Positions 1-64,000 are shown, counted from the first letter of the stretch. The stretch is DNA of 64,000 nt from an uncultured delta proteobacterium (GCA_963843145.1 CAWJJC010000020.1:512001-576000), one strand, 5' to 3'. The notes: generated by a model from the letters alone, not told the origin. Translations and numbers: made by a program.

Positions 1-1280
1 CCCAGTTTGGCCAGCCGGGACGTGACCTTCGGACGGGTAAAGGCCTCGGCCAGGAAAAGGATGTCCGGAAACTCCTTTTTGATTTCCCTAATCAGCCATT
101 CCCAGAATAGAAACGGTTTGGTGTGGGGATTGTCGACCCGGAAAATCCGAATCCCTTCCCCGACCCAGAAAAGCACCACGGATTTCAACGCCTCCCACAA
201 GGCCGGCCAGTCTTCGTTTTCAAAATTGAGAGGATAGATGTCTTCGTATTTCTTCGGCGGGTTTTCGGCATATTGGATCGTCCCGTCCGGCTTCTTTAAG
301 AACCACTGCGGGTGCTCCTTGACCCAGGGATGGTCCGGGGAACATTGGAAAGCGAGGTCCAGGGCGAGTTCGATCCCCAAGGATTCGGCCTTCTTACTGA
401 AAGCCCGAAAATCGTCCAGGGTCCCGAGGTCCGGATGGACACTGGTATGCCCCCCCTCCCGGCTCCCGATGGCCCAGGGGCTGCCGGGATCGTCGGACTG
501 CGCCCCGACCTGATTGTTCTTTCCTTTACGAAAGCTGAACCCGATAGGGTGGATGGGGGGGAGGTAAAGCACATCGAATCCCAAAGAGGCAATGTACGGC
601 AAACGGGCCTCACAGTCTTTGAACTTCCCGTGAATCCCGGGAGTCGGGCCGCAGGACCGCGGAAATATTTCATACCAGGTGCTGAAGCGGGCCCGTTCCC
701 GGTCCACAACCACTTCCAGTTCCCGCTCGTACTCCACCGCCAGGGAACAATCCGGATACCGGCTCATCAGGACTTCCAGTTCCCGGCCCAGGATGGCCTC
801 CATCTTGACCTCCGGGTCAACGCTTCCCTCGATAAGGGCCACGCCCTCCTCCAGCCTCATTCGGTCGGCCCCGGCCGCCCGGGTCGCCGAGCCCCTCACC
901 AGGGCACTACCCTTCAGGAATTCCAGGGCCAGGTCCTGTCCCGCATCGTAGCGAGTACGCAGGTCTCTTTTCCAGGTCAGGAAAGAATCCACCCAGGCTC
1001 GCAGCGTATAACGGTACCGCCCCGGGGTTTTGACCGTAAACTCCCCCTGCCAGCGGTCGTTGATCAGAAATTCCAGGGAAGCTTCCTGCCAGACCGTATC
1101 GGACTCAAGGCGATACAGAAGAACACCGGCGAGCACCTCATGGCCGTCGGCGAAGACGTCGGCCTCTACCCGGACCGGCTCTCCCACGGTTCTTTTGATG
1201 GGGAACCGCCCGTTTTCCACCTCGGGGCGGACCTTTTCAATCACCACCCTTTGTTTACCGTTAATTGGCTCCAATAGCAT
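1..1280 (-). CDS. glgE: Alpha-1,4-glucan:maltose-1-phosphate maltosyltransferase GlgE (3' end runs off the window)
   Basis: Minus-strand frame from ATG at 1280 reads MLLEPINGKQRVVIEKVRPEVENGRFPIKRTVGE...ADGHE. Near the window edge it reads IFRVDNPHTKP and FLAEAFTRP, the GH13_3 catalytic motifs. Missing from the ORF track because it has no stop in the window. Confidence 0.93.
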   Translation of the reverse strand, partial: MLLEPINGKQRVVIEKVRPEVENGRFPIKRTVGEPVRVEADVFADGHEVLAGVLLYRLESDTVWQEASLEFLINDRWQGEFTVKTPGRYRYTLRAWVDSFLTWKRDLRTRYDAGQDLALEFLKGSALVRGSATRAAGADRMRLEEGVALIEGSVDPEVKMEAILGRELEVLMSRYPDCSLAVEYERELEVVVDRERARFSTWYEIFPRSCGPTPGIHGKFKDCEARLPYIASLGFDVLYLPPIHPIGFSFRKGKNNQVGAQSDDPGSPWAIGSREGGHTSVHPDLGTLDDFRAFSKKAESLGIELALDLAFQCSPDHPWVKEHPQWFLKKPDGTIQYAENPPKKYEDIYPLNFENEDWPALWEALKSVVLFWVGEGIRIFRVDNPHTKPFLFWEWLIREIKKEFPDILFLAEAFTRPKVTSRLAKL

Positions 1281-1481
1281 TTTTTCTTATCTACCCCCAT
1301 GGGTTGAAAGGGGCCCCTTTTTGATTTCTTGATCTAGGAATTTATTATATAGAAATATTGAAGGGTTGTCAAGCAAGGCCCCCGGACAAGATTTATCATG
1401 GATCTTTCCCAGGAAGGGACCGGCGGGGAATCCGTTTCAAAAAGGGTTGCAATTTCTCCCGCATTCCGTCTAATAGGGGAC

Positions 1482-2720
1482 ATGAAGATTGCTTTGTTGA
1501 CCAACGAATATCCCCCCCAGGTCTATGGAGGGGCCGGCGTCCATGTGGGTCATCTGGTGCGGGAAATGGCCCGGCTGGACTCAGGGAGGCACACCCTGGA
1601 AATTCTGCATTTCGGCGACCAAGACCGGAAGTCGTCCAATATCTCGGTGCGGGGCGTCCAGACGGATTTCCCCTTCACCGCCGCCGATCCGCGGCAGCGC
1701 AAGCTGCTCCAGACCTTACTCAAAAACCTGGTAATGGCCGGCTCCCTTGATCGCGTCGATCTGGTCCATTGCCACACCTGGTATACGCACTGGGGCGGAT
1801 GCCTCCTGAAATTGCTTCTAGGCGTTCCCCTGGTACTGACCACCCATTCCCTGGAGCCCCAACGCCCCTGGAAAGCCGATCAATTGGGGTCAGGGTACCG
1901 GGTCAGCACCTGGATCGAAAAAACCGCCTATCAAAACGCCGACGGGATCATCGCGGTGTCCGGAGAAATGGCTTCGGCGGTAGTCGATATTTACGGCGTT
2001 TCCCCGGAACGGGTACGGATCATCCCCAACGGTATCGATAGCGACGAATTCAAACCGACCTTCAACCCGGAAATACTGATTAGATATGGAATCGACCCTG
2101 CTGAACCGTACATCCTTTTTGTAGGGCGTATCACCCGCCAAAAGGGATGGACTCATCTGCTGGACGCCGCTCCACACCTCCTCCCCGGGACGCAGTTGGT
2201 CCTCTGCGCCGCCTCTCCGGACACCGAAACGGTCACTCGGGCCTTCCAAACTCAACTGGAAGAACTTCGGTCCTCCTCCTCAAGACCCGTTATCTGGATA
2301 CCCCGAATGGTTCCCCAGGAACATTTGGTCTGTCTTTATACCCAGGCGGCCGCTTTCGTCTGCCCCTCCATCTATGAGCCTTTCGGGATCATCAACCTGG
2401 AGGCCATGGCCTGTGAAACCCCGGTGGTAGCTTCCGCCGTGGGAGGAATAAAAGAGGTCGTCATTCACGAAGAAACCGGACTGTTGGTGCCTTTCGAGCC
2501 AATCAACTCCTGCGACCCCCAACCTCGGGATCCGCACCAATTCAGTCTGGATCTGGCCCAAACGATCAACCGGCTCTTGTCCGATCCGGCGATGGCCGGA
2601 AAGATGGGTCAATCCGGTCGTCGCCGGGTGGAACAGGTTTTCAGTTGGAAATCGGTAGCCCGTCAGACCCTTGATTTTTATGAATTCCTGATCACCCAAC
2701 CTGTTTATTGTCCTGCCTGA
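1482..2720 (+). CDS. glgM: GT4 glycogen synthase of the actinobacterial GlgA/GlgM type (alpha-maltose-1-phosphate synthase)
   Basis: Motifs MKIALLTNEYPPQVYGGAGVHV, HCHTWY, TTHSLEP.RPWK.DQLG.GY, FVGRITRQKG and CPSIYEPFGIINLEAMAC. Divergent from glgE. Confidence 0.85.
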   Translation: MKIALLTNEYPPQVYGGAGVHVGHLVREMARLDSGRHTLEILHFGDQDRKSSNISVRGVQTDFPFTAADPRQRKLLQTLLKNLVMAGSLDRVDLVHCHTWYTHWGGCLLKLLLGVPLVLTTHSLEPQRPWKADQLGSGYRVSTWIEKTAYQNADGIIAVSGEMASAVVDIYGVSPERVRIIPNGIDSDEFKPTFNPEILIRYGIDPAEPYILFVGRITRQKGWTHLLDAAPHLLPGTQLVLCAASPDTETVTRAFQTQLEELRSSSSRPVIWIPRMVPQEHLVCLYTQAAAFVCPSIYEPFGIINLEAMACETPVVASAVGGIKEVVIHEETGLLVPFEPINSCDPQPRDPHQFSLDLAQTINRLLSDPAMAGKMGQSGRRRVEQVFSWKSVARQTLDFYEFLITQPVYCPA

Positions 2721-2777
2721 AATGACAAAGAGTCCTTTTAGGTTGACAAAATCAGAAAAATACGATATGAAAAAAAT

Positions 2778-3089
2778 GTGAAAAGATTTATCATTCCCAA
2801 AACAATTCTTTTGTTCGTGCTGGTCCTTTTTCTGGCCGAATACCTGAACCCTTCGGCAATCGGTGTGCGAGCCGATTATAAACCGGCGCCGACCGGTTCG
2901 TCCCATTCGGCTAACCCGGCCCCTTCCAGTAGCGAAGGACCTTCGACCACCCCTCATTTCATGATCAAAGCTGAAGCCTATCGGCCCGGCGAAAATTTTC
3001 CGAGCCAGGTTCTTTTTTCATCGGCCTTATCTATCACCGAACAAACCAACCAGAAAGAAATTTTTCATCCACCGGCCTTTACCCTTTAG
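2778..3089 (+). CDS. Small protein with N-terminal hydrophobic/signal segment and C-terminal IFHPP motif (possible leader peptide)
   Basis: ORF track; hydrophobic N-terminus, Ser/Pro-rich middle, ends KEIFHPPAFTL. Confidence 0.5.
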   Translation: MKRFIIPKTILLFVLVLFLAEYLNPSAIGVRADYKPAPTGSSHSANPAPSSSEGPSTTPHFMIKAEAYRPGENFPSQVLFSSALSITEQTNQKEIFHPPAFTL

Positions 3090-3211
3090 CGCTTTCCTCC
3101 CTGTTCCCTGTTGAAGAGTCCGACTTCTGTCGGGCCTCTTCGCTGACTTTCTTATCCAACTCTGCTGACGACTTTCTAACGAACGTCCATCGTTCCAGGA
3201 GGGTTAGGCTT

Positions 3212-3475
3212 ATGAAACCATTTTCTTTGGCGGCCTTGTGCATTGGTACCTTGGTCCTGGGGGTAGCCATGGTCTTGCTGGCCATGGTTTTACTGAAAAT
3301 CATGCCCCAAGGGCTGGTCGTTTTGATTTTCGCGGTCCTGGGTCTGGTTATCGTCAAGTTGTTCATTGGAATCCTGAGCCGTGGTCTGGCGGTCCGTCCC
3401 GAATCCGTCAACTCTCAATCTAGTCGAGAACAACCCGAAAAGGAGGTGAGCCAACCCATTCAAGTTTCTGGTTAA
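3212..3475 (+). CDS. Hypothetical small membrane protein (2 TM helices)
   Basis: Two long hydrophobic stretches; AGGAGG upstream of the ATG. Confidence 0.6.
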   Translation: MKPFSLAALCIGTLVLGVAMVLLAMVLLKIMPQGLVVLIFAVLGLVIVKLFIGILSRGLAVRPESVNSQSSREQPEKEVSQPIQVSG

Positions 3476-3538
3476 GGGTGTTGTTTGTCCACTTGGCAAC
3501 CACAAACGCAATCCGGTATTTACGGAAAGGAGGCTTTT

Positions 3539-3967
3539 ATGGGTTTTTTCGATAAATTCAAGAGCAAAGTCCCGGAATATGCCGCCTTGGACCAATCCAG
3601 TCCGGCGGCTCAGTTCCTGGGCGCCATGAAGAATCCGCTGGAAACCTTTGCCGCCCAGGTATCGGATCCTTTGGAAATTGTCCCTTCGGGAGACACCGCT
3701 TACGTCTTCGTCGGTAAGCCGCCCAAGGCCTTCGGGCTGGTTTGGATTCAAGGGGGACAGGTCCAAAATCTAAAAAAGGTCGTGGCCGAGAAGGGGATCC
3801 CGGCAACTACTTTCCAGCTTATCTCGGATGACCTGCGGGGGGCCTACGAACGCAGCGAGAGCGCTTCCCGGTACTCAACCAGCCTGGCCGGGAAGAATGT
3901 GGTGGTAACCCCCTCCGAACCCCTGGCCCGCGAGGTTCATCAGATAATCCAGGGACTGGGCGTCTGA
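3539..3967 (+). CDS. Hypothetical protein
   Basis: AAGGAGG precedes ATG at 3539 (MGFFDKFKSK...); host-like codon usage; followed by a terminator. Confidence 0.7.
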   Translation: MGFFDKFKSKVPEYAALDQSSPAAQFLGAMKNPLETFAAQVSDPLEIVPSGDTAYVFVGKPPKAFGLVWIQGGQVQNLKKVVAEKGIPATTFQLISDDLRGAYERSESASRYSTSLAGKNVVVTPSEPLAREVHQIIQGLGV

Positions 3968-3981
3968 AACGCCTATTCACT

Positions 3982-4049
3982 GCCGAGGCGCGAAGGAAGC
4001 GGGAAAAGGTTCCTTCATTGTACCCTCCGCGCTTCGGCGGTGTTTTTTT
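3982..4049 (+). terminator. Probable intrinsic terminator
   Basis: GCCGAGGCGCG...CGCGCTTCGGC stem followed by TGTTTTTTT. Confidence 0.5.
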
Positions 4050-4364
4050 CCCTAACCTCTTTCTGACCTGGCATTGTCCTCATCCGCCGGCCTAACGGGA
4101 TCCCTTGTCCCCACGTTTGACCAACCTGTTCCCGCCGAGTGAACGTTGATCTCCATCACGGGAATGTCCTCCAGCCTGCCTTGGGACAGGACCCCAACGT
4201 ATCTTATTCTTCGATCCACGAGCAGAGGATAGAAACACGCGCTCCATTCGGGTTTTTCGCCGGGGCGGGTTCCCTTTTTCGGGAAGGATTTTTAAACCGC
4301 AGCAAGAGGGCCCATTGATTTAAGTCAAATACTTGGCAGCGATTAGTGTATAATATAAGCTAAG

Positions 4365-5009
4365 ATGAACACCACCACCTCCTCCCACGAAACCCAAACC
4401 TCGCCCTCCCAGAGGCCCGAGAAACCCAGAACGCTCCTGGCCGGCCGGGGCGATCATTTCCTGCCCCGAGTGGAAGGGGACACCGGAGCGAACATCTCGG
4501 CCTGCTATCAATGCGAGCGCTGCACCAACGCCTGCCCGGTAAGCCATTACATGGATATCAAACCCCATCAGGTGATCCGCCATGTTCAACTCGGGTGGCG
4601 GGAACAATTGCTGGGGTCCTCCACCATCTGGGTATGCCTGTCCTGCGAGATGTGCTCCACCTACTGTCCCAATGAGGTGGCGGTTTCCGCGGTGATCAGC
4701 CACCTGCGTAATCTGGCCTTCCATTCTTCCATCCGTCCCCAGGAGAAGCTGCTGGCCATATTCCACCAGACTTTCCTGGAGGAGCTCCGGAAATTCGGCC
4801 GGGTCAACGAACTCTGGCTCATGCAGACCTTCAACCGCCAGCCCCAGGTTTTGAGGGAGAAAATAAAGGCCGGCACCTTAAAGGAGGAAATCCTCCTGGG
4901 ACTGGCGCTCTGGCGTAAAGGCAAACTCCATTTGATCCCCCGGCGCTCGAAAGCCATGGCGGAGATCAAAGCAGTCTACCGCCGGCAGCGGGGAGAGGTT
5001 GCCCGATGA
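4365..5009 (+). CDS. hdrC: Heterodisulfide reductase subunit C-like 2x[4Fe-4S] protein
   Basis: CYQCERCTNACP and IWVCLSCEMCSTYCP motifs; overlaps the hdrB start. Confidence 0.9.
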   Translation: MNTTTSSHETQTSPSQRPEKPRTLLAGRGDHFLPRVEGDTGANISACYQCERCTNACPVSHYMDIKPHQVIRHVQLGWREQLLGSSTIWVCLSCEMCSTYCPNEVAVSAVISHLRNLAFHSSIRPQEKLLAIFHQTFLEELRKFGRVNELWLMQTFNRQPQVLREKIKAGTLKEEILLGLALWRKGKLHLIPRRSKAMAEIKAVYRRQRGEVAR

Positions 5010-5848
5010 AACTGTCCTTTTATCCCGGATGTTCGCTGGAAGGGATGGCCAATGACTACGCCCGCTCCATTACGGCGGTGTTTCAACACCTGGACATCGA
5101 CCTGGTAGAGATCGACGATTGGTCCTGCTGCGGCGCCACGGCCGCCCACAGCCTGGATGAGATGATGGCGGTGGTCCTGCCGGCCCGGAACCTGGCCCTG
5201 GCCGAAAAACAAGGCCTGGACATCCTCTCCCCCTGCGCCAACTGCTTCAACCGCCTGCGGTTCTCCCAGAAAATGGTCCTGGAAAAAGCCGTCGATATCC
5301 CCTGGGAGGTCACCGGAGATCTCAGGATCCACGACATGACCCGTTTTCTGGCGCAGCCGGAAAGGATTCAACAGATTGAAAAAAAGGTGCTCCGGCCGCT
5401 GGCCGGTCTCCAGGTTGTCTGCTACTACGGATGCCAGATGGTCCGGCCGCCCCGGATCACCGGCTTCAGCGACTTCGAAAATCCCCTGACCCTCGACCGG
5501 ATTGCCACGGCCCTCGGCGCCCAGGTCAAGGACTGGTCCTATAAATCGACCTGTTGCGGCGCCAGTATCGGCATCGGGCGCAAGGACATCCAGGATACAC
5601 TCACCGCCCGTCTGTTGGACAAGGCCCGCCAGGCCGGGGCCGAGGCGATCGTGGTTTCCTGTCCCCTCTGCCAGGCCAACCTGGATATCATCCAGCGCCG
5701 CAGCAAAACCCAGGTGCTCCCCGTCTTCTACTTCACGGAACTGCTCCGGTTGGCCTTCGAAGGCGGGGAAAGGGCCGGCGGCTGGTTTAAGATGCACTTT
5801 GCGAACCCGGTGCCGCTTTTGGAGGGGAAAGGATTTTTAAAGACTTGA
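5006..5848 (+). CDS. hdrB: Heterodisulfide reductase subunit B-like protein (two CCG domains)
   Basis: YPGCSL, DWSCCGA, PCANC, YYGC, TCCGA and SCPLCQANLD motifs. Confidence 0.92.
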   Translation: MKLSFYPGCSLEGMANDYARSITAVFQHLDIDLVEIDDWSCCGATAAHSLDEMMAVVLPARNLALAEKQGLDILSPCANCFNRLRFSQKMVLEKAVDIPWEVTGDLRIHDMTRFLAQPERIQQIEKKVLRPLAGLQVVCYYGCQMVRPPRITGFSDFENPLTLDRIATALGAQVKDWSYKSTCCGASIGIGRKDIQDTLTARLLDKARQAGAEAIVVSCPLCQANLDIIQRRSKTQVLPVFYFTELLRLAFEGGERAGGWFKMHFANPVPLLEGKGFLKT

Positions 5849-5876
5849 ATTGGAAATGCTATAGAAAGCTAAACTC

Positions 5877-6102
5877 AAAATTCGAAGCACGAAATCCGAA
5901 ACAAATCCAAATGATCGAAATTCAAAACAATCTTTTCTCCTGGTTCAGCAGAGGGAAATAGCTGATGCGGAACAAAATCGGGGGAAACGGGAGATTTTTT
6001 CACCGATGCCCAATCCACTCTCGTAAGGGCATATGTTTTGATCATTCGAATTTTGGTCATTTGAATTTGTTTCGGGTTTCGAATTTCGAGTTTCGGATTT
6101 AG
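5877..6102. repeat. Inverted-repeat element built from CGAAAT/CAAAT-like short repeats, inserted between hdrB and hdrA
   Basis: Left arm 5877-5930 AAATTCGAAGCACGAAATCCGAAACAAATCCAAATGATCGAAATTC. Reverse complement of right arm 6034-6102 AAACTCGAAATTCGAAACCCGAAACAAATTCAAATGACCAAAATTC. Confidence 0.8.
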
Positions 6103-6131
6103 CGACTCTATTCTTATTATGTGAGCGTATC

Positions 6132-9100
6132 TTGACCGAGAGTGAATTTAACAAACCTGTTGGTAAGGTCCTCGTGGTCGGCGGCGGCATCGGCGGGATC
6201 CAGTGCGCGCTCGACCTGGCGGATACCGGTTTTTATGTCCATCTGCTGGAGAACTCCCTCACGCTCGGCGGCACCATGGCCCAATTGGACAAGACCTTTC
6301 CGACCAATGACTGCTCCACCTGCATGTTTTCCCCCAAGCTGGTCCAGGCGGCCGGTCATCCGAACATCGACATTTTGACCCGCAGCCGGCTGCTCGGACT
6401 CGAGGGGGAACCCGGCCGCTTCACGGCCCGCGTCGAGAAGCAGCCCCGATACATCAACGAAAAAAAATGTATCGCCTGCGGCCAGTGCGCCGAAAAATGC
6501 CCCCAAAAAGTTCCCGACGAATTCAATGAGGGCCTGGGAAAACGCAAGGCGGCTTTTCTGGCCTTTCCCCAGGCTGTGCCTCTGAAATATGCCCTCGATC
6601 CCGAACACTGCCTCTATCTGACCAAAGGTAAATGCGGACTCTGTCAAAAAATCTGCCCGACCCAGGCCGTCGAATTCGAGCAACAACCTCAAATTCTTTC
6701 TCTTCCGGCCGGCGCGGTAGTAATCGCCACCGGTTTCGAATTGGCGCTGACGGCCAAACAGGGCCTGTTCGGGTATGGCCGCTACCCCAATGTCGTTACC
6801 TCCCTGCAGTACGAGCGGATGCTCTCCGCCACCGGACCCACCGAAGGCCATTTGCGGCGCCCGTCGGACGGGCGGATCCCGACTCGTATAGCCTGGATCC
6901 AATGCGTCATGTCCCGGGACGCCTCCCTCAACCGACCCTTCTGTTCCTCGGTCTGCTGCCTGCATGCGGCCAAACAGGCCGTCATGACTCGCAGTCACCT
7001 GCCGGAAAGCGAAACGACCATCTATTTTCTCGATGTGCGCGCCCAGGGTAAGGGGTTCGATGAATATGTCGACCGGGCCCGCCACGAATTCGGGGTCCGC
7101 TACCGGCGTTCTCTGGTATCTCAGGTCGCCTGGAACCCGGAAAACGATAACCTGGTGATTGAGACCTTCGACCACCATCAAGACCGCAAAATCGAGGAAG
7201 AGGTCGACCTGGTCGTGCTATCCAGCGGTTTCCAGCCGACCCCGGCCTTTACCGACCTGGCCGGCCGCCTGGGAATCATCCCCTCGGCCTACGGTTTTTT
7301 GAAGACCCCCTTTGACGATCCGGCGGCCACCAGCCGACCGGGGGTGTTTGTCTGCGGCGGAATCGAAACCCCCAAAGACATCCCGGAAACGGTTATCCAG
7401 GCCGGCGCCGCCGCCGCCGAGGCCTCGGTCCTCCTGGCCGGAGCTCGCCATGTGGAAACCGCGGCGGAACCGACATTTGCCGAGCGCCCCCTCGAAGACG
7501 AACCCCGTATTGGCGTACTGGTCTGCCATTGCGGGTCCAACATCGCCGGGGTGGTGGACATCCCCCGGGTTTTGGAGCAGGTAAAAAAGATGCCCCAGGT
7601 GGTCTGGGCCGTTGATTATCTATTCAGTTGCTCCACCGAAACCCAACCCCGCATCCTGGAGCTGATCGCGCAGCACCGTCTCAATCGGCTGGTGGTGGCC
7701 GCCTGCTCACCCAAAACCCACGAACCCCTGTTTCAGAACACCCTGCGTCAGGCCGGATTGAACCCCTACCTCTTCGAAATGGCCAACATCCGCAATCACT
7801 GCTCCTGGGTCCACCCCCAGGAACCGGAGAAAGCCACCCGCAAATCGATAGAGCTCATCCGGGCCGCCGTCGGCCGAGCGATTCACCTGGAACCCCTCCA
7901 GGAGAGCGTCTACCCGGTAGTCAACCGGGGCTTGGTCCTCGGCGGAGGTCTGGCCGGGATGACCGCGGCGCTGACCCTGGCCGACCAGGGATTTCCGGTG
8001 ACCCTGGTGGAAAAGGGACCCAGCCTCGGGGGAGTGGCCCGACTCCTGACCGAAACCCTGGAGGGAGATTCTCCGGCCGGGCTCATCCGCTTTCTTCAAG
8101 AACGGGTCCGCCATCATCCTCGAATAGAGACCCGCCTGGAGGCCCAACTGGTCAGCCACGGGGGCCAGGTGGGGGCTTTCGAAGGGGCGATCGAAAACGG
8201 CGACGGCCGTGCGCTGGTCCGCTACGGGGCCGTGGTAGTGGCCACCGGCGGGCAGCCCTACGAACCCCAAGAGCATTTGTACGGGCAGGACGAGCGGGTC
8301 TGCACTCAGGTAGAGCTCTCCCGGCGCCTGGCCGAAAACCCCTCCTGGGCCGGTGAATTAAAACGGGTGGTGATGATCCAGTGCGTCGGTTCGCGCAGTG
8401 AATCGTTTCCGGCCTGCAGTCGGGTCTGTTGCGCGGCGGCCGTCAAAAACAGTCTCCGCCTCAAGGAGTTAAACCCCGGGGCGGCGGTGATCGTCCTCTA
8501 CCGTGACCTGCGGACCTTCGGCTTCATGGAGCTTTACTACATGAAGGCCCGTAAAGCCGGCGTACTTTTTTTTCGCTTCATCCCTCAGGAAGGCCCCGAG
8601 GTCTTTTTAGAGGACGGACGACTGACCGTTGATTTCACCGACCGCAGCGCCCACCGGGATTTTCGGGTGGAGCCGGACCTGGTCGTGCTCAGCGCCGGTA
8701 TCCGGCCTGCGGAAGACTCTCGGGACCTGGACCGACTGCTCAAGCTGCCCCGCACCACCGAAGGCTTTTTCCTGGAGGCCCACGTGAAGCTGCGACCCAC
8801 GGAGTTCGCCACTCCGGGCATTTTCCTGGCCGGACTGGCCCACAGTCCCCGGTTCATCAAGGAGTCGGTGATCATGGCCAAGGGGGCGGCCCAGCAGGCG
8901 GTGAAGATCCTCTCCCGGAAAGAGATGTCCATTTCCGCCGCCGTGGCCGTGGTGGACCCCGACCGCTGCGCGGCCTGCCTGGTCTGCGTCCGCGTTTGTC
9001 CCTTCGGGGCGCCCTTCATCAACGCCAACCACGTCTCGGAAATACCCCCCCCTGCCTGTCGGGGCTGTGGGATCTGCGTCTGCGAATGCCCGGCTCAGGC

Positions 9101-9194
9101 CATTGCCTTGCGGCACACCCGAGACGAACAGCTTAACGCCGCCATCGATGGACTCGTCGAACAGGCGCTGGCCGGGATTCCTGACAGCGATTAA
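6132..9194 (+). CDS. hdrA: Large HdrA-family FAD/Fe-S protein (Cys form)
   Basis: [21 protein letters not shown], ferredoxin motifs, QCVMSRD...CSSVCC, second FAD domain, EAHVKLRP and C-terminal 2x[4Fe-4S]. TTG start. Confidence 0.93.
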   Translation: MTESEFNKPVGKVLVVGGGIGGIQCALDLADTGFYVHLLENSLTLGGTMAQLDKTFPTNDCSTCMFSPKLVQAAGHPNIDILTRSRLLGLEGEPGRFTARVEKQPRYINEKKCIACGQCAEKCPQKVPDEFNEGLGKRKAAFLAFPQAVPLKYALDPEHCLYLTKGKCGLCQKICPTQAVEFEQQPQILSLPAGAVVIATGFELALTAKQGLFGYGRYPNVVTSLQYERMLSATGPTEGHLRRPSDGRIPTRIAWIQCVMSRDASLNRPFCSSVCCLHAAKQAVMTRSHLPESETTIYFLDVRAQGKGFDEYVDRARHEFGVRYRRSLVSQVAWNPENDNLVIETFDHHQDRKIEEEVDLVVLSSGFQPTPAFTDLAGRLGIIPSAYGFLKTPFDDPAATSRPGVFVCGGIETPKDIPETVIQAGAAAAEASVLLAGARHVETAAEPTFAERPLEDEPRIGVLVCHCGSNIAGVVDIPRVLEQVKKMPQVVWAVDYLFSCSTETQPRILELIAQHRLNRLVVAACSPKTHEPLFQNTLRQAGLNPYLFEMANIRNHCSWVHPQEPEKATRKSIELIRAAVGRAIHLEPLQESVYPVVNRGLVLGGGLAGMTAALTLADQGFPVTLVEKGPSLGGVARLLTETLEGDSPAGLIRFLQERVRHHPRIETRLEAQLVSHGGQVGAFEGAIENGDGRALVRYGAVVVATGGQPYEPQEHLYGQDERVCTQVELSRRLAENPSWAGELKRVVMIQCVGSRSESFPACSRVCCAAAVKNSLRLKELNPGAAVIVLYRDLRTFGFMELYYMKARKAGVLFFRFIPQEGPEVFLEDGRLTVDFTDRSAHRDFRVEPDLVVLSAGIRPAEDSRDLDRLLKLPRTTEGFFLEAHVKLRPTEFATPGIFLAGLAHSPRFIKESVIMAKGAAQQAVKILSRKEMSISAAVAVVDPDRCAACLVCVRVCPFGAPFINANHVSEIPPPACRGCGICVCECPAQAIALRHTRDEQLNAAIDGLVEQALAGIPDSD

Positions 9195-9281
9195 TCGTTG
9201 CAATTTATCCGCTTTCTAATTAAAAATTAAGTTAGCGGCTTACATCCCTGGTTCTGAAAATTTGTCTCTATCAGAGGACAA

Positions 9282-10769
9282 ATGATGCGTTCCGAATCCG
9301 AAATTGCGGTTCTTTTAAAGGCCGTGGACGCCTTCCAAAGGCGCCTGATCGTGATTTCCCCGGAGTTTAAGATCCTGGCCTACAACCGGCCCTTGGCGGA
9401 CGACAACGATTCACGGGTGATCGGCCGGCTTTGCCATGAATTGTTTTACGATCGTCCGGAACCCTGCGTGAACTGTGGTGTCCTGAAGGCCAAGGAAACC
9501 GGTCGGCCGACCCTGCATCCCAAGCCGGAAGAATTTGCCGACTTGGAAAAAATGCCCTGCTTTTATGCCTATCCGATTATAACCGCCGGGAAAGTCGAAG
9601 CTTTCGTGAGCCTGGACTTCGACCTGCCGGTTCGCGGGAAGATCGAAGACAAGCTGCAAAGTTCGAATGCCCTGTTGCGCAACCTGATCCTCAGCGCCGT
9701 GGACGGGGTCATCGCCGCCGACAAGAAAGGCAAGATTTTGATTTTTAACAACATGTCGGCCGAAATTTTCGGATACAGCATTGAGGAAGCCCTGCAAAGC
9801 CTGGATATCCGGGACATCTATCCCGATCAGCGGGCCCATGAGGTCATGAAGATGCTGCGCAGCGACCAATACGGCGGACAGGGGAAATTGTGTTCCTACG
9901 AGGTGGACGTAGTCCACAAGAGCGGCGAACGAATCCCCATCAACCTAAATGCCTCCATCGTCTACGAAGGCGAACGGGAGGTGGCCACTATCGGCTTTTT
10001 TCATGACCTGCGGGAAATCCAGCGCATGAAAGCCGAGCTGGAAAAAACACAGTTGCAATTGCTCCAGTCGGAAAAAATGGCCTCTCTCGGCAAACTGGCC
10101 GCCGGGGTGGCCCATCAGCTCAACAACCCCCTGGCCGGGATCACCCTCTACACCCGGTTGGTCCTGGAAGATTATCCCCTGGAGGCGGGCGCCCGGAAAG
10201 ACCTCCTCCGGGTACTGGAGGATGCCGAACGCTGTCGGGACACCGTCAAGGAACTGCTGGAGTTCACTCGCCAGACGCGCCACCTCATGCGGCCCCAAGA
10301 CATCAACCGGGCCATTTCCCGAACGCTCTTTCTTTTGGAAAATCAGGCGCTCTTTCAAAATATCATTATTGAAAAGGTCCTGGATCCGGCCCTGCCTCCG
10401 GTTCACAGCGACATCCAGCAATTGAACCACCTATTTATGAATATTATCCTGAACGCCGCCCAGGCCATGGAGGGGAAGGGGGAACTGAGCGTCAAGACCC
10501 TTTTTCTTCCCCAAACCGGACGGGTGCTGATCGAAATAGTCGATACCGGGCCGGGCATCCCCGAAAACATCCTGCCGCACATCTTCGATCCCTTCTTCAC
10601 CACCAAGCAGGAGGGGGAAGGCACCGGACTGGGATTGAGCCTGGTCTACGGGATCGTGGAAGCGCACGGGGGGCAAATCAAGGCTCGGAACCTTCCGGGT
10701 GGCGGGGCCGCTTTTATCATCGAACTGCCGATTCAATCCAAGGACGAAGAGGGGGACCAGGGTGAATAA
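9282..10769 (+). CDS. PAS-domain sensor histidine kinase (NtrB-like)
   Basis: Two PAS-like domains; EKMASLGKLAAGVAHQLNNPL H-box; NAAQAM, DTGPGI, FDPFFTTK, GTGLGL. Confidence 0.92.
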   Translation: MMRSESEIAVLLKAVDAFQRRLIVISPEFKILAYNRPLADDNDSRVIGRLCHELFYDRPEPCVNCGVLKAKETGRPTLHPKPEEFADLEKMPCFYAYPIITAGKVEAFVSLDFDLPVRGKIEDKLQSSNALLRNLILSAVDGVIAADKKGKILIFNNMSAEIFGYSIEEALQSLDIRDIYPDQRAHEVMKMLRSDQYGGQGKLCSYEVDVVHKSGERIPINLNASIVYEGEREVATIGFFHDLREIQRMKAELEKTQLQLLQSEKMASLGKLAAGVAHQLNNPLAGITLYTRLVLEDYPLEAGARKDLLRVLEDAERCRDTVKELLEFTRQTRHLMRPQDINRAISRTLFLLENQALFQNIIIEKVLDPALPPVHSDIQQLNHLFMNIILNAAQAMEGKGELSVKTLFLPQTGRVLIEIVDTGPGIPENILPHIFDPFFTTKQEGEGTGLGLSLVYGIVEAHGGQIKARNLPGGGAAFIIELPIQSKDEEGDQGE

Positions 10770-12246
10770 AGAGGTCGAGACGATCCGGGTGCTGGTGGTG
10801 GACGATGAACGGGATATTCGGGAGGGTTCGGAACGCATTCTGAGCCGCCTCGGTTTTCAACTGAAGACCGCGGCCCGAGGGGATGAGGCCCTCCGGATTT
10901 TCGAGCAGGCGCGACCGGCCATCGTGCTGCTCGATCTGAAGATGCCCGGCCTGGACGGCATGGAGGTCCTGCAACGGCTTCGGGAACTGGACCCCGCCAT
11001 CCTGGTAATCGTCATCACCGGATACGCTACCGTCGAAACGGCCATTGAAGCCATGAAGCAGGGGGCCTACGACTTTATCCCCAAGCCTTTCGAGCCGGAT
11101 CAACTGCGCATCGTCGTCAACCGAGCGGCGGAAAAGGTCCGTCTGACCCGGGAAACCCGGAAACTCGCATTGGAAAAGGCCCGTACCCTGTCGGATCTGG
11201 ACACCGAGAAGAGCCGCCTCCGGACCATCATCGAATCCCTGCCCGACGGCGTCCTGGTTACCAACACCGGCGGGCAAGTCGTGCTGATCAATCCATCCTG
11301 CCGGCAGATGTTGAAACTGGAGCGGGACAGCGCCCCGGGTCGACCCATTCAAGACTACCTGCCGGATGAGGCCCTGTGCCGACTGCTGATGGAGATATCC
11401 AAAGGAAAACATGTGGATTACGGGGATATCCCCGAACAGGAATTCGCCCTGGCCGACGGGACTTATTTGCGGGCTGTCGCCCAGCCGGTATTGGGGGACC
11501 GCAAGGAATGCCTGGGTGCGATCGTCACCTTCCTCGACATTACCAGCCTGAAGGTGCTGGACCGGCTCAAGTCGGAATTCGTGGCCAAGGTGTCCCATGA
11601 ACTGCGCTCGCCCCTGTCCACCATCCACGAACAGCTTGCCCTGGTGATCGGCGAACTGGTGGGCACCGAACCCCAACAGCACCTGCTGAACCGGGCCAAG
11701 GAAAAAACTCAGGCCTTAATCACCTTCATCGGCGACCTGCTCGACCTGTCGCGCATCGAGGAGGGGCTCATCTGCCGGGAGCCGAAACCGGTCCGGCTGG
11801 AGGAACTGCTGAAAAACATCGTGGATTTCCTGGCCGTGCGGGCCGAGGCCCGGAAACAGTCCCTGACCCTCCTGGTGTCGGCCAAAGACCTGCCGGAAAT
11901 CGAGGCCGATCCGGTCGCCCTGGAGAGTATTTTCGGCAACCTGATCACCAACGCTCTCACCTACACCCCGGAGGGCGGCCGCATTCGGGTGGAACTGGAC
12001 CGGGCCGGCATCAACCTCCGAGTAAAGGTTGTGGACAACGGCTTGGGAATTGCTGAAAAACACCTCGACAAAATATTCGATCGTTTCTACCGGGTTAAAG
12101 ACGAGAAAACCCGCTTTATCACCGGAACCGGACTCGGGTTGCCCATCGTCAAGGGTCTGGTGGATTCGCTGGGCGGGATCATCGAGGTGGCCAGCAACCC
12201 AGGAGAGGGATCGACCTTTACGATCCTGTTGCCGGTCCGACCATAG
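10762..12246 (+). CDS. Hybrid receiver-PAS-histidine kinase
   Basis: N-terminal REC (VLVVDDE, LLDLKMPG, KPF), PAS, VSHELRSPL H-box and HATPase. GTG at 10762 overlaps the upstream stop. Confidence 0.9.
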   Translation: MNKEVETIRVLVVDDERDIREGSERILSRLGFQLKTAARGDEALRIFEQARPAIVLLDLKMPGLDGMEVLQRLRELDPAILVIVITGYATVETAIEAMKQGAYDFIPKPFEPDQLRIVVNRAAEKVRLTRETRKLALEKARTLSDLDTEKSRLRTIIESLPDGVLVTNTGGQVVLINPSCRQMLKLERDSAPGRPIQDYLPDEALCRLLMEISKGKHVDYGDIPEQEFALADGTYLRAVAQPVLGDRKECLGAIVTFLDITSLKVLDRLKSEFVAKVSHELRSPLSTIHEQLALVIGELVGTEPQQHLLNRAKEKTQALITFIGDLLDLSRIEEGLICREPKPVRLEELLKNIVDFLAVRAEARKQSLTLLVSAKDLPEIEADPVALESIFGNLITNALTYTPEGGRIRVELDRAGINLRVKVVDNGLGIAEKHLDKIFDRFYRVKDEKTRFITGTGLGLPIVKGLVDSLGGIIEVASNPGEGSTFTILLPVRP

Positions 12247-12301
12247 GGGGTTTTAAAGGATGAACGTCGAACATGGAACGTTCATCTTTGTATTTATTCA
12301 G

Positions 12302-13123
12302 TTAGTCTTCATCTTCGTTTAACGCCTTGATAAACTCCTCCGGGGGAACCTGCAACCCGGTCCACAGGGCAAAGGCCCTCCGCGCCTGCTGGGCCAAGGC
12401 CGGCAGACCGTCCAGGAAACGGATGCCTCTGGAATTCGCCATTTCCTCCCAAAAATTATTCGGTCGGCCGTAGTTAAGGTCAAAAACCAGTTGGCAGCCG
12501 GGGACTTCGAGGCGCTGGATCAGGCCGGCCATTTCCGGGGATTCAGCGGGGCTGGAAACGGCGGTGGCGTTAACCACAAGATCCACCGGCAGCGGCCGGT
12601 CGGATAATAACCCCAGGTCCAGCGGCTCTCCACCTAAGGCTTCCGTCAGAGACCTGGTTTTTTCCAACCGGCGGCCGGTAACATAAATGGCGGCGGCCCG
12701 CAACCAGTTTAAAATAAATACTACTGCCCGGGCGGCCCCGCCGGTTCCCAAAACCAGCGCGGTTTTTCCATCCACTTCGAATCCCGCCTCGCCCAGGGCT
12801 TCCATGATGCCGATGGCGTTGGTGTTGTACCCCTTCAATCGGTCACCGTCCCGGACAATAGTGTTGACTGCGCCGATGATATTCGCCCCCTCGGAAAGGA
12901 CGTCCAGCAGGGGCAGGACCGCTTCCTTGTAGGGCACGGTGATGTTGGCGCCCGCCAGATGAAGGATCCGGATGCTGTTGATCGCCTCTCCCAGGTCGCG
13001 CGGCTTGACCACGAAGGGCACATAGGTCCCCTTGATCCCCTGGCGCTTCAGCACCCGGGTAAATATGGCCGGGGATTTCAACTGAACCGCCCGTTCGTCA
13101 CTGATGATACAGTAGACTTTCAT
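12302..13123 (-). CDS. aroE: Shikimate dehydrogenase-family protein (atypical active site)
   Basis: GANITVPYK, GAVNT, GYNTN, LGTGGAARAV, VNAT and DLNY motifs. Confidence 0.75.
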   Translation of the reverse strand: MKVYCIISDERAVQLKSPAIFTRVLKRQGIKGTYVPFVVKPRDLGEAINSIRILHLAGANITVPYKEAVLPLLDVLSEGANIIGAVNTIVRDGDRLKGYNTNAIGIMEALGEAGFEVDGKTALVLGTGGAARAVVFILNWLRAAAIYVTGRRLEKTRSLTEALGGEPLDLGLLSDRPLPVDLVVNATAVSSPAESPEMAGLIQRLEVPGCQLVFDLNYGRPNNFWEEMANSRGIRFLDGLPALAQQARRAFALWTGLQVPPEEFIKALNEDED

Positions 13124-13198
13124 CGAAGAAAAAGCCTAATTATTAGGTTAATAGGTTGGGTGGAGAAAAGCCAAACCCTTCGGATCATCTGTGGAGTT

Positions 13199-13252
13199 AT
13201 TTTCGTACTAAACCCCCATGCCCGCGGACGGACACCCGCAAAGCATGAAAAT
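13199..13252. repeat. 54-bp dispersed repeat with ATTTTCRT...ATGAAAAT terminal inverted ends (copy 1)
   Basis: Aligns along its length with 36197-36249. Confidence 0.65.
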
Positions 13253-13257
13253 ATCGG

Positions 13258-13346
13258 GTAGGGGAGGCTTCAGCCTCCCCGGTTGGGCGACTAAAGTCGC
13301 CCCTACCCAGACCTATCCGTAGGGGAGACGGGCCGGTCGCCCTTAC
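13258..13346. repeat. Cluster of GTAG-type REP-like palindromes
   Basis: GTAGGGGAGGCTTCAGCCTCCCC (13258-13280), GGGCGACTAAAGTCGCCCCTAC (13285-13306) and GTAGGGGAGACGGGCCGGTCGCCCTTAC (13319-13346). Confidence 0.75.
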
Positions 13347-13352
13347 GCCTGG

Positions 13353-13742
13353 CTACAGCTTCAGCAACCGCTTCAGACTCTTGGTAATCTCCTCGGCCGA
13401 GGCCGGCTTACTGATATAGTCGTCCGCCTCGGTCTCCAGGCCGTCCCGGTGGGTGTAGCGCGTGGAGGTCACGTGGGAAGCCACGGCCGTCAGCAGGATA
13501 ACGGGGATATCGCGGGTTTGCTCATCCTCCTTGAGCTCTTTGCAGACCTGGTACCCGTCCTTCTCGGGCATCATTACATCCAGCACGATGGCATCCGGCG
13601 GATTGGCCCGGACTTTCTCCAGGCCCTCCACCCCGTTATAGGCCACCTCGACCGTAAAGCCTTCCTTTTCCAAGTTTTTCTGTACAATGGTAGCGAAATC
13701 CGGTTCGTCATCAACCACCAACACTCTTTTATTCAGGTTCAT
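13353..13742 (-). CDS. Single-domain response regulator
   Basis: VLVVDDE, VLDVMMP, ILLTA and DDYISKP motifs. Confidence 0.9.
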   Translation of the reverse strand: MNLNKRVLVVDDEPDFATIVQKNLEKEGFTVEVAYNGVEGLEKVRANPPDAIVLDVMMPEKDGYQVCKELKEDEQTRDIPVILLTAVASHVTSTRYTHRDGLETEADDYISKPASAEEITKSLKRLLKL

Positions 13743-13865
13743 AACTACCTCCTTGTCTCGGGCACCAACGGGTGCGTTGCTTGGGCCTAGGTGCCTTAAT
13801 GATTAATAATCAATGGTTAATAATTAATTGGTAATTGTTCAAACCTTCCGCCCCGATTCCACCTG

Positions 13866-14798
13866 TCAAATTACGCTCGGCCGAGGATACAGCCCCGCCC
13901 GTTCAACGATTTCCGGAACTTTCTCTTCCCATTCGATGGCCATGATGTGAAATCCGGCTACCCCCTTCACCTCTCTCAGGCGCTCGATGGACTCCACGCA
14001 GATCTTAATCCCCTCTTCGGCCTGCTTGTCCTTGGGGGTGTCGGCCAGGCGCTTGACGATTTCATCCGGGACATCCATCCCCGGGACCCGGTTCTTCATG
14101 TAGCGGGCCATCCCGACTGACTTCATCGGGGTCAAGCCGGCCAGGATAGACGCTTGCTCGGTTAATCCCCGATCCCGCGCCTTGCCGATCCAGTCTTCGA
14201 ACTTGTCGAGATTGTAGATGCACTGGGTTTGAATAAACTCGACTCCGGCGGCAATTTTCTTGGCCAGCCGGGGCACGCGGATCTCGTACGGGTCAGCAAA
14301 AGGGTTTTCCGCCGCGCCGACAAACATCCGCGGCGGCCGGGCGATGGCATCGCCGCCCAGAAATTTTCCCTCGTCGCGCATGAGACGGACGGTCTGAATC
14401 AATTGCATCGAGTCTAGGTCATATACGTTCTGTCCCCTGGCGCAGTCACCGAAGCTCTGGTGGTCGCCGGACAGGCAGAGGATGTTGAAGATATCAAAGG
14501 AAGCCGCACCCAGGATGTCGCTCTGGAGGGCGATCCGGTTCCGATCCCGGGTTACCATCTGCAGCACCGGCTCCAGCCCCATCAGTTTCAGGCGGATGCA
14601 GGCGGCCAGACTACAGAGGCGGGTCATGGAGGTCTGGTTGTCCGTCACGTTGACGGCATCCACGTGATTCTTGATCATTTCGGCCTTACGGATGATCACT
14701 TCCGGATCGCTGCCCCGGGGGGGCCCCACTTCCGACGTGACGGCCAACTGTCCGGAAGCCAAAATTTTTTCCAGTTTACTGGGTGTCTTGACTGTCAT
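13866..14798 (-). CDS. metF: Methylenetetrahydrofolate reductase large subunit
   Basis: EVGPPRG, NVTDNQ, TRDRNRIALQSD, LSGDH and FIQTQ motifs. Confidence 0.92.
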   Translation of the reverse strand: MTVKTPSKLEKILASGQLAVTSEVGPPRGSDPEVIIRKAEMIKNHVDAVNVTDNQTSMTRLCSLAACIRLKLMGLEPVLQMVTRDRNRIALQSDILGAASFDIFNILCLSGDHQSFGDCARGQNVYDLDSMQLIQTVRLMRDEGKFLGGDAIARPPRMFVGAAENPFADPYEIRVPRLAKKIAAGVEFIQTQCIYNLDKFEDWIGKARDRGLTEQASILAGLTPMKSVGMARYMKNRVPGMDVPDEIVKRLADTPKDKQAEEGIKICVESIERLREVKGVAGFHIMAIEWEEKVPEIVERAGLYPRPSVI

Positions 14799-15463
14799 AA
14801 CTTCAAATCCTCCCGCACCACTTTTCGCGGTCCGCCCGCCCGGTCGGTGGACCAGTCTTTAATAGGGACTATTTTTTCATAGTCATCCATCCGCCCCAGC
14901 GCCTTCAGTCGGTCGATAATCAATTGCCAGCCGCAGGGCACCTCCTGATGGATTTCACATTTTCCGGCGCTGGATCCGCCGCAGGGCCCGTTCAGGATCC
15001 GCTTGGCGCAGCGGGATACCGGACAGATGCCCCCGGTAATCGCCAACAGGCACTGACCGCAGCCCTGGCAGCGTTCCGACCATACACCCCGGGCTTCGTT
15101 GGCCCCCATGAAGAGCGTGTTTACGCCGGGATAGACCGGCTTGGTCTGGTATTTCTCGGCGGTGAACTGTACGCCCACCCCGCAGGCGATGGACACCACC
15201 ACCTCATACAGGTCGATGACCCCACGGATTTCCTCCAGGTACTCGTGGTCGCACTGCCGCTCCAGCGTCCGTTCTCCGATATTGACTTCCCGGCCTTGCT
15301 GGAGAAAATGCATGCGGAGCGCGGAAGCCAGCAGGCCCACTTCTTTTTTTCCTCCGGCCTCGCAGACGGTTACACATTCATTGCACCCCAGAACCAGAAT
15401 GCTTTGGCAGTCCCTGACGGTATCAATAATCTCTTCGATCGGCTTTTTTTCGGCTACAATCAT
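14795..15463 (-). CDS. metV: Methylenetetrahydrofolate reductase small Fe-S/Zn subunit
   Basis: Starts MIVAEKKP at ATG 15463; GCNECVTVC, ERCQGCGQC, GICPVSRCAKRILNGPCGG and KCE...PCGW. ATGA overlaps on both sides. Confidence 0.9.
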   Translation of the reverse strand: MIVAEKKPIEEIIDTVRDCQSILVLGCNECVTVCEAGGKKEVGLLASALRMHFLQQGREVNIGERTLERQCDHEYLEEIRGVIDLYEVVVSIACGVGVQFTAEKYQTKPVYPGVNTLFMGANEARGVWSERCQGCGQCLLAITGGICPVSRCAKRILNGPCGGSSAGKCEIHQEVPCGWQLIIDRLKALGRMDDYEKIVPIKDWSTDRAGGPRKVVREDLKL

Positions 15464-15909
15464 CGCTGGCTTCCTCCATTCTTTCTTTTCTCCAGGACCG
15501 TCCGGATCGGGTTCGGACCCGCGGCCAGAATCCGGGCCTGCATCTCCTCGGCAAACCGGGCGAAGCTGGGACCGTCGCTGGAAGACAGGTTGTACATCTG
15601 CAACCGCTGCCCCCCGATTCCGATGGAGTCTAAAACTTTTTGGGTTTGGGCCACCCGGGCCTTGGCCCGGAAATTTCCCGTGTTGTAATGGCAGTCCCCC
15701 TCCCGGCATCCGACCACGTAGACCCCGTCGGCCCCTTTTTCGAAGGGTCGCAGGAGATGCAGCGTGTCCACTTTGCCGGTGCAGGGAACGCGGATAATCT
15801 TGATGGCCGTCGGGTAACTGAGCCGCATCGAACCTGCCAGGTCCGCCGCTGTGTACCCTCAGTAATTGCAGCAAAAAGCCACAATGATCGGATCAAAGTC
15901 TGAACTCAT
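15460..15909 (-). CDS. mvhD: MvhD-like [2Fe-2S] subunit, selenoprotein (UGA at codon 17)
   Basis: ATG 15909 reads [19 protein letters not shown](15859-15861)-GYTAADLAGSMRLSYP...RVPCTGKVD...GADGVYVVGCREGDCHY. The UGA sits at a conserved Cys position. Downstream hairpin GGACCU-GGC-AGGUUC. Confidence 0.92.
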
Positions 15910-18900
15910 AGGCTCCCCTCCATTAAGGCGTCGATCTTGCACAAGAGCTGGTCGTCTTCGTACCAGTTGAGTTCAATGACCTTGGCCGGGCATTCCGCGG
16001 CGCAGATGCCGCAACCCTGACACAAGGCCTCATCGATTTCACTGACCCCGTCGGCATTGATCCTCGGCACGGAGTAAGGGCAGGACCGCACGCAAACCAG
16101 GCAAGCCGCGCAGAGTTCGGTATTGACCCGGGCGGTTACGGCCGAGAGGGTCAATTGTTTTTGGGACAGGAAGGTCGTGGCCCGGGAGGCTGCCGCCAAA
16201 GCCTGGGCGATGGTTTCATCCAGCAGTTTCGGGCTGTGGGCCGTGCCGCAGACGAAGATCCCTTCCGTGGCCATGTCCACCGGACGCAGCTTGACATGAG
16301 CTTCCATGAAGTAGCCTTCGGCGGTACGAGCCAGCTTGACGATCGAGGCCAGCTCTTCGGTATCGGCGGCTCGCATGCCGGCGCTGAGTGCCAGCAAATC
16401 GACCTCCACCTGCAGATCGCGGCCCAGGATGAGGTCCCGGAAGGTCAAGACCAGACCGGCGGCGGACCGTTCGGCCCGGGGCGGATTCTCGGGATCGAAG
16501 CGGAAGAAATAGACCCCTTTCTCCCGGGCTTCCTTGTAGTAATCCTCCAGCAACCCGTAGGTACGCATGTCCCGGTAGAGGAGGTAAACATCGGCTTCGG
16601 GATTGAGCTTTTTTATCTTGAGGGCGTTTTTGACCGCGCTCTGGCAACAGATTCGCGAGCAATTCGGGTTTTCCTCGTTCCGCGAGCCGATGCACTGGAT
16701 CATGGCCACCCGGTTCAAGTCCGCGGCGCCCCGGTCTTTCAAGCGCTTGGCCAGGTCCACCTGGGTCATGACTTTATCGCTTTGACCGAAGTGATATTCC
16801 CGCGGCTGATATTCCACGGCCCCGGTGGCGACGATCGTCACCCCGTGTTTGATCTTGCGTTCGTACATCCCGGGACCGACCAGCACCTCGGTGGTGAAAT
16901 TGCCCTTGAACCCGGTAAAACCGACGATCAGGGAGCGGGTCAGGACCTGAATCAGGGGATGGGTGGTTACCTGCCGGATCAGGTCCTGCAGATAGGCCTG
17001 CACGTCGTCTCCCTCGATGGTGAAGGTCAGGCGGTTGGCCATGCCTCCCAACTGCTCTTCTTTTTCGACCAGAACGACTTCATAGCCCTGGTCGGCCAGA
17101 CCGAGGGCGGCGTTCATTCCGGCCACCCCGCCGCCGACCACCACGGCCCTTGGGTTAACCGAGATGACCTTCTCCCCCAAAGGCTGGAGCGTCGCGGCCC
17201 GCGAGACGGCCATGCGGATCAGTTGACAGGCCTTGTGGGTGGCTTCTTCGGGGTCGTCCGCATGGACCCAGGAATCCTGGTTGCGGATGTTGGCCATTTC
17301 CAGCAGGTATTTGTTCAAGCCGCTCCCTTCGAGGGTATCCATGAAGATGCCCTCGTGGGTTTTCGGGGTGCAGGCGGCCACCACCACCCGGTTGAGCCGC
17401 TGTTCCCGAATGACTTCTTTCATCCGCACCAGGGAATCCTGGCTGCAGGAAAAGAGATTCTGGCCGGCGTAGACTACTTGAGGCAGGGTGCGGGCGTATT
17501 CCTCGGCCGCGGCCACGTCCACCACCCCGGCGATGTTGATGCCGCAGTTGCAGACAAAAACGCCGATCCGCGGCTCCTCGGCGGAAACGTCAATCTGTTC
17601 GGGCAATTCCACCCGCCGGGTGCGGGTATGGCGAGCGGCGGCCAGCTTTCCCCCCGCCAGGCAGGCGGCGGCGCTGGCTTCCATGACCGAACTGGGGATA
17701 TCCTTCGGTCCCTGGAAGACCCCGCAGGCATAGACGCCCGGGCGGGAAGTCTCCAGGGGCGAAAAGGTCGGTTTCACGGCGAAGCCGTAGCCGTCCAGGT
17801 CGACCCCGAGCCGCCCAGCCAGCTCCCGGGAGGAAGGGGGCACCTGGAGCCCTACGGACAGGACGATCATATCAAAGACTTCCTCCCGCAGTTCGCCGGT
17901 TTCGTCGGCATAGCGGACCCGCAGATCGCCCCGTTCATTGATTTCGTCGAAGGAATGAATCCGCGCCTTGACGAAACGGACGCCGGCCCGGTCTCGGGCC
18001 CGCAGATAATACTTTTCGTAGTCCTTGCCGAAAGTGCGGATATCCATATTGAAGATGGTGCATTCCAAACCGCCCGGGGCGTGCTCCTTGGCCATCATGG
18101 CATCCTTGATGGCGTACATGCAGCAGACCGAGGAACAGTAGCCGTTGCCGCACTGGTTGGTGTCCCGGGAGCCGACGCACTGGAACCAGGCGATTTTTTT
18201 CGGCTCCTGCTGATCGGAGGGGCGGATCAGGTGCCCCATCGTCGGTCCGGAAGCGCTTAGGAGTCCGCTCAAATTCCAGGCTGGTCATAACGTTGGGATT
18301 GCTGCGGTATTGAAAATAGCTCCTCCAGCCGCGGGGAATCATAGGGCCGGCTCCCCGTGGCTAAAATAACCGATCCGATTTCGATTTCTTTTTCCACCAT
18401 CTGCTGGTCGTGGTCCACGGCCCCGGCCAGGCAGGCGTTCACGCACTGGTAGCATTCGGAACAGATCCCGCAGGCCAGACACCGTTCGGCTTCCCGTCGG
18501 CTTTGATCCTCCCGGTAGCCCAACTGAACCTCATTAAAGTTTTGAATCCGCCGGTCGGCCGGGGCGTGGTCCATGGCCGTGCGGGCGATCCGGGTTCGGC
18601 CCGCGAGCGGCACGTCGGACACCCCTTCCCAGCGCGCCGGCCGACCCTGGTACAGGTCCTGCCCCCGAAGAAACCGGTCGATGGACAGGGCCGCTTCCTT
18701 TCCGGCCCCGATGGCCTCAACCACGGTCCGCGGCCCGGTAACGGCATCGCCCCCGGCAAAAATATCCGGGTCGCCGGACTGCAGGGTCATCGGATCCACC
18801 CGGAGGGTACCCCAGTCGCTGAGGGAGCAGGCGCATTCTTCCGTCAGACAGGCCCAATCGGATTCCTGGCCGATAGCCGGGATAACGGCATCGACCTCCA

Positions 18901-20386
18901 GCGTGAACTCGCTGCCGGAAATCGGTTCCGGACGCCGCCGGCCGCTGCGGTCCGGCTCGCCGAGCCGCATTCGCAGGCATTCGATGGCCTTGACCCGGCC
19001 GCCTGCGGCGATAACCCGGACCGGATTGGTCAGGGTCAGGATCTCGATTCCTTCTTCCCGGCACTCTTCGATCTCTTCGGCATTGGCCGGCATCTCGTCC
19101 AGGCTGCGCCGGTAGACAATAAAGGGCCGGGCGCTGCCGGTGCGCCGGGCAGTGCGCACCGCATCCATGGCCACGTTGCCGCCGCCGATGACGGCTACCC
19201 GATCGCCCAGATTGACCCGCTTGCCGAGATTGACTTCCCGCAGGAATTCGATCCCCGGATAAACCCCCTTCAAGTCTTCGCCTTCAATTCCCAAGGCCTT
19301 GCACAAATGGGAACCGATCCCCAGGAAAAAGGCCTTATACCCCTGCCGACGCAGCTCACCGATAGTAAAGTCCCTGCCGATCTCCACGCCGGTTTTGAAC
19401 TCGACGCCCAGGGCCCGAATGGTCTCTATTTCGGCCTCGATGATGGAACGGGGCAGCCGGTAGGCGGGAATGCCCACGGTGAGCATGCCCCCGAGAACGG
19501 GCAGCTTTTCAAACACCGTGACCGAATACCCCTCGAGGGCCAGGAAATAGGCGCAGGTCAAACCGGCCGGTCCGGCGCCGATGACGGCCACTTTCTCCGA
19601 CCGGGGGTCTTTTTTCGGCGGCAGGAACGGTACACCGCTCTCCTGGTCCCAATCGGCCAGAAACCGGTGCAGATTCATGATCGCCAGAGGTTCGTCGACC
19701 GCCTGGCGGGTACAGGCCCCCTCACAGGGATGGTGGCAGACGCGGCCGCAGACCCCGGGGAAGGGGTGATCTTTCTTGAACAGCTCTACGGCTTCCCGAT
19801 ATTTGCCAGCGTTGGTCAGGGCGATGTATCCCTGAACGCTCACGTGGGCCGGGCAGGTCGCCCGGCAGGGGGCGGTGCCGCGCTTGGTGATGGCGTAGCC
19901 GCCGGGGATGGCCTGAGCGTACTTCTTAAAGGCCGCCTTTCGCCGGGAAAGGCCCTGGTCATACTCGTTGGGCAGCTCGATGGGGCAGACTTTGGCGCAC
20001 TCCCCGCAACTGGTGCACTTGGAAAGGTCCACGAAGCGGGGTTGCTGCCGGAGTTGGGCTTTGAAATTTCCAGGTTTTCCTTCCAATCCCAGTACCTCGG
20101 TATTGGTCAGAAGTTCGATGTTCAGGTGCCGGCCGACCTCGACCAGTTTGGGCGAGATAATTCACATGGCGCAGTCGTTGGTGGGAAAGGTCTTGTCCAA
20201 CTGCGACATCAATCCCCCGATGGCCGATGAATTTTCCACCAGGTAGACGTAGTATCCGGAGTTGGCCAGGTCCAGCGCGGACTGCATCCCGGCGATACCC
20301 CCGCCAACCACCATCACCGCTCCGACGGGATCCGGGCGTTCACTATCCGGGACCGCCGTCAATCCTCTTTGATCCTTTGATTCCAT
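15906..20386 (-). CDS. hdrL: HdrL-type fusion (HdrA plus GltD/NfnB-like NAD(P)H-binding module), selenoprotein, about 1490 aa; two apparent +1 insertions near 18320 and 18264
   Basis: GGGIAG...[15 protein letters not shown](20162-20164)-IISPKLVEV continues in frame. Inserted module [31 protein letters not shown]. HdrA core resumes [23 protein letters not shown] after the two frameshifts. Confidence 0.88.
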
Positions 20387-20398
20387 AGGTCCTTGCCT

Positions 20399-21268
20399 CT
20401 AAAATTTTTCGATGATTTCCGGCAACTTGTGCTCCCACCCCAGGGTGGAAAGATAAACACCGCTGTACCCTTGTCTCTTGAGATCCGCCACCGTATCCGC
20501 CGCAATCTGGACGCATTCCCGCACCTTATCCGGGGCGGCCGCAATCCGGTCGACGATGGCCTCCGGCATGTAAACATGCGGCAGGTTTTTGGCGATATAG
20601 CGGGCCATCCCCAGGGACTTGAGGAGCAACACCGTAGGAAAGAGCACGACGCTGCGGCGGTCGATCCTTTTTTGGTACGGTTCAAGAAGGGCGGGGTCGA
20701 AAATGGGCGTAGTGATAAAGAACCGCGCACCGACCGCGGCCCGTTTCAGGATCTCCTCCAGCTCCACTTCCGTCGATTTTCCTTTGGATCCCGCTTCGGC
20801 GGTGGTGCCGATCAAAAAATCCGGCGCACCGGATAGTTCGATGCCGGCCATGTCCCGCCCCTCCCGGAGTCGGTCGATGACCCCGATCAGGGTGATCAGA
20901 TCGATGTCGTAAACGGAACGGGCCTGGTGGTGATCCCCGTAGCTGGGGTCCTCTCCGGCGACGGCCATGACGGTAGTGATCCCCAGGGCGTAAGCCGCCA
21001 GCAGATCACCCTGAAGAGCCAGACGGTTGCGGTCCCGGCAGCAGATCTGGAAGATCGTCGGCAGACCTTCGTTTTGCAAAACCATCGCCCCGCCCAGGGA
21101 CCCCATACGCATGACGGCATTGCTCATTTCCGGCACGACGAAGGCATCGACCCCATCTTTAACCCTTTTGGCATTGGTCACCATCTCGGAGACGTCCACC
21201 CCTTTTGGCGGTTCCATTTCTGCCAAAACGACAAATTCCCCTTCCTCGATTTTGTGCTTTAAACGCAT
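20399..21268 (-). CDS. Second, divergent MetF-family methylenetetrahydrofolate reductase
   Basis: EMEPPKG, CRDRNRLALQGDLLAA, GEDPSYGDH and GARFFITTPIFD motifs. Confidence 0.82.
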   Translation of the reverse strand: MRLKHKIEEGEFVVLAEMEPPKGVDVSEMVTNAKRVKDGVDAFVVPEMSNAVMRMGSLGGAMVLQNEGLPTIFQICCRDRNRLALQGDLLAAYALGITTVMAVAGEDPSYGDHHQARSVYDIDLITLIGVIDRLREGRDMAGIELSGAPDFLIGTTAEAGSKGKSTEVELEEILKRAAVGARFFITTPIFDPALLEPYQKRIDRRSVVLFPTVLLLKSLGMARYIAKNLPHVYMPEAIVDRIAAAPDKVRECVQIAADTVADLKRQGYSGVYLSTLGWEHKLPEIIEKF

Positions 21269-21340
21269 CGGCCTGCCTCCGAAGCCAAAAATTTTCCAAA
21301 TTTTTGGCTGAAATAAAATATCCAGCTTAAAATTTAATTG

Positions 21341-21355
21341 GCAACAAATATGCCA
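21341..21355 (-). promoter_or_regulatory. Sigma54 (-24/-12) promoter for the metF2-hdrL-mvhD-metVF operon
   Basis: Minus strand TGGCAT-ATTTG-TTGC (GG-N10-GC), about 70 bp upstream of the metF2 start and adjacent to an NtrC-family activator gene. Confidence 0.75.
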
Positions 21356-21459
21356 CTATCCAGGCAAGGAGGAGTACGAAATATTTATCTAACTAATTCA
21401 ACATGTTAAAAAAATATCGGTCAGCTTTGGTTAGCCGTTGAAAAATTTATTGGACTATG

Positions 21460-21545
21460 CCATTATGGCCTAGGCGCTTTCAATTTTATTTAATATCAAA
21501 AGGTTAACATATCTATTCCATTATGGCCTATTCCATTATGGCCTA
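21460..21545. promoter_or_regulatory. Three copies of CCATTATGGCCTA, candidate upstream activator sequences
   Basis: Copies at 21460, 21518 and 21533; near-palindromic CCATWATGG core; 105-190 bp upstream of the sigma54 site across an AT-rich spacer. Confidence 0.55.
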
Positions 21546-21615
21546 GGCGGGAGAGTGAAAGCCCTCTCCCGCCGACCAGAAAGTCGTTTTTTTGCTTTTT
21601 GCAAGGTTATAAAAT

Positions 21616-22989
21616 ATGACCGGACGGATATTGATCGTCGACGATGATTGGGACTTCCTCGAATTGATGAAGGCACGGTTGACCGGGGCCGGGTTTCAAC
21701 ACGTGCGAATCGAAGACGACCCTTTGAAAGCGGCAGTCTTGATTCAAACCGGAGAAGTGTTCGACATCGCCCTGATCGACATGACCATGCCGGAGATGAA
21801 CGGGCTGGAGTTGCTGGACCTGGTCAAAAACAACAGCCCCCGGACCGAATGCATCATGGTTACGGCCGTGAACGATGTGCGCATAGCCGTTCGCTGCCTT
21901 AGAAAAGGGGCCTACGATTATCTGGTCAAGCCGATCAGCGAAGAGGATCTCGTTTTTTCACTCAGGCGGACCCTCGAAAAAAAAAGGCTTCTGGAGATTC
22001 TGGACCTGGAAAAAAGCAGGGCCTTGCCGGTTTTGTCTCATCCCGAAGCCTTTCAGGCCATCATCACCCGGTCACCGGGGATGCTGCGGCTGCTGAAAGA
22101 GGCCGAGCTGCATAGCGGCAGCGAGGTGCCCATTCTCATTACGGGGGAAAGCGGCACCGGCAAGGAACTTCTGGCCCGGGCCATTCACGCCGTCAGTCCG
22201 CGTGCCCGGTATCCGTTCATGCCGGTCAACATGGCAGCGGTCAGCGCCACCCTGTTTGAAGCCGAATTTTTTGGTCACACCCGGGGCGCCTTTACCGGCG
22301 CGGAGAAGGAACGGCTGGGCTACCTGAAACATGCCAATCATGGAACGTTGTTTTTGGATGAAATCGGCAATCTACCCCAGGAGATGCAGGGCAAGCTGTT
22401 GCGGGTTCTTCAGGATGGTGAATACACCCCGGTGGGCTCCAGCCTCAGCCAAAAGGTGGACGTACGCATCGTGGCCGCCACCAATGAAGATCTGGAAGAA
22501 TTGATATCCAAGAAACTTTTTCGCAAGGACCTATACTACCGGATCCGGGGTGGATGGCTGCACCTGCCGCCACTCCGGGAAAGGCCGGAAGACATCCCCC
22601 TGTTGGTGGACCATTTTCTAGATGAATTCTGCCCCCCGGCCCTGCGCTGCCGGATCGATGAAGAGGCCCTCGCCCTTCTCCGGCAATACCCCTATCCGGG
22701 GAACATTCGGGAACTACGCTCCGTCATCCAATCCGCCGTCAATCTTGCCCAAGGCGGGGCCATCACCTCCGGCCTGCTGCCGGCCCCGTTCCGGGAAAAT
22801 CAAAAACCGCGGCCTGCCAGTCCCCCGGACGATGATCTTGCCGCCGGCCTAACCCTGGCCGACATGGAAAAGGCCTATCTCCTCAAGGTCTACCGGCAGT
22901 TGAAACAAAACAAATCCCAAACCGCCCGCCGGTTGGGAATCGGTCTGAACACCCTGCGAAGGAAATTGAAGGATTTCGGGGTCACCTGA
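21616..22989 (+). CDS. Sigma54-dependent response regulator (REC-AAA+-Fis HTH)
   Basis: REC domain, GESGTGKE, GAFTGA, LFLDEIG, FRKDLYYR, PGNIREL and C-terminal HTH (NKSQTARRLGIGLNTLRRKL). Confidence 0.95.
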   Translation: MTGRILIVDDDWDFLELMKARLTGAGFQHVRIEDDPLKAAVLIQTGEVFDIALIDMTMPEMNGLELLDLVKNNSPRTECIMVTAVNDVRIAVRCLRKGAYDYLVKPISEEDLVFSLRRTLEKKRLLEILDLEKSRALPVLSHPEAFQAIITRSPGMLRLLKEAELHSGSEVPILITGESGTGKELLARAIHAVSPRARYPFMPVNMAAVSATLFEAEFFGHTRGAFTGAEKERLGYLKHANHGTLFLDEIGNLPQEMQGKLLRVLQDGEYTPVGSSLSQKVDVRIVAATNEDLEELISKKLFRKDLYYRIRGGWLHLPPLRERPEDIPLLVDHFLDEFCPPALRCRIDEEALALLRQYPYPGNIRELRSVIQSAVNLAQGGAITSGLLPAPFRENQKPRPASPPDDDLAAGLTLADMEKAYLLKVYRQLKQNKSQTARRLGIGLNTLRRKLKDFGVT

Positions 22990-23051
22990 TCGGCGGGTTT
23001 AATACAAAAGTAAAAGTCAGAACAAGTGGATACGGTATGGGACCAATGGTC

Positions 23052-23114
23052 AACGACTCTCTGATCGTCGCCCTGATGGAGGAAACAGGAATTATTTATT
23101 TGGCAACTAGCGAT
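23052..23114 (+). pseudogene. Remnant of a PIN-domain (VapC-like) toxin C-terminus
   Basis: Reads NDSLIVALMEETGIIYLATSD, the typical PIN D..I.A......I..LAT.D segment; the rest of the gene is absent. Confidence 0.5.
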
Positions 23115-23134
23115 GCCAGTATTCAGTTGTATAA

Positions 23135-23202
23135 AATAGCTTCCTGTACTCCTTCTATTAAAAATTTACCAAAACTGCCAGATTTCGAACGCTATTCGTT
23201 AA
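23135..23202 (+). repeat. Cassette end motif L, copy 1
   Basis: AATAGCTTCCTGTA-N26-CTGCCAGATTTCGAACG, with identical spacing to the copy at 28103. Confidence 0.75.
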
Positions 23203-23566
23203 CGAGGTGGTGAGAGACTCAACCTCCCGTAGGACTTCGTTTTTTTAAGAAGTCTCCCCTTACCGTCTCGGTTCTTCAAGCTCCCCGGCTTTGGCAAAGG
23301 TTTTAGGGATCCGCCACCCGGAAACCCCACAAAAATAAAGTCTTTTCAATCAAAAAATACACTGTTTACCTTATTGCTATCTTTTAATTGATATCGTTAC
23401 GTAAGATCTTAGGGGCATGAAATCCAAGATTTTTCAAGGGATAGCTTAAAAGTCTAATTCCCTTGTGCCTCAATTTGGGACGTCGTTCCGAAATGTTCCC
23501 ACCTGTTAGTCAAACCAAATGATCAGCCGGTAGGTTTTGAATTGAACGGAGCGAAAAGGAGAGAAG

Positions 23567-24821
23567 ATGAAAATCAAGAATTTCAGATTCCCGACGCTTT
23601 TAACGACTGGATTGATGCTGGCCTTGCTTTGGTCCGCGCCTGTCCAGGCCGATGGTGTGGTCACCAATTGCAGCGACGACGTCCAGTTCAGCAAGCTAAT
23701 GTCCGGCGGCGGGACCGTTACGTTTAGCTGCGGTACGGCACTGATCAACCTGAACAGCACCCAGATCATCCCCCCTGCCGCCAATACGACGATTGACGGC
23801 GGCGGGCAGATCACGCTGAGCGGGCAGAACGCGCGGCAGTTGTTTGTTGTCAGCACCGGGGCCTCGCTGACGCTGTGCGATATTGTGCTGACGAACGGCT
23901 TTAGCGGCGGTGACGCCGGGGCGATCTTGAATGACATAGGCGGAGTGTTAATCCTGGAGAACAGCGCCATCCGGGACAGCAACGCCGGCCTTAGTGGCGG
24001 CGCGATAGTCAGCTACGGACCGCTGACCATTACCAACAGCCGCTTGGAAGGCAACCGGGCGCTCAACGGCGGTGCTTTGTATCCGCGTTTTGCCGGTGCA
24101 GCAACGAAGATCGTCAACAGTGTGCTGCGGGATAACCACGCCACGGACACGACCACCAATGGCTGGGGCGGGGCCATCCTGGCCTGGGATGGGGCGCGGG
24201 TGACGATTGAGGGCAGCGAGATCTTCAGCAACAGTGCGCAATATGGCGGTGGTATCTACAACAACCTCCTCAACTCGTCGGTCACTCTCAACGGAAGCAC
24301 ACTTCATGACAACACGGGGCGGCATCTACAACTTCGGCGCCACGGCGACGCTGACCAACGTCACGCTTAGCGGCAACTGGGCAACCTACCACGGCGGCGG
24401 CATATACCATTATGGCGGTACTGGTCAGACGATCACACTCAAGAACACCATCGTCGCAAAAGGCAGTTCGGGTGAAAACCGCGACATAGAACCTGGCAGT
24501 GTGACGAGCATCACATCGAACAACTACAATCTCTCCAGCGATGATTCGTGCACGCTGTACTTTAATCAGGGTCACGACCAGAACAATCAGTCCGCACAAC
24601 TCGGACCGCTCGCAAACAGCGGCGGATCCACACTGACACAATTGCCGCTGCCGCCTATCAAGAACGGCATCGGTCCGATTGATAATGGCACACGCCCTAA
24701 CGGATCGTTTGACCAACGCGGCGTGTCGCGACCACAAGGCGCGGCGTGTGATATCGGCGCCGTGGGGTACCGCACGGGTGAAGAGTTGCTGAAACTGTAT
24801 CTGCCGCTGATTGTGCGATAA
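23567..24821 (+). CDS. Secreted beta-helix (Pmp-like GGAI/GGGI repeat) protein with choice-of-anchor-Q-like C-terminal domain; frameshifted near 24317
   Basis: Signal peptide, GGTVTFSCG, TIDGGGQITLSG, GGAI repeats, LGPLANSGGSTLT, DQRGVSRPQGAACDIGAV, ends LYLPLIVR. Split over ORFs 23567-24370 and 24207-24821. Confidence 0.75.
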
Positions 24822-24835
24822 ATTCACCCGGTGTT

Positions 24836-24869
24836 ACTGGGAATCGGCAATGCCGGTTCCCAGTTTTTT
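24836..24869 (+). terminator. Intrinsic terminator
   Basis: ACTGGGAATCGGCA-A-TGCCGGTTCCCAGT followed by TTTTT. Confidence 0.75.
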
Positions 24870-25085
24870 ACGCCGGTTAGTGTTCCACGCGGACGTGGAG
24901 TATAATAAACCATTTCACCGAGGGGGAAAACAAAATGAATCTACATCACTTGCTCCATGCGCCGGGAAGGCGATGGATGATTCTGTTGACATTTGCTATC
25001 TCGGCGCTCGCCGAATCCGACTGAGATGCTCGTGGTGCATAACCTCGGAACGCAGTAAACGTGTGAACAATTTCAGGAGGGATAA

Positions 25086-26864
25086 ATGAACACACACATC
25101 TTTCGATTTCTTTTCAGCAGAAGATCTGCGTTGATGATCGCATTGTTGCTGTTCCTAAAACCGACACCGGCGCTGGCTGGCGGCGTCGTCGGCAGCGGAA
25201 CGCCGGGCAGTTGCACCGAATCGGCGCTCGACAGCGCTTTAGCCGGCGGCGGGAGTGTAACTTTTAACTGCGGCGGAGCGGCGTCCATTCTCATTCAAAG
25301 TGTCAAGGTCATTAGCCAGACCACGACGATTGATGGCGGCAGTCAAATCACGCTGACTGGCAATCTCACCACACGCCTGTTCACGAATAGCGCGACTTTG
25401 ACGCTGCAAAATATCATCCTCGACCGCGCTGGCAGCACGGGCTCGGATGGCGGCGCGATTACCAACAGCGGCACGTTGAATTTGCAGAACAGCACGATTC
25501 AGAATAGCCAGACCGATAACAATCACAGCGGCGGCGCGATTTTCAGTTCAGGTCCGGTGAACATCAGCAACAGCACCTTGAAGAATAACACCGGCGGCAG
25601 CGCGGGGGCGATGTTCATAAATAGTGCGCTTGCAGTCGCGCGAATCAGTAACAGTACGTTCAGCAACAACAAAACGACAAATACGATCACCGGCTTTGGC
25701 GGCGCCATCTGGGTGGGCGAGCAAGCGCAAGTCTCCATCACGGGCGGCGCGATCATCAGCAACTCGGCTCAATATGGCGGCGGCCTGTACCTATCCGCAA
25801 ACGCGACGGTCACACTCTCGTCCGCGGGCGCACCGGCGATTGTCGCTGGCAATTCAGCGACGACTTCCGGCGGTGGTGTCGACAACAGTGGTGGCCATGT
25901 GACGCTGACGAACGTCACGTTCAGCGGTAATTCGGCTGGATATGGCGGCGGTCTGACCAACGACCAGGTTAGCGGCATGGCGACCCTGACCAACGTAACG
26001 CTCAGCAGTAATTCCGCCGCCGTTGGCGGGGGCGGCATTTACAACAACCATGGCACGGCGATGTTGGCGAACGTCATCATCATCGGCAACGTGGTGACCA
26101 ACACTTTCGGCTCACCAACGTACGGCGGCGGCATTGAGAATTACGGCACGCTGACGCTGACCAACTCCACGCTGAGCGGCAACCTCGCAACCGGCAACTT
26201 CGGTGGGTTGTCTTTTGGCGGCGGCTTATACAACAACTTCTACACCAGCCAGGACACGGCGACAGTGATTAACTCCACCCTGAGCGGTAACTCAGCCTAT
26301 GCCGGCGGCGGCATTCTCAACGTTGGCACCCTCACGCTGACCAACTCCACCCTTAGTGCCAACTCGGCGACCACTACCGGCGGCGGCATTGAGAACTACC
26401 AAGGCACGGCGATGGTGATTAACGTCACGCTCAGCGGCAACTCGGCCAATACCGGCGGCGGCATCTTCCAACAGAGCCAGGCTCCCACTCAGACTATCAC
26501 TTTGAAGAACACAATATTGGTGAGCGGGCCGTCAGGCGCCAACTGCTACGAAGATCCATCGAGCATTGGTAGCCTCCTGTCGAATGGGTACAATCTCACC
26601 AGTGAGGGAACCTGCGCGCCGTATATCCACAACACCGGCGATGTGAACAACGAGAATCCCAATCTCGGACCGCTGGCCAATAATGGGGGGCCCACCTTGA
26701 CCCATATGCCCCAGGCCGGCAGTCCAGCCATTGACCACGGGTCCGAATGCCCGGCCTTCGACCAGCGCGGCGCCGCCCGGCCGGTGGGTCCGGCCTGCGA
26801 CATCGGCGCGGTCGAGTATGGAGTGCTCCTGCCAAGGCTGTATCTGCCGCTGATCTTAAAATAA
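25086..26864 (+). CDS. Secreted beta-helix repeat protein with choice-of-anchor-Q-like domain
   Basis: Signal peptide, VVGSGTPGSCTE, TLTNSTLSGN repeats, LGPLANNGGPTLTHMPQAGSPAID, DQRG..RP.GPACDIGAVE, ends LYLPLILK. Confidence 0.85.
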   Translation: MNTHIFRFLFSRRSALMIALLLFLKPTPALAGGVVGSGTPGSCTESALDSALAGGGSVTFNCGGAASILIQSVKVISQTTTIDGGSQITLTGNLTTRLFTNSATLTLQNIILDRAGSTGSDGGAITNSGTLNLQNSTIQNSQTDNNHSGGAIFSSGPVNISNSTLKNNTGGSAGAMFINSALAVARISNSTFSNNKTTNTITGFGGAIWVGEQAQVSITGGAIISNSAQYGGGLYLSANATVTLSSAGAPAIVAGNSATTSGGGVDNSGGHVTLTNVTFSGNSAGYGGGLTNDQVSGMATLTNVTLSSNSAAVGGGGIYNNHGTAMLANVIIIGNVVTNTFGSPTYGGGIENYGTLTLTNSTLSGNLATGNFGGLSFGGGLYNNFYTSQDTATVINSTLSGNSAYAGGGILNVGTLTLTNSTLSANSATTTGGGIENYQGTAMVINVTLSGNSANTGGGIFQQSQAPTQTITLKNTILVSGPSGANCYEDPSSIGSLLSNGYNLTSEGTCAPYIHNTGDVNNENPNLGPLANNGGPTLTHMPQAGSPAIDHGSECPAFDQRGAARPVGPACDIGAVEYGVLLPRLYLPLILK

Positions 26865-26914
26865 TTAAGCCAGGTCCGTTGCAAGGGCGATATAACGACA
26901 GACTATTTTCGAAT

Positions 26915-26988
26915 AGATTTCGAACCATAATCCTTAAATCTGGTGGATAATAAAAATCAGCAGTAGTAGGTGAATTCAATGAGGCCAG
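26915..26988 (+). repeat. Cassette end motif R, copy 1 (contains inverted AGATTT...AAATCT core)
   Basis: AGATTTCGAAC-CA-TAATCCTT-N21-TCAGCAGTAGTAGGTGAA, then GAGGCCAG. Same spacing as the copy at 30107. Confidence 0.75.
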
Positions 26989-27160
26989 AAATATTATTTA
27001 AAATAAGGTAGTTATGGATTGGCCTCCGAGGATACATTCTCATTTCTTAGATTATTTTCAGGTCCCTTTTCCGACCATCCGGCAGACTTTTTATTTGCCT
27101 TTGAACTCTTCATAATGGGGGGACCCCCATTAATCTCCAATCCTACCAAGGAGGTACCGT

Positions 27161-28001
27161 ATGAAGACCAAAGAGGCCATTTCCTTGTTCCAAACTTATC
27201 AGAGGTCCAGTCATCGGAAAAGGACCCTCCAGAGCTATCTGCCGATGCTCAACCAGTTCAAGGCCCTGTACGGGGAAACGGTATTTGAAAATCTCGGGTC
27301 TGATGAGGTTATACCGCTTTCTGGAAAGCCTGACCCAGGGCCTGGCCCGATCAACCCGGAGACTCCGGTATGCCCAGCTCAAATCCTTTTTCAATTTTGT
27401 CATCAACCGGTGCGATCTGGACATAAAAAATCCTTGCAACACGTCGCTGCTCTCCAAGACCTTCCGGACCCCGAAACAGAGCCCCAGGAGAATTTTCGAA
27501 AAAGAGGCGATCCATGAGATTATCTACAACACCAAAAACCTCCGAGACCGGTTGATCCTGGAACTCCAGGCTCGCTGTGGGCTTCGGGTCGGGGAGTCTT
27601 TAAAGATCAAGGTATCGTATATCTCGGAGAGGAAAATAGTCCTCCGGGAGCCGGAGTCCGGGAAAGATGCCGAGGTGGCCTATATGCCGGAGCCGATTGC
27701 CAAGCGTTTGGAGGAATATGTCCGAACCCAAAAACTGGGGCCGGATGATCGTCTTTTCCCGGTTTCTTATTCAACGGTCAGGTCATTGATCAAAAGCCTT
27801 GGGTCCCAGCTTAAAATTTCGATCAGGCCCCATGACCTCCGGCGGCATTCGGCCACTTATGCCAGTCGAAATGGGGTCCCCTTGGAGATTGTTTCCAAGG
27901 TGATTTTGAGGCACCAGGACCTGAAGACCACCCAGGCCTATTTGGGCAGGGTGAGCGAGACGGAAGCCATCCGGTGGATGGACATCATTCACGGGAAGTA
28001 G
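27161..28001 (+). CDS. Small tyrosine recombinase/integrase (about 280 aa), one +1 frameshift near 27310
   Basis: N-terminal SAM-like region; RDRLILELQARCGLRVGE (catalytic R), PHDLRRH, ILRHQDLKTTQAYL (H and Y). AAGGAGG RBS before 27161. Confidence 0.88.
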
Positions 28002-28102
28002 GCAGGTTAACCTGTTGATTACCATTATAAATATGGAGGTTTTGGGGGTGTTTTTGAGGCGGCCTGGTGGAGGTTTTTAGGGAGACCGGGGGCTATCCGA
28101 AC

Positions 28103-28170
28103 AATAGCTTCCTGTAGTTTTGTTTTAGAATTATGGCCTGACCTGCCAGATTTCAAACGAAAATTATTAG
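28103..28170 (+). repeat. Cassette end motif L, copy 2
   Basis: AATAGCTTCCTGTA-N26-CTGCCAGATTTCAAACG. Confidence 0.75.
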
Positions 28171-28383
28171 TCATCACCCAAATAGACACGGTGAAGGTAT
28201 CCCCAGCTTTTTTCCACGAGCCTATCCCTACCAGGATCAATAAAATACTCTTTTTGCCTTATTGACATTGAGTCTTTCCCGATCAATAATTCATTAATAT
28301 TATGAAGATACTAATATTTCCAGGTTAGGGGTCCTGCTGTAAGTTTGAATAAACCACTATTGAGCGATGGAGGCCTGTCAGCG

Positions 28384-29985
28384 ATGAAATTCATTCGAAT
28401 CCTGATCCTCTGGATTGTTAGCCTATTTCCAGCTTTTATAATAGTTCCTTCATCTCAAGCGGTCGATGCCGTGGTCGGGGGGGCCTGTACGGATACAGAA
28501 TTCAATACGGCTTTGAACACCGTTCAAAGCACGGGAGGCGGAACGATTACCTTCAACTGCGGCACGTCGCCGGTCATCATTACCGTAACCGGGGCCAAGC
28601 CCATCAGCAGCCAAACGACCATTGACGGTGGATCCCTGATCACTCTCAGCGGCGCGAATGCCTCTCGGGTTTTCTTGGTGAATCCGGGCATATCGCTAAC
28701 GTTAAATAACCTGACCGTCACCAAGGGTTTGAGCAGTAGCGATGACGGCGGTGCGATTCGTAACGAGGGTACACTGAACATTAATAACTGTAAATTCATC
28801 AACAACCAAACCGGCTCGGCGTGGAGCGGCGGAGCCATCGTCAGTTATGGACCGCTGAATATTGCCGATAGCGAATTCGCGAACAACTCGGCCGGGAACG
28901 GTGGCGCGCTTTACCCTCGCTACGCGCCTGCCGTAACCACCATTACCCGCAGTACTTTTCACGACAACGTGGCTATAAACACGACCAACGGCTGGGGCGG
29001 GGCGATCCTGGCCTGGGATGGCGCGCCGGTGACGATTGAGGGCAGCGACATCTTCAACAACAGTAGTGCTAATTTTGGGGGGGGTATCTACATCTCCCCC
29101 AATTCGTCGGTCACTTTCAACGGAAGCACGCTTCACGACAACACGGCCGGATTCACCGGCGGTGGTGTCTACAACAACAACGGCACGGCGACCCTGACCA
29201 ACGTCACTCTCAGCGGCAACTCGACCAGTCTGGGCAGCGGCGGCGGAATCGGCAACAATAATAACGGCACGGCGACCCTGACCAACGTCACCCTCAGCGG
29301 CAACTCGGTCTCTTTTGGCGGGGGCGGATTTTCCAACTTAAACAACGGCACGGCGACCCTGACCAACGTCACCCTCAGCGGCAACTCGGCCGGATACGCC
29401 GGCGGTGGTGTCTACAACAACAACGGCACGGCGACCCTGACCAACGTCACTCTCAGCGGCAACTCGGTCTCTTATCACGGCGGCGGATTCTACAACATAG
29501 ACGGCACGGCGACCCTGACCAACGTCACCCTCAGCGGCAACTCGGCCCCTTATGGCGGCGGTATCTACCAAATCGGTTCCCTCAGTGGCCAGATCGTGAA
29601 GCTGAAGAATTCCATCGTAGCCAACAGCCCTGAGGGTGGAAACTGTTTTCAAAGTCCAAGCAGTTCGACCAACATCACATCAAGCGGTTTCAATCTTTCC
29701 AGCGACAACTCCTGCACGTCATATTTCACTCAAGCCGGCGATCAAAATAACAAACCCGCGCAGCTCGGTCCTTTGGCGAACAACGGCGGATTTACGCTGA
29801 CGCATCTGCCGCTGCCCCCCATCGCAGGAGGCACCGGTCCGATTGATAATGGCTCTTGCCTGGTCGGGTCATTTGACCAGCGCGGCGTGATGCGCCCTCA
29901 AGGATCTGCATGTGATATCGGCGCGGTGGAGTACCGCCAGGGGGAGCTAACACCGTGGTTGTACCTACCGCTGATCGAGAGATAG
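28384..29985 (+). CDS. Secreted beta-helix repeat protein with choice-of-anchor-Q-like domain
   Basis: MKFIRILILW signal peptide after GGAGG; paralog of the 23567 gene (near-identical DNA around TTNGWGGAILAWDGA); five GTATLTNVTLSGNS repeats; ends LYLPLIER. Confidence 0.87.
   Translation: MKFIRILILWIVSLFPAFIIVPSSQAVDAVVGGACTDTEFNTALNTVQSTGGGTITFNCGTSPVIITVTGAKPISSQTTIDGGSLITLSGANASRVFLVNPGISLTLNNLTVTKGLSSSDDGGAIRNEGTLNINNCKFINNQTGSAWSGGAIVSYGPLNIADSEFANNSAGNGGALYPRYAPAVTTITRSTFHDNVAINTTNGWGGAILAWDGAPVTIEGSDIFNNSSANFGGGIYISPNSSVTFNGSTLHDNTAGFTGGGVYNNNGTATLTNVTLSGNSTSLGSGGGIGNNNNGTATLTNVTLSGNSVSFGGGGFSNLNNGTATLTNVTLSGNSAGYAGGGVYNNNGTATLTNVTLSGNSVSYHGGGFYNIDGTATLTNVTLSGNSAPYGGGIYQIGSLSGQIVKLKNSIVANSPEGGNCFQSPSSSTNITSSGFNLSSDNSCTSYFTQAGDQNNKPAQLGPLANNGGFTLTHLPLPPIAGGTGPIDNGSCLVGSFDQRGVMRPQGSACDIGAVEYRQGELTPWLYLPLIER
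29180..29544 (+). repeat. Intragenic tandem array: five 44-bp near-identical units separated by variable 34-40 bp segments
   Basis: ACGGCACGGCGACCCTGACCAACGTCACYCTCAGCGGCAACTCG at 29180, 29264, 29345, 29423 and 29501; periods 84, 81, 78, 78. Confidence 0.9.
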
Positions 29986-30093
29986 AAATCCGTTTTCTTT
30001 TTAGCACATGAAGAAAATATTCCGAGTCCCCCCAAGGGGTACCAATTTGAAGCCTGCCCCGTGTTTTACTGCTGGTTAGCCGGTTTGGCTGAA

Positions 30094-30199
30094 CACCTTC
30101 AATCGGTAATCCTTTATTCTTCAAGCTTATGGTGTTCAACAGTAGTAGGTGAAAGCACCTCCTATTGAACAAAACCCTCCACGAAAAATTCGAGGCCAG
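30094..30199 (+). repeat. Cassette end motif R, copy 2
   Basis: TAATCCTT(30107)-N21-TCAACAGTAGTAGGTGAA(30136-30153); GAGGCCAG at 30192. Confidence 0.7.
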
Positions 30200-30341
30200 G
30201 AATGGAGCGGTCCGGTAATAATCCTGGGGACAGTTCCCCACCCAACAAAAGGGCGTCGTACAGGTCCGGATTGATCTCTTTGGTCAGACGCCGGGGAGCG
30301 CGGAGCCAGACCGGAATGCTCTTCTCGCTAAGAGAAGCTAT

Positions 30342-31183
30342 TTAAGATCCCTCCTCCAGCGGTCGGTCATCGAAAACCACCTGTTCAGCGCCGTTGTACA
30401 CCAGGAAGCGTTTGCCTCGGGCCCGGGCGATGATCGTCATGTTCAGGCCTTGGGCCAGTTCCAGACCCATATGGGTGACGCCCGATCGGGACAGGAGCAC
30501 GGGGATACGCATGATCGCGGCCTTCATCACAATCTCCGAGGTCAGGCGTCCGGTGGTATACAGGATCTTGTCCTCCCCCGGGATCCGTTCCAGCCACATC
30601 CGCCCGGAGATGGCGTCGGCGGCATTGTGGCGACCCACATCTTCGAAAAACAGCAGCACCCGGTCCTCCCGGCACAGTCCGCAGCCGTGCACCGATCCGG
30701 CCTGTTTGTAGAGGACGTCACTTTGAGAAACCGCCTTCTTCAAACCATAGAGATGAGATTGGCGCACGGCTAAGGGGGGAGGCGCAGTTCCAGTATCTTG
30801 TCCAGGGTGCAACTGAAGATAGTCCCCTGACCGCAGCCTGTGGTTACCGTCATCTTCGAGATTTTTTCTTTCAGTTCGGATATGCCCTGACCGTGGGTGG
30901 TCCGCAGGAGGGCGATTTCCTTCTCCCAGTCCACGGTCACCGAAGCGATCTCTTCAATCCGCTCAACCAATCGCTGATTGCGTAGGTACCCTAGGGCCAG
31001 TTCCTCCGGATGGGTGCCCAGGGTCATCAGGGTGACGATTTCCTGTCCGTCGATTTTTAGGGTCAGCGGCGTCTCTCCGGGGACCCAGATTTCCCGCCGT
31101 TCCCCCAAATGATTGACCACCGTGGCCCGATGAACCGGCGAGCGGCCGGCCTGCGTCATCTGAGGGCGGTAACTAGCCGTCAA
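30342..31183 (-). CDS. fdhD: Formate dehydrogenase accessory sulfurtransferase FdhD (one-base loss in a C-run near 30775)
   Basis: GETPLTLKIDGQEIVTLMT, TTGCGQG, GSVHGC, EDVGRHNA and TTGRLTSE motifs; split across two ORFs. Confidence 0.88.
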
Positions 31184-32751
31184 GGTCTGATCTCCACCTT
31201 GCCAGCCAAAAAACGCTTCACCTCTCCGATCGGCACCTCCTGGCGGTGAAAAATTCCGGCGGCCAGGGCCGACTCAACCTCCGTCCGGGTGAAAACCTCC
31301 AGGAAGTGTTCGGCGCTGCCGGCGCCGCTGGAGGCGATGACCGGAATGGTCACCGCCGCCTTTACGGCGTTGATCAATTCCAGGTCGAAACCCCGGTTGG
31401 TCCCGTCCCGGTCGATGCAGTTGAGCAGGATCTCCCCGGCCCCCAGCTTTTCGCAGACCTGGGCCAAGGTGACCGCGTCCACCTCCCGGCCCTCACGGCC
31501 GCCCTTGATGGTGCACTGGTACCAGCAGTAACGCTCACCCCCGGGGCCTGGAAAGGCCGTCTCGATCACCGGGTGCTTCGTTTCCTCCGGGCCCTTCACG
31601 TAGACCCGTCGTGGGTCGATGGAAATGACTACCGCTTGGTTGCCGTAGACCCGGGAGATCTCTTCGATGGAACTCTTCCCGCCGGCCCGGCCGGCGGCCA
31701 GATATTCCTCGACGATCAGGACGGCGTCGCTGCCGATGGAGACTTTATCGGCCCCGGAACGGAAATACCGGGAAGCCACCTCCAGAGCGGAATACCGCCG
31801 GCCCTGCCGATCAATGTAGTCCCGTATCCCCCCGCCGATGGTCAGCGGAACAAAGACGTTTTCCGAGGTCCGCTCCAAAACCTCCAGCAGGGGCAGGTCT
31901 TCCAGAGGGAAATCCCGAAAGCCGGTGATGTTCAGAAAAGTGATCTCATCGGCCCCTTCCCGGTAATATCGCCGGGCCAGATCCACCGGCCGGCCCAGGT
32001 TCCGGACCTCCCCTTCTTCCCGCACGTCATATTGATCGCCCTTGGTCACTACCAGGTCGCCTTGATCGTTGGCGCGCACATCGAGGCAGGCGACGATCCG
32101 CTTGGCCAGTTGGGTCTGCTCCGGGCAGTAAGCCGGCCAGTCCGCTGCTTGGCCCGGTTTAAGGAAATTCTCCAGCAGCCGCAATCCGGCGGCCCCGCTC
32201 TTCTCCGGATGGAACTGAGTGGCCACGATGGGGCCCTGCTGCACGGCGCTGACGAACCGCCGGCCGTAATCGGTCACGGTCAGCACAAGGGCTTCGTCCT
32301 CGGGAACCACGTGGTAGGAATGGACGAAGTAAAATTTTTCGTCCCCCCGGATTCCCCGGAGAAAAGGCGACGGCTGGCGCACCTGAACGCCGTTCCAGCC
32401 GATATGGGGGACCGATCGATCGATGACGAAGCGCCGGACCGCGCCTTTAAAGATCCCCAGGCCGGGAACGCCGGGGGCCTCCTCACTGAACTCAAACAGG
32501 GCCTGGAGACCCAGGCAAATACCTAAGAAGGGCCGGCCCGAGGCCAGATAGGCCCGCAGGGGATCCAGCAATTGTTTTTCCCGGAGAATCCACATGAGGT
32601 TCCCGAAATGGCCGACCCCCGGGAAAACGAGCTTTTCGGCCTCCTCGATATCTTCCGGGGTTTCCACCAGCCTGACCTTTTCCCCCAGGCTCTCAATGGC
32701 GTTGACCACGCTCCGCACGTTTCCCGCGCCGTAATCTAGAAGGGTAATCAT
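31180..32751 (-). CDS. hisHF: Fused imidazole glycerol phosphate synthase HisH-HisF
   Basis: N-half: DYGAGN, PGVG, GICLG, YFVHSY, QFHPEKSG. C-half: KRIVACLDV, VVTKGDQYDV, GADEITFLNI, GAGEILLNCIDRDG, ASSGAG. Confidence 0.95.
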   Translation of the reverse strand: MITLLDYGAGNVRSVVNAIESLGEKVRLVETPEDIEEAEKLVFPGVGHFGNLMWILREKQLLDPLRAYLASGRPFLGICLGLQALFEFSEEAPGVPGLGIFKGAVRRFVIDRSVPHIGWNGVQVRQPSPFLRGIRGDEKFYFVHSYHVVPEDEALVLTVTDYGRRFVSAVQQGPIVATQFHPEKSGAAGLRLLENFLKPGQAADWPAYCPEQTQLAKRIVACLDVRANDQGDLVVTKGDQYDVREEGEVRNLGRPVDLARRYYREGADEITFLNITGFRDFPLEDLPLLEVLERTSENVFVPLTIGGGIRDYIDRQGRRYSALEVASRYFRSGADKVSIGSDAVLIVEEYLAAGRAGGKSSIEEISRVYGNQAVVISIDPRRVYVKGPEETKHPVIETAFPGPGGERYCWYQCTIKGGREGREVDAVTLAQVCEKLGAGEILLNCIDRDGTNRGFDLELINAVKAAVTIPVIASSGAGSAEHFLEVFTRTEVESALAAGIFHRQEVPIGEVKRFLAGKVEIRP

Positions 32752-32772
32752 GGTTCCTTAGTCCTCATCAAA

Positions 32773-33128
32773 AACGAACATTGAACATCGAACGTCCAAC
32801 ATCCAACATCGAATGAAAAACAAACCGGCATTGCCGAAAAGGGAACACCTATTCACAGCCTCATATTTGTATTTACCCGGGGTGTTCTTTTTATCTCTCG
32901 CCCGCTTCGCTCGAGTTCGCCGAGGGCACAGAGAAAAACGAATTTATTCGCTGAGCGGGAGATTTTTTCTGATTGCCGGCCTCTCAGCGGCAATCAGAAA
33001 TTATATTTCTCTGCGATCTTTGTGTGCTCTGTGAGAAATCGTCTTCTTTCTTTGGTTGTGACTGGGCGGCGTTAAAGAATCCAGTCAATACACATTCGAT
33101 GTTGGACGTTCGATGTTCGATGTTCATC
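32773..33128. repeat. Nested inverted-repeat elements (7-nt GAACATC/CAACATC heptad arms enclosing further palindromes)
   Basis: Left arm GAACATTGAACATCGAACGTCCAACATCCAACATCGAATG; right arm is its reverse complement at 33093-33128. Inner hairpin TTTCTGATTGCCG...CGGCAATCAGAAA. Confidence 0.8.
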
Positions 33129-33171
33129 TTTTTAGTCCCCCTCCCCCAGTCCATCCCATGCCTACGCCCGG

Positions 33172-34416
33172 TCAGGCCAGCAACTCCTGGACCGAAAACC
33201 AGAGGAGGCCCAGGCTAAGCAGGATAAGGATGCCCACCGTCGCCCAGGACACTTTATTATAGAGGGGTGAGTTTTTAAAAGCTCCCATCAGCTTCACCCG
33301 ATTGATCAGGAGAAGAATAAAGATCAAAATAAAGGGCAACAGCAGGCCGTTGATCACCTGGGAGAGCAGCATAATCAGAATCAAAGGGGCCTTAGGGATC
33401 AACACCAACCCCCCGCCTAAAATAATCAGCCCGGTGTAGAGCCACATGAATTGAGGGGCTTCCTTAAAATCCTTGTTGATGCCCGCCTCCCAGCCCATCC
33501 CCTCGCAGATCACGTAGGCCGTGCTCAAGGGCAGGATGGAGGCCGCAAACAGCGAGGCATTGGCCAGACCCAGGGCAAAGAGAAGGCTGGCATACTTCCC
33601 GGCCAGGGGCGCCAAGGCCACGGCCGCGTCCTCGGCCGTCCGGATAGGTATGTTATGGACGTGGAGCGTAGCGGCACAGGCCACCACAATAAAGAAGGCC
33701 ACCACCACCGCCATGATACAGCCGATAATTACGTCCCAACGGACATAACGGTAGTCTTTGGTCCGTATCCCTTTTTCCACAATGGAGGATTGCTGATAAA
33801 ACTGCATCCAGGGGGCGATCGTGGTCCCGATCACCCCTACCAGCATTACCAAGTAGTGTTGATCATAATGGAATTCGGGGAAAAACGTATCATGGACCAC
33901 CTGCCCCCACGGCGGATCAGCCATAAACCCGGAAATAATATAAGAGAAATAGATCGTGCAGGCCGCTAGAAAAACCTTTTCCACGAAACGATAATTGCCT
34001 TTGACCACCAAGAACCAGACCAGAAGTCCCCCTACGGGAATCGCTATATATCGGCTCACTCCCAGAATTTCCAGGCTGGCGGCCAGACCGGCAAATTCCG
34101 CCATGATGTTTCCCAGGTTGGTCAACAGCAAAGCCAGCAGGACCAGAAAGGTGGTCTTGACCCCGAACTCCTCCCGAATCAAGTCCGAAAGACCTTTCCC
34201 GGTGACCACTCCCAGACGGGCCACCATTTCCTGCACCATAATCAACAGGACGGTGATCGGGATCAGGGACCACAGCAACCCGTAACCGTATTGCGCCCCG
34301 GCCAGAGAATAGGTAGTGATCCCCCCGGCATCGTTGTCCACATTGGCCGTAATTATCCCGGGTCCCACGATACTGAGAAAAAAAAGGAGGCGCTTCCGGT
34401 CCATGGTCCAACCCAT
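33172..34416 (-). CDS. NRAMP-related divalent metal transporter (NRMT/Mg-type motifs)
   Basis: GPGIITANVDNDAGGITTYS, QEMVARLGVVTGKGL and GTTIAPWMQFY motifs; about 11 TM segments. Confidence 0.88.
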   Translation of the reverse strand: MGWTMDRKRLLFFLSIVGPGIITANVDNDAGGITTYSLAGAQYGYGLLWSLIPITVLLIMVQEMVARLGVVTGKGLSDLIREEFGVKTTFLVLLALLLTNLGNIMAEFAGLAASLEILGVSRYIAIPVGGLLVWFLVVKGNYRFVEKVFLAACTIYFSYIISGFMADPPWGQVVHDTFFPEFHYDQHYLVMLVGVIGTTIAPWMQFYQQSSIVEKGIRTKDYRYVRWDVIIGCIMAVVVAFFIVVACAATLHVHNIPIRTAEDAAVALAPLAGKYASLLFALGLANASLFAASILPLSTAYVICEGMGWEAGINKDFKEAPQFMWLYTGLIILGGGLVLIPKAPLILIMLLSQVINGLLLPFILIFILLLINRVKLMGAFKNSPLYNKVSWATVGILILLSLGLLWFSVQELLA

Positions 34417-34426
34417 AATCCGGTCC

Positions 34427-35644
34427 CTATCTTCTCCGCCTTAAGGGGGTGGGCAGGAGGATATCGACGATGTCATCCACGGTGATGATCCCCAGCATCT
34501 GGTCTTCCTCATCCACCACCGGCACGGCCATGAGATTGTATTTGGAGACCATTTCCGCCACTTCCCTTTTATCCACCTCGGAATGGACTTTCTTGGGATT
34601 GGTTCGCATCACCTCTCCCAACAGCATCTCCGGGGCAGCCACGATCAGGTCTTTCAGCGAAAGGACCCCTTCCAGACGATCGTCCTTATCCAGGATGTAG
34701 AGGTAATAGATCATCTCCACATCGGGGGCCAAAAGACGGAGGGACTGCATGGCCTCAGCCACGGTGGCCTCCTTGGGGAAGGAAATGTAATCCGTGGTCA
34801 TCAGGCCCCCGGCGGAATCCTCATCATGTTCCAGAAGTTCCTGAACATCGCAGGCCTCTTTCTCCTCCATTAAATTCAAAATCTCTTTGGCCTGGCTTTC
34901 GGGGAGGTCCCCCAGGACGTCGGCGGCCTCATCCGGTTCCATCACCTCCAGGACATCGGCCGCCTCTTCAGGCTCCATCTGCTTGAAGATATTGGCTCGG
35001 GTTTCCTCATCCAGCTCATACAGGGCTTCCCCGGCCTTCTCTTTCCCCACCGCGTCGATCAGGCTGGAACGTTCCTGCATGGAGACTTCGGAGATGATCT
35101 CCGCCAGATCCACGGGATGCATCTGAGTCAGGTTCTTGCGAGTAATGGTCAGGGTCAGGTGATCCAACCCCGGCTCCAGGGGCCTGAGATACTGCCAGGG
35201 GATGGGGGTCCCTTTTTTTGATTTCTTAAACCCCAACCGCCGGACCAGTCCCCCCAGGCCCACGTCGATCGCCAGGAGGCCGAAATCCCCGTTGACCCGG
35301 CCCAACCGGACATCATTGACTCGGACCACCTTGGCCCCGTTGATATCGACCACCTGCTTATCCATGATATGCTCGGCGATCAGGATTTCGTGGTCCTGGG
35401 GCTCAGCGGAAACCAGAGACTCTTCGGAACCCCGGTAAGCGATCACCTTGCGGTTTAACACGTCCACGTCCATCAGGAGGATATGGAACAGCCCCCGGCG
35501 TCCTTTGACGTACAAGCCCTCCACCAGGGGATAGGCCTCTCCCGGCACCACCCGCAGGTCTTTCACCCGCCCGATCTCGTTTCCCCGCTGATCCAGTACG
35601 GGATGATTCAGCAGTTCACTTAAGAATATATCGTCGGTGATCAT
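34427..35644 (-). CDS. PRC-barrel plus MgtE N-terminal plus CBS-pair protein (no membrane domain)
   Basis: DKQVVDINGAKVVRVND, MHPVDLAEII, MEPDEAAD, EDSAGGLMT and GIITVDDIVD, then stop. Confidence 0.88.
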   Translation of the reverse strand: MITDDIFLSELLNHPVLDQRGNEIGRVKDLRVVPGEAYPLVEGLYVKGRRGLFHILLMDVDVLNRKVIAYRGSEESLVSAEPQDHEILIAEHIMDKQVVDINGAKVVRVNDVRLGRVNGDFGLLAIDVGLGGLVRRLGFKKSKKGTPIPWQYLRPLEPGLDHLTLTITRKNLTQMHPVDLAEIISEVSMQERSSLIDAVGKEKAGEALYELDEETRANIFKQMEPEEAADVLEVMEPDEAADVLGDLPESQAKEILNLMEEKEACDVQELLEHDEDSAGGLMTTDYISFPKEATVAEAMQSLRLLAPDVEMIYYLYILDKDDRLEGVLSLKDLIVAAPEMLLGEVMRTNPKKVHSEVDKREVAEMVSKYNLMAVPVVDEEDQMLGIITVDDIVDILLPTPLRRRR

Positions 35645-35660
35645 CGGAATTCCCTCGATA

Positions 35661-36131
35661 CTAAAATCGAAGCGTGGCCTTTAGCCGTTTGGGATTCAAG
35701 AGCAGATCCAGGCCGTCCTGGGCGCTGCGAACCAGTATGTTCGCCGCCTGGATCGCCTCCACCGCGCAGCCTTCCCCCTCGACGACGGCTATCCCCACCC
35801 GGGCCGCGGAGAGCATCTTCCGGTCGTTGTTACCATTGCCCAGGGCCACCACCTGCTCCGGTCCCAGGTCTTTCACCTGGGCCTCTTTTTGAAGGTCATG
35901 GTCGGCGCCGGTCAGAATAGCAACGGTACAGTTTACTTTTTCCAGGGCTTCCCTGGCCTTGCCAAAGGTATCCGCCGTAAGGATTTGGACCTGCATAAAT
36001 TCACTTATTCGGTTCAATCGATCCTCAACCCCCGGAAGAAGCACTCCATCCACCGACAGGGTTCCGGTAAAATCGGAGACCAGATACTCCACCTTCACTT
36101 CTCCAAAACCCGGGATATCAACAGTAAACAT
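35661..36131 (-). CDS. HAD-family soluble P-type ATPase-like hydrolase
   Basis: DFTGTL, LTADTFG and GNGNNDRKML motifs. Confidence 0.85.
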   Translation of the reverse strand: MFTVDIPGFGEVKVEYLVSDFTGTLSVDGVLLPGVEDRLNRISEFMQVQILTADTFGKAREALEKVNCTVAILTGADHDLQKEAQVKDLGPEQVVALGNGNNDRKMLSAARVGIAVVEGEGCAVEAIQAANILVRSAQDGLDLLLNPKRLKATLRF

Positions 36132-36196
36132 AATCTCTCCTCGAGGCTGAGCTTAATAGAGAAGAATAACCCGATAAGGGGGCAATGACAACCCCC

Positions 36197-36249
36197 TTTT
36201 TCATGTAGAACCTCCAGTCCCGGAGCGGGCACGCACGGAGCATGAAAAT
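36197..36249. repeat. 54-bp dispersed repeat (copy 2)
   Basis: TTTTCATGTAGAACCTCCAGTCCCGGAGCGGGCACGCACGGAGCATGAAAAT aligns with 13199-13252. Confidence 0.65.
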
Positions 36250-36340
36250 GCTCAAAGGGTGATGCCCAGGGTTAAGACCGACTCGGTCTGAGCGCTTCCG
36301 GGCGCGGAAAGCTATTTTCATAAAATTACCCGGATCCCTT

Positions 36341-37534
36341 TTATTTTTCGGCCTTGGGGAAAAACAAAAACCCGCTAAAGAGGATGGCCGCCAGCCAGGA
36401 GGTGGCCATGCCGAAAAGAAAGGTGGCTGACGGCCCGACCCGATCCCAAAGCAGCCCGCCGATCACACTGGCCGGCAGCACGGCCAGACCCACCAGGGTA
36501 TTATAGAGTCCAAACCCGGTGGCCTTGAAATCCCGGGGAATGATGGTGGCTAAATAGGCCTTTTGAACCCCTTCGGTCAGGGCCATAAAAACCCCATAGA
36601 GGATAAAGAGCAGCCAGATATGGACGGGCCGGTCGGCCAGGGAAAAACCAAGATAGATCAGACCAAAAAGGATGAGCCCCAAAAGGATGATCGGCTTGGG
36701 TCCAATACGGTCGGAAAGGAGCCCCGCCGGCAGGGCTCCCAACCCATAAACGACATTAAAAACCATATAAATCAAAGGAATAGCCGCCACTGATATCCCC
36801 AAACTTTGGGCTCTCAGAATCAGGAAGACATCGCTTGAATTGCCCAGGGAAAAAAGGGTCACTACGACAATAAAAAATTTATAGGGGCCGGAAAAACTGG
36901 ACCAGTCCAGTCTGGGTTTCTCGACCTGATCGAGAGGGCAAACCCTGGTTTCTCGAATGAAAATAATTATAGTCAGGACAGCCAATAGTCCCGGGATCAT
37001 GGACAGCCAGAAAACAAGTCGATATTGTCCGTTATAATAAGCCAGCAGCCCGAAAGCCGCCGCCGGACCGACCACGGCTCCCAGGGTATCCATGCCGCGA
37101 TGGAACCCGAAAGAACGCCCTAAGCGCTGCTCCTGGCAGGACTCGACAATCAAGGCGTCCCGGGGGGCATTACGAATCCCTTTCCCGAAACGGTCCATAA
37201 AACGGGAACTCAAAACCTGTCCCCAATTAGGGGCGGTGGCGATCAGCGGACGGCTCAGGGTGGAGATGCCGTAGCCCAGGGCCATGAGCCATTTTCGGTG
37301 GCCCAGGCGATCCGAGAGCCAGCCTGAAAACACTTTCAGCAGGCTGGCCGTGCTCTCGGCTATTCCCTCAATCAGGCCAATGACCGACTTGGGGACCCCG
37401 AGTACGGAAGAAAGAAACAAAGGCACCAGGGGATAGACCATCTCCGAACTGAAATCCATGAAGAAGCTGACGATCCCGGCAAAAAAAATATTTCTCTGGA
37501 GACCTGCTATTTTTCTCGAATCATCTTGCGTCAT
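36341..37534 (-). CDS. MFS transporter
   Basis: GWLSDRLGHRK motif A, DRFGKGIRNAPRDALI and GLLSDRIG; 12 TM pattern. Confidence 0.9.
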   Translation of the reverse strand: MTQDDSRKIAGLQRNIFFAGIVSFFMDFSSEMVYPLVPLFLSSVLGVPKSVIGLIEGIAESTASLLKVFSGWLSDRLGHRKWLMALGYGISTLSRPLIATAPNWGQVLSSRFMDRFGKGIRNAPRDALIVESCQEQRLGRSFGFHRGMDTLGAVVGPAAAFGLLAYYNGQYRLVFWLSMIPGLLAVLTIIIFIRETRVCPLDQVEKPRLDWSSFSGPYKFFIVVVTLFSLGNSSDVFLILRAQSLGISVAAIPLIYMVFNVVYGLGALPAGLLSDRIGPKPIILLGLILFGLIYLGFSLADRPVHIWLLFILYGVFMALTEGVQKAYLATIIPRDFKATGFGLYNTLVGLAVLPASVIGGLLWDRVGPSATFLFGMATSWLAAILFSGFLFFPKAEK

Positions 37535-37642
37535 GGCGGCTTCTCTCGCTATAATATTTGTGGTTACATTTTAACTTCTATTAGATACTCCAACAACACT
37601 AAAGAACGTCTGGCGGGGAAAGAAGTCCCCCAAGTATTTTGA

Positions 37643-38968
<1,326 letters not shown>

Positions 38969-39066
38969 AGCAAGGTTACCGGGAAATCTCCAGAATGCCG
39001 GTAAAAAAACGAGATAGACTTTTTGCCCTAATTTTCTAAAATAATTGCTGATCAGGGAGATTACCC

Positions 39067-39513
39067 GTGCCGGAAGAAAAGTGCGTCTTTTGCGATATCG
39101 TGGCCGGGCGGGCCCCGGCCCATATCGTCCATGAGGATGCCCTATCCCTCTGCCTTCTGGACATCCATCCCTACACCAAGGGGCATTGCCTGGTCATCTC
39201 CAAACGGCATGTCCCCTGGTGGCATGAGTTATCCGATGAAGAAAACGCCAGCCTGTTCCAAGTGGCCCGGGTCGTCGCCAACCGGATGATGAAAAAACTG
39301 GAACCGGATTTCGTCTGCCTCTACGCCCGGGGCCGCCGGATTCCCCATACCCATCTCTTTCTGGTCCCGACTTACAGCGGCGATGTGTTGGACCGCTTCT
39401 TCAATGCCCTGGAGCACTTTCAGGAATCTCCCCAAGCCCTGGCCCGGCTCAAGGAACCGGAGGCCATGAAAGAAGCCGCGGAATGGCTTAAAATAAAAGA
39501 GGGCGACAGTTGA
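39067..39513 (+). CDS. HIT-family protein
   Basis: CVFCDIV, LDIHP, GHCLVISKRH and IPHTHLFLVP motifs. Confidence 0.85.
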   Translation: MPEEKCVFCDIVAGRAPAHIVHEDALSLCLLDIHPYTKGHCLVISKRHVPWWHELSDEENASLFQVARVVANRMMKKLEPDFVCLYARGRRIPHTHLFLVPTYSGDVLDRFFNALEHFQESPQALARLKEPEAMKEAAEWLKIKEGDS

Positions 39514-39595
39514 AGCTGTTTTTTCTCTTGACTCCGGATTGGTCTCATTTTAAATTATTCGAGCCTTAAAACTGTCTTAAAATAGATTTTAGTGT

Positions 39596-39647
39596 AGCGA
39601 TGGGGTTCGCTTAACCGTCCTGCGGAATCGGGACTGATAACTCCTGC
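39596..39647 (+). ncRNA. Fluoride (crcB) riboswitch aptamer
   Basis: AGCGAUGGGGUUCGCU-UAACC-GUCC...GGAC-UGAUAACUCCUGC matches the GGCGAUGGxGUUCGCC...GCUAAUGACxCCUAC pattern, including the pseudoknot pairing GGGGUU/AACUCC. Confidence 0.88.
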
Positions 39648-39674
39648 CGAGAAAATTATTGGCAGGAGTTTTTT
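39639..39674 (+). terminator. Riboswitch expression-platform terminator
   Basis: AACTCCTGCCGA...TTGGCAGGAGTT followed by a T-run; it overlaps the 3' strand of the aptamer pseudoknot. Confidence 0.85.
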
Positions 39675-39728
39675 ATTTTTGGTTAATTGGAATAGCGTCA
39701 CCGACAGAAGTCCGACGAGGGAGTCCTA

Positions 39729-41487
39729 ATGGTTCTCGACCGATACGCCTCGCTTAAAGAAGATATCGTAAAGTGCATCGACTCCATCTTGACCATCGAA
39801 AACCTATCCGCCGGCCTCTGTGAGGAACTCAAAGACAAACTCGAAAACAACGTGTTTAACCTCGTGGTCCTGGGCCAGTTTAAACGGGGGAAGACCAGCC
39901 TGATCAATGCGCTCCTGGGAGCAGAAATATTACCTACCGCTATCGTGCCGCTCACCTCTATTGCCACGATTCTCACATACGGCGAAACAATAAATATCAA
40001 AGTCCATTTCACTGACGGCCGGGTGATTGAAATTAAACCGGCAACCCTATCCCAATATGTAACCGAAAAAGGGAATCCCAAAAATGAGAAAGCGGTGCAG
40101 GAAGTCATCATGGCCTATCCCTCGACCTATTTAAAAGACGGGGTCCGGTTAATTGACACCCCCGGCGTCGGATCGGTTTATGAACATAATACCGATGTGG
40201 CTTATCAGTATTTACCCAAGTCGGATGCCGCCTTGTTTCTTCTCTCCGTGGATCAGCCGGTAAGCCAGGCCGAGCTAAATTTTTTAAAGGACGTCAAAGA
40301 ATATTCCCACCGGATATTCTTTCTCCAGAATAAGGCCGATTATGTCGGCCCCGAAGACCTGGCCGAATCCATTTTATTCTCCAAGCAAATTATTGAGGAA
40401 TCCCTGGGCAGCGAAGTCAAGATTTTCCCCCTTTCCGCCAAATGGGCTCTCCAAGGCAAATTGTCCGGAACAAAGGAACTCCTGGAGAAAAGTTTTCTTC
40501 CGGAATTTGAACTTATCCTGAATACCTTTCTGATGCAGGAAAAGGGACAGGTCCTGCTCCTTTCCGTGACGAACAATCTTCTTCGTTTGCTCGCTCAGGC
40601 CCGGTTCAAGCTTGAGCTGGAGATAAAATCGCTCGCCACGCCCCTGGAGGAACTGCACGAGAAGATAAAGATCTTCGAGAAAAAAAAGGAAGAGATCCTG
40701 GTCGAAAAGGAAGACTTCTGCCTTTTGCTGGATGGCGCGACGAAGAATATTATCAAGAACGTATTGGATGAAGACACGAGGACCTTCAGGCAGGGGCTGA
40801 TCCTTAAGGTATCGGAAAACATTGAAAGCAGCTACCAGGCGTATTCGGGCCTGTCCCTGAAGGAGATTCAGCGGCGTCTTGAAGGGCAGATGGTCGTCGG
40901 AAGTCAAACAGGGCTTTATGACCTGGCGCGTCCTGGAGGACGAGAAACTGTCAAAAACCTTCGAGGCGTCCTGCCGGCGGTTTATTACCAAGATCGACGA
41001 GACCGTGGATGCCCTCCTTAGCTTCTCGGCGGAACTCTTTGCGGTTCCCTTCGGTATCGTCAAGGCCGAGGCCCTTTGGTCATCGAAGTCGAGGTTTTAC
41101 TATAAATTCAAGGAGCAGCCGGGGGGGATTGAGATCGTGGCCTCATCGCTGACTTTGTTGCTGCCGAAATTCATCGGCGAAAAGATCATGCTGAAGAAGA
41201 TGAAGGAATACCTCCAGGGAGTGATCGACAGGCAGTCCGCCAGGATTGGTTCTGACTTTGAAGAAAGGCTGGATAAGAGTAAGCTGGCCTTCCGATGGGA
41301 GATGCTCCAAAGGATTGAGGCCACCATGGAAGGGATATCCAAAGCCATCGAAACCGGAATGAGCCGGAAATGGAAAGGCGAAAAGGCGGTGGAGGAACAA
41401 AAGGCCTTTCTCCTGGAAAAGGAAAAGGGAATGAGTGAAATCAAAGAAAAACTGATGCGGATACGGGAAAACTTGTCCATTAAATAG
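39729..41487 (+). CDS. Bacterial dynamin-like GTPase (one +1 frameshift near 40900)
   Basis: GQFKRGKTSLINALLG, PLTS, LIDTPGVGS, NKAD and helical/coiled-coil C-terminus. ORFs 39729-41021 and 40879-41487 join as EGQMVV-EVKQGF. Confidence 0.88.
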
Positions 41488-41508
41488 ACTAAGGAATTTT
41501 AATAATTG

Positions 41509-41736
41509 TCAATTAATTTTTGCCACCCTAATCAATAAAAAATTAAAAACAAAATTAGTAGCGCTGACCGAAGGACTGGTGAAGTTCAAAAAACTTACCT
41601 GAAAGGGGAGGAGTAGAAAAGCCCCCGAAACACCGCCCATCGAGGTAAAAAAAGATACGATAAAAGCCACCACGGGAGGGATAAAAAAATAGGTCTTTAC
41701 CCCCGAAACCGGGAAAAGCCAATACAAGCTTTCCAT
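41509..41736 (-). pseudogene. Truncated TauE/SafE-family sulfite exporter
   Basis: FTSMGGVSGAFLLLPFQVS...PSVSATN; similarity stops after about 65 aa, at the dynamin 3' end. Confidence 0.7.
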
Positions 41737-41869
41737 ATAATTCCTCCCGTTAATTTATATAGTTGCCATTCGGGATTCATTCGATTTCTATCTTCTTAAA
41801 GGGATTTGAAAGGTATTTCTTCACAAAACGGATTAAGAAGTTTCTGGACTTAACCAATGACCGACCAAA

Positions 41870-43255
41870 TCAGCGGAACACTACAAGTGAAATCAGGGCA
41901 CCGCTAAGCACAATCCAGATAGTGTCTATCTTAACAAAGCGCTGCACCAGAAAAGCGGCTATGGCCATGGAAATGGCCGGGATGTCCACCAGGGTATCTC
42001 CGGCCAGCTTGACCAGCACAACGACCAGCGTTCCGATAAAGGCTGCCACGATACCCCCGATTACCTGCTTTACGTATCCCACTTGACCTGCTTTCGCGTA
42101 TGGAACTGCCACTACGGTCGTCATGGCCCAGGCCGGAAAATACATATTCACCATTCCCACCACTGCGCCGATAACACCGGCAACCTTATAGCCGATAAAC
42201 GTGCCGATGATGGTCACAGGTCCGGGGGTGATCAGGCTCAAAGCCAGTGCTACGGCAAATTGTTGATTGGTCAGCCAGTTGAACTGATCGACCACGGTAT
42301 CCTGTATGAAGGGGAGCATGGCGTAGCCGCTGCCGAAAACCAGGGCACCGATCCGGAGGAATTTGTCGCCCATCTGCATCAACTCCGGCCTTAGATGGAT
42401 TAGAAACAGGTCGACGGCCAGAATCAGACATAACCAGACGACCAGCATGGCGAATTTTCGCCAATGCAGAGACAAGGGTGCCCGGCTGCAGGCAGAGACA
42501 TATTCTGAATTATAAACCGGTGCGGCAGGCTGCAGATCGGATTTGCCGGCAGCGGCCCCCGGCTGCATTTTCTGTGTACTTGTGCCCCTGCCGGGATTAG
42601 CGGCCAGAGAAGTGCCTTTCTTCCATAGGCTGTTCCAATTGCCTGTCCAGCGGGACAGCACCGGAAAACAATGCGTGAGCAGAACCATTACCAGACTGGT
42701 GCTCCCGGCAATGAGCAAAATTTTGATCACCCCCATCTTGAACCAGAAGACCATGGCGAAGCCGACGACTGCCATTATCCAGTTGAATATGGTTTTGACA
42801 CTGGTCCTCCAGAGATTGAGAATAGTGTTAGAGACCAGGCCGACCACCAAAGCTCCCAGGCCACGAAAGAGGCCCGAAACAATAGGCATCTCCCCATACT
42901 CAAGATAAAGATGGGAAAGAAACAGCATGAGTAGAAAACATGGAATCAGAAAGAAAATCGTGGCTACCGCCGCCCCTGGCAACCCGCGCAGCCGGAAGCC
43001 CAAATAGGATGAAAGGTTCACCGTAGGCGCGCCTGGCATCAGTTGAGCCAGCCCCAGCCCCTGCATGTACTCATCGTCGCTGAACCATCTCCTCTTCTTT
43101 GTCATCCAATTCTTGGCTTCCCCGAGAGCCGCCAGGCTGAAAGAGGCCAACCCGATGCCAAGAAATGTGCGGGCAATATCCCATAATCTCACCGGCGAAG
43201 AACCATCTGTGATGAGCGCTTTCTGCTTTTCCAAATAGATTTCTCGTTTGTTCAT
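41870..43255 (-). CDS. chrA: Long-chain chromate ion transporter (CHR family)
   Basis: Two CHR halves: AQLMPGAP..GFRLRG and GALVFGSGYAMLP...ITPGP. Confidence 0.88.
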   Translation of the reverse strand: MNKREIYLEKQKALITDGSSPVRLWDIARTFLGIGLASFSLAALGEAKNWMTKKRRWFSDDEYMQGLGLAQLMPGAPTVNLSSYLGFRLRGLPGAAVATIFFLIPCFLLMLFLSHLYLEYGEMPIVSGLFRGLGALVVGLVSNTILNLWRTSVKTIFNWIMAVVGFAMVFWFKMGVIKILLIAGSTSLVMVLLTHCFPVLSRWTGNWNSLWKKGTSLAANPGRGTSTQKMQPGAAAGKSDLQPAAPVYNSEYVSACSRAPLSLHWRKFAMLVVWLCLILAVDLFLIHLRPELMQMGDKFLRIGALVFGSGYAMLPFIQDTVVDQFNWLTNQQFAVALALSLITPGPVTIIGTFIGYKVAGVIGAVVGMVNMYFPAWAMTTVVAVPYAKAGQVGYVKQVIGGIVAAFIGTLVVVLVKLAGDTLVDIPAISMAIAAFLVQRFVKIDTIWIVLSGALISLVVFR

Positions 43256-43307
43256 TTATGGACTTTCATATTTCTCGTCGTTCAAGATCGCGTTTGAAGA
43301 AAGGTTC

Positions 43308-43775
43308 TCATTTTCTCGCCCTCATATCATGAACCCCGAGACCGCCCGAAGCAAACTGCTCTAAGATAATCTCGTAAAACTTTCTTTTTTGTGATGAGGT
43401 AAGCAGTTCCTGTTCTTCGAGGATATGTTCGATTACCTGTCGTTCTAATTCCGACTGGTGGTCGAGGACCTGCTTGGCTGCCTCATAGATTTCATTCCTG
43501 TCGGCGGGCTCGGAGAAAAGAACCCGGGCAAGCTCCGCCCGTTCGCGGCGCAGACTCTGCCTGATCCCCTGAACCCTGGGCAGGAAAGTCTGCCGAATCT
43601 CCTGAACCTTTTCCCGTTGCTTCTTTGAAAGGTCGGGGATAAAGTCCAGATAGCCCTTGATGTCTGAGAGATTGGCTTTATTTCGCCTGGAGACGAAATA
43701 GAGGCCGAACAACACAGCCGCCGCCAGGAACAGGGCCGTTAAGAACCCGGCAAAAAATGCGTAGGATACACTCAT
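43308..43775 (-). CDS. Spy/CpxP/ZraP-like periplasmic heavy-metal sensor
   Basis: N-terminal TM, LSKKQREK and LTSSQKRKF (LTxxQ) motifs. Confidence 0.78.
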   Translation of the reverse strand: MSVSYAFFAGFLTALFLAAAVLFGLYFVSRRNKANLSDIKGYLDFIPDLSKKQREKVQEIRQTFLPRVQGIRQSLRRERAELARVLFSEPADRNEIYEAAKQVLDHQSELERQVIEHILEEQELLTSSQKRKFYEIILEQFASGGLGVHDMRARK

Positions 43776-44206
43776 GGCAACATCCTTATTCTTTGCTTCG
43801 GTGGTTCAAGAAGCCTGAAATAAATAAAACTCATGGAAAGGGGCGGATAGTCGCTGAATTCCTCCAGGGTTCGAATGCCTTGACGGGGTCTCGAAGGAAT
43901 GAGGCTGAATATTTCTTCGGAAAGCCGCTCCAGGGCAAATTTAAAACGGGATGCGATCCGGGCAGGTTTCTCATCAGCCATCTTCGAGGCCGCTATCGCG
44001 GCCACCACAACCCTTCGGGAGAAATCCGGACTCGGATCATTTCCCGGCAGCCCATACACTAATTTATCTATTTTCCTGAATTCAAGAAGGCTTTCCCGGC
44101 ATTGGGGACAATCTTCAAGGTGTTTTTCAATAAACCGGAAGGTGGCGCCTTCCATCTCGTTGTCCATAAAGGCAGAGAGTTTTCTTTTGATCTGAGAGCA
44201 GTCCAT
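43772..44206 (-). CDS. Anti-sigma factor with zf-HC2 domain
   Basis: MDCSQIKRKLSAFMDNE...HLEDCPQC. Confidence 0.85.
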   Translation of the reverse strand: MDCSQIKRKLSAFMDNEMEGATFRFIEKHLEDCPQCRESLLEFRKIDKLVYGLPGNDPSPDFSRRVVVAAIAASKMADEKPARIASRFKFALERLSEEIFSLIPSRPRQGIRTLEEFSDYPPLSMSFIYFRLLEPPKQRIRMLP

Positions 44207-44215
44207 TTTTTTCCT

Positions 44216-44752
44216 TCACTTTTGATCAAGATATCGTTTGAGAGTCGTCCGGGCCCTGAAGAGCAACGACTCGACACTTTGAACACTGACCCCGAGAACA
44301 GCTCCAATCTCCCGATAGGTCAGCCCTTCGTTGGTGCGGAAGATCAGAGCCGCCCTTTGATTGTCGGGAAGTCGAGCCATGGCCGACATGATCTCTTCGA
44401 TCTCGTAATGGTCGGCGTGTCTGGAAAAAGTTTTTTCGGCACTGTCTTCCCCGTTTTGATACAAGGTCTCGTTCAGATTCCGTTGTCGCTTGCGGCGGCC
44501 TATCTCGGTCAGGGCCTGATTATAAGCGATCTGAAAAATCCAGGTCGAGACCTTCGCCTTGGCCTGAAACCGTGGGGCCGCACGGTATATTCTAAGAAAA
44601 ACCTCCTGGGTAATATCTTCCGCTTTAGACTGAACCCCGAATCTGGCGACGAAGGTCAACAGAGGGCCTTGGTACCGTTTGACCAAGGACTCGAATGCCT
44701 CCTGGTCACCACGTCCTGTGGCCTCAACCAGTTCAAGATCAGGGTCTACCAT
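44216..44752 (-). CDS. ECF RNA polymerase sigma factor
   Basis: GDQEAFESLVKRY, AEDITQEVFL, STWIFQIAYN and LPDNQR...GLTYREIG...SLLFRAR. Confidence 0.92.
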   Translation of the reverse strand: MVDPDLELVEATGRGDQEAFESLVKRYQGPLLTFVARFGVQSKAEDITQEVFLRIYRAAPRFQAKAKVSTWIFQIAYNQALTEIGRRKRQRNLNETLYQNGEDSAEKTFSRHADHYEIEEIMSAMARLPDNQRAALIFRTNEGLTYREIGAVLGVSVQSVESLLFRARTTLKRYLDQK

Positions 44753-44950
44753 CGGAATGAGCTTCGTCTCGGGATCAAATTTTTATCCAATTAAACGGTT
44801 AAACCTCCGAAGAAGGAGAAACTTGCGGTCTATATATAAAACTTTTCACTTTTATTTGGATGGTCAACAAGGCTAAAAAAAGGCATCTCAATGCCAAAAA
44901 GGCCTGGGTCTCTAAAGGTGTTGAAGGAGGGTGTTCTTTTTTGCTTTTCC

Positions 44951-46102
44951 CTAAGAAAACAGCCAAATGGAAAGAATACCGCCGATAATCACAATATACA
45001 GGAGGTCTATTTTTTTTATCAGGGCTATTAAGGCCACAACTCCCAGGAGAATCCTGATGATATCCCAGGGGACCGCTACGGCAAATTTGATCAAGACATA
45101 GAGCAACAGACCAACAAAAGAGGCCAGGATACCCTTGGTCGCCTTTAAAAATAGCGGTGAGGACTTTAATCGATCAAAGACAGGGTTTATGATAACCAGC
45201 ATTAAAAAGGAGGGCGTGAAAATGGAGAGCGTAGCCACCAGAGAACCCCAAAAACCATACAATAAATAGCCCACATAAGTAGCCGTAATGACAATGGGGC
45301 CCGGGGTGACCTGACCCAGGGCGATACCGCTCATAAAGGTCTTTTCATCCATCCATCCCCTAACTTCGACTACCTCATGAAGCATCAAAGGCAGCGAAGT
45401 AAAACCGCCGCCAAAGGCAAAAAGATCTATCTTCATCATTAAAGTAGATAAAATGAAGAAATTGAAATTAAAGAAATAAAGAATTATCAACCCCGCCAAA
45501 AGGATTAATAAAAGGAAGATAGTCGGTTTGATTTTCCATTGCTCCCCTTTACGGTCCGCTGCCGGGGAGGGCTGGGTATTTCTATATAAAAAAATACTGG
45601 CTAAACCGGCTCCCGGTATGACCAGAAAGGGACTGATCCCTATTCCCAGGGAGCCGGCTGCTGCAACAGCAATAATAATATTTTGGTAACGATGGGCGAT
45701 GCTTTTTCCAAAGGAATAGGTGGCCTGGGCAATGATGGCCACCACAATGACCTGAAGCCCGGCAAATAAGGAGTGAACAAAGGAGAGTTCATGATAGTTT
45801 TTGTATAAGACCGAAAATGCCAGCATTAAAATAAAAGCCGGCAGGCCGAACCCTACGTAAGAGGCCAGTGCCCCCTTTAGGCCTTTTATTCTTAATCCAA
45901 CATAACCGGCCATTTGCAAGGCCGTGGCCCCGGGTATGGATTGGCAGAGGACCACACCGTCCTTAAAGCGTCCCTCATTCAACCAATGATTCTTTTTTAC
46001 CGAAAGTTCCTTAATGTGGGCGATCATGGCCGGACCGCCGAAGGCGGTCAGGCCCAGCCGGAGAAAAGAAAAAAAGATTTTGGATAGGGAGGGGGAAGAC
46101 AT
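44951..46102 (-). CDS. chrA: Chromate ion transporter (CHR family), second copy
   Basis: GLTAFGGPAM, QSIPGA, FAFGGGF and GQVTPGP motifs. Confidence 0.9.
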   Translation of the reverse strand: MSSPSLSKIFFSFLRLGLTAFGGPAMIAHIKELSVKKNHWLNEGRFKDGVVLCQSIPGATALQMAGYVGLRIKGLKGALASYVGFGLPAFILMLAFSVLYKNYHELSFVHSLFAGLQVIVVAIIAQATYSFGKSIAHRYQNIIIAVAAAGSLGIGISPFLVIPGAGLASIFLYRNTQPSPAADRKGEQWKIKPTIFLLLILLAGLIILYFFNFNFFILSTLMMKIDLFAFGGGFTSLPLMLHEVVEVRGWMDEKTFMSGIALGQVTPGPIVITATYVGYLLYGFWGSLVATLSIFTPSFLMLVIINPVFDRLKSSPLFLKATKGILASFVGLLLYVLIKFAVAVPWDIIRILLGVVALIALIKKIDLLYIVIIGGILSIWLFS

Positions 46103-46161
46103 TTAGACGTTAGGCCATATCCGGTAATGGAAGAAAATTCTGGTTAGGGAAGGGGAAGACA

Positions 46162-49100
46162 TTAAAGAATATTCAATCTCCCGACGATGGGGCCACTTCT
46201 CCGGCAGCGGCATTTGATCGGCCTCGAGCTTGGCGATGACGTCTTCAGCCAGACGACCGCATCCTCAAAAAGGGTATAAAATATGGGTACATAGAGGAGG
46301 TTAGAAAAGGTCGAAACCATCAGACCGCCTATGGCGACTACGGCCAGGGGAGAAAGGCGCTCCAAGCCGATGGCCGTTCCAGGGCGATGGGAAGCATCCC
46401 CACCGCCGTGCGAAAGCGGTCATGAGAATGGGTCTGGTGCGGACTCTCACACTTTCGCGTACGGCCTCGACTGTCGACAGGCCCCGTTCTTTGGCCTTTT
46501 CGATAAAGTCGATCAAGAGGATGGAGTTCTTTACGACGATGCCGGCTAAGAGTATGAGACCCATATTGGCCGAGATGGACTGCGTTTTGTTGGTGATCAG
46601 CAATGACCAGATGGCGCCTATCATGGCCAGGGGAATGGCCGTCATGATAGTCAGGGGATGGATAAAAGAGCGGAAGGCCGGAATGAGAGAAAAATAAAGG
46701 AGCACCATAGCGATGAGAAGGGCCGAGTTAAAGGCCGCGTGTTTTCGCTACTCTGCTTGGCGTCCCCTCCTGGCTGATGGTATCCGGGAGGGAGCTTGAT
46801 CCCCTTGAGGGACTTTTGCACATTGGCCATAATATGGGAGAGGTCGGCTTTTCCCGAAAGCCGTAAACATCGATGCTGTTCCGCATGGACTGCCGGGTGA
46901 GGAGGGTTGGCACATAGTTCGTAGTGATAGCGCCTAAAAGAGAAAGAGAGGATATCTCCCGAGAGGGGTCTGGACCGGAAAGATTCAAGCGTCGGCGATA
47001 CTTCGTGGACCGTATTTTTCAGCAGCCGGATCCGACCGGAAAACCGTCTTCGCCGGCCACGCGGAAGAGTGACGACACCCCGCCTTGTACGGCAGCCTGC
47101 ACCTGGGCGGCAATCTCCTTGCGGAGAGATGCCATAGTAGCTGCGAACGCTCGCGATTGGCAATAAAAAGGATTTCTTTCTTATCCAAAGCCCATGAAAG
47201 GGAGACGGACTTTAATCCCCGGAAGTCTGCAAAAGGCGTTTTTTACTTCCTCTCCGATCCGGTGAGAACCTTCTTGGATCGGTCCCGCTCACCATTGCGT
47301 CTACATGGAACGGATGCGTCGACATGGGCGTAGCGCCGTAATCGAAGACATCGATCGATTTGAGTCCCGGTGATCTTCAAGAAATTCTCGATTCATGCCT
47401 TTTCGATGTCCCACATGCCCTGCTTCCGATGAAAACGGTCGACCAGATTGACCGTAATGTTTCCCTGCTGTGGGTTCTTGCCGCTTCCAAAGGAGACCAC
47501 GGAGGGCTCGGAGCCGAGGGTGGCGCTGATGGATACCACGCCCTCCTGCGCTTTAATAATATCTTCCATTTTCTTGAGAGAATATCGTTGGACTGAGCCA
47601 AAGAGCGTGTTGGCATCGGCCTCGAAGTTGATTTTGATGATGCCCGTGTCCATGGGGGGCTGACGTTTCGACCTACCAGGGGCTGAACATACTTGCAGCG
47701 GTCACCGAGCAACAGAACAGCGGCCAGGCCGACAAAAAAAGAAGCGGTGCTTAAGCGCGGTATCGAGGCCGCCGCCGAAGAAGTCCCGTATACCGTTGAG
47801 CAGGCCGTCGCTCCCATGGGTAATCCACTGCCTCGAACCTGCTTTTTCCTTGGTTTGCTCCAGGATATAGGGGGCCAAGATGGGGATGATGGTCACCGAA
47901 ACGACATAGGAGGCAACCAGGGCAATCGAAAGGGACAGCGTCAAGGGACGAAGCACGGTCTGGACATACCCGCCAATGAAGATAATGGGCAGGAGCACCA
48001 CAATGGTGGCATAGGTGCCGGAAAATATGGCCAGCATGACCTCTTCGGTTCCCCCGGCAACGAGGTCTTTCAGATTCTTACCTTCGACTGGTAGTGCCGC
48101 TCAATGTTCTCGATCACCACGATGGCGTCATCCAGAAGCATTCCCACGGCCAGGATCACTCCGGTCAGGGTGACCATGTGGAATTCAAAACCAAACAGCC
48201 ACATAACGGCAAAGGTGATCAGATAGGTGAAGGGGATGGACACGGCACAGAGTGCCATAGCCCTTAGGTTTCCTAAAAAGAGGAATATGACGATAACGGT
48301 AACGATGACGGCTTCTCGAAGGGCTCCGAGCATGTCGTCGACGCTCCGGGTTATCAGGTTTTTCTGGGTATAGCTGACCTCGAAGTCGAATAGAGGGGTA
48401 AGGCGGCCTTAAGCGCGGGGAGATTGGCTTCGACGGCCAGAATAGGATCCAGGGTATGGCCGCTTTCGGTTCGAAGGATATTGATTCCTATGGCCTCTTT
48501 ACCGTTACCATGATAGGCGGATTGCGGTTCTTGTTCCGCGGGTTGAATTTTGGCTACATCCCTCAGGTGGACAATACCGCTATCCCGCCGGGCAATCACC
48601 AGATCGGCCAGTTCGCTCCGGGTAGCCGCCCCTTCCGTCTTGAACAGGTATTGGCCCTCTTTCCTAATGATAATCCCTTGAGGGATATTTTGATTCTGGG
48701 CGGATAACGGCGGCCATGACGTCGGTGATACCGATACCGAACCGGCTCAGGCAGTCCGGCTGCACGGAGACTGGGACTTCCGGCTGGTTGTGCGCCGAAC
48801 ACCTCCACATTGCCAACGTCGGGAATCCTGCAGAAGCTCCTCCTTGATCTGGTTGTCGGCCAGCTCCCGTACCTTCCGTAAGTCCAACAGATATCCCGGT
48901 TTCGGGAGTTAAGGCCAGGGTCATAGTCGGCTGGGTGGCCTGACTGATCTTAAATATCTGAGGAGGCCGAATCCCCTGAGGAAGACGGGCCGTAACCTTG
49001 CTTAAGGCATTGGCCACATCGGTGGCCGCCGCTTCCAGACCCTTTTGCGTATTCGAACTCCGCCAGGACCACCGACACCTCATCTTTGGAAGTGGAGGTT

Positions 49101-49343
49101 ACCGTCCGCACCTGGTCAATACTCGAGATTTCCTTCTCGATGACCCTGGTGATGTCCGTCTCCACATCTGGCCGCCGCCGCACCGGGCATGACGGTTACC
49201 ACGCTGATCTGAGGGCGGTCGGTATCAGGGAATAGGTTGAAGGGCATTTTTTGATACCCCATGATCCCCACGACAGAAAGGAGAATAACAAAAGACAGGA
49301 CCAGGTGGGGCTTTTCGATGTACCGCCTGACGAATTTCATCAT
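46162..49343 (-). pseudogene. AcrB/CusA-family RND permease, fragmented by many frameshifts
   Basis: Fragments in order: NLFPDTDRPQI, ITRVIEKEI, SAYHGNG, GMLLDDAIVVIENIERH, GIVVKNSILLIDF, RTRPILMT, PLAVVAIGGL. At least 8 frame breaks. Confidence 0.8.
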
Positions 49344-50479
49344 TTGCCCCCAGCTTTCGACATAGTGATTTTCATACCCTCGGAAAGGTTGAGGAGCTTG
49401 TTCTCCTGGGCGAGAGCCACCTGCGCACCGGCGGCGATATCTCCTTTCACCGCGGCCTGGCCCTTGGCGCTGCCGAGCACCTCAACCGGGCGAATGTGGA
49501 TAACCCCTTGGTTGACCAGGTAAATAAAAGCGCCTTTGGCCGTACGGACAATGGCGTTTTCAGGCACAATGATCCCGGATACACTGGATGTCACTATATC
49601 CACCCCGACCGTCGATCCGGTAGGAAGTCCGAAGGGGCTCTTCGGCAGAATGGCCTCGACGGAATCCAAAAAATTTTTGCCCAGGGCCGGATACACCTTT
49701 GTGACTGTCGCCGGCATAGTGCTCTGCCCGCTGCCGATCACCAGTTTCGTTCCCGGTCTTACCTGCCCGGCCAACTCCTGTGGTATCTGAACCAGAATCT
49801 TGACCGGAGAGGGCTGCTGGATGGTCAAAATGGTCTTACCGGGCAGGGCCAAGTCCCCCGGTTCAGCCGACCGTTTGGTCACCACACCGGAGAAAGGCGC
49901 CGATATCCGGGCATATCCGACCTGGAGCCTGGCGGCCTCCACGTTTCTTTCCAGTCCACGGATGCTGTCTGCATAGGCGTCTACCGCGGATTTTGCACTG
50001 TCGCGGGTCGCTTGGGAGCGTTCCAGGGCCTCTTTGGAGATCGCTCCCGCCTTATAAAGTTGCTCGTCCCGTTCGGTGACCGAACGCTGGGTTTCGTAAA
50101 CGCTTCGCGCCCCTGCCAGCCGCTGCTTACTGGCGAGCACCTCTGCCTGGCTCGATTCGGCCCTCGTTGACAGCTCACGGGCGTCGATGACGGAGACGAC
50201 TTCCCCCTTAGCGACCGTGTCACCCTCCCGCTTGCTGATCGAAACGATATAACCGGTAATGCGGGGGGCGAGATCAGCCAGAACGTATGGCTGGATCTCC
50301 CCAAGCTGCCTGTTCGTAACCTCGATGGTACCTTGAGCGGCCTGGGCGGTCTGGAGGGCCGGCGGCTGAGATGAGGGCTTGGGCAAAATGGCCAAGGCCA
50401 TTTGTTTGTTGATGACGATGGCTAGCCCTCCCAGAATGAGAGCCAGGGCTATTATGACCAGAACGATTTTTTTCTTCAT
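49340..50479 (-). CDS. RND efflux periplasmic adaptor (MFP)
   Basis: APRITGYIVSISKREGD, GAISKEALE, ISAPFSGVV and IVPENAI motifs. Confidence 0.9.
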   Translation of the reverse strand: MKKKIVLVIIALALILGGLAIVINKQMALAILPKPSSQPPALQTAQAAQGTIEVTNRQLGEIQPYVLADLAPRITGYIVSISKREGDTVAKGEVVSVIDARELSTRAESSQAEVLASKQRLAGARSVYETQRSVTERDEQLYKAGAISKEALERSQATRDSAKSAVDAYADSIRGLERNVEAARLQVGYARISAPFSGVVTKRSAEPGDLALPGKTILTIQQPSPVKILVQIPQELAGQVRPGTKLVIGSGQSTMPATVTKVYPALGKNFLDSVEAILPKSPFGLPTGSTVGVDIVTSSVSGIIVPENAIVRTAKGAFIYLVNQGVIHIRPVEVLGSAKGQAAVKGDIAAGAQVALAQENKLLNLSEGMKITMSKAGGK

Positions 50480-51817
50480 TGTAAATATTCCTCCAAGGTG
50501 CCGGTTGCCTTGCGAAAGGCCACCACGGCGGCGTTGTAATCAAAGAGCGCTTGGGTGTAGTTGGCGAGAGCGTTTATGGATGCCGCCTGGGCCAGAAGAA
50601 GGTCTATCATCGCTCCGGCGCCCGTATTATACCGCTGCTGTTCGATTCTGAAGGTCTCCTCCCCTTGGGCCACCGCCTTTTCTGCAGTGGAGACCCGGTT
50701 TCTGCTCTCATCGGCCGACGTGACGGCGTTGGACACTTCGAGGCCCAGTTGGTTGTCGGCAGCCAGAAGACGTTGGGAGGCCCTTTCCGTCTGCACGCGC
50801 TCTCGCGAAAGGTCGGCATAAAGGGAACGATCGAATAGGGGAAGGCTGAGAGTCACCCCGGCCATCCAGATGGTGTCGTTGTATGAGGGGGTGTAACCGG
50901 TCCAGCGGGTATCACTGGCAAAGAGGTTTATAGTTGGAAGGAGCCGGCCGAGGGCGAGCTTTTGATTCAGTTTCGCCTCTTCCACGGCCTTTTTGGCTGA
51001 AAGATATTCAGGTCTCCGTTCATGGGCTATGGCCAGACCTGATGAGAAATCCGTTTTGAGGTCATTCACAACCAGCCGGTCTCTTAGAGGCGGCAACGGA
51101 GTAACCATTTCCTGCCCATTCCCCATCAGGACCCAAAGGGTCGCGGAGGCATTTTTCCAGGCCTCTTCGGTCGCTAATAATCTTTGTTGTTCGTTGGCCA
51201 GTTGTACCTCCACCTTCAGCAGATCCAACCGGGCGACACGGCCCACATCGAGAAGCAGACGGGTGTTCTTGGTCTGTTCCTCCAGGGCCTGCACCTGGAC
51301 CTTTGAGGCCTTTTGTAACTCTTGAAGCTGGAGGATTTTGTAGTAGGCGTTTACCGTATTGGCAATGAGGTCGTTCTTCGTCTGGCCGGTGGTCAATACC
51401 TGGATGTCGCGCCGAATCTTGGCCAGGGATACCCCGGTTGTTACCTGCCCGCCCTGATAGATGGGCAGTGTCAGGGTCAGCCCCAGTGCGCTGTAAGTAT
51501 CACTGAAATGGGGTGGGATATTGACTGCCTGGGCTTGAATATAAGGAAAAGGCTCCTGACGTCTGGAATAGGAACCGTCCAGAGACAAACGGGGCCAATG
51601 CCTCCCCTCGGCCGACGTCAACCCTTCCTCGGCGCTTTTGATGGCCAGTCCGGCTTCGACAACGATCGGGTTTCTGGCCAGTGCGATCTTAAGGCATTCC
51701 TTCAACGTCAACCCATCACGGTTATCCTGTGCCGCCGCGGGCAACGATGGGTAACAACGACAGTAGCCAGAGGCTGAGCATCATCACGGCGCCGATCGGC
51801 TTCTTTTTTTGTTTCAT
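50476..51817 (-). CDS. TolC-family outer-membrane efflux protein (frameshift in the signal peptide near 51750)
   Basis: LTLKECLKIALARNP, LTLPIYQGG, ERRPE, LSLPLFD and RYNTG..DLL.AQ motifs; likely start MKQKKKP at 51817. Confidence 0.85.
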
Positions 51818-51874
51818 TCTAAACCCTCAATCCGATAGAATAAAAAAGTGGTCCAGACTATTAGTAGAAATATT

Positions 51875-53229
51875 TCAAAAATAATATCTGACCCTGAAAT
51901 CGACCCGATAATCATTCGGCTTCTCACCGAATTCGCTTCCCCTTGAACCCGTGATAAAAGCGGTCCTCAGACGCAGTTCCAGATTGGTAAACCCGGTGTA
52001 GACCAATTCAGGGGTTAGGGAAAAGCTCCTGTCGTCGATATTGGCCAGCATGGTTATGGCCGGGGTGAAGTAAAGGATATCCAAAGGTTCTTTCTGGCTT
52101 ACCCTCAGGTAAAGATAATTCGTTTCCGGAGTCTGCTTCCCGTAATTGCCCTGGGACAGGTTGTTGGCCCGGTTCAGCACAGAGGGATTGCCCGTTGTGG
52201 TATAAAGGCTATACCCCTTGTCTATATAGGAAAAGAAATCCTGCATCTCCTGGCTGCTGTACCCCTGGCCGTTCCGGTAATATTCGAGGATATACGTGGT
52301 ATCCCGGGCGGTAAGATACCTAAGGCCCAGCAGGGCATTGAAGGCATTGAAACTGGACTGGGACATATTCCCGTTGGGATCGACGGAGGTCTTGGTAAAA
52401 TTATTGATTAAGGAGAACTCTCCATGCAGTTCAAGGTTGGTGGAGACATTCCTGGAAAAGTCCAGGCCGTAGCGAGCGGTTTTGCTCCCCCCGGTCAGGA
52501 ACATCAAGTCGATATCGGTATCGTAAAGAAGAAAATAGAACTTCGCGGCCCCATTCAGATTTCCGGTCGACCCGAAATCATCATTGACGCCGACGTAGGC
52601 GGGTAGCAGGACCGGCGTAAAGGTAAAGGTCTTCAGGGCCTGCCCCTCCCAACTCTTGGTATAGTCTAACGAGGCGACAATATACCCTTCCCGGGCCAAC
52701 TCGGGATCATCGGGGTTCTTCGGCCGGTCGAGAAAGGCGGCTGGGTTCCAGGCATAGCCTTTGCCCCAATTGAGCGTTTTTTTGCCGAATTCGGTGATAA
52801 AGGTCGGTGAGGGTTTGAATGAGACATTGCCCTCGAAGACCAGAGTATTGCTGGCTGCCGTTTGATAGTTGTTGGTGTAGGATGTATTGGTTTTGATGTA
52901 AAAACGGGAGATGCCCTTCTCCAGGCTCCCTTCCAACTGGAGTGTTCCGTCGTATTCCGGCGTGGTCGCCCCTATCTTCCGGTTGTAAAAATTGAGTTTG
53001 TAAAGGGCGGCATTCTTATCCAGCCCGAAAAGAATGGGCATGGCCTCAAGATACCCCCCGAGATGATAGGGTTTCTTTTCGGTCTCCGAGACATCAAACT
53101 TGTATTCCTCGGCTTTATTTTCCTCTGAAAAGGCAGGAGTCCGAGCGTCATAAGCAGCAGGCAGCAGACAACCGACAACAAATAAAGCCTGCCGAAAATA
53201 CAGCGGATCCCCGTTCCTGATTTCTTCAT
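51875..53229 (-). CDS. Putative outer-membrane beta-barrel protein (frameshift near 53140)
   Basis: Signal peptide, GKKTLNWGKGYAWNP, alternating beta-strand pattern, C-terminal RVRYYF. Confidence 0.7.
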
Positions 53230-53235
53230 TCTGCT

Positions 53236-53982
53236 CTACCTTAATGAGTCCATTTTCGGCATAAAGGTTAAGGTGAAGACCTCATCCTTGAAGTCTTTCT
53301 TTTTGATCTTGGCGAAAATCATGATCGATTTATAACCCTTATAAAGGGGGCTGTCCGTCTCGATGATGGCCGGTCGCACCAAACCCGCACCGAACTCCTT
53401 GATGTCCTTGAAATAAAGGGTCTTGATCAGCATGTTGGCTTCGGTGAGACATTCGATCCTGGTCGGTAGATTTTTGTTCTTGTCCACCCACATTTTGAGC
53501 CGGTCATAGGCCACGGTTTTGGTCTTGGCCTTGAGAAAAAGAAGGGTTTCCTTGGGAGTGGAATCGACTTTTTCCACATCATACTCTACCGAATAATCAA
53601 GTGCCAGAATATCGGCATTATTGAAAACGCCGCCGATGACCGATTGAAGGCTGGTGATGCGGATCGGCTTGCCCACGTTGGGGACATAGAGCCACATATT
53701 ATCTCCCAGTCTGAGCGTACTTCTGCCATTCTCACTGGCCGGCGAAAGAAACAACCCGGCCATTTTATCCGTCCCTTTTTTGGCCGTAAAATAGACGTAT
53801 TCTTTCTTTTTTCCATCCGGTTCGATGTTGATGATCTTCCGATAGGACTCATAAGATTCGGGACTGAGGTTCTTGTCTATCTGGGCAAGCAGTTGTGCCC
53901 CGTCCATTGCATAAAGAGGTACGGCACTACCCAGCAGCATGGCGCACAAGAGTATCCGTAAGAAAACTAAAGATTTGTTCAT
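53236..53982 (-). CDS. LolA-like outer-membrane lipoprotein-sorting protein
   Basis: FLSPASENGRSTLRLGDNMWLYVP, PIRITS and FNNADI motifs. Confidence 0.8.
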   Translation of the reverse strand: MNKSLVFLRILLCAMLLGSAVPLYAMDGAQLLAQIDKNLSPESYESYRKIINIEPDGKKKEYVYFTAKKGTDKMAGLFLSPASENGRSTLRLGDNMWLYVPNVGKPIRITSLQSVIGGVFNNADILALDYSVEYDVEKVDSTPKETLLFLKAKTKTVAYDRLKMWVDKNKNLPTRIECLTEANMLIKTLYFKDIKEFGAGLVRPAIIETDSPLYKGYKSIMIFAKIKKKDFKDEVFTLTFMPKMDSLR

Positions 53983-54053
53983 CGATGGATCCTTTCGTTA
54001 AGGATTGAAACAACTATCATCCCAAGAAACTGTACTTTTTTCATTCGATCCTC

Positions 54054-55289
54054 CTATACATGTCTTAAGGCGGTAATCGGCTCCATCCGCGAGGCCTTGA
54101 GGGCCGGCTGGAGACTTCCGAGAATGGCGACCACGACCACGATCACCGAGACGATGATCAGGTCGGAGATTTGCACCGAAGGCGAGAGCACGAAGGTCTG
54201 CCTGGCGAAGTTGAAGCTGATATGGGCTAGACGGAGCACGAAGACAATAACCACGCCGATCACATTTCCGATGACCACCCCGAATATCCCGAGCAGCAGA
54301 CCTTCCATTACGAACATGGAGAGAATCTTGCCCGGCAGCGTGCCAATGGCGGCAATGGTGCCGATTTCCCGTATCCGCTCGTAGACCGCCATGATCATCA
54401 CGTTCATGACGCTCACCAGCACGATAGCGATGAGCATGACCTTAATGAAAATGGTCATGAGGTTGATCATCTGGGCCAGGCTGAAGAACGGGGAAAGGCC
54501 CTCCCAGGTGTGGACCTCGAATATCGGCTTGCCCTGTTTGTTTTTTTCGCCGGAGAGCGCTTGGTCCAGTTGACCATAAATTTTGTGGAGGGCACCGAAG
54601 TCTTTCAGCCTAATGGCTATTTCGCTGATCTCCGGCTCGTCCATCCGAAGGATTTCCTTGGCATCATCGATGTGAACGTAGCCGTCCCTTCCGCCAGGGC
54701 CCGTGGCGCTCTCCAATACCCCGCCGACCTTGAGCTGCTTTCCATTCACCGAGCCGTCCTTGTTCGTGGCGATCACTACCACCATGGAGCCCACTTTTAA
54801 GTTCATGCCGCGCGCCAGGAGTTCGGGGATCATGATTTCCCCCTTCTTGATGACCTTCTCTCCTTCTATGACTCGCGACATCAAAAGCGGAACGGTCCGG
54901 GCCTCTTTCTCGGGATCGACCCCATTGAGCCGGATGGCGGTCGTCTCGGTGAAATTACTGAACATGCCCCCGAACTTGATTCTCGGAGAATAGGCCTCGA
55001 TCCCCGGCGTCCCCTCAAGTAGCTTTTCCACCTTGGCCACGGCCTGGGGCTTCATGTTCATGGTCAGGGGTAGGTTGTCGATGGAGGCCACATATCCCTT
55101 TCGATGGATCTGGATGTGGCCGAGCATCGAGTCGGTGATCTGACTGATAATGAGATTTTTAAACGAGCCCGAAACAGCGGTGAAAACCAGGACAAAGACG
55201 ATGCCAATGGCCACGAGCGAGGAGGTGAGCAAGGTCCTCCGTTTGTAACGTATCAGATTTCTTATGGCGATCTTCAGGACGTTATACAC
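54054..55289 (-). CDS. ABC transporter permease (MacB/FtsX/LolE family)
   Basis: AIRNLIRYKRRT, GHIQI, ERIREIGTIAAIG and PALKASRMEPITAL motifs. Confidence 0.9.
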   Translation of the reverse strand: MYNVLKIAIRNLIRYKRRTLLTSSLVAIGIVFVLVFTAVSGSFKNLIISQITDSMLGHIQIHRKGYVASIDNLPLTMNMKPQAVAKVEKLLEGTPGIEAYSPRIKFGGMFSNFTETTAIRLNGVDPEKEARTVPLLMSRVIEGEKVIKKGEIMIPELLARGMNLKVGSMVVVIATNKDGSVNGKQLKVGGVLESATGPGGRDGYVHIDDAKEILRMDEPEISEIAIRLKDFGALHKIYGQLDQALSGEKNKQGKPIFEVHTWEGLSPFFSLAQMINLMTIFIKVMLIAIVLVSVMNVMIMAVYERIREIGTIAAIGTLPGKILSMFVMEGLLLGIFGVVIGNVIGVVIVFVLRLAHISFNFARQTFVLSPSVQISDLIIVSVIVVVVAILGSLQPALKASRMEPITALRHV

Positions 55290-55987
55290 GATTACCCTCT
55301 CTTTCCCCTTTCCGGTTCGCAATCCGCCCGTCTTCGAGCGTATAGATTATCTCCGCTTCTCCCACGATCTTCTGGTCGTGCGTCGAGAAGATGAAGGTCG
55401 TCTTGAACTGGTCCCGCATCTTCTTCATTAATTCTATGACCCTATAGGCCGTCTTTTGGTCGAGATTGGCCGTCGGCTCGTCGGCCAGGACGAGTTTGGG
55501 ATTGGTCACCAGGGCCCGGGCTACGGCCACCCGCTGCTTTTGACCGCCTGATATCTGGTCGGGAAACTTATCCTTCTGTTCTCTCATCCCTACTCCCTCA
55601 AGCAGGGAGGTAACCCGCTTTTGCCTTTCCTTCTGGGGAAAACTTTGCACCATCAGGAGAGGATACTCGATGTTCTCATAGACCGTGAGCACCGGGATGA
55701 GGTTGAAGTCCTGGAAGATGAAGCCGATATTCGCCCCTCTAAAAGAGGCGCTTTGCTTACGGTCCAGGGAAAGGACATCTGTCCCGGCGACCGATCAGAC
55801 GGCCTTCCGTAGGTTTGTCGAGACAGCCAACGAGATTTAGGAGCGTGGTTTTGCCACTTCCCGAGGGCCCCACAAAGGATACAAAGGAAGCAGGTTCGAT
55901 CTCGAAGCTCAAACCTCTTAGCGCCTGGACCGTCACCTCCCCCAACCGGTAGTCTTTATGTAAATTCTCTGCCACTACTAACGCCAT
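55282..55987 (-). CDS. ABC transporter ATP-binding protein (frameshift near 55790)
   Basis: GPSGSGKTT, ISGGQKQRVA, LADEPTANLD and STHD across two ORFs. Confidence 0.88.
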
Positions 55988-56083
55988 TTTTTCTCCTTAA
56001 ATTTGTCCTAAAAAATAGTGTTTTAAACAGGTTTGACACCTTGAATAATAACCAGTCCTTCACCCCATTTCAATCATTTATAA

Positions 56084-56494
56084 TCATTTTCCCTTTCTTA
56101 TCGGGTCATCCATGAACGAGAGCGGATGGTCAAAAGGGCATAAGGAAAAACCCACAAAGCTTGGATCGGCATTAGGATAGGCCCGGTAATGGAACCAAAG
56201 GACGGTCCGAAAAACGATGAAAAGACTGCCGATGAAGGCCCAGAGCATGCCGGGCCGTACGACCGCAGCAATCCGGTGATTCCCTTGAATTGAATGGGTA
56301 AGGAAATTGAAGACCCCCCCGGCAAGACTGGCATAGACTAAAATGAAGAGGCTCAGACAAATGAATGTCCCAATTACCCAATCCAGGAAATCTGATGTCT
56401 TCCCTGACGTCTGTGCTTTCTCGCAACCAAATTCTTCCCGCAAGGGATCTATATCGGATAATGACTTTGTTAATAATGATTGTGGTCGTGACAT
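56084..56494 (-). pseudogene. Internally deleted GT2 (hyaluronan synthase/NodC-like) gene
   Basis: N-terminal TM part ending RTVLWFHYRAYP is joined out of frame to the family C-terminus LWVFPYALLTIRSRSWMTR; the catalytic core is absent. Confidence 0.55.
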
Positions 56495-56603
56495 TGATTT
56501 AAACCAGCTCGATTTTCCACCAAGGAAACTATAAAAATTCAGGGTTAAAAACCATCTTTCAGGGGAAGGGAGGCGTTATACCGTCCCCTCCCCTGACCAT
56601 TTT

Positions 56604-57200
56604 TTAGAATACACCCGGCCCCATAAATGGGCCGCCCATTAGGCCCCGCATCCGGCCGAATCCCATGGGAGATCCGCCGAGCTTCTGGATCTGCTCGGGA
56701 GAGAGGATCTTCCGCATCTCGAGAGGAATCTGGGCCATCTTGTCGAAGAGCTGCTCCCGCAAAGCGGACATCTCTTTCTGTTTCGCCTGCAATGTCGCCT
56801 CATCGGTTTTTAAGTTTGTCATGAGCTTCTGCATTTCGAGTTGCTTCTGCGTCAGGTCATTTCTCAAGGCCTCTGTCTCTCCATAGATGCTGTTTCTCAG
56901 TCCGTTCATCTGGTTCAACTGTTCCTCGGAAAGATCCAAATACTGACCGGGACCGAAACCACCTTGGAACCCAGGGCCGAAACCCGGTCTAAACCCCGGG
57001 CCGAAGCCGCCAGGTCCGAACCCGGCTGGAGGACCTGAAAAGCTCTCAGAACCGGTAACGGGACCGCGAAAACCGGCAGGTGGCCCGGCGAAGGGCGGTC
57101 CGCCGTCTCCGAAGGAGAGCCCGTAGCCCCAAGCCACAATCCCCAGGCCCGCAAAACTCAAAGCAAGAACAGTTAAATACCACTTTTTGATCTTTTTCAT
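56604..57200 (-). CDS. Spy/CpxP/ZraP-family periplasmic protein with Gly-Pro-Phe repeats
   Basis: Signal peptide, GFGPG repeats, LDLSEEQ and ILSPEQ motifs. Confidence 0.8.
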   Translation of the reverse strand: MKKIKKWYLTVLALSFAGLGIVAWGYGLSFGDGGPPFAGPPAGFRGPVTGSESFSGPPAGFGPGGFGPGFRPGFGPGFQGGFGPGQYLDLSEEQLNQMNGLRNSIYGETEALRNDLTQKQLEMQKLMTNLKTDEATLQAKQKEMSALREQLFDKMAQIPLEMRKILSPEQIQKLGGSPMGFGRMRGLMGGPFMGPGVF

Positions 57201-57268
57201 TGTAACATCCTCCTTTTCAAATAAAATATACTTCATTTACCAAAAGGATTGCCCCCCTTTTCCACACG

Positions 57269-57763
57269 CTATGGCCGAGGCGAATTTTTCATAATATGAT
57301 CGACAGCTTCCTGCGCGCTCCCTTTAAAGGCAATGCATTTTATGCCTCTCATTCCCATACCTTTTACGATTTCATCCCCGAACTCCCCGGCAACGACGAC
57401 CCTGATCCCGTTTCTGATGAAGAAGTCGCTGAACCCGGTCCAGGTTCTATCCCTCTCTTCGCGAGAAGGGGTTTGTATTCCGCTTGTCATCACGCCCTTT
57501 TCATCGAAGCCAATGGCGTCAATCGCCGAGGCGCCTCCTACTGCCGGGCCTTTGCCGAAGTTGGGGTTTTCCACCGCCTTTATGAATTTGCCCTCGCGGT
57601 TAAAGAGCAGATAAAAGGGGCTGCGCCCCATCCTGTCGGCTACAGGCGAGCCGGGATTCTTTTCATTCGATGCCACGGCGATGTTTCCTGACTCGCCGGA
57701 AAATCCCGCCCCGGAAACAAACAACAAGGCCGCGAATGCCACGAGACTCAAAATCTTCATCAA
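57269..57763 (-). CDS. NifB/NifX-family protein with signal peptide
   Basis: IAVAS...VADRMGRSPFYLLF...VENP...GIRVVVAGEFG...GSAQEAV; hydrophobic N-terminus. Confidence 0.7.
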   Translation of the reverse strand: MMKILSLVAFAALLFVSGAGFSGESGNIAVASNEKNPGSPVADRMGRSPFYLLFNREGKFIKAVENPNFGKGPAVGGASAIDAIGFDEKGVMTSGIQTPSREERDRTWTGFSDFFIRNGIRVVVAGEFGDEIVKGMGMRGIKCIAFKGSAQEAVDHIMKNSPRP

Positions 57764-57775
57764 CTTTCCTTCCTT

Positions 57776-58249
57776 CTACCTGCGGCCAGGGCGGAACGAT
57801 GAAACAGGTTCTTGTCGCCCGGGGGTCAGGAGATCTCGGCATTTGAACCGATAATTAAAATTCTTTTCCCGGATTTTTTCCTGGAACTCTTGAATACCTT
57901 TTCTAAGACTGAAGATCCGGATCGCCTCTGTTTTCGAACTTGAGTCGAGCAACCTTAATTCCAATCTTTTAGCTCCAAGCTCTTGCCGAAGAGGGACCAT
58001 TTTCTTCCAGTGGCCCTTGTGTATCTTCTCCATTTTGGCCGATTGCTCAGGCGTCAAACCGTCATTCTCAAAGAACCCCTGCCCAAGCCTCGATCCCATT
58101 CCTCTGCTCCAGGGTTCAGCCAGGGCCTTACCGGTCGACATGAGCATGAAAAGAAAAAAGAGCAGGGCTGCCAGGAGAAACATGATGATCAAGGCCGACA
58201 ATTTATCCTTCCCGTCCGCCTTCTTGACATCTTGAGAATTCCGGCTCAC
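57776..58249 (-). CDS. Spy/CpxP/ZraP-family periplasmic protein
   Basis: GLTPEQSAKM, PLRQELGAKRLEL and DLLTP motifs. Confidence 0.75.
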   Translation of the reverse strand: MSRNSQDVKKADGKDKLSALIIMFLLAALLFFLFMLMSTGKALAEPWSRGMGSRLGQGFFENDGLTPEQSAKMEKIHKGHWKKMVPLRQELGAKRLELRLLDSSSKTEAIRIFSLRKGIQEFQEKIREKNFNYRFKCRDLLTPGRQEPVSSFRPGRR

Positions 58250-58391
58250 AAAGCTCCCTCCTTTCGTCCTTTTTTGCTAATTCCAAGGAAAGGGGTCCTC
58301 TTCTCCCTTCCCTTGGTTGAAGGTCATGGAAAAATCAGGATCATTATTACGAGTTTGATCTTGAAAGCAAAAAAGCGAGGTGCAGTTGAAC

Positions 58392-58694
58392 TTAACAGCG
58401 AAGAGGAAAGGTGGTTAAGGCATCGAGGGGAAAGGCCGTCATAACGCCGATAACCTGAATCTGTGGAGAAGCGGGTAAGGTTGAAGAAATGGAGGCCAAA
58501 GACAAATGCATTATGACCAAATCACCGGGGGTTGAATTGGAATTAATAATAGTCGGATTACACCGTTCAATCTTTGGGCCTGGCTTGAATGGGCAACCGG
58601 CCCCCATTTTTAAGGCCAATTTCAGGGGTGTTGCCCCGGCCAACAAAGGAACCAGAAGGATAACCACCACTAAGATGAGGATTTTCGATTTCAT
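58392..58694 (-). CDS. Small secreted/leader-type protein ending PLRC
   Basis: Signal peptide, two central Cys, C-terminal FPLRC-stop. Confidence 0.55.
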   Translation of the reverse strand: MKSKILILVVVILLVPLLAGATPLKLALKMGAGCPFKPGPKIERCNPTIINSNSTPGDLVIMHLSLASISSTLPASPQIQVIGVMTAFPLDALTTFPLRC

Positions 58695-58824
58695 GACTTG
58701 TATTTCAAATTTTGTTTTCTTTTATTATCTCTTTGTTTTTACTGATAATCGTCATAAGGACAGCCTTTACTGGATGCTCGACATATTTGTCGTCCAATGA
58801 CCTTACCTGGCCTTTACTGAGCCT

Positions 58825-60067
58825 TTACAGCTTCCTCAGAATATCCACCGGCTTCATCCGCGAGGTGCGCCGGCCCATGAAGAAACTGGCCAGACCGCCA
58901 GCCACGAGCGAAAGCACCAAGGCGCTGGCTGTAAGTCCTGCGGAGAGACTGACCGGTAGCCTCACGGCCGTTGCCGCCTGGGTCACAGTGTCCTTGGCAA
59001 AGGCCGGCATAAGGTTTATCTCCCAGGGTGTTGCGACGGGTATGGAGAGAAACCCGAGGGCGTAGGAGATGGCATAACCGGCCATAAGTCCGACCAGACC
59101 GCCGGCCAATGATTGCAGCAGTGCCTCGCCCATGAGCTGCTTCTGGACATCTTTCTCGGTCCAGCCAACCGCTTTCAGGATACCGATTTCACTGGAGCGG
59201 GCTACGAGATTGGCCAGCATGGTCTTGATGATCAGGAATATGGCCCCACCGAGGGCGATAATGGATACGAGGAGCGAAAACTGGTCGGAAATTTTAGAAA
59301 CGCCTCCCATCAGCTCCAGGAAAGAATCGGAACTGGTAACGGAGACACCGGGTACTTCTTTGGCGATCTGCGTCTTCACCTGGCTTAGAAGCGAGGGGTT
59401 GTTGAGCCGCAGATAGACGATGTTGACCCCCTTGGCCTCATCGGAAAGAAGCTTCTGGGCATCAGCCAAGGGAAGGTAGATATTAGCCGAGGCGATCTGG
59501 GAGCCTTCTTTGATCTCCAGAAGGCCTACCACCGTAAAGGGCCGGCCCTCGATCAGCATCGTGCCGCCAAGGGCCGTGCGATGGAATTTGGCATAGTGTT
59601 TTTCCAGGACGATCTCTCCGTCCTTCTTCGGGAAGCGGCCCTCTTTCAGCCACTCCTTGACCTTGACCGGTCCCAGGCTCGGTTGGGAAAGGTCTACGCC
59701 CATAATAGTCTGAAAACCGCCCCGGTCGAACTCCCAGAGGAGCAAGGAAGAAGCCATGGAACCCACACCGTCTATGGAGGCCAGTTTTCGAACCTCTTCA
59801 GGCCGCAATAATTGGTTCGAGAAGGGCAGGCGGATCCCCCGCATCGATGTAGGCGGTTTGAGTCCCATTAACCGCGCGCTTTTCGGGTTTCTGGACCACG
59901 AGGTCCGCACCCAGGTTTTTAAAAGGCAGGCTTACTGCCTTTTGATAGGCCGTCGAGACGGAGTTGATAGCCACAAAGAGGGCGATCCCTATGGCAATAC
60001 CCAGGACGTTCACCAAGGTCCGGTTATGATGGTGTCGAAGCTCATTCAGTACATATCGATAGTTCAT
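58825..60067 (-). CDS. ABC transporter permease (MacB/FtsX family; frameshift near 59860)
   Basis: MNYRYVLNELRHHHNRT, GADLVVQK, RSSEIGILKAVGW and MKPVDILR motifs. Confidence 0.85.
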
Positions 60068-60074
60068 AGCCCGC

Positions 60075-60482
60075 TCACTTTTTGCCCGTTGCCAGGTTGA
60101 GGGCACCTTTGAGGTCCTCCATTGTCCATTTGCCTTGAAAGAAGGCCGGGCCTGAACCCGTAGGGAAGCCGGTGAAGGCGATGGGCTTCCCGGCAACGGT
60201 CCACTTGGGTTGGCCGTCTATCCAAATAACCAGCGGTATATGCTGTCGTATTCCCATTTTGGCCTTGAACTGCTCTCCCTCTTCCGTGTCGAAGTCATGC
60301 CAGGACACAATAATTTTGTCGCCATAAGTGGAAAAAATACCCTTCATCTTGTTGAGCGTATCCAGGAGGGGGCCGTGGTTCATGTAGAGCACGTCAATCT
60401 TGATCGAGGTGGCCGCCTCGGTTTTGCCCCCCAGGCTAAAAATGGCCAAGGCCAAAAAACACACAAAAATAATTTTTTTCAT
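60075..60482 (-). CDS. Periplasmic thioredoxin-fold-like protein lacking CxxC
   Basis: Signal peptide; IKIDVLYMNHGPL, IVSWHDFDTEEG, HIPLVIWIDG (cis-Pro-like) and WTMEDL. Confidence 0.5.
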   Translation of the reverse strand: MKKIIFVCFLALAIFSLGGKTEAATSIKIDVLYMNHGPLLDTLNKMKGIFSTYGDKIIVSWHDFDTEEGEQFKAKMGIRQHIPLVIWIDGQPKWTVAGKPIAFTGFPTGSGPAFFQGKWTMEDLKGALNLATGKK

Positions 60483-61147
60483 GAGACCACCTTTCCATCT
60501 TGCATCCGGATCAGACGATCCGCGGTTTTGGCAAGTTCAGCATCGTGGGTCACCATCAGGATGGTGACTCCCTCTTGGCTATGAAGTCTTTCCAGGATCT
60601 CCAGGATGGCCTCACCGGTGGCCGAGTCCAGGTTTCCGGTCGGCTCATCGGCAAAGAGGATCTTGGGGTGGTTGATGAGCGCCCGGGCTATAGCCACCCT
60701 TTGTTTTTCGCCGCCGGAAAGGGCCGAGGGCAAATGGTCCGACCTGGGGAGTAGCTCCATTTTCTCCAGGAGCTCCATGGCCCGCATTTCCCGCTCTTCC
60801 GCCGGCATCTTTATTGGAAAAAGCGGGAGGGCAACATTCTCCCAGGCGGAGAGCGTGGAGATCAGGTTGAAAGACTGAAAGATGAAACCGACGTTATCCC
60901 GACGGAAAAGGGCCAATTCATCCTCGGTAGCGCTGGTAATTTCCTTCCCGTCCAGCATGACCTTTCCCTCCGTCGGGCGCTCCAGTCCCGAAAGCAATGA
61001 CAAGAGTGTCGTCTTTCCGGAGCCTGATTTTCCAGCCAGGCAGACGAATTCCCCGGTGGCTATAGAGAGCGAGACATCCCGCACCACAGTCAGATCACCG
61101 TATTTCTTGGTGAGACCGGCCCCGGTTAAGATCGTTCCGTTATTCAT
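60479..61147 (-). CDS. ABC transporter ATP-binding protein
   Basis: GKSGSGKTT, LSGGEKQRVA, FADEPTGNLD and VTHD motifs. Confidence 0.93.
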   Translation of the reverse strand: MNNGTILTGAGLTKKYGDLTVVRDVSLSIATGEFVCLAGKSGSGKTTLLSLLSGLERPTEGKVMLDGKEITSATEDELALFRRDNVGFIFQSFNLISTLSAWENVALPLFPIKMPAEEREMRAMELLEKMELLPRSDHLPSALSGGEKQRVAIARALINHPKILFADEPTGNLDSATGEAILEILERLHSQEGVTILMVTHDAELAKTADRLIRMQDGKVVS

Positions 61148-62396
61148 GTCGTAAAACCTCCGCTGGTTTGATTTTTGAAATACTTCGGCCGAGCAACCCG
61201 CCGGTCACGCCGCCGATCACGACTGAAAGCAGGAGGGCAAAACAGGCCAGAGCCCACGAGACGTGCACGGGGAGAGAAAGCGTCTTGAAGACCTGGTCTC
61301 CGCCCCCCGGCAGAAAATGGGGTTTGGGACTCATTTCCCAGGGAATAGGGATATTGACCTTCATGAAGCTCAACCCAAAGGTGATTACGAGGGCCAGCGC
61401 CAACCCCAGAAGGCCGGCCAGAAAGCACTGGACGATCGACTCCGAGAGGAGTTGCGTCACCACGTTCCGGTTCGTCCAACCCACCGCCTTGAGCACGCCG
61501 ATCTCCCGGGTCCGCTCGGTGATGTTGCCGGCCATGGTCTTAAAGGCAATCAAGACGGCCACGATGACGGCAATCAGGGAGGCGGCCAAGGTGAATTTAT
61601 CCGAGAGGGCAAAGAGGCTGCCTAAGAGCTTCAGGAAGGACTCGGGCGTAGCGATGGTCGCCCCTTTACCGATGAGACCTCGCAAGGCGACGGCCAAAGC
61701 GGGAATCTTTTCCTGGTCGGCTTTGATAAAAAGGAGATTGACATCGGACGGGCTGAAGGGGGAGACGGATTGCACCAGGGGGGAAGAGGCGGCCATTTTT
61801 TGCGCCTCCACCAAAGGCAGATAGACGTTGGCCACGGCGATTTTAGCGGCCCGGGAGGCATCGATCAATCCAACGATCGGGAACGACTTGCTAGCCACCG
61901 ATAGGGTATCCCCCACCTTGAGGCCGAACTGCCGGGCGTAAGACGCTTCAATGAGGGCTTCGGATCGACCTTCCGTAAGAAACCGTCCCTCGGTCACCGC
62001 ACGGGAAAGCGTTGCCGGACCGACCCTATTGTTCTGTTCTATTCCCAGGACGATCCAGGCCTTATGGGGATCAAAGACCCAAAGGAGCACGGCGGTACCT
62101 ACCCCTTTCACCCCCGGCAGGCCTTCGATCTTTTTCACCTGCGCCTCGCGGATGGTCTCGGCCGAACAAGGGAAAACGACCCCGCTAAGTTGCTCCGGCA
62201 CATTTCCCGACCGCTGGACGGTGACATCGGCCCCGATCTCTTCCAGGGGGGCGCGGGCGGCCTGGCGATAGGCGGCGGAAAGGGCGTTGAGGATGATCAG
62301 GAGGGCAATGCCTATGGAAAGACCGATGATCGCCGCCAGCGTCCTCCGCCTCTGGTAATAGAGCTCCTTAGCCAAGTAGTGATAATTCATTACCAT
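61140..62396 (-). CDS. ABC transporter permease (MacB/FtsX family)
   Basis: QRRRTLAAIIG, GADVTVQR, ERTREIGVLKAVGW and IKPAEVLRHE motifs. Confidence 0.9.
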   Translation of the reverse strand: MVMNYHYLAKELYYQRRRTLAAIIGLSIGIALLIILNALSAAYRQAARAPLEEIGADVTVQRSGNVPEQLSGVVFPCSAETIREAQVKKIEGLPGVKGVGTAVLLWVFDPHKAWIVLGIEQNNRVGPATLSRAVTEGRFLTEGRSEALIEASYARQFGLKVGDTLSVASKSFPIVGLIDASRAAKIAVANVYLPLVEAQKMAASSPLVQSVSPFSPSDVNLLFIKADQEKIPALAVALRGLIGKGATIATPESFLKLLGSLFALSDKFTLAASLIAVIVAVLIAFKTMAGNITERTREIGVLKAVGWTNRNVVTQLLSESIVQCFLAGLLGLALALVITFGLSFMKVNIPIPWEMSPKPHFLPGGGDQVFKTLSLPVHVSWALACFALLLSVVIGGVTGGLLGRSISKIKPAEVLRHE

Positions 62397-62402
62397 CCTC
62401 CC

Positions 62403-62900
62403 TTACGGACATATCTCTCCCCGCCGCTGAGCCATGGCGCTCTCGATCAAATGCAGAAATTTTTTCTGCTGCTCCTGGCCGAGCATGGACTTGAATTCAA
62501 GCATGTGGGAAACGACGGTCTTTTGTATGTCTTCCTGAATCTTATTAATATGGCTTATGGACGCCTCGATGGCCTGATTATCGGGGTGGTCCGCCCCCAT
62601 GAGGACGACCAGAGAAGTCCTCAACCGGCCCACTTCCTGGTTCTTCTTCACCAGGGCGCTATGGAACACTGCCGCCTTTTCCTGGAAGCGCTTAACTTGC
62701 TCGGGTTTCAGGGACAATTCTTCGAAAAGCATCCCCGGGCCAAAGGGGGCGGGCGGACCCGGCAGACCGCTCGATCTTAAAATCGGGGCCCCGCGAAAGG
62801 TGCGAAACTGCTGGTAATGGGTGTAGGCCGCCGTGCCTAGGAGCGAGGCATTCAAGAGGAGCGAGACGATGAGGATATACTTTAAGAGATTATCTTTCAT
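62403..62900 (-). CDS. Spy/CpxP-like periplasmic heavy-metal sensor
   Basis: IVSLLLN TM, LSLKPEQ and LGQEQQKKF; ATG at 62900 overlaps the anti-sigma stop. Confidence 0.8.
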   Translation of the reverse strand: MKDNLLKYILIVSLLLNASLLGTAAYTHYQQFRTFRGAPILRSSGLPGPPAPFGPGMLFEELSLKPEQVKRFQEKAAVFHSALVKKNQEVGRLRTSLVVLMGADHPDNQAIEASISHINKIQEDIQKTVVSHMLEFKSMLGQEQQKKFLHLIESAMAQRRGEICP

Positions 62901-63358
62901 CGGTGGCCTCCGACCAAAGCCACATAGATGCCTCCGATCGAATTGGGAGGTGTGGCCTGAAAGAGATCGAGAGAAAATGACTCCTGAACGGTCGTGGGCC
63001 TTTCTGGTGTTTTGCCGGTGACGAGCAGGTTGCCGGAGACCATGCCGATAAAGATAACGACCAGGGCGAAGGCCACTTGGACCGCCCGCAGAAAGACCGG
63101 GTGGAGGGTAAAGAAACTCCAGAAGGAGGGGCGGGTTTCTTTCTCTTCGATCCGGGCCATGACCCTCGTGGCAAACCCATAAGGCGCCTCGAACTTTTCT
63201 GCAGGGCCAAAGAGTTGACGCATGGACTTGGTCTCTTCCAGCGCTTCTTGGCAAGCCGGACATCCTTCAATGTGGGAGATGAATATCTTCGCTTGGTCAG
63301 GACCGAGTTCATCGTCCACAAACGGGGAGATCATTTTTTTTATTTGTGAGCACTTCAT
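62897..63358 (-). CDS. Anti-sigma factor with zf-HC2 domain and TM helix
   Basis: MKCSQIKKMISPFVDDEL...HIEGCPAC, APYGFATRVM, TM segment. Confidence 0.87.
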   Translation of the reverse strand: MKCSQIKKMISPFVDDELGPDQAKIFISHIEGCPACQEALEETKSMRQLFGPAEKFEAPYGFATRVMARIEEKETRPSFWSFFTLHPVFLRAVQVAFALVVIFIGMVSGNLLVTGKTPERPTTVQESFSLDLFQATPPNSIGGIYVALVGGHR

Positions 63359-63380
63359 TTTTTCTCCCTCCATACTGTTA

Positions 63381-63405
63381 AACGACTGAGATTCGATTTT
63401 GTTCC
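63381..63405 (-). promoter_or_regulatory. ECF-sigma promoter upstream of the anti-sigma gene
   Basis: Minus strand GGAAC-N16-CGTT (GGAAC AAAATCGAATCTCAGT CGTT), followed by a GGAGGGAG RBS. Confidence 0.7.
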
Positions 63406-63422
63406 CAAAATTCTTCTTCGTT

Positions 63423-63968
63423 TCAACCCTTTTTTTGCAGGAGCCTGCGCAACTCCTCCCGCGCCCTTGATAGCCTCGATTTCACGGTTCCGATGGAAGC
63501 CGGTAATGCCTCGGCAATCTCTTCATAGGAAAGTCCCTCGATCTCCTTCAGGACAATCACCGTTCGAAACTTCTTCGAGAGACTACGGAGTGCGGTCTCT
63601 ATCAGCCGGCCGGTTTCCTTTGATTGGACCAACCGTTCAGGAGAAGGTTGGTGGGTGGGTAGGTTGTCGACGGCAGATTCATCTTCGCAAGGCTCGGGGC
63701 GTGACTTTTTTTTATAGTCAAGACAGGTATTGACGGCGATGCGGTAAAGCCAGGTGTAAAAAGCGACGTCCGGCTTAAAATTCTTGAGAGCGACATACGC
63801 CTTGAGAAAACTGTCCTGCGCTGCATCCTGGGCTTCTTCGGCATCCAGAAGCATGTAGCGGCAGAGGTTGTATATCCTGTCTTGATATTTGCGGAGAAGC
63901 TCCTCGAAGGCCGGACGGTCGCCGCCCTTGAAGCGTCGGATCAGGTCTAGGTCGTCGGAAAAGGCCAC
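63423..63968 (-). CDS. ECF RNA polymerase sigma factor (RpoE/SigW-like)
   Basis: GDRPAFEELLRKYQ, AQDAAQDSFL, FYTWLYRIAVN and EGLSYEEIA...GTVKSRLSRAR. Confidence 0.93.
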   Translation of the reverse strand: MAFSDDLDLIRRFKGGDRPAFEELLRKYQDRIYNLCRYMLLDAEEAQDAAQDSFLKAYVALKNFKPDVAFYTWLYRIAVNTCLDYKKKSRPEPCEDESAVDNLPTHQPSPERLVQSKETGRLIETALRSLSKKFRTVIVLKEIEGLSYEEIAEALPASIGTVKSRLSRAREELRRLLQKKG

Positions 63969-64000
63969 GGGTCCGTCACTTTTCGTCCTGCCGGATGGCG

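Follow-up and report, generated by a model that had tools for sequence, protein, structure and literature searches.

The locus and its end motifs

The array in the window, which is the whole stretch of 64,000 nucleotides that was analysed, consists of two cargo cassettes separated by a tyrosine recombinase gene, and is followed by fdhD. Each cassette lies between a left and a right end motif (L and R), which contain the 7-mers CTTCCTG (X) and GTAGGTG (Y), respectively. The features, from left to right, are:

23037..23134, + strand: left flank, a short reading frame running into L1, with a weak match to the C-terminus of the Pfam PIN domain (14 bits, cut-off 23.6; E 0.078), possibly a remnant
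23135..23198, + strand: L1 (X at 23140-23146, 35 nt, core at 23182-23198)
23567..24821, + strand: cassette 1 gene 1, predicted secreted beta-helix/Pmp-repeat protein (Pfam Beta_helix, Chlam_PMP)
25086..26864, + strand: cassette 1 gene 2, 592 aa, with a C-terminal choice-of-anchor Q domain (NCBIfam NF041518, 89 bits)
26915..26974, + strand: R1 (core at 26917-26933, 32 nt, Y at 26966-26972)
26966..28114, + strand: integrase module, Y to X (leader, candidate inverted-repeat arm, int, second arm, tail, X)
27161..28001, + strand: int, Xer-like tyrosine recombinase gene, frameshifted (Pfam PF00589, tblastn)
28103..28166, + strand: L2 (X at 28108-28114, 35 nt, core at 28150-28166)
28345..29985, + strand: cassette 2, 546-aa beta-helix/choice-of-anchor Q protein (Pfam Beta_helix, Chlam_PMP; NF041518)
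30096..30153, + strand: R2, the right end of the array (consensus-like core at 30096-30112, 32 nt, Y at 30145-30151)
30154..31183, - strand: right chromosomal flank, beginning with 174 nt in common with genome G002, then fdhD (Pfam FdhD-NarQ)

This gene content agrees with the first-pass annotation, which had placed two beta-helix genes between L1 and R1, a third between L2 and R2, and the recombinase between the two pairs. Gene 1 of cassette 1 lies in two frames (23567-24370 and 24207-24821), and its copy on contig C26 is broken by an IS3-family transposase, while gene 2 is a paralogue that has repeat families in common with genes 1 and 3. The fdhD gene is also split in the assembly (30342-30812 and 30770-31183), with an extra G at 30773 in one run. 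No integrase-module tail was present in the left flank (23037..23134), and no tRNA was found in the window, the sole Rfam match being elsewhere.

Reading of the window recovered both bipartite motifs with their previously noted spacing, L at 23135 and 28103 and R at 26928 and 30107. L1 is AATAGCTTCCTGTA at 23135, followed by N26 and CTGCCAGATTTCGAACG, and L2 has both blocks with A in place of G in the second; R1 is TAATCCTT at 26928, followed by N21 and TCAGCAGTAGTAGGTGAA, and R2 has these blocks with A in place of G. Over the family, L is laid out as X, 35 nt and a 17-nt core (consensus ATTTCAAACGGTAATCC), and R as core, 32 nt and Y, which places the core on the cargo side of each putative crossover site. 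In the 5.35-Mb assembly, the L pattern had 3 forward and 0 reverse matches and the R pattern 2 forward matches, with 0 matches for the control in each case (reversed pattern for L); the nhmmer L model matched L1 with an E-value of 4e-10. The spacing was fixed among 26 aligned L sites and 27 aligned R sites, although the spacers separating the blocks were unrelated in sequence. Sequence logos built from 78 X sites and 52 Y sites showed near-invariant 7-mers with weak conservation at 2-4 positions beside them, and no dyad like that of a dif-type site of 28-30 bp, in which two inverted arms of ~11 bp enclose a spacer of 6-8 bp. A tyrosine-recombinase site that lacks a clear binding-arm dyad is unusual. 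The end motifs are conserved in sequence, and they are direct rather than inverted.

The 11-mer that had been noted as common to L and R is, taken alone, at chance level in the window (4 matches with at most one mismatch, compared to a shuffle mean of 2.62, with 30 of 100 shuffles reaching 4), but the core was taken as real, since it is conserved across the family and its distance from the other block does not vary. R1 does contain the inverted arms AGATTT...AAATCT, but neither the alignment of 27 R sites nor the 52-site logo showed them to be conserved.

Compared with an intact copy of 279 aa on contig C2, the window copy of int has one surplus T at 27308/9, and because of this frameshift, recombinase activity would need the C2 copy; the genome holds three copies in all. 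Candidate inverted-repeat arms lie at ~27132-27139 and ~28033-28040, and such a repeat around the int reading frame is found in nearly all of the family. PF00589 was matched by the intact copy with 70.7 bits (cut-off 27.1) and by the C-terminal frame of the window copy with 62.9 bits. In phmmer comparisons with XerD (1a0p) and XerA (5hxy, 4a8e), LRVGE, PHDLRRH, LRHQD and TTQAY aligned opposite the XerD motifs, and the catalytic R, H-x-x-R, H and Y aligned with those of XerD and XerA. Both the PF00589 domain and the catalytic residues place the predicted protein in the tyrosine recombinase superfamily. The Xer equivalog models all scored below their cut-offs (NF040815, 117.2 vs. 220 bits; TIGR02225, 64.3 vs. 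329.6; TIGR02224, 61.1 vs. 335), as did the IntI models TIGR02249 (55.4 vs. 265, over residues 15-191 only) and NF011946 (29.7 vs. 435). By the Xer scores, the recombinase is a relative rather than an equivalog of the chromosome-dimer resolvases XerC, XerD and XerA.

Distribution, cargo and segment boundaries

Arrays of this layout occur in many bacteria from sediment and soil, and in metagenome-assembled genomes (MAGs) of anaerobic Desulfobacterota and Nitrospirota they appear to be chromosomal. In the window's genome, 14 of 25 L sites had a same-strand R site 0.3-7 kb downstream, compared to 0.28 expected, and none of the 25 had one on the opposite strand; all array L and R sites are in direct orientation. 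At foreign loci, 102 of 105 L/R matches were co-oriented with int. With models seeded from the same integrase loci that were counted, R was detectable upstream of int at 22 of 60 loci and L downstream at 22 of 62 (E 0.01), and at this threshold neither motif was detected at Nitrospirota-type integrase loci. The order L..R, int, L..R was also found in other MAGs, and int was flanked directly by L and R in MAGs of several orders. The cassettes measure 1.2-6.5 kb and often contain several genes, and their reading frames are mostly co-oriented (by our own tally 55 of the 84 listed here, and 32 of 42 in other MAGs). Besides surface proteins, the cargo includes sensor kinases, cyclases, STAND NTPases, enzymes and transporters, both here and in other phyla, and is wider than the surface-protein genes named in the earlier proposal. 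The proposal of the first-pass annotation that the motifs are recombinase-associated site pairs around variable cargo is supported, and the motifs accompany this integrase family in other genomes too. An arrangement in which the motifs occur only here, within a uniformly diverged duplication and unconnected with integrase homologues, which the first-pass annotation had set against its own proposal, failed on all three counts.

Comparison of high-identity segments revealed where recent copies begin and end. Cassette 1 (23139-26972, X to Y) recurs on contig C26 with 98-99% identity between unrelated flanks; no integrase lies on either side of this copy, yet its ends are exact at X and Y. The integrase module alone (26966-28114, Y to X) recurs at C2:117656-118805 (C2a) with 92.1% identity, and the integrase together with cassette 2 (26966-30152, Y to Y) at C2:126204-129436 with 96.8% identity, the latter match reaching back to 26917 through weaker R-to-R similarity. 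The bases common to the junctions are GCTTCCTG and GTAGGTG, and GTAGGTG stands at both ends of the integrase and cassette 2 unit on contigs C20 and C2, where the flanks differ. Contigs C12 and C26 have flanks 97.7-97.9% identical around different cassettes, with the right break exactly at GTAGGTG and the left break ~95 nt ahead of X, not at X; the assembly, a MAG, has 6.89% contamination, and the two contigs may come from different strains. In a genome of the same genus (G002), another cassette lies beside fdhD, and homology to the window begins at 30145, in Y, with 94% identity onward. In genome G003, no array is found beside fdhD, and the adjacent 174 nt are absent too.

A metagenome search with the exact 28-nt head of the integrase module as query retrieved seven contigs, in which the same module head follows seven different R arms, with the joint precisely at GTAGGTG and divergence upstream of 26966. 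Together with the two copies of the genome itself, these gave nine contexts with a different R arm in each, and the mean pairwise identity rose from 0.25 at -120..-55 through 0.42 in the spacer to 1.0 in GTAGGTG, and was 0.83 at +7..+60. Among 45 high-identity segment pairs of L/R-bearing regions, 138 distinct ends were counted, of which 17 fell at X and 15 at Y, compared to ~0.4 expected by chance by our own arithmetic, the ends not being independent of each other. Other boundaries lay right after the L core or at an inverted repeat ~40 nt before int. The crossover had previously been proposed to occur at the shared core, a position not supported by the recent segments, which break at CTTCCTG in the first L block and at GTAGGTG in the second R block. 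In other assemblies, an entire contig of 1153 bp runs from Y to X, another ends at Y and a third starts at X; terminal overlap was seen in 0 of 25 whole contigs checked, and none of these is evidently circular. In contigs built from the reads of four runs, which are short and of low depth, all listed joints fell within beta-helix repeats, and neither circles nor junction reads that would mark a recombination product were seen.

A separate element with two tyrosine recombinases sits in X, with CTTCCTG on each side, in three copies in this genome and at one foreign locus. Because this independent element inserts there, the 7 bp of X are marked as a recombination target.

Explanations of the array

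We favor, with a probability of roughly 60%, an exchange of modules by a small Xer-like tyrosine recombinase at two 7-bp crossover sites that are heterospecific, and the window would represent a cointegrate of the order cassette-integrase-cassette. Two kinds of module would alternate, a cargo module (K, X to Y) and a linker (Y to X), the linker being either the integrase gene module (I, ~1.15 kb) or its remnant of 29-106 nt (J); the C2 array has the order K-I-K-J-K-I-K-J-K. X and Y would act as overlap regions for strand exchange, X pairing with X only and Y with Y only. A circular intermediate of I and one K would integrate at a resident Y or X, producing the order K1-I-K2 of the window, and subsequent resolution at the other type of site would excise I with the old cassette, which would therefore be exchanged. 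In the window, recombination of X with X would release cassette 1 and int (~4.97 kb), and that of Y with Y would release int and cassette 2 (~3.18 kb). For the core, which is the best conserved of the longer motifs and stands 32-35 nt away from X and Y, an accessory or architectural role is most likely.

The array could instead consist of nested or tandem minimal integrative elements, in which the unit core-R-int-L-core (~1.25 kb), as suggested in the first-pass annotation, inserts at core-like targets; decayed copies would then have left L1, R2 and the L..R pairs without an integrase as their ends, and the "cassettes" would be chromosomal DNA between insertions. The direct repetition of the core on either side of int across the family favors this explanation, as do the short J linkers, which resemble integrase modules minus the gene, and some near-identical integrase-module pairs, such as L034/L036 (99.5%) and L011/L012 (99%), which are alike through the L core and diverge right after it. 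We nevertheless regard it as unlikely, since recent segments run beyond the cores and stop at X and Y, and since it leaves unexplained both the cassettes with no integrase beside them, such as the C26 copy with its exact ends, and the different cassettes that break at Y at a single locus. Nor was a convincing empty X-core-Y site found, as three 100-bp candidates proved to be overlapping partial model matches. Ranked just behind it, and likewise improbable, is mosaicism in which X and Y have no dedicated role in exchange, an alternative raised by those segment boundaries that lie away from X and Y. L and R would be conserved elements with a function at the boundaries, such as regulatory or accessory sequences belonging to integrase elements, and rare homologous or illegitimate recombination at any short conserved island would break segments at the int-flanking repeat and the core just as at X and Y. 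The boundaries past the L core and before int are as expected from it, and so is the lack of clear binding arms in the flanks of X and Y. Homologous recombination normally needs far more identity than the 7-8 bp available here, however, and mosaicism accounts poorly for one exact junction common to nine contexts, for a second recombinase-bearing element that duplicates exactly CTTCCTG, and for the strict pairing and orientation of the sites (14 same-strand L-to-R pairs vs. 0 opposite; 102 of 105 co-oriented with int).

Two further explanations appear highly improbable. In a divergent integron, the recombinase would be related to IntI and would act on the R-linker-L intervals as attC-like sites folded in single strands, and a cassette array with mostly co-oriented cargo beside a tyrosine recombinase does resemble one. 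The match to TIGR02249 ends at residue 191 and lies far below its cut-off, however, the recombinase has merely 279 aa, and seven DNA folds (L1, L2, R1, R2 and three R-linker-L intervals) gave z-scores of +1.51 to -1.69; sequence conservation is seen in the sites, whose end motifs are direct, and the cassettes are large and frequently multi-gene. The earlier description of a non-integron system is consistent with these values. In a plain segmental duplication, the promoter and terminator regions of beta-helix paralogues would have been copied as L and R, with the integrase an unrelated insertion, as the window alone might suggest, where the three cargo genes are paralogous with L upstream and R downstream of them. 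This candidate is already contradicted by the unrelated cargo bracketed here and in other phyla and by the direct flanking of int by L and R in MAGs of several orders, and the block spacers are unrelated while their spacing is fixed.

Relation to known cassette systems

The dif-module system of Acinetobacter is the closest analogue of the proposed exchange system, in that discrete accessory-gene modules lie between short recombination sites and one module is found in differing contexts. Movement of dif modules is thought to proceed via a cointegrate, which is then resolved at a second site pair with matching spacers (as outlined in PMC13141974), and insertion sequences that target pdif sites have been described (PMC13141974, PMC10132070). 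As described, their sites are dif-like (11-6-11), with conserved arms, variable spacers and inverted neighbors, the host XerC and XerD act on them, and the carriers are Rep_3/OrfX plasmids. C and D modules alternate there between inversely oriented pdif sites (PMC13141974), whereas all sites of the present arrays are direct. Here, the 7-mer itself is conserved and the second motif stands 32-35 nt off; only two site types (X and Y) are found, the recombinase lies inside the array, and the arrays are apparently chromosomal.

Integrons also have a tyrosine recombinase beside mostly co-oriented, variable cassettes, often of unknown or niche-adaptive function. The arrays differ from them in having no IntI-specific domain and no folded palindromic sites, in the position of the recombinase between cassettes and not at one end, in the two unlike ends of each cassette, and in larger, often multi-gene cassettes. 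The likeness to classical integrative elements lies in the unit of int and cassette 2, flanked on both sides by Y at two loci, but a second crossover-like site (X) lies inside this unit, integrase-less cassettes and arrays of many units occur, and neither a tRNA nor another gene was found as target.

No description of this cassette system was found in the literature. We tentatively suggest, at somewhat less than even odds, that gene cassettes have a third natural platform in addition to integrons and dif modules, with a self-encoded Xer-like recombinase, multi-gene cargo of 1-6 kb, natural cassette exchange between heterospecific CTTCCTG/GTAGGTG sites guided by a distal 17-nt motif, horizontal spread in anaerobic Desulfobacterota, Nitrospirota and neighboring phyla, and a parasite of its own, the two-recombinase element in CTTCCTG. 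If so, sensory, surface and metabolic genes would be swapped as defined modules, and the system would partly drive genome plasticity in poorly cultured anaerobes (Syntrophales, Syntrophorhabdales and Thermodesulfovibrionia). Current integron and mobile-element finders would overlook such cassettes; the two 7-mers and the core offer a simple handle to map them in metagenomes. The system would also be a natural test of a simple tyrosine recombinase that uses a short crossover site plus a distal motif.

In engineered recombinase-mediated cassette exchange, heterospecific lox or FRT pairs are employed (PMC3100306), and, as proposed here, two sites unlike in their overlap sequence flank a cassette, which is swapped and not simply excised because the flanking sites differ in that sequence. 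That system is a laboratory design, whereas the analogy drawn here comes from breakpoints only, and the recombinase gene would be carried on the donor circle. A compact recombinase of 279 aa with two orthogonal short sites, if it acts as proposed, would be of practical interest for the engineering of cassette exchange.

Modules bounded by two heptamers

The four copies of the L and R motifs predicted by the first-pass annotation between 23135 and 30199 were found at their positions in the window sequence, with identical spacing and unrelated spacers. L consists of CTTCCTG, 35 nt and a 17-nt core, and R of the core, 32 nt and GTAGGTG; the two heptamers are named here X and Y, respectively. In the 5.35-Mb assembly (32 contigs, with the window at C20:512001-576000), every match was on the forward strand (three for the L pattern, two for R), and the reversed control patterns gave no match. 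The core proposed to be shared by L and R was present, although its 11-mer was not significant by itself in the window (4 matches with at most one mismatch against 2.62 expected, a number reached in 30 of 100 shuffles). Inspection by eye led us to set aside the core as an IHF site or dif half-site, as well as a sigma-54 promoter. The predicted gene content also held, with three paralogous secreted beta-helix/choice-of-anchor-Q proteins and one tyrosine recombinase (int). On its left, the array borders a weakly PIN-like remnant and a sigma-54 activator, for which a search of three same-genus genomes gave no close counterpart; on its right it borders fdhD. The window contains no tRNA, and its sole Rfam match lies away from the array, so that a tRNA or RNA gene was rejected as insertion target:

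39587-39653, fluoride riboswitch (Rfam RF01734, 42.1 bits)

Comparison of window positions 22001-31000 with the same assembly by blastn returned three informative matches, which correspond to modules of the array:

23139-26972, cassette 1, recurring on contig C26 with 98-99% identity
26966-28114, integrase module, recurring at C2:117656-118805 with 92% identity
26917-30152, integrase plus cassette 2, recurring at C2:126204-129436 with 96.8% identity

At the junctions, the bases in common were GCTTCCTG (L side) and GTAGGTG (R side). The C26 copy of cassette 1 has flanks unrelated to those of the window copy, namely xanthine-dehydrogenase-like genes on one side and a hydroxyisobutyrate-dehydrogenase-like gene on the other, and its first gene is interrupted by an IS3-family insertion (C26:9044-10313, rve domains).

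Locus comparisons revealed breakpoints at the same heptamers. Contigs C12 and C26 carry different cassettes between flanks that are 97.7-97.9% identical. Their right divergence lies directly upstream of GTAGGTG. The left one precedes X by about 95 nt and falls at GAAGGT(G), tentatively taken as a Y-like site, after which comes a diverged leader resembling the integrase tail. In the same-genus genome G002, another cassette stands beside fdhD, and homology to the window sets in exactly where Y begins (30145). Where the window has about 26 kb (4050-30144), including the array and heterodisulfide-reductase-like, MTHFR and sensor-kinase genes, contig C14 of G002 has about 5.3 kb with one L..R cassette. 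Since 4050-30144 has no counterpart in G002, this genome provides no clean empty site. The exact 28-nt head of the integrase module matched seven metagenome contigs; counting the two copies from the genome itself, nine different R arms are joined to one and the same module, in each case at GTAGGTG. Of the 138 distinct ends in 45 high-identity segment pairs, 17 fell at X and 15 at Y, and others coincided with the repeat preceding int or came just past the L core. Three other assemblies have contigs for which X or Y is the exact start or end.

Distribution, architecture and cargo

Profile models for L and R, both seeded from the same int loci, detected 25 L and 17 R sites in the genome (E 0.05). 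Fourteen of the 25 L sites were followed by a same-strand R 0.3-7 kb downstream, against 0.28 expected, and none by an opposite-strand R. An array on contig C2 reads L-cargo-R-int-L-cargo-R-L-cargo-R-int-L-cargo-R-L. Gene-less R-to-L intervals measured 29-106 nt and resemble a collapsed integrase module. At C8:33802-35999 (minus strand), R and L stand on either side of a group II intron reverse transcriptase/maturase gene, which occupies the place expected for the integrase, and integrase-tail-like sequence precedes that L.

When one genome per species was scanned for relatives of int, 181 candidate stretches contained 132 relatives, with 80 retained. Identities range from 51 to 89%, and one metagenome-assembled genome (MAG) often has several; the record titles of these MAGs name Syntrophales, Syntrophorhabdales, Thermodesulfovibrionia/Nitrospirota, Acidobacteria, Ignavibacteria and other groups. 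Of the 41 relatives' genomes searched, including the present one, 8 had a match at E 1e-20. A recurring order emerged when the flanks of 64 full-length int loci were compared: core, about 32 nt, Y, about 100 nt, an inverted-repeat arm and int, followed by the second arm, about 55 nt, X, about 35 nt and core. Logos built from 78 distinct X and 52 distinct Y sites showed that the heptamers are nearly invariant and the adjacent bases little conserved. The profile models recognised an R before int in 22 of 60 loci, an L after it in 22 of 62, and both in 14; in Nitrospirota-type loci, they recognised no L or R. In foreign loci, 102 of 105 L/R matches were co-oriented with int. The order L..R int L..R was also seen in other MAGs, and L and R indeed co-occur there with this integrase family and bracket variable cargo, as the first-pass annotation had proposed to check.

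Among the cargo in the genome itself are beta-helix, Lcl_C, Ig-like, BNR/sortilin, DUF7948-SBBP and cyclase-STAND-TPR proteins, PAS histidine kinases, response regulators, HD-domain signalling proteins, STAND NTPases and MFS transporters. Foreign cargo includes kinases, a formamidase, an aldo-keto reductase, a choloylglycine-hydrolase-like enzyme, a flavoprotein with cytochrome c3, repeat proteins of the ankyrin, NHL and TSP3 kinds, and UbiD together with a TRAP transporter. Reading frames were co-oriented with the L-to-R direction in 55 of the 84 listed for this genome and in 32 of 42 from other MAGs.

Models for cassette exchange

The combined module, site and breakpoint results make a plain duplication untenable as the origin of the repeated motifs. 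An integron, in which an IntI-type recombinase acts on folded single-strand sites, is unlikely, because int scored 55 bits with the IntI model (cut-off 265) and the fold test did not support folded sites; this agrees with the first-pass annotation, in which no attC or IntI patch was evident. The model that most simply fits all junctions, as judged from sequence comparison, has a pair of 7-bp crossover sites that are heterospecific. Integration of a circle, made up of the integrase module and a cassette, at a resident Y or X would give cassette-integrase-cassette, the order of the window, and resolution at the other site type would complete the exchange. Strand exchange, circles and heterospecificity are inferred, and the fixed distance between core and heptamer suggests an accessory role for the core.

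A logic of cointegrate formation followed by resolution is likewise discussed for Acinetobacter dif modules (PMC13141974); site type, orientation rule, recombinase source and hosts all differ from those found here. The integron, Xer and dif-module papers retrieved by full-text search, judged mainly on their abstracts, did not describe these sites or this arrangement. On the basis of this search, the array is rated as belonging to a known class of site-specific cassette or module systems, in a form for which no description was found.

Three 100-bp candidates for empty X-core-Y sites were rejected as overlapping partial model matches with the core alone in common, and terminal overlap, a sign of circularity, was absent from all 25 whole contigs tested. 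Seventeen public runs were found, each with a small share of the window sequence (best 0.27). Four of them gave contigs of 150-700 nt at a depth of about 3, whose listed joints all lie inside beta-helix repeats and none at L or R. Two such contigs end at 26973, one with 12 unaligned letters beyond, which is taken as a weak hint at most.

The recombinase and associated elements

The genome contains three int copies. In the window copy, a single additional T at 27308/9 shifts the frame; an independent short contig, which spans this position without a gap, has the same frameshift. One C2 copy is broken at several places and the other (C2:126448-127287) is intact, encoding 279 amino acids with a SAM-like N-terminal domain and an integrase catalytic domain. 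Its best NCBIfam match was archaeal XerA, below the cut-off (117 against 220 bits), and the nearest solved structures were XerA-like proteins and XerD, with which the catalytic motifs align. A phage or plasmid origin was rejected, given that a pattern scan confirmed no relative in viral contigs and that the best plasmid and phage matches reached at most 35% identity. Frameshifts split int (27308), beta-helix gene 1 (24207-24370) and fdhD (30770-30812) in the window; that of fdhD may be an assembly error, because an additional G is present at 30773 in one public run.

In most of the 64 full-length loci, an inverted repeat of 8-15 bp encloses the int reading frame, with arms about 40 nt before the start and about 32 nt after the stop. 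The candidate arms in the window are:

27132-27139, upstream arm
28033-28040, downstream arm

The arms co-vary between subfamilies (CCCCAAAGACCTC, GCAGACCCYGGC and AACCTCCA types), and a -10-like box (TATAAT or TACAAT) precedes the upstream one. The repeat could be an operator, or its arms could pair in the transcript and so bring the 5' end to the 3' end.

Downstream of the L core, several sites in the genome (e.g., C2:115729, C12:157546 and C10:92968) share a conserved stretch of TCGTTGA..., a C-rich run and ATTAAGGGT, which could be a promoter or another site. A dispersed repeat of about 100-150 nt, located at window 32850-33000, occurs dozens of times in the assembly and has no relation to either motif; one copy sits 120 nt past an L site on C2.

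A separate element of about 2.1 kb encodes two tandem tyrosine recombinases, approximately 25% identical to int, and is bounded by perfect 10-bp terminal inverted repeats (CTATACGTAC...GTACGTATAG). Its copies are:

C28:349768-351876, present genome
C10:93042-95150, present genome
C13:72765-74873, present genome
foreign int locus L060, just downstream of int

The element sits inside X sites, with CTTCCTG at both sides, and resembles a site-specific parasite of this system.
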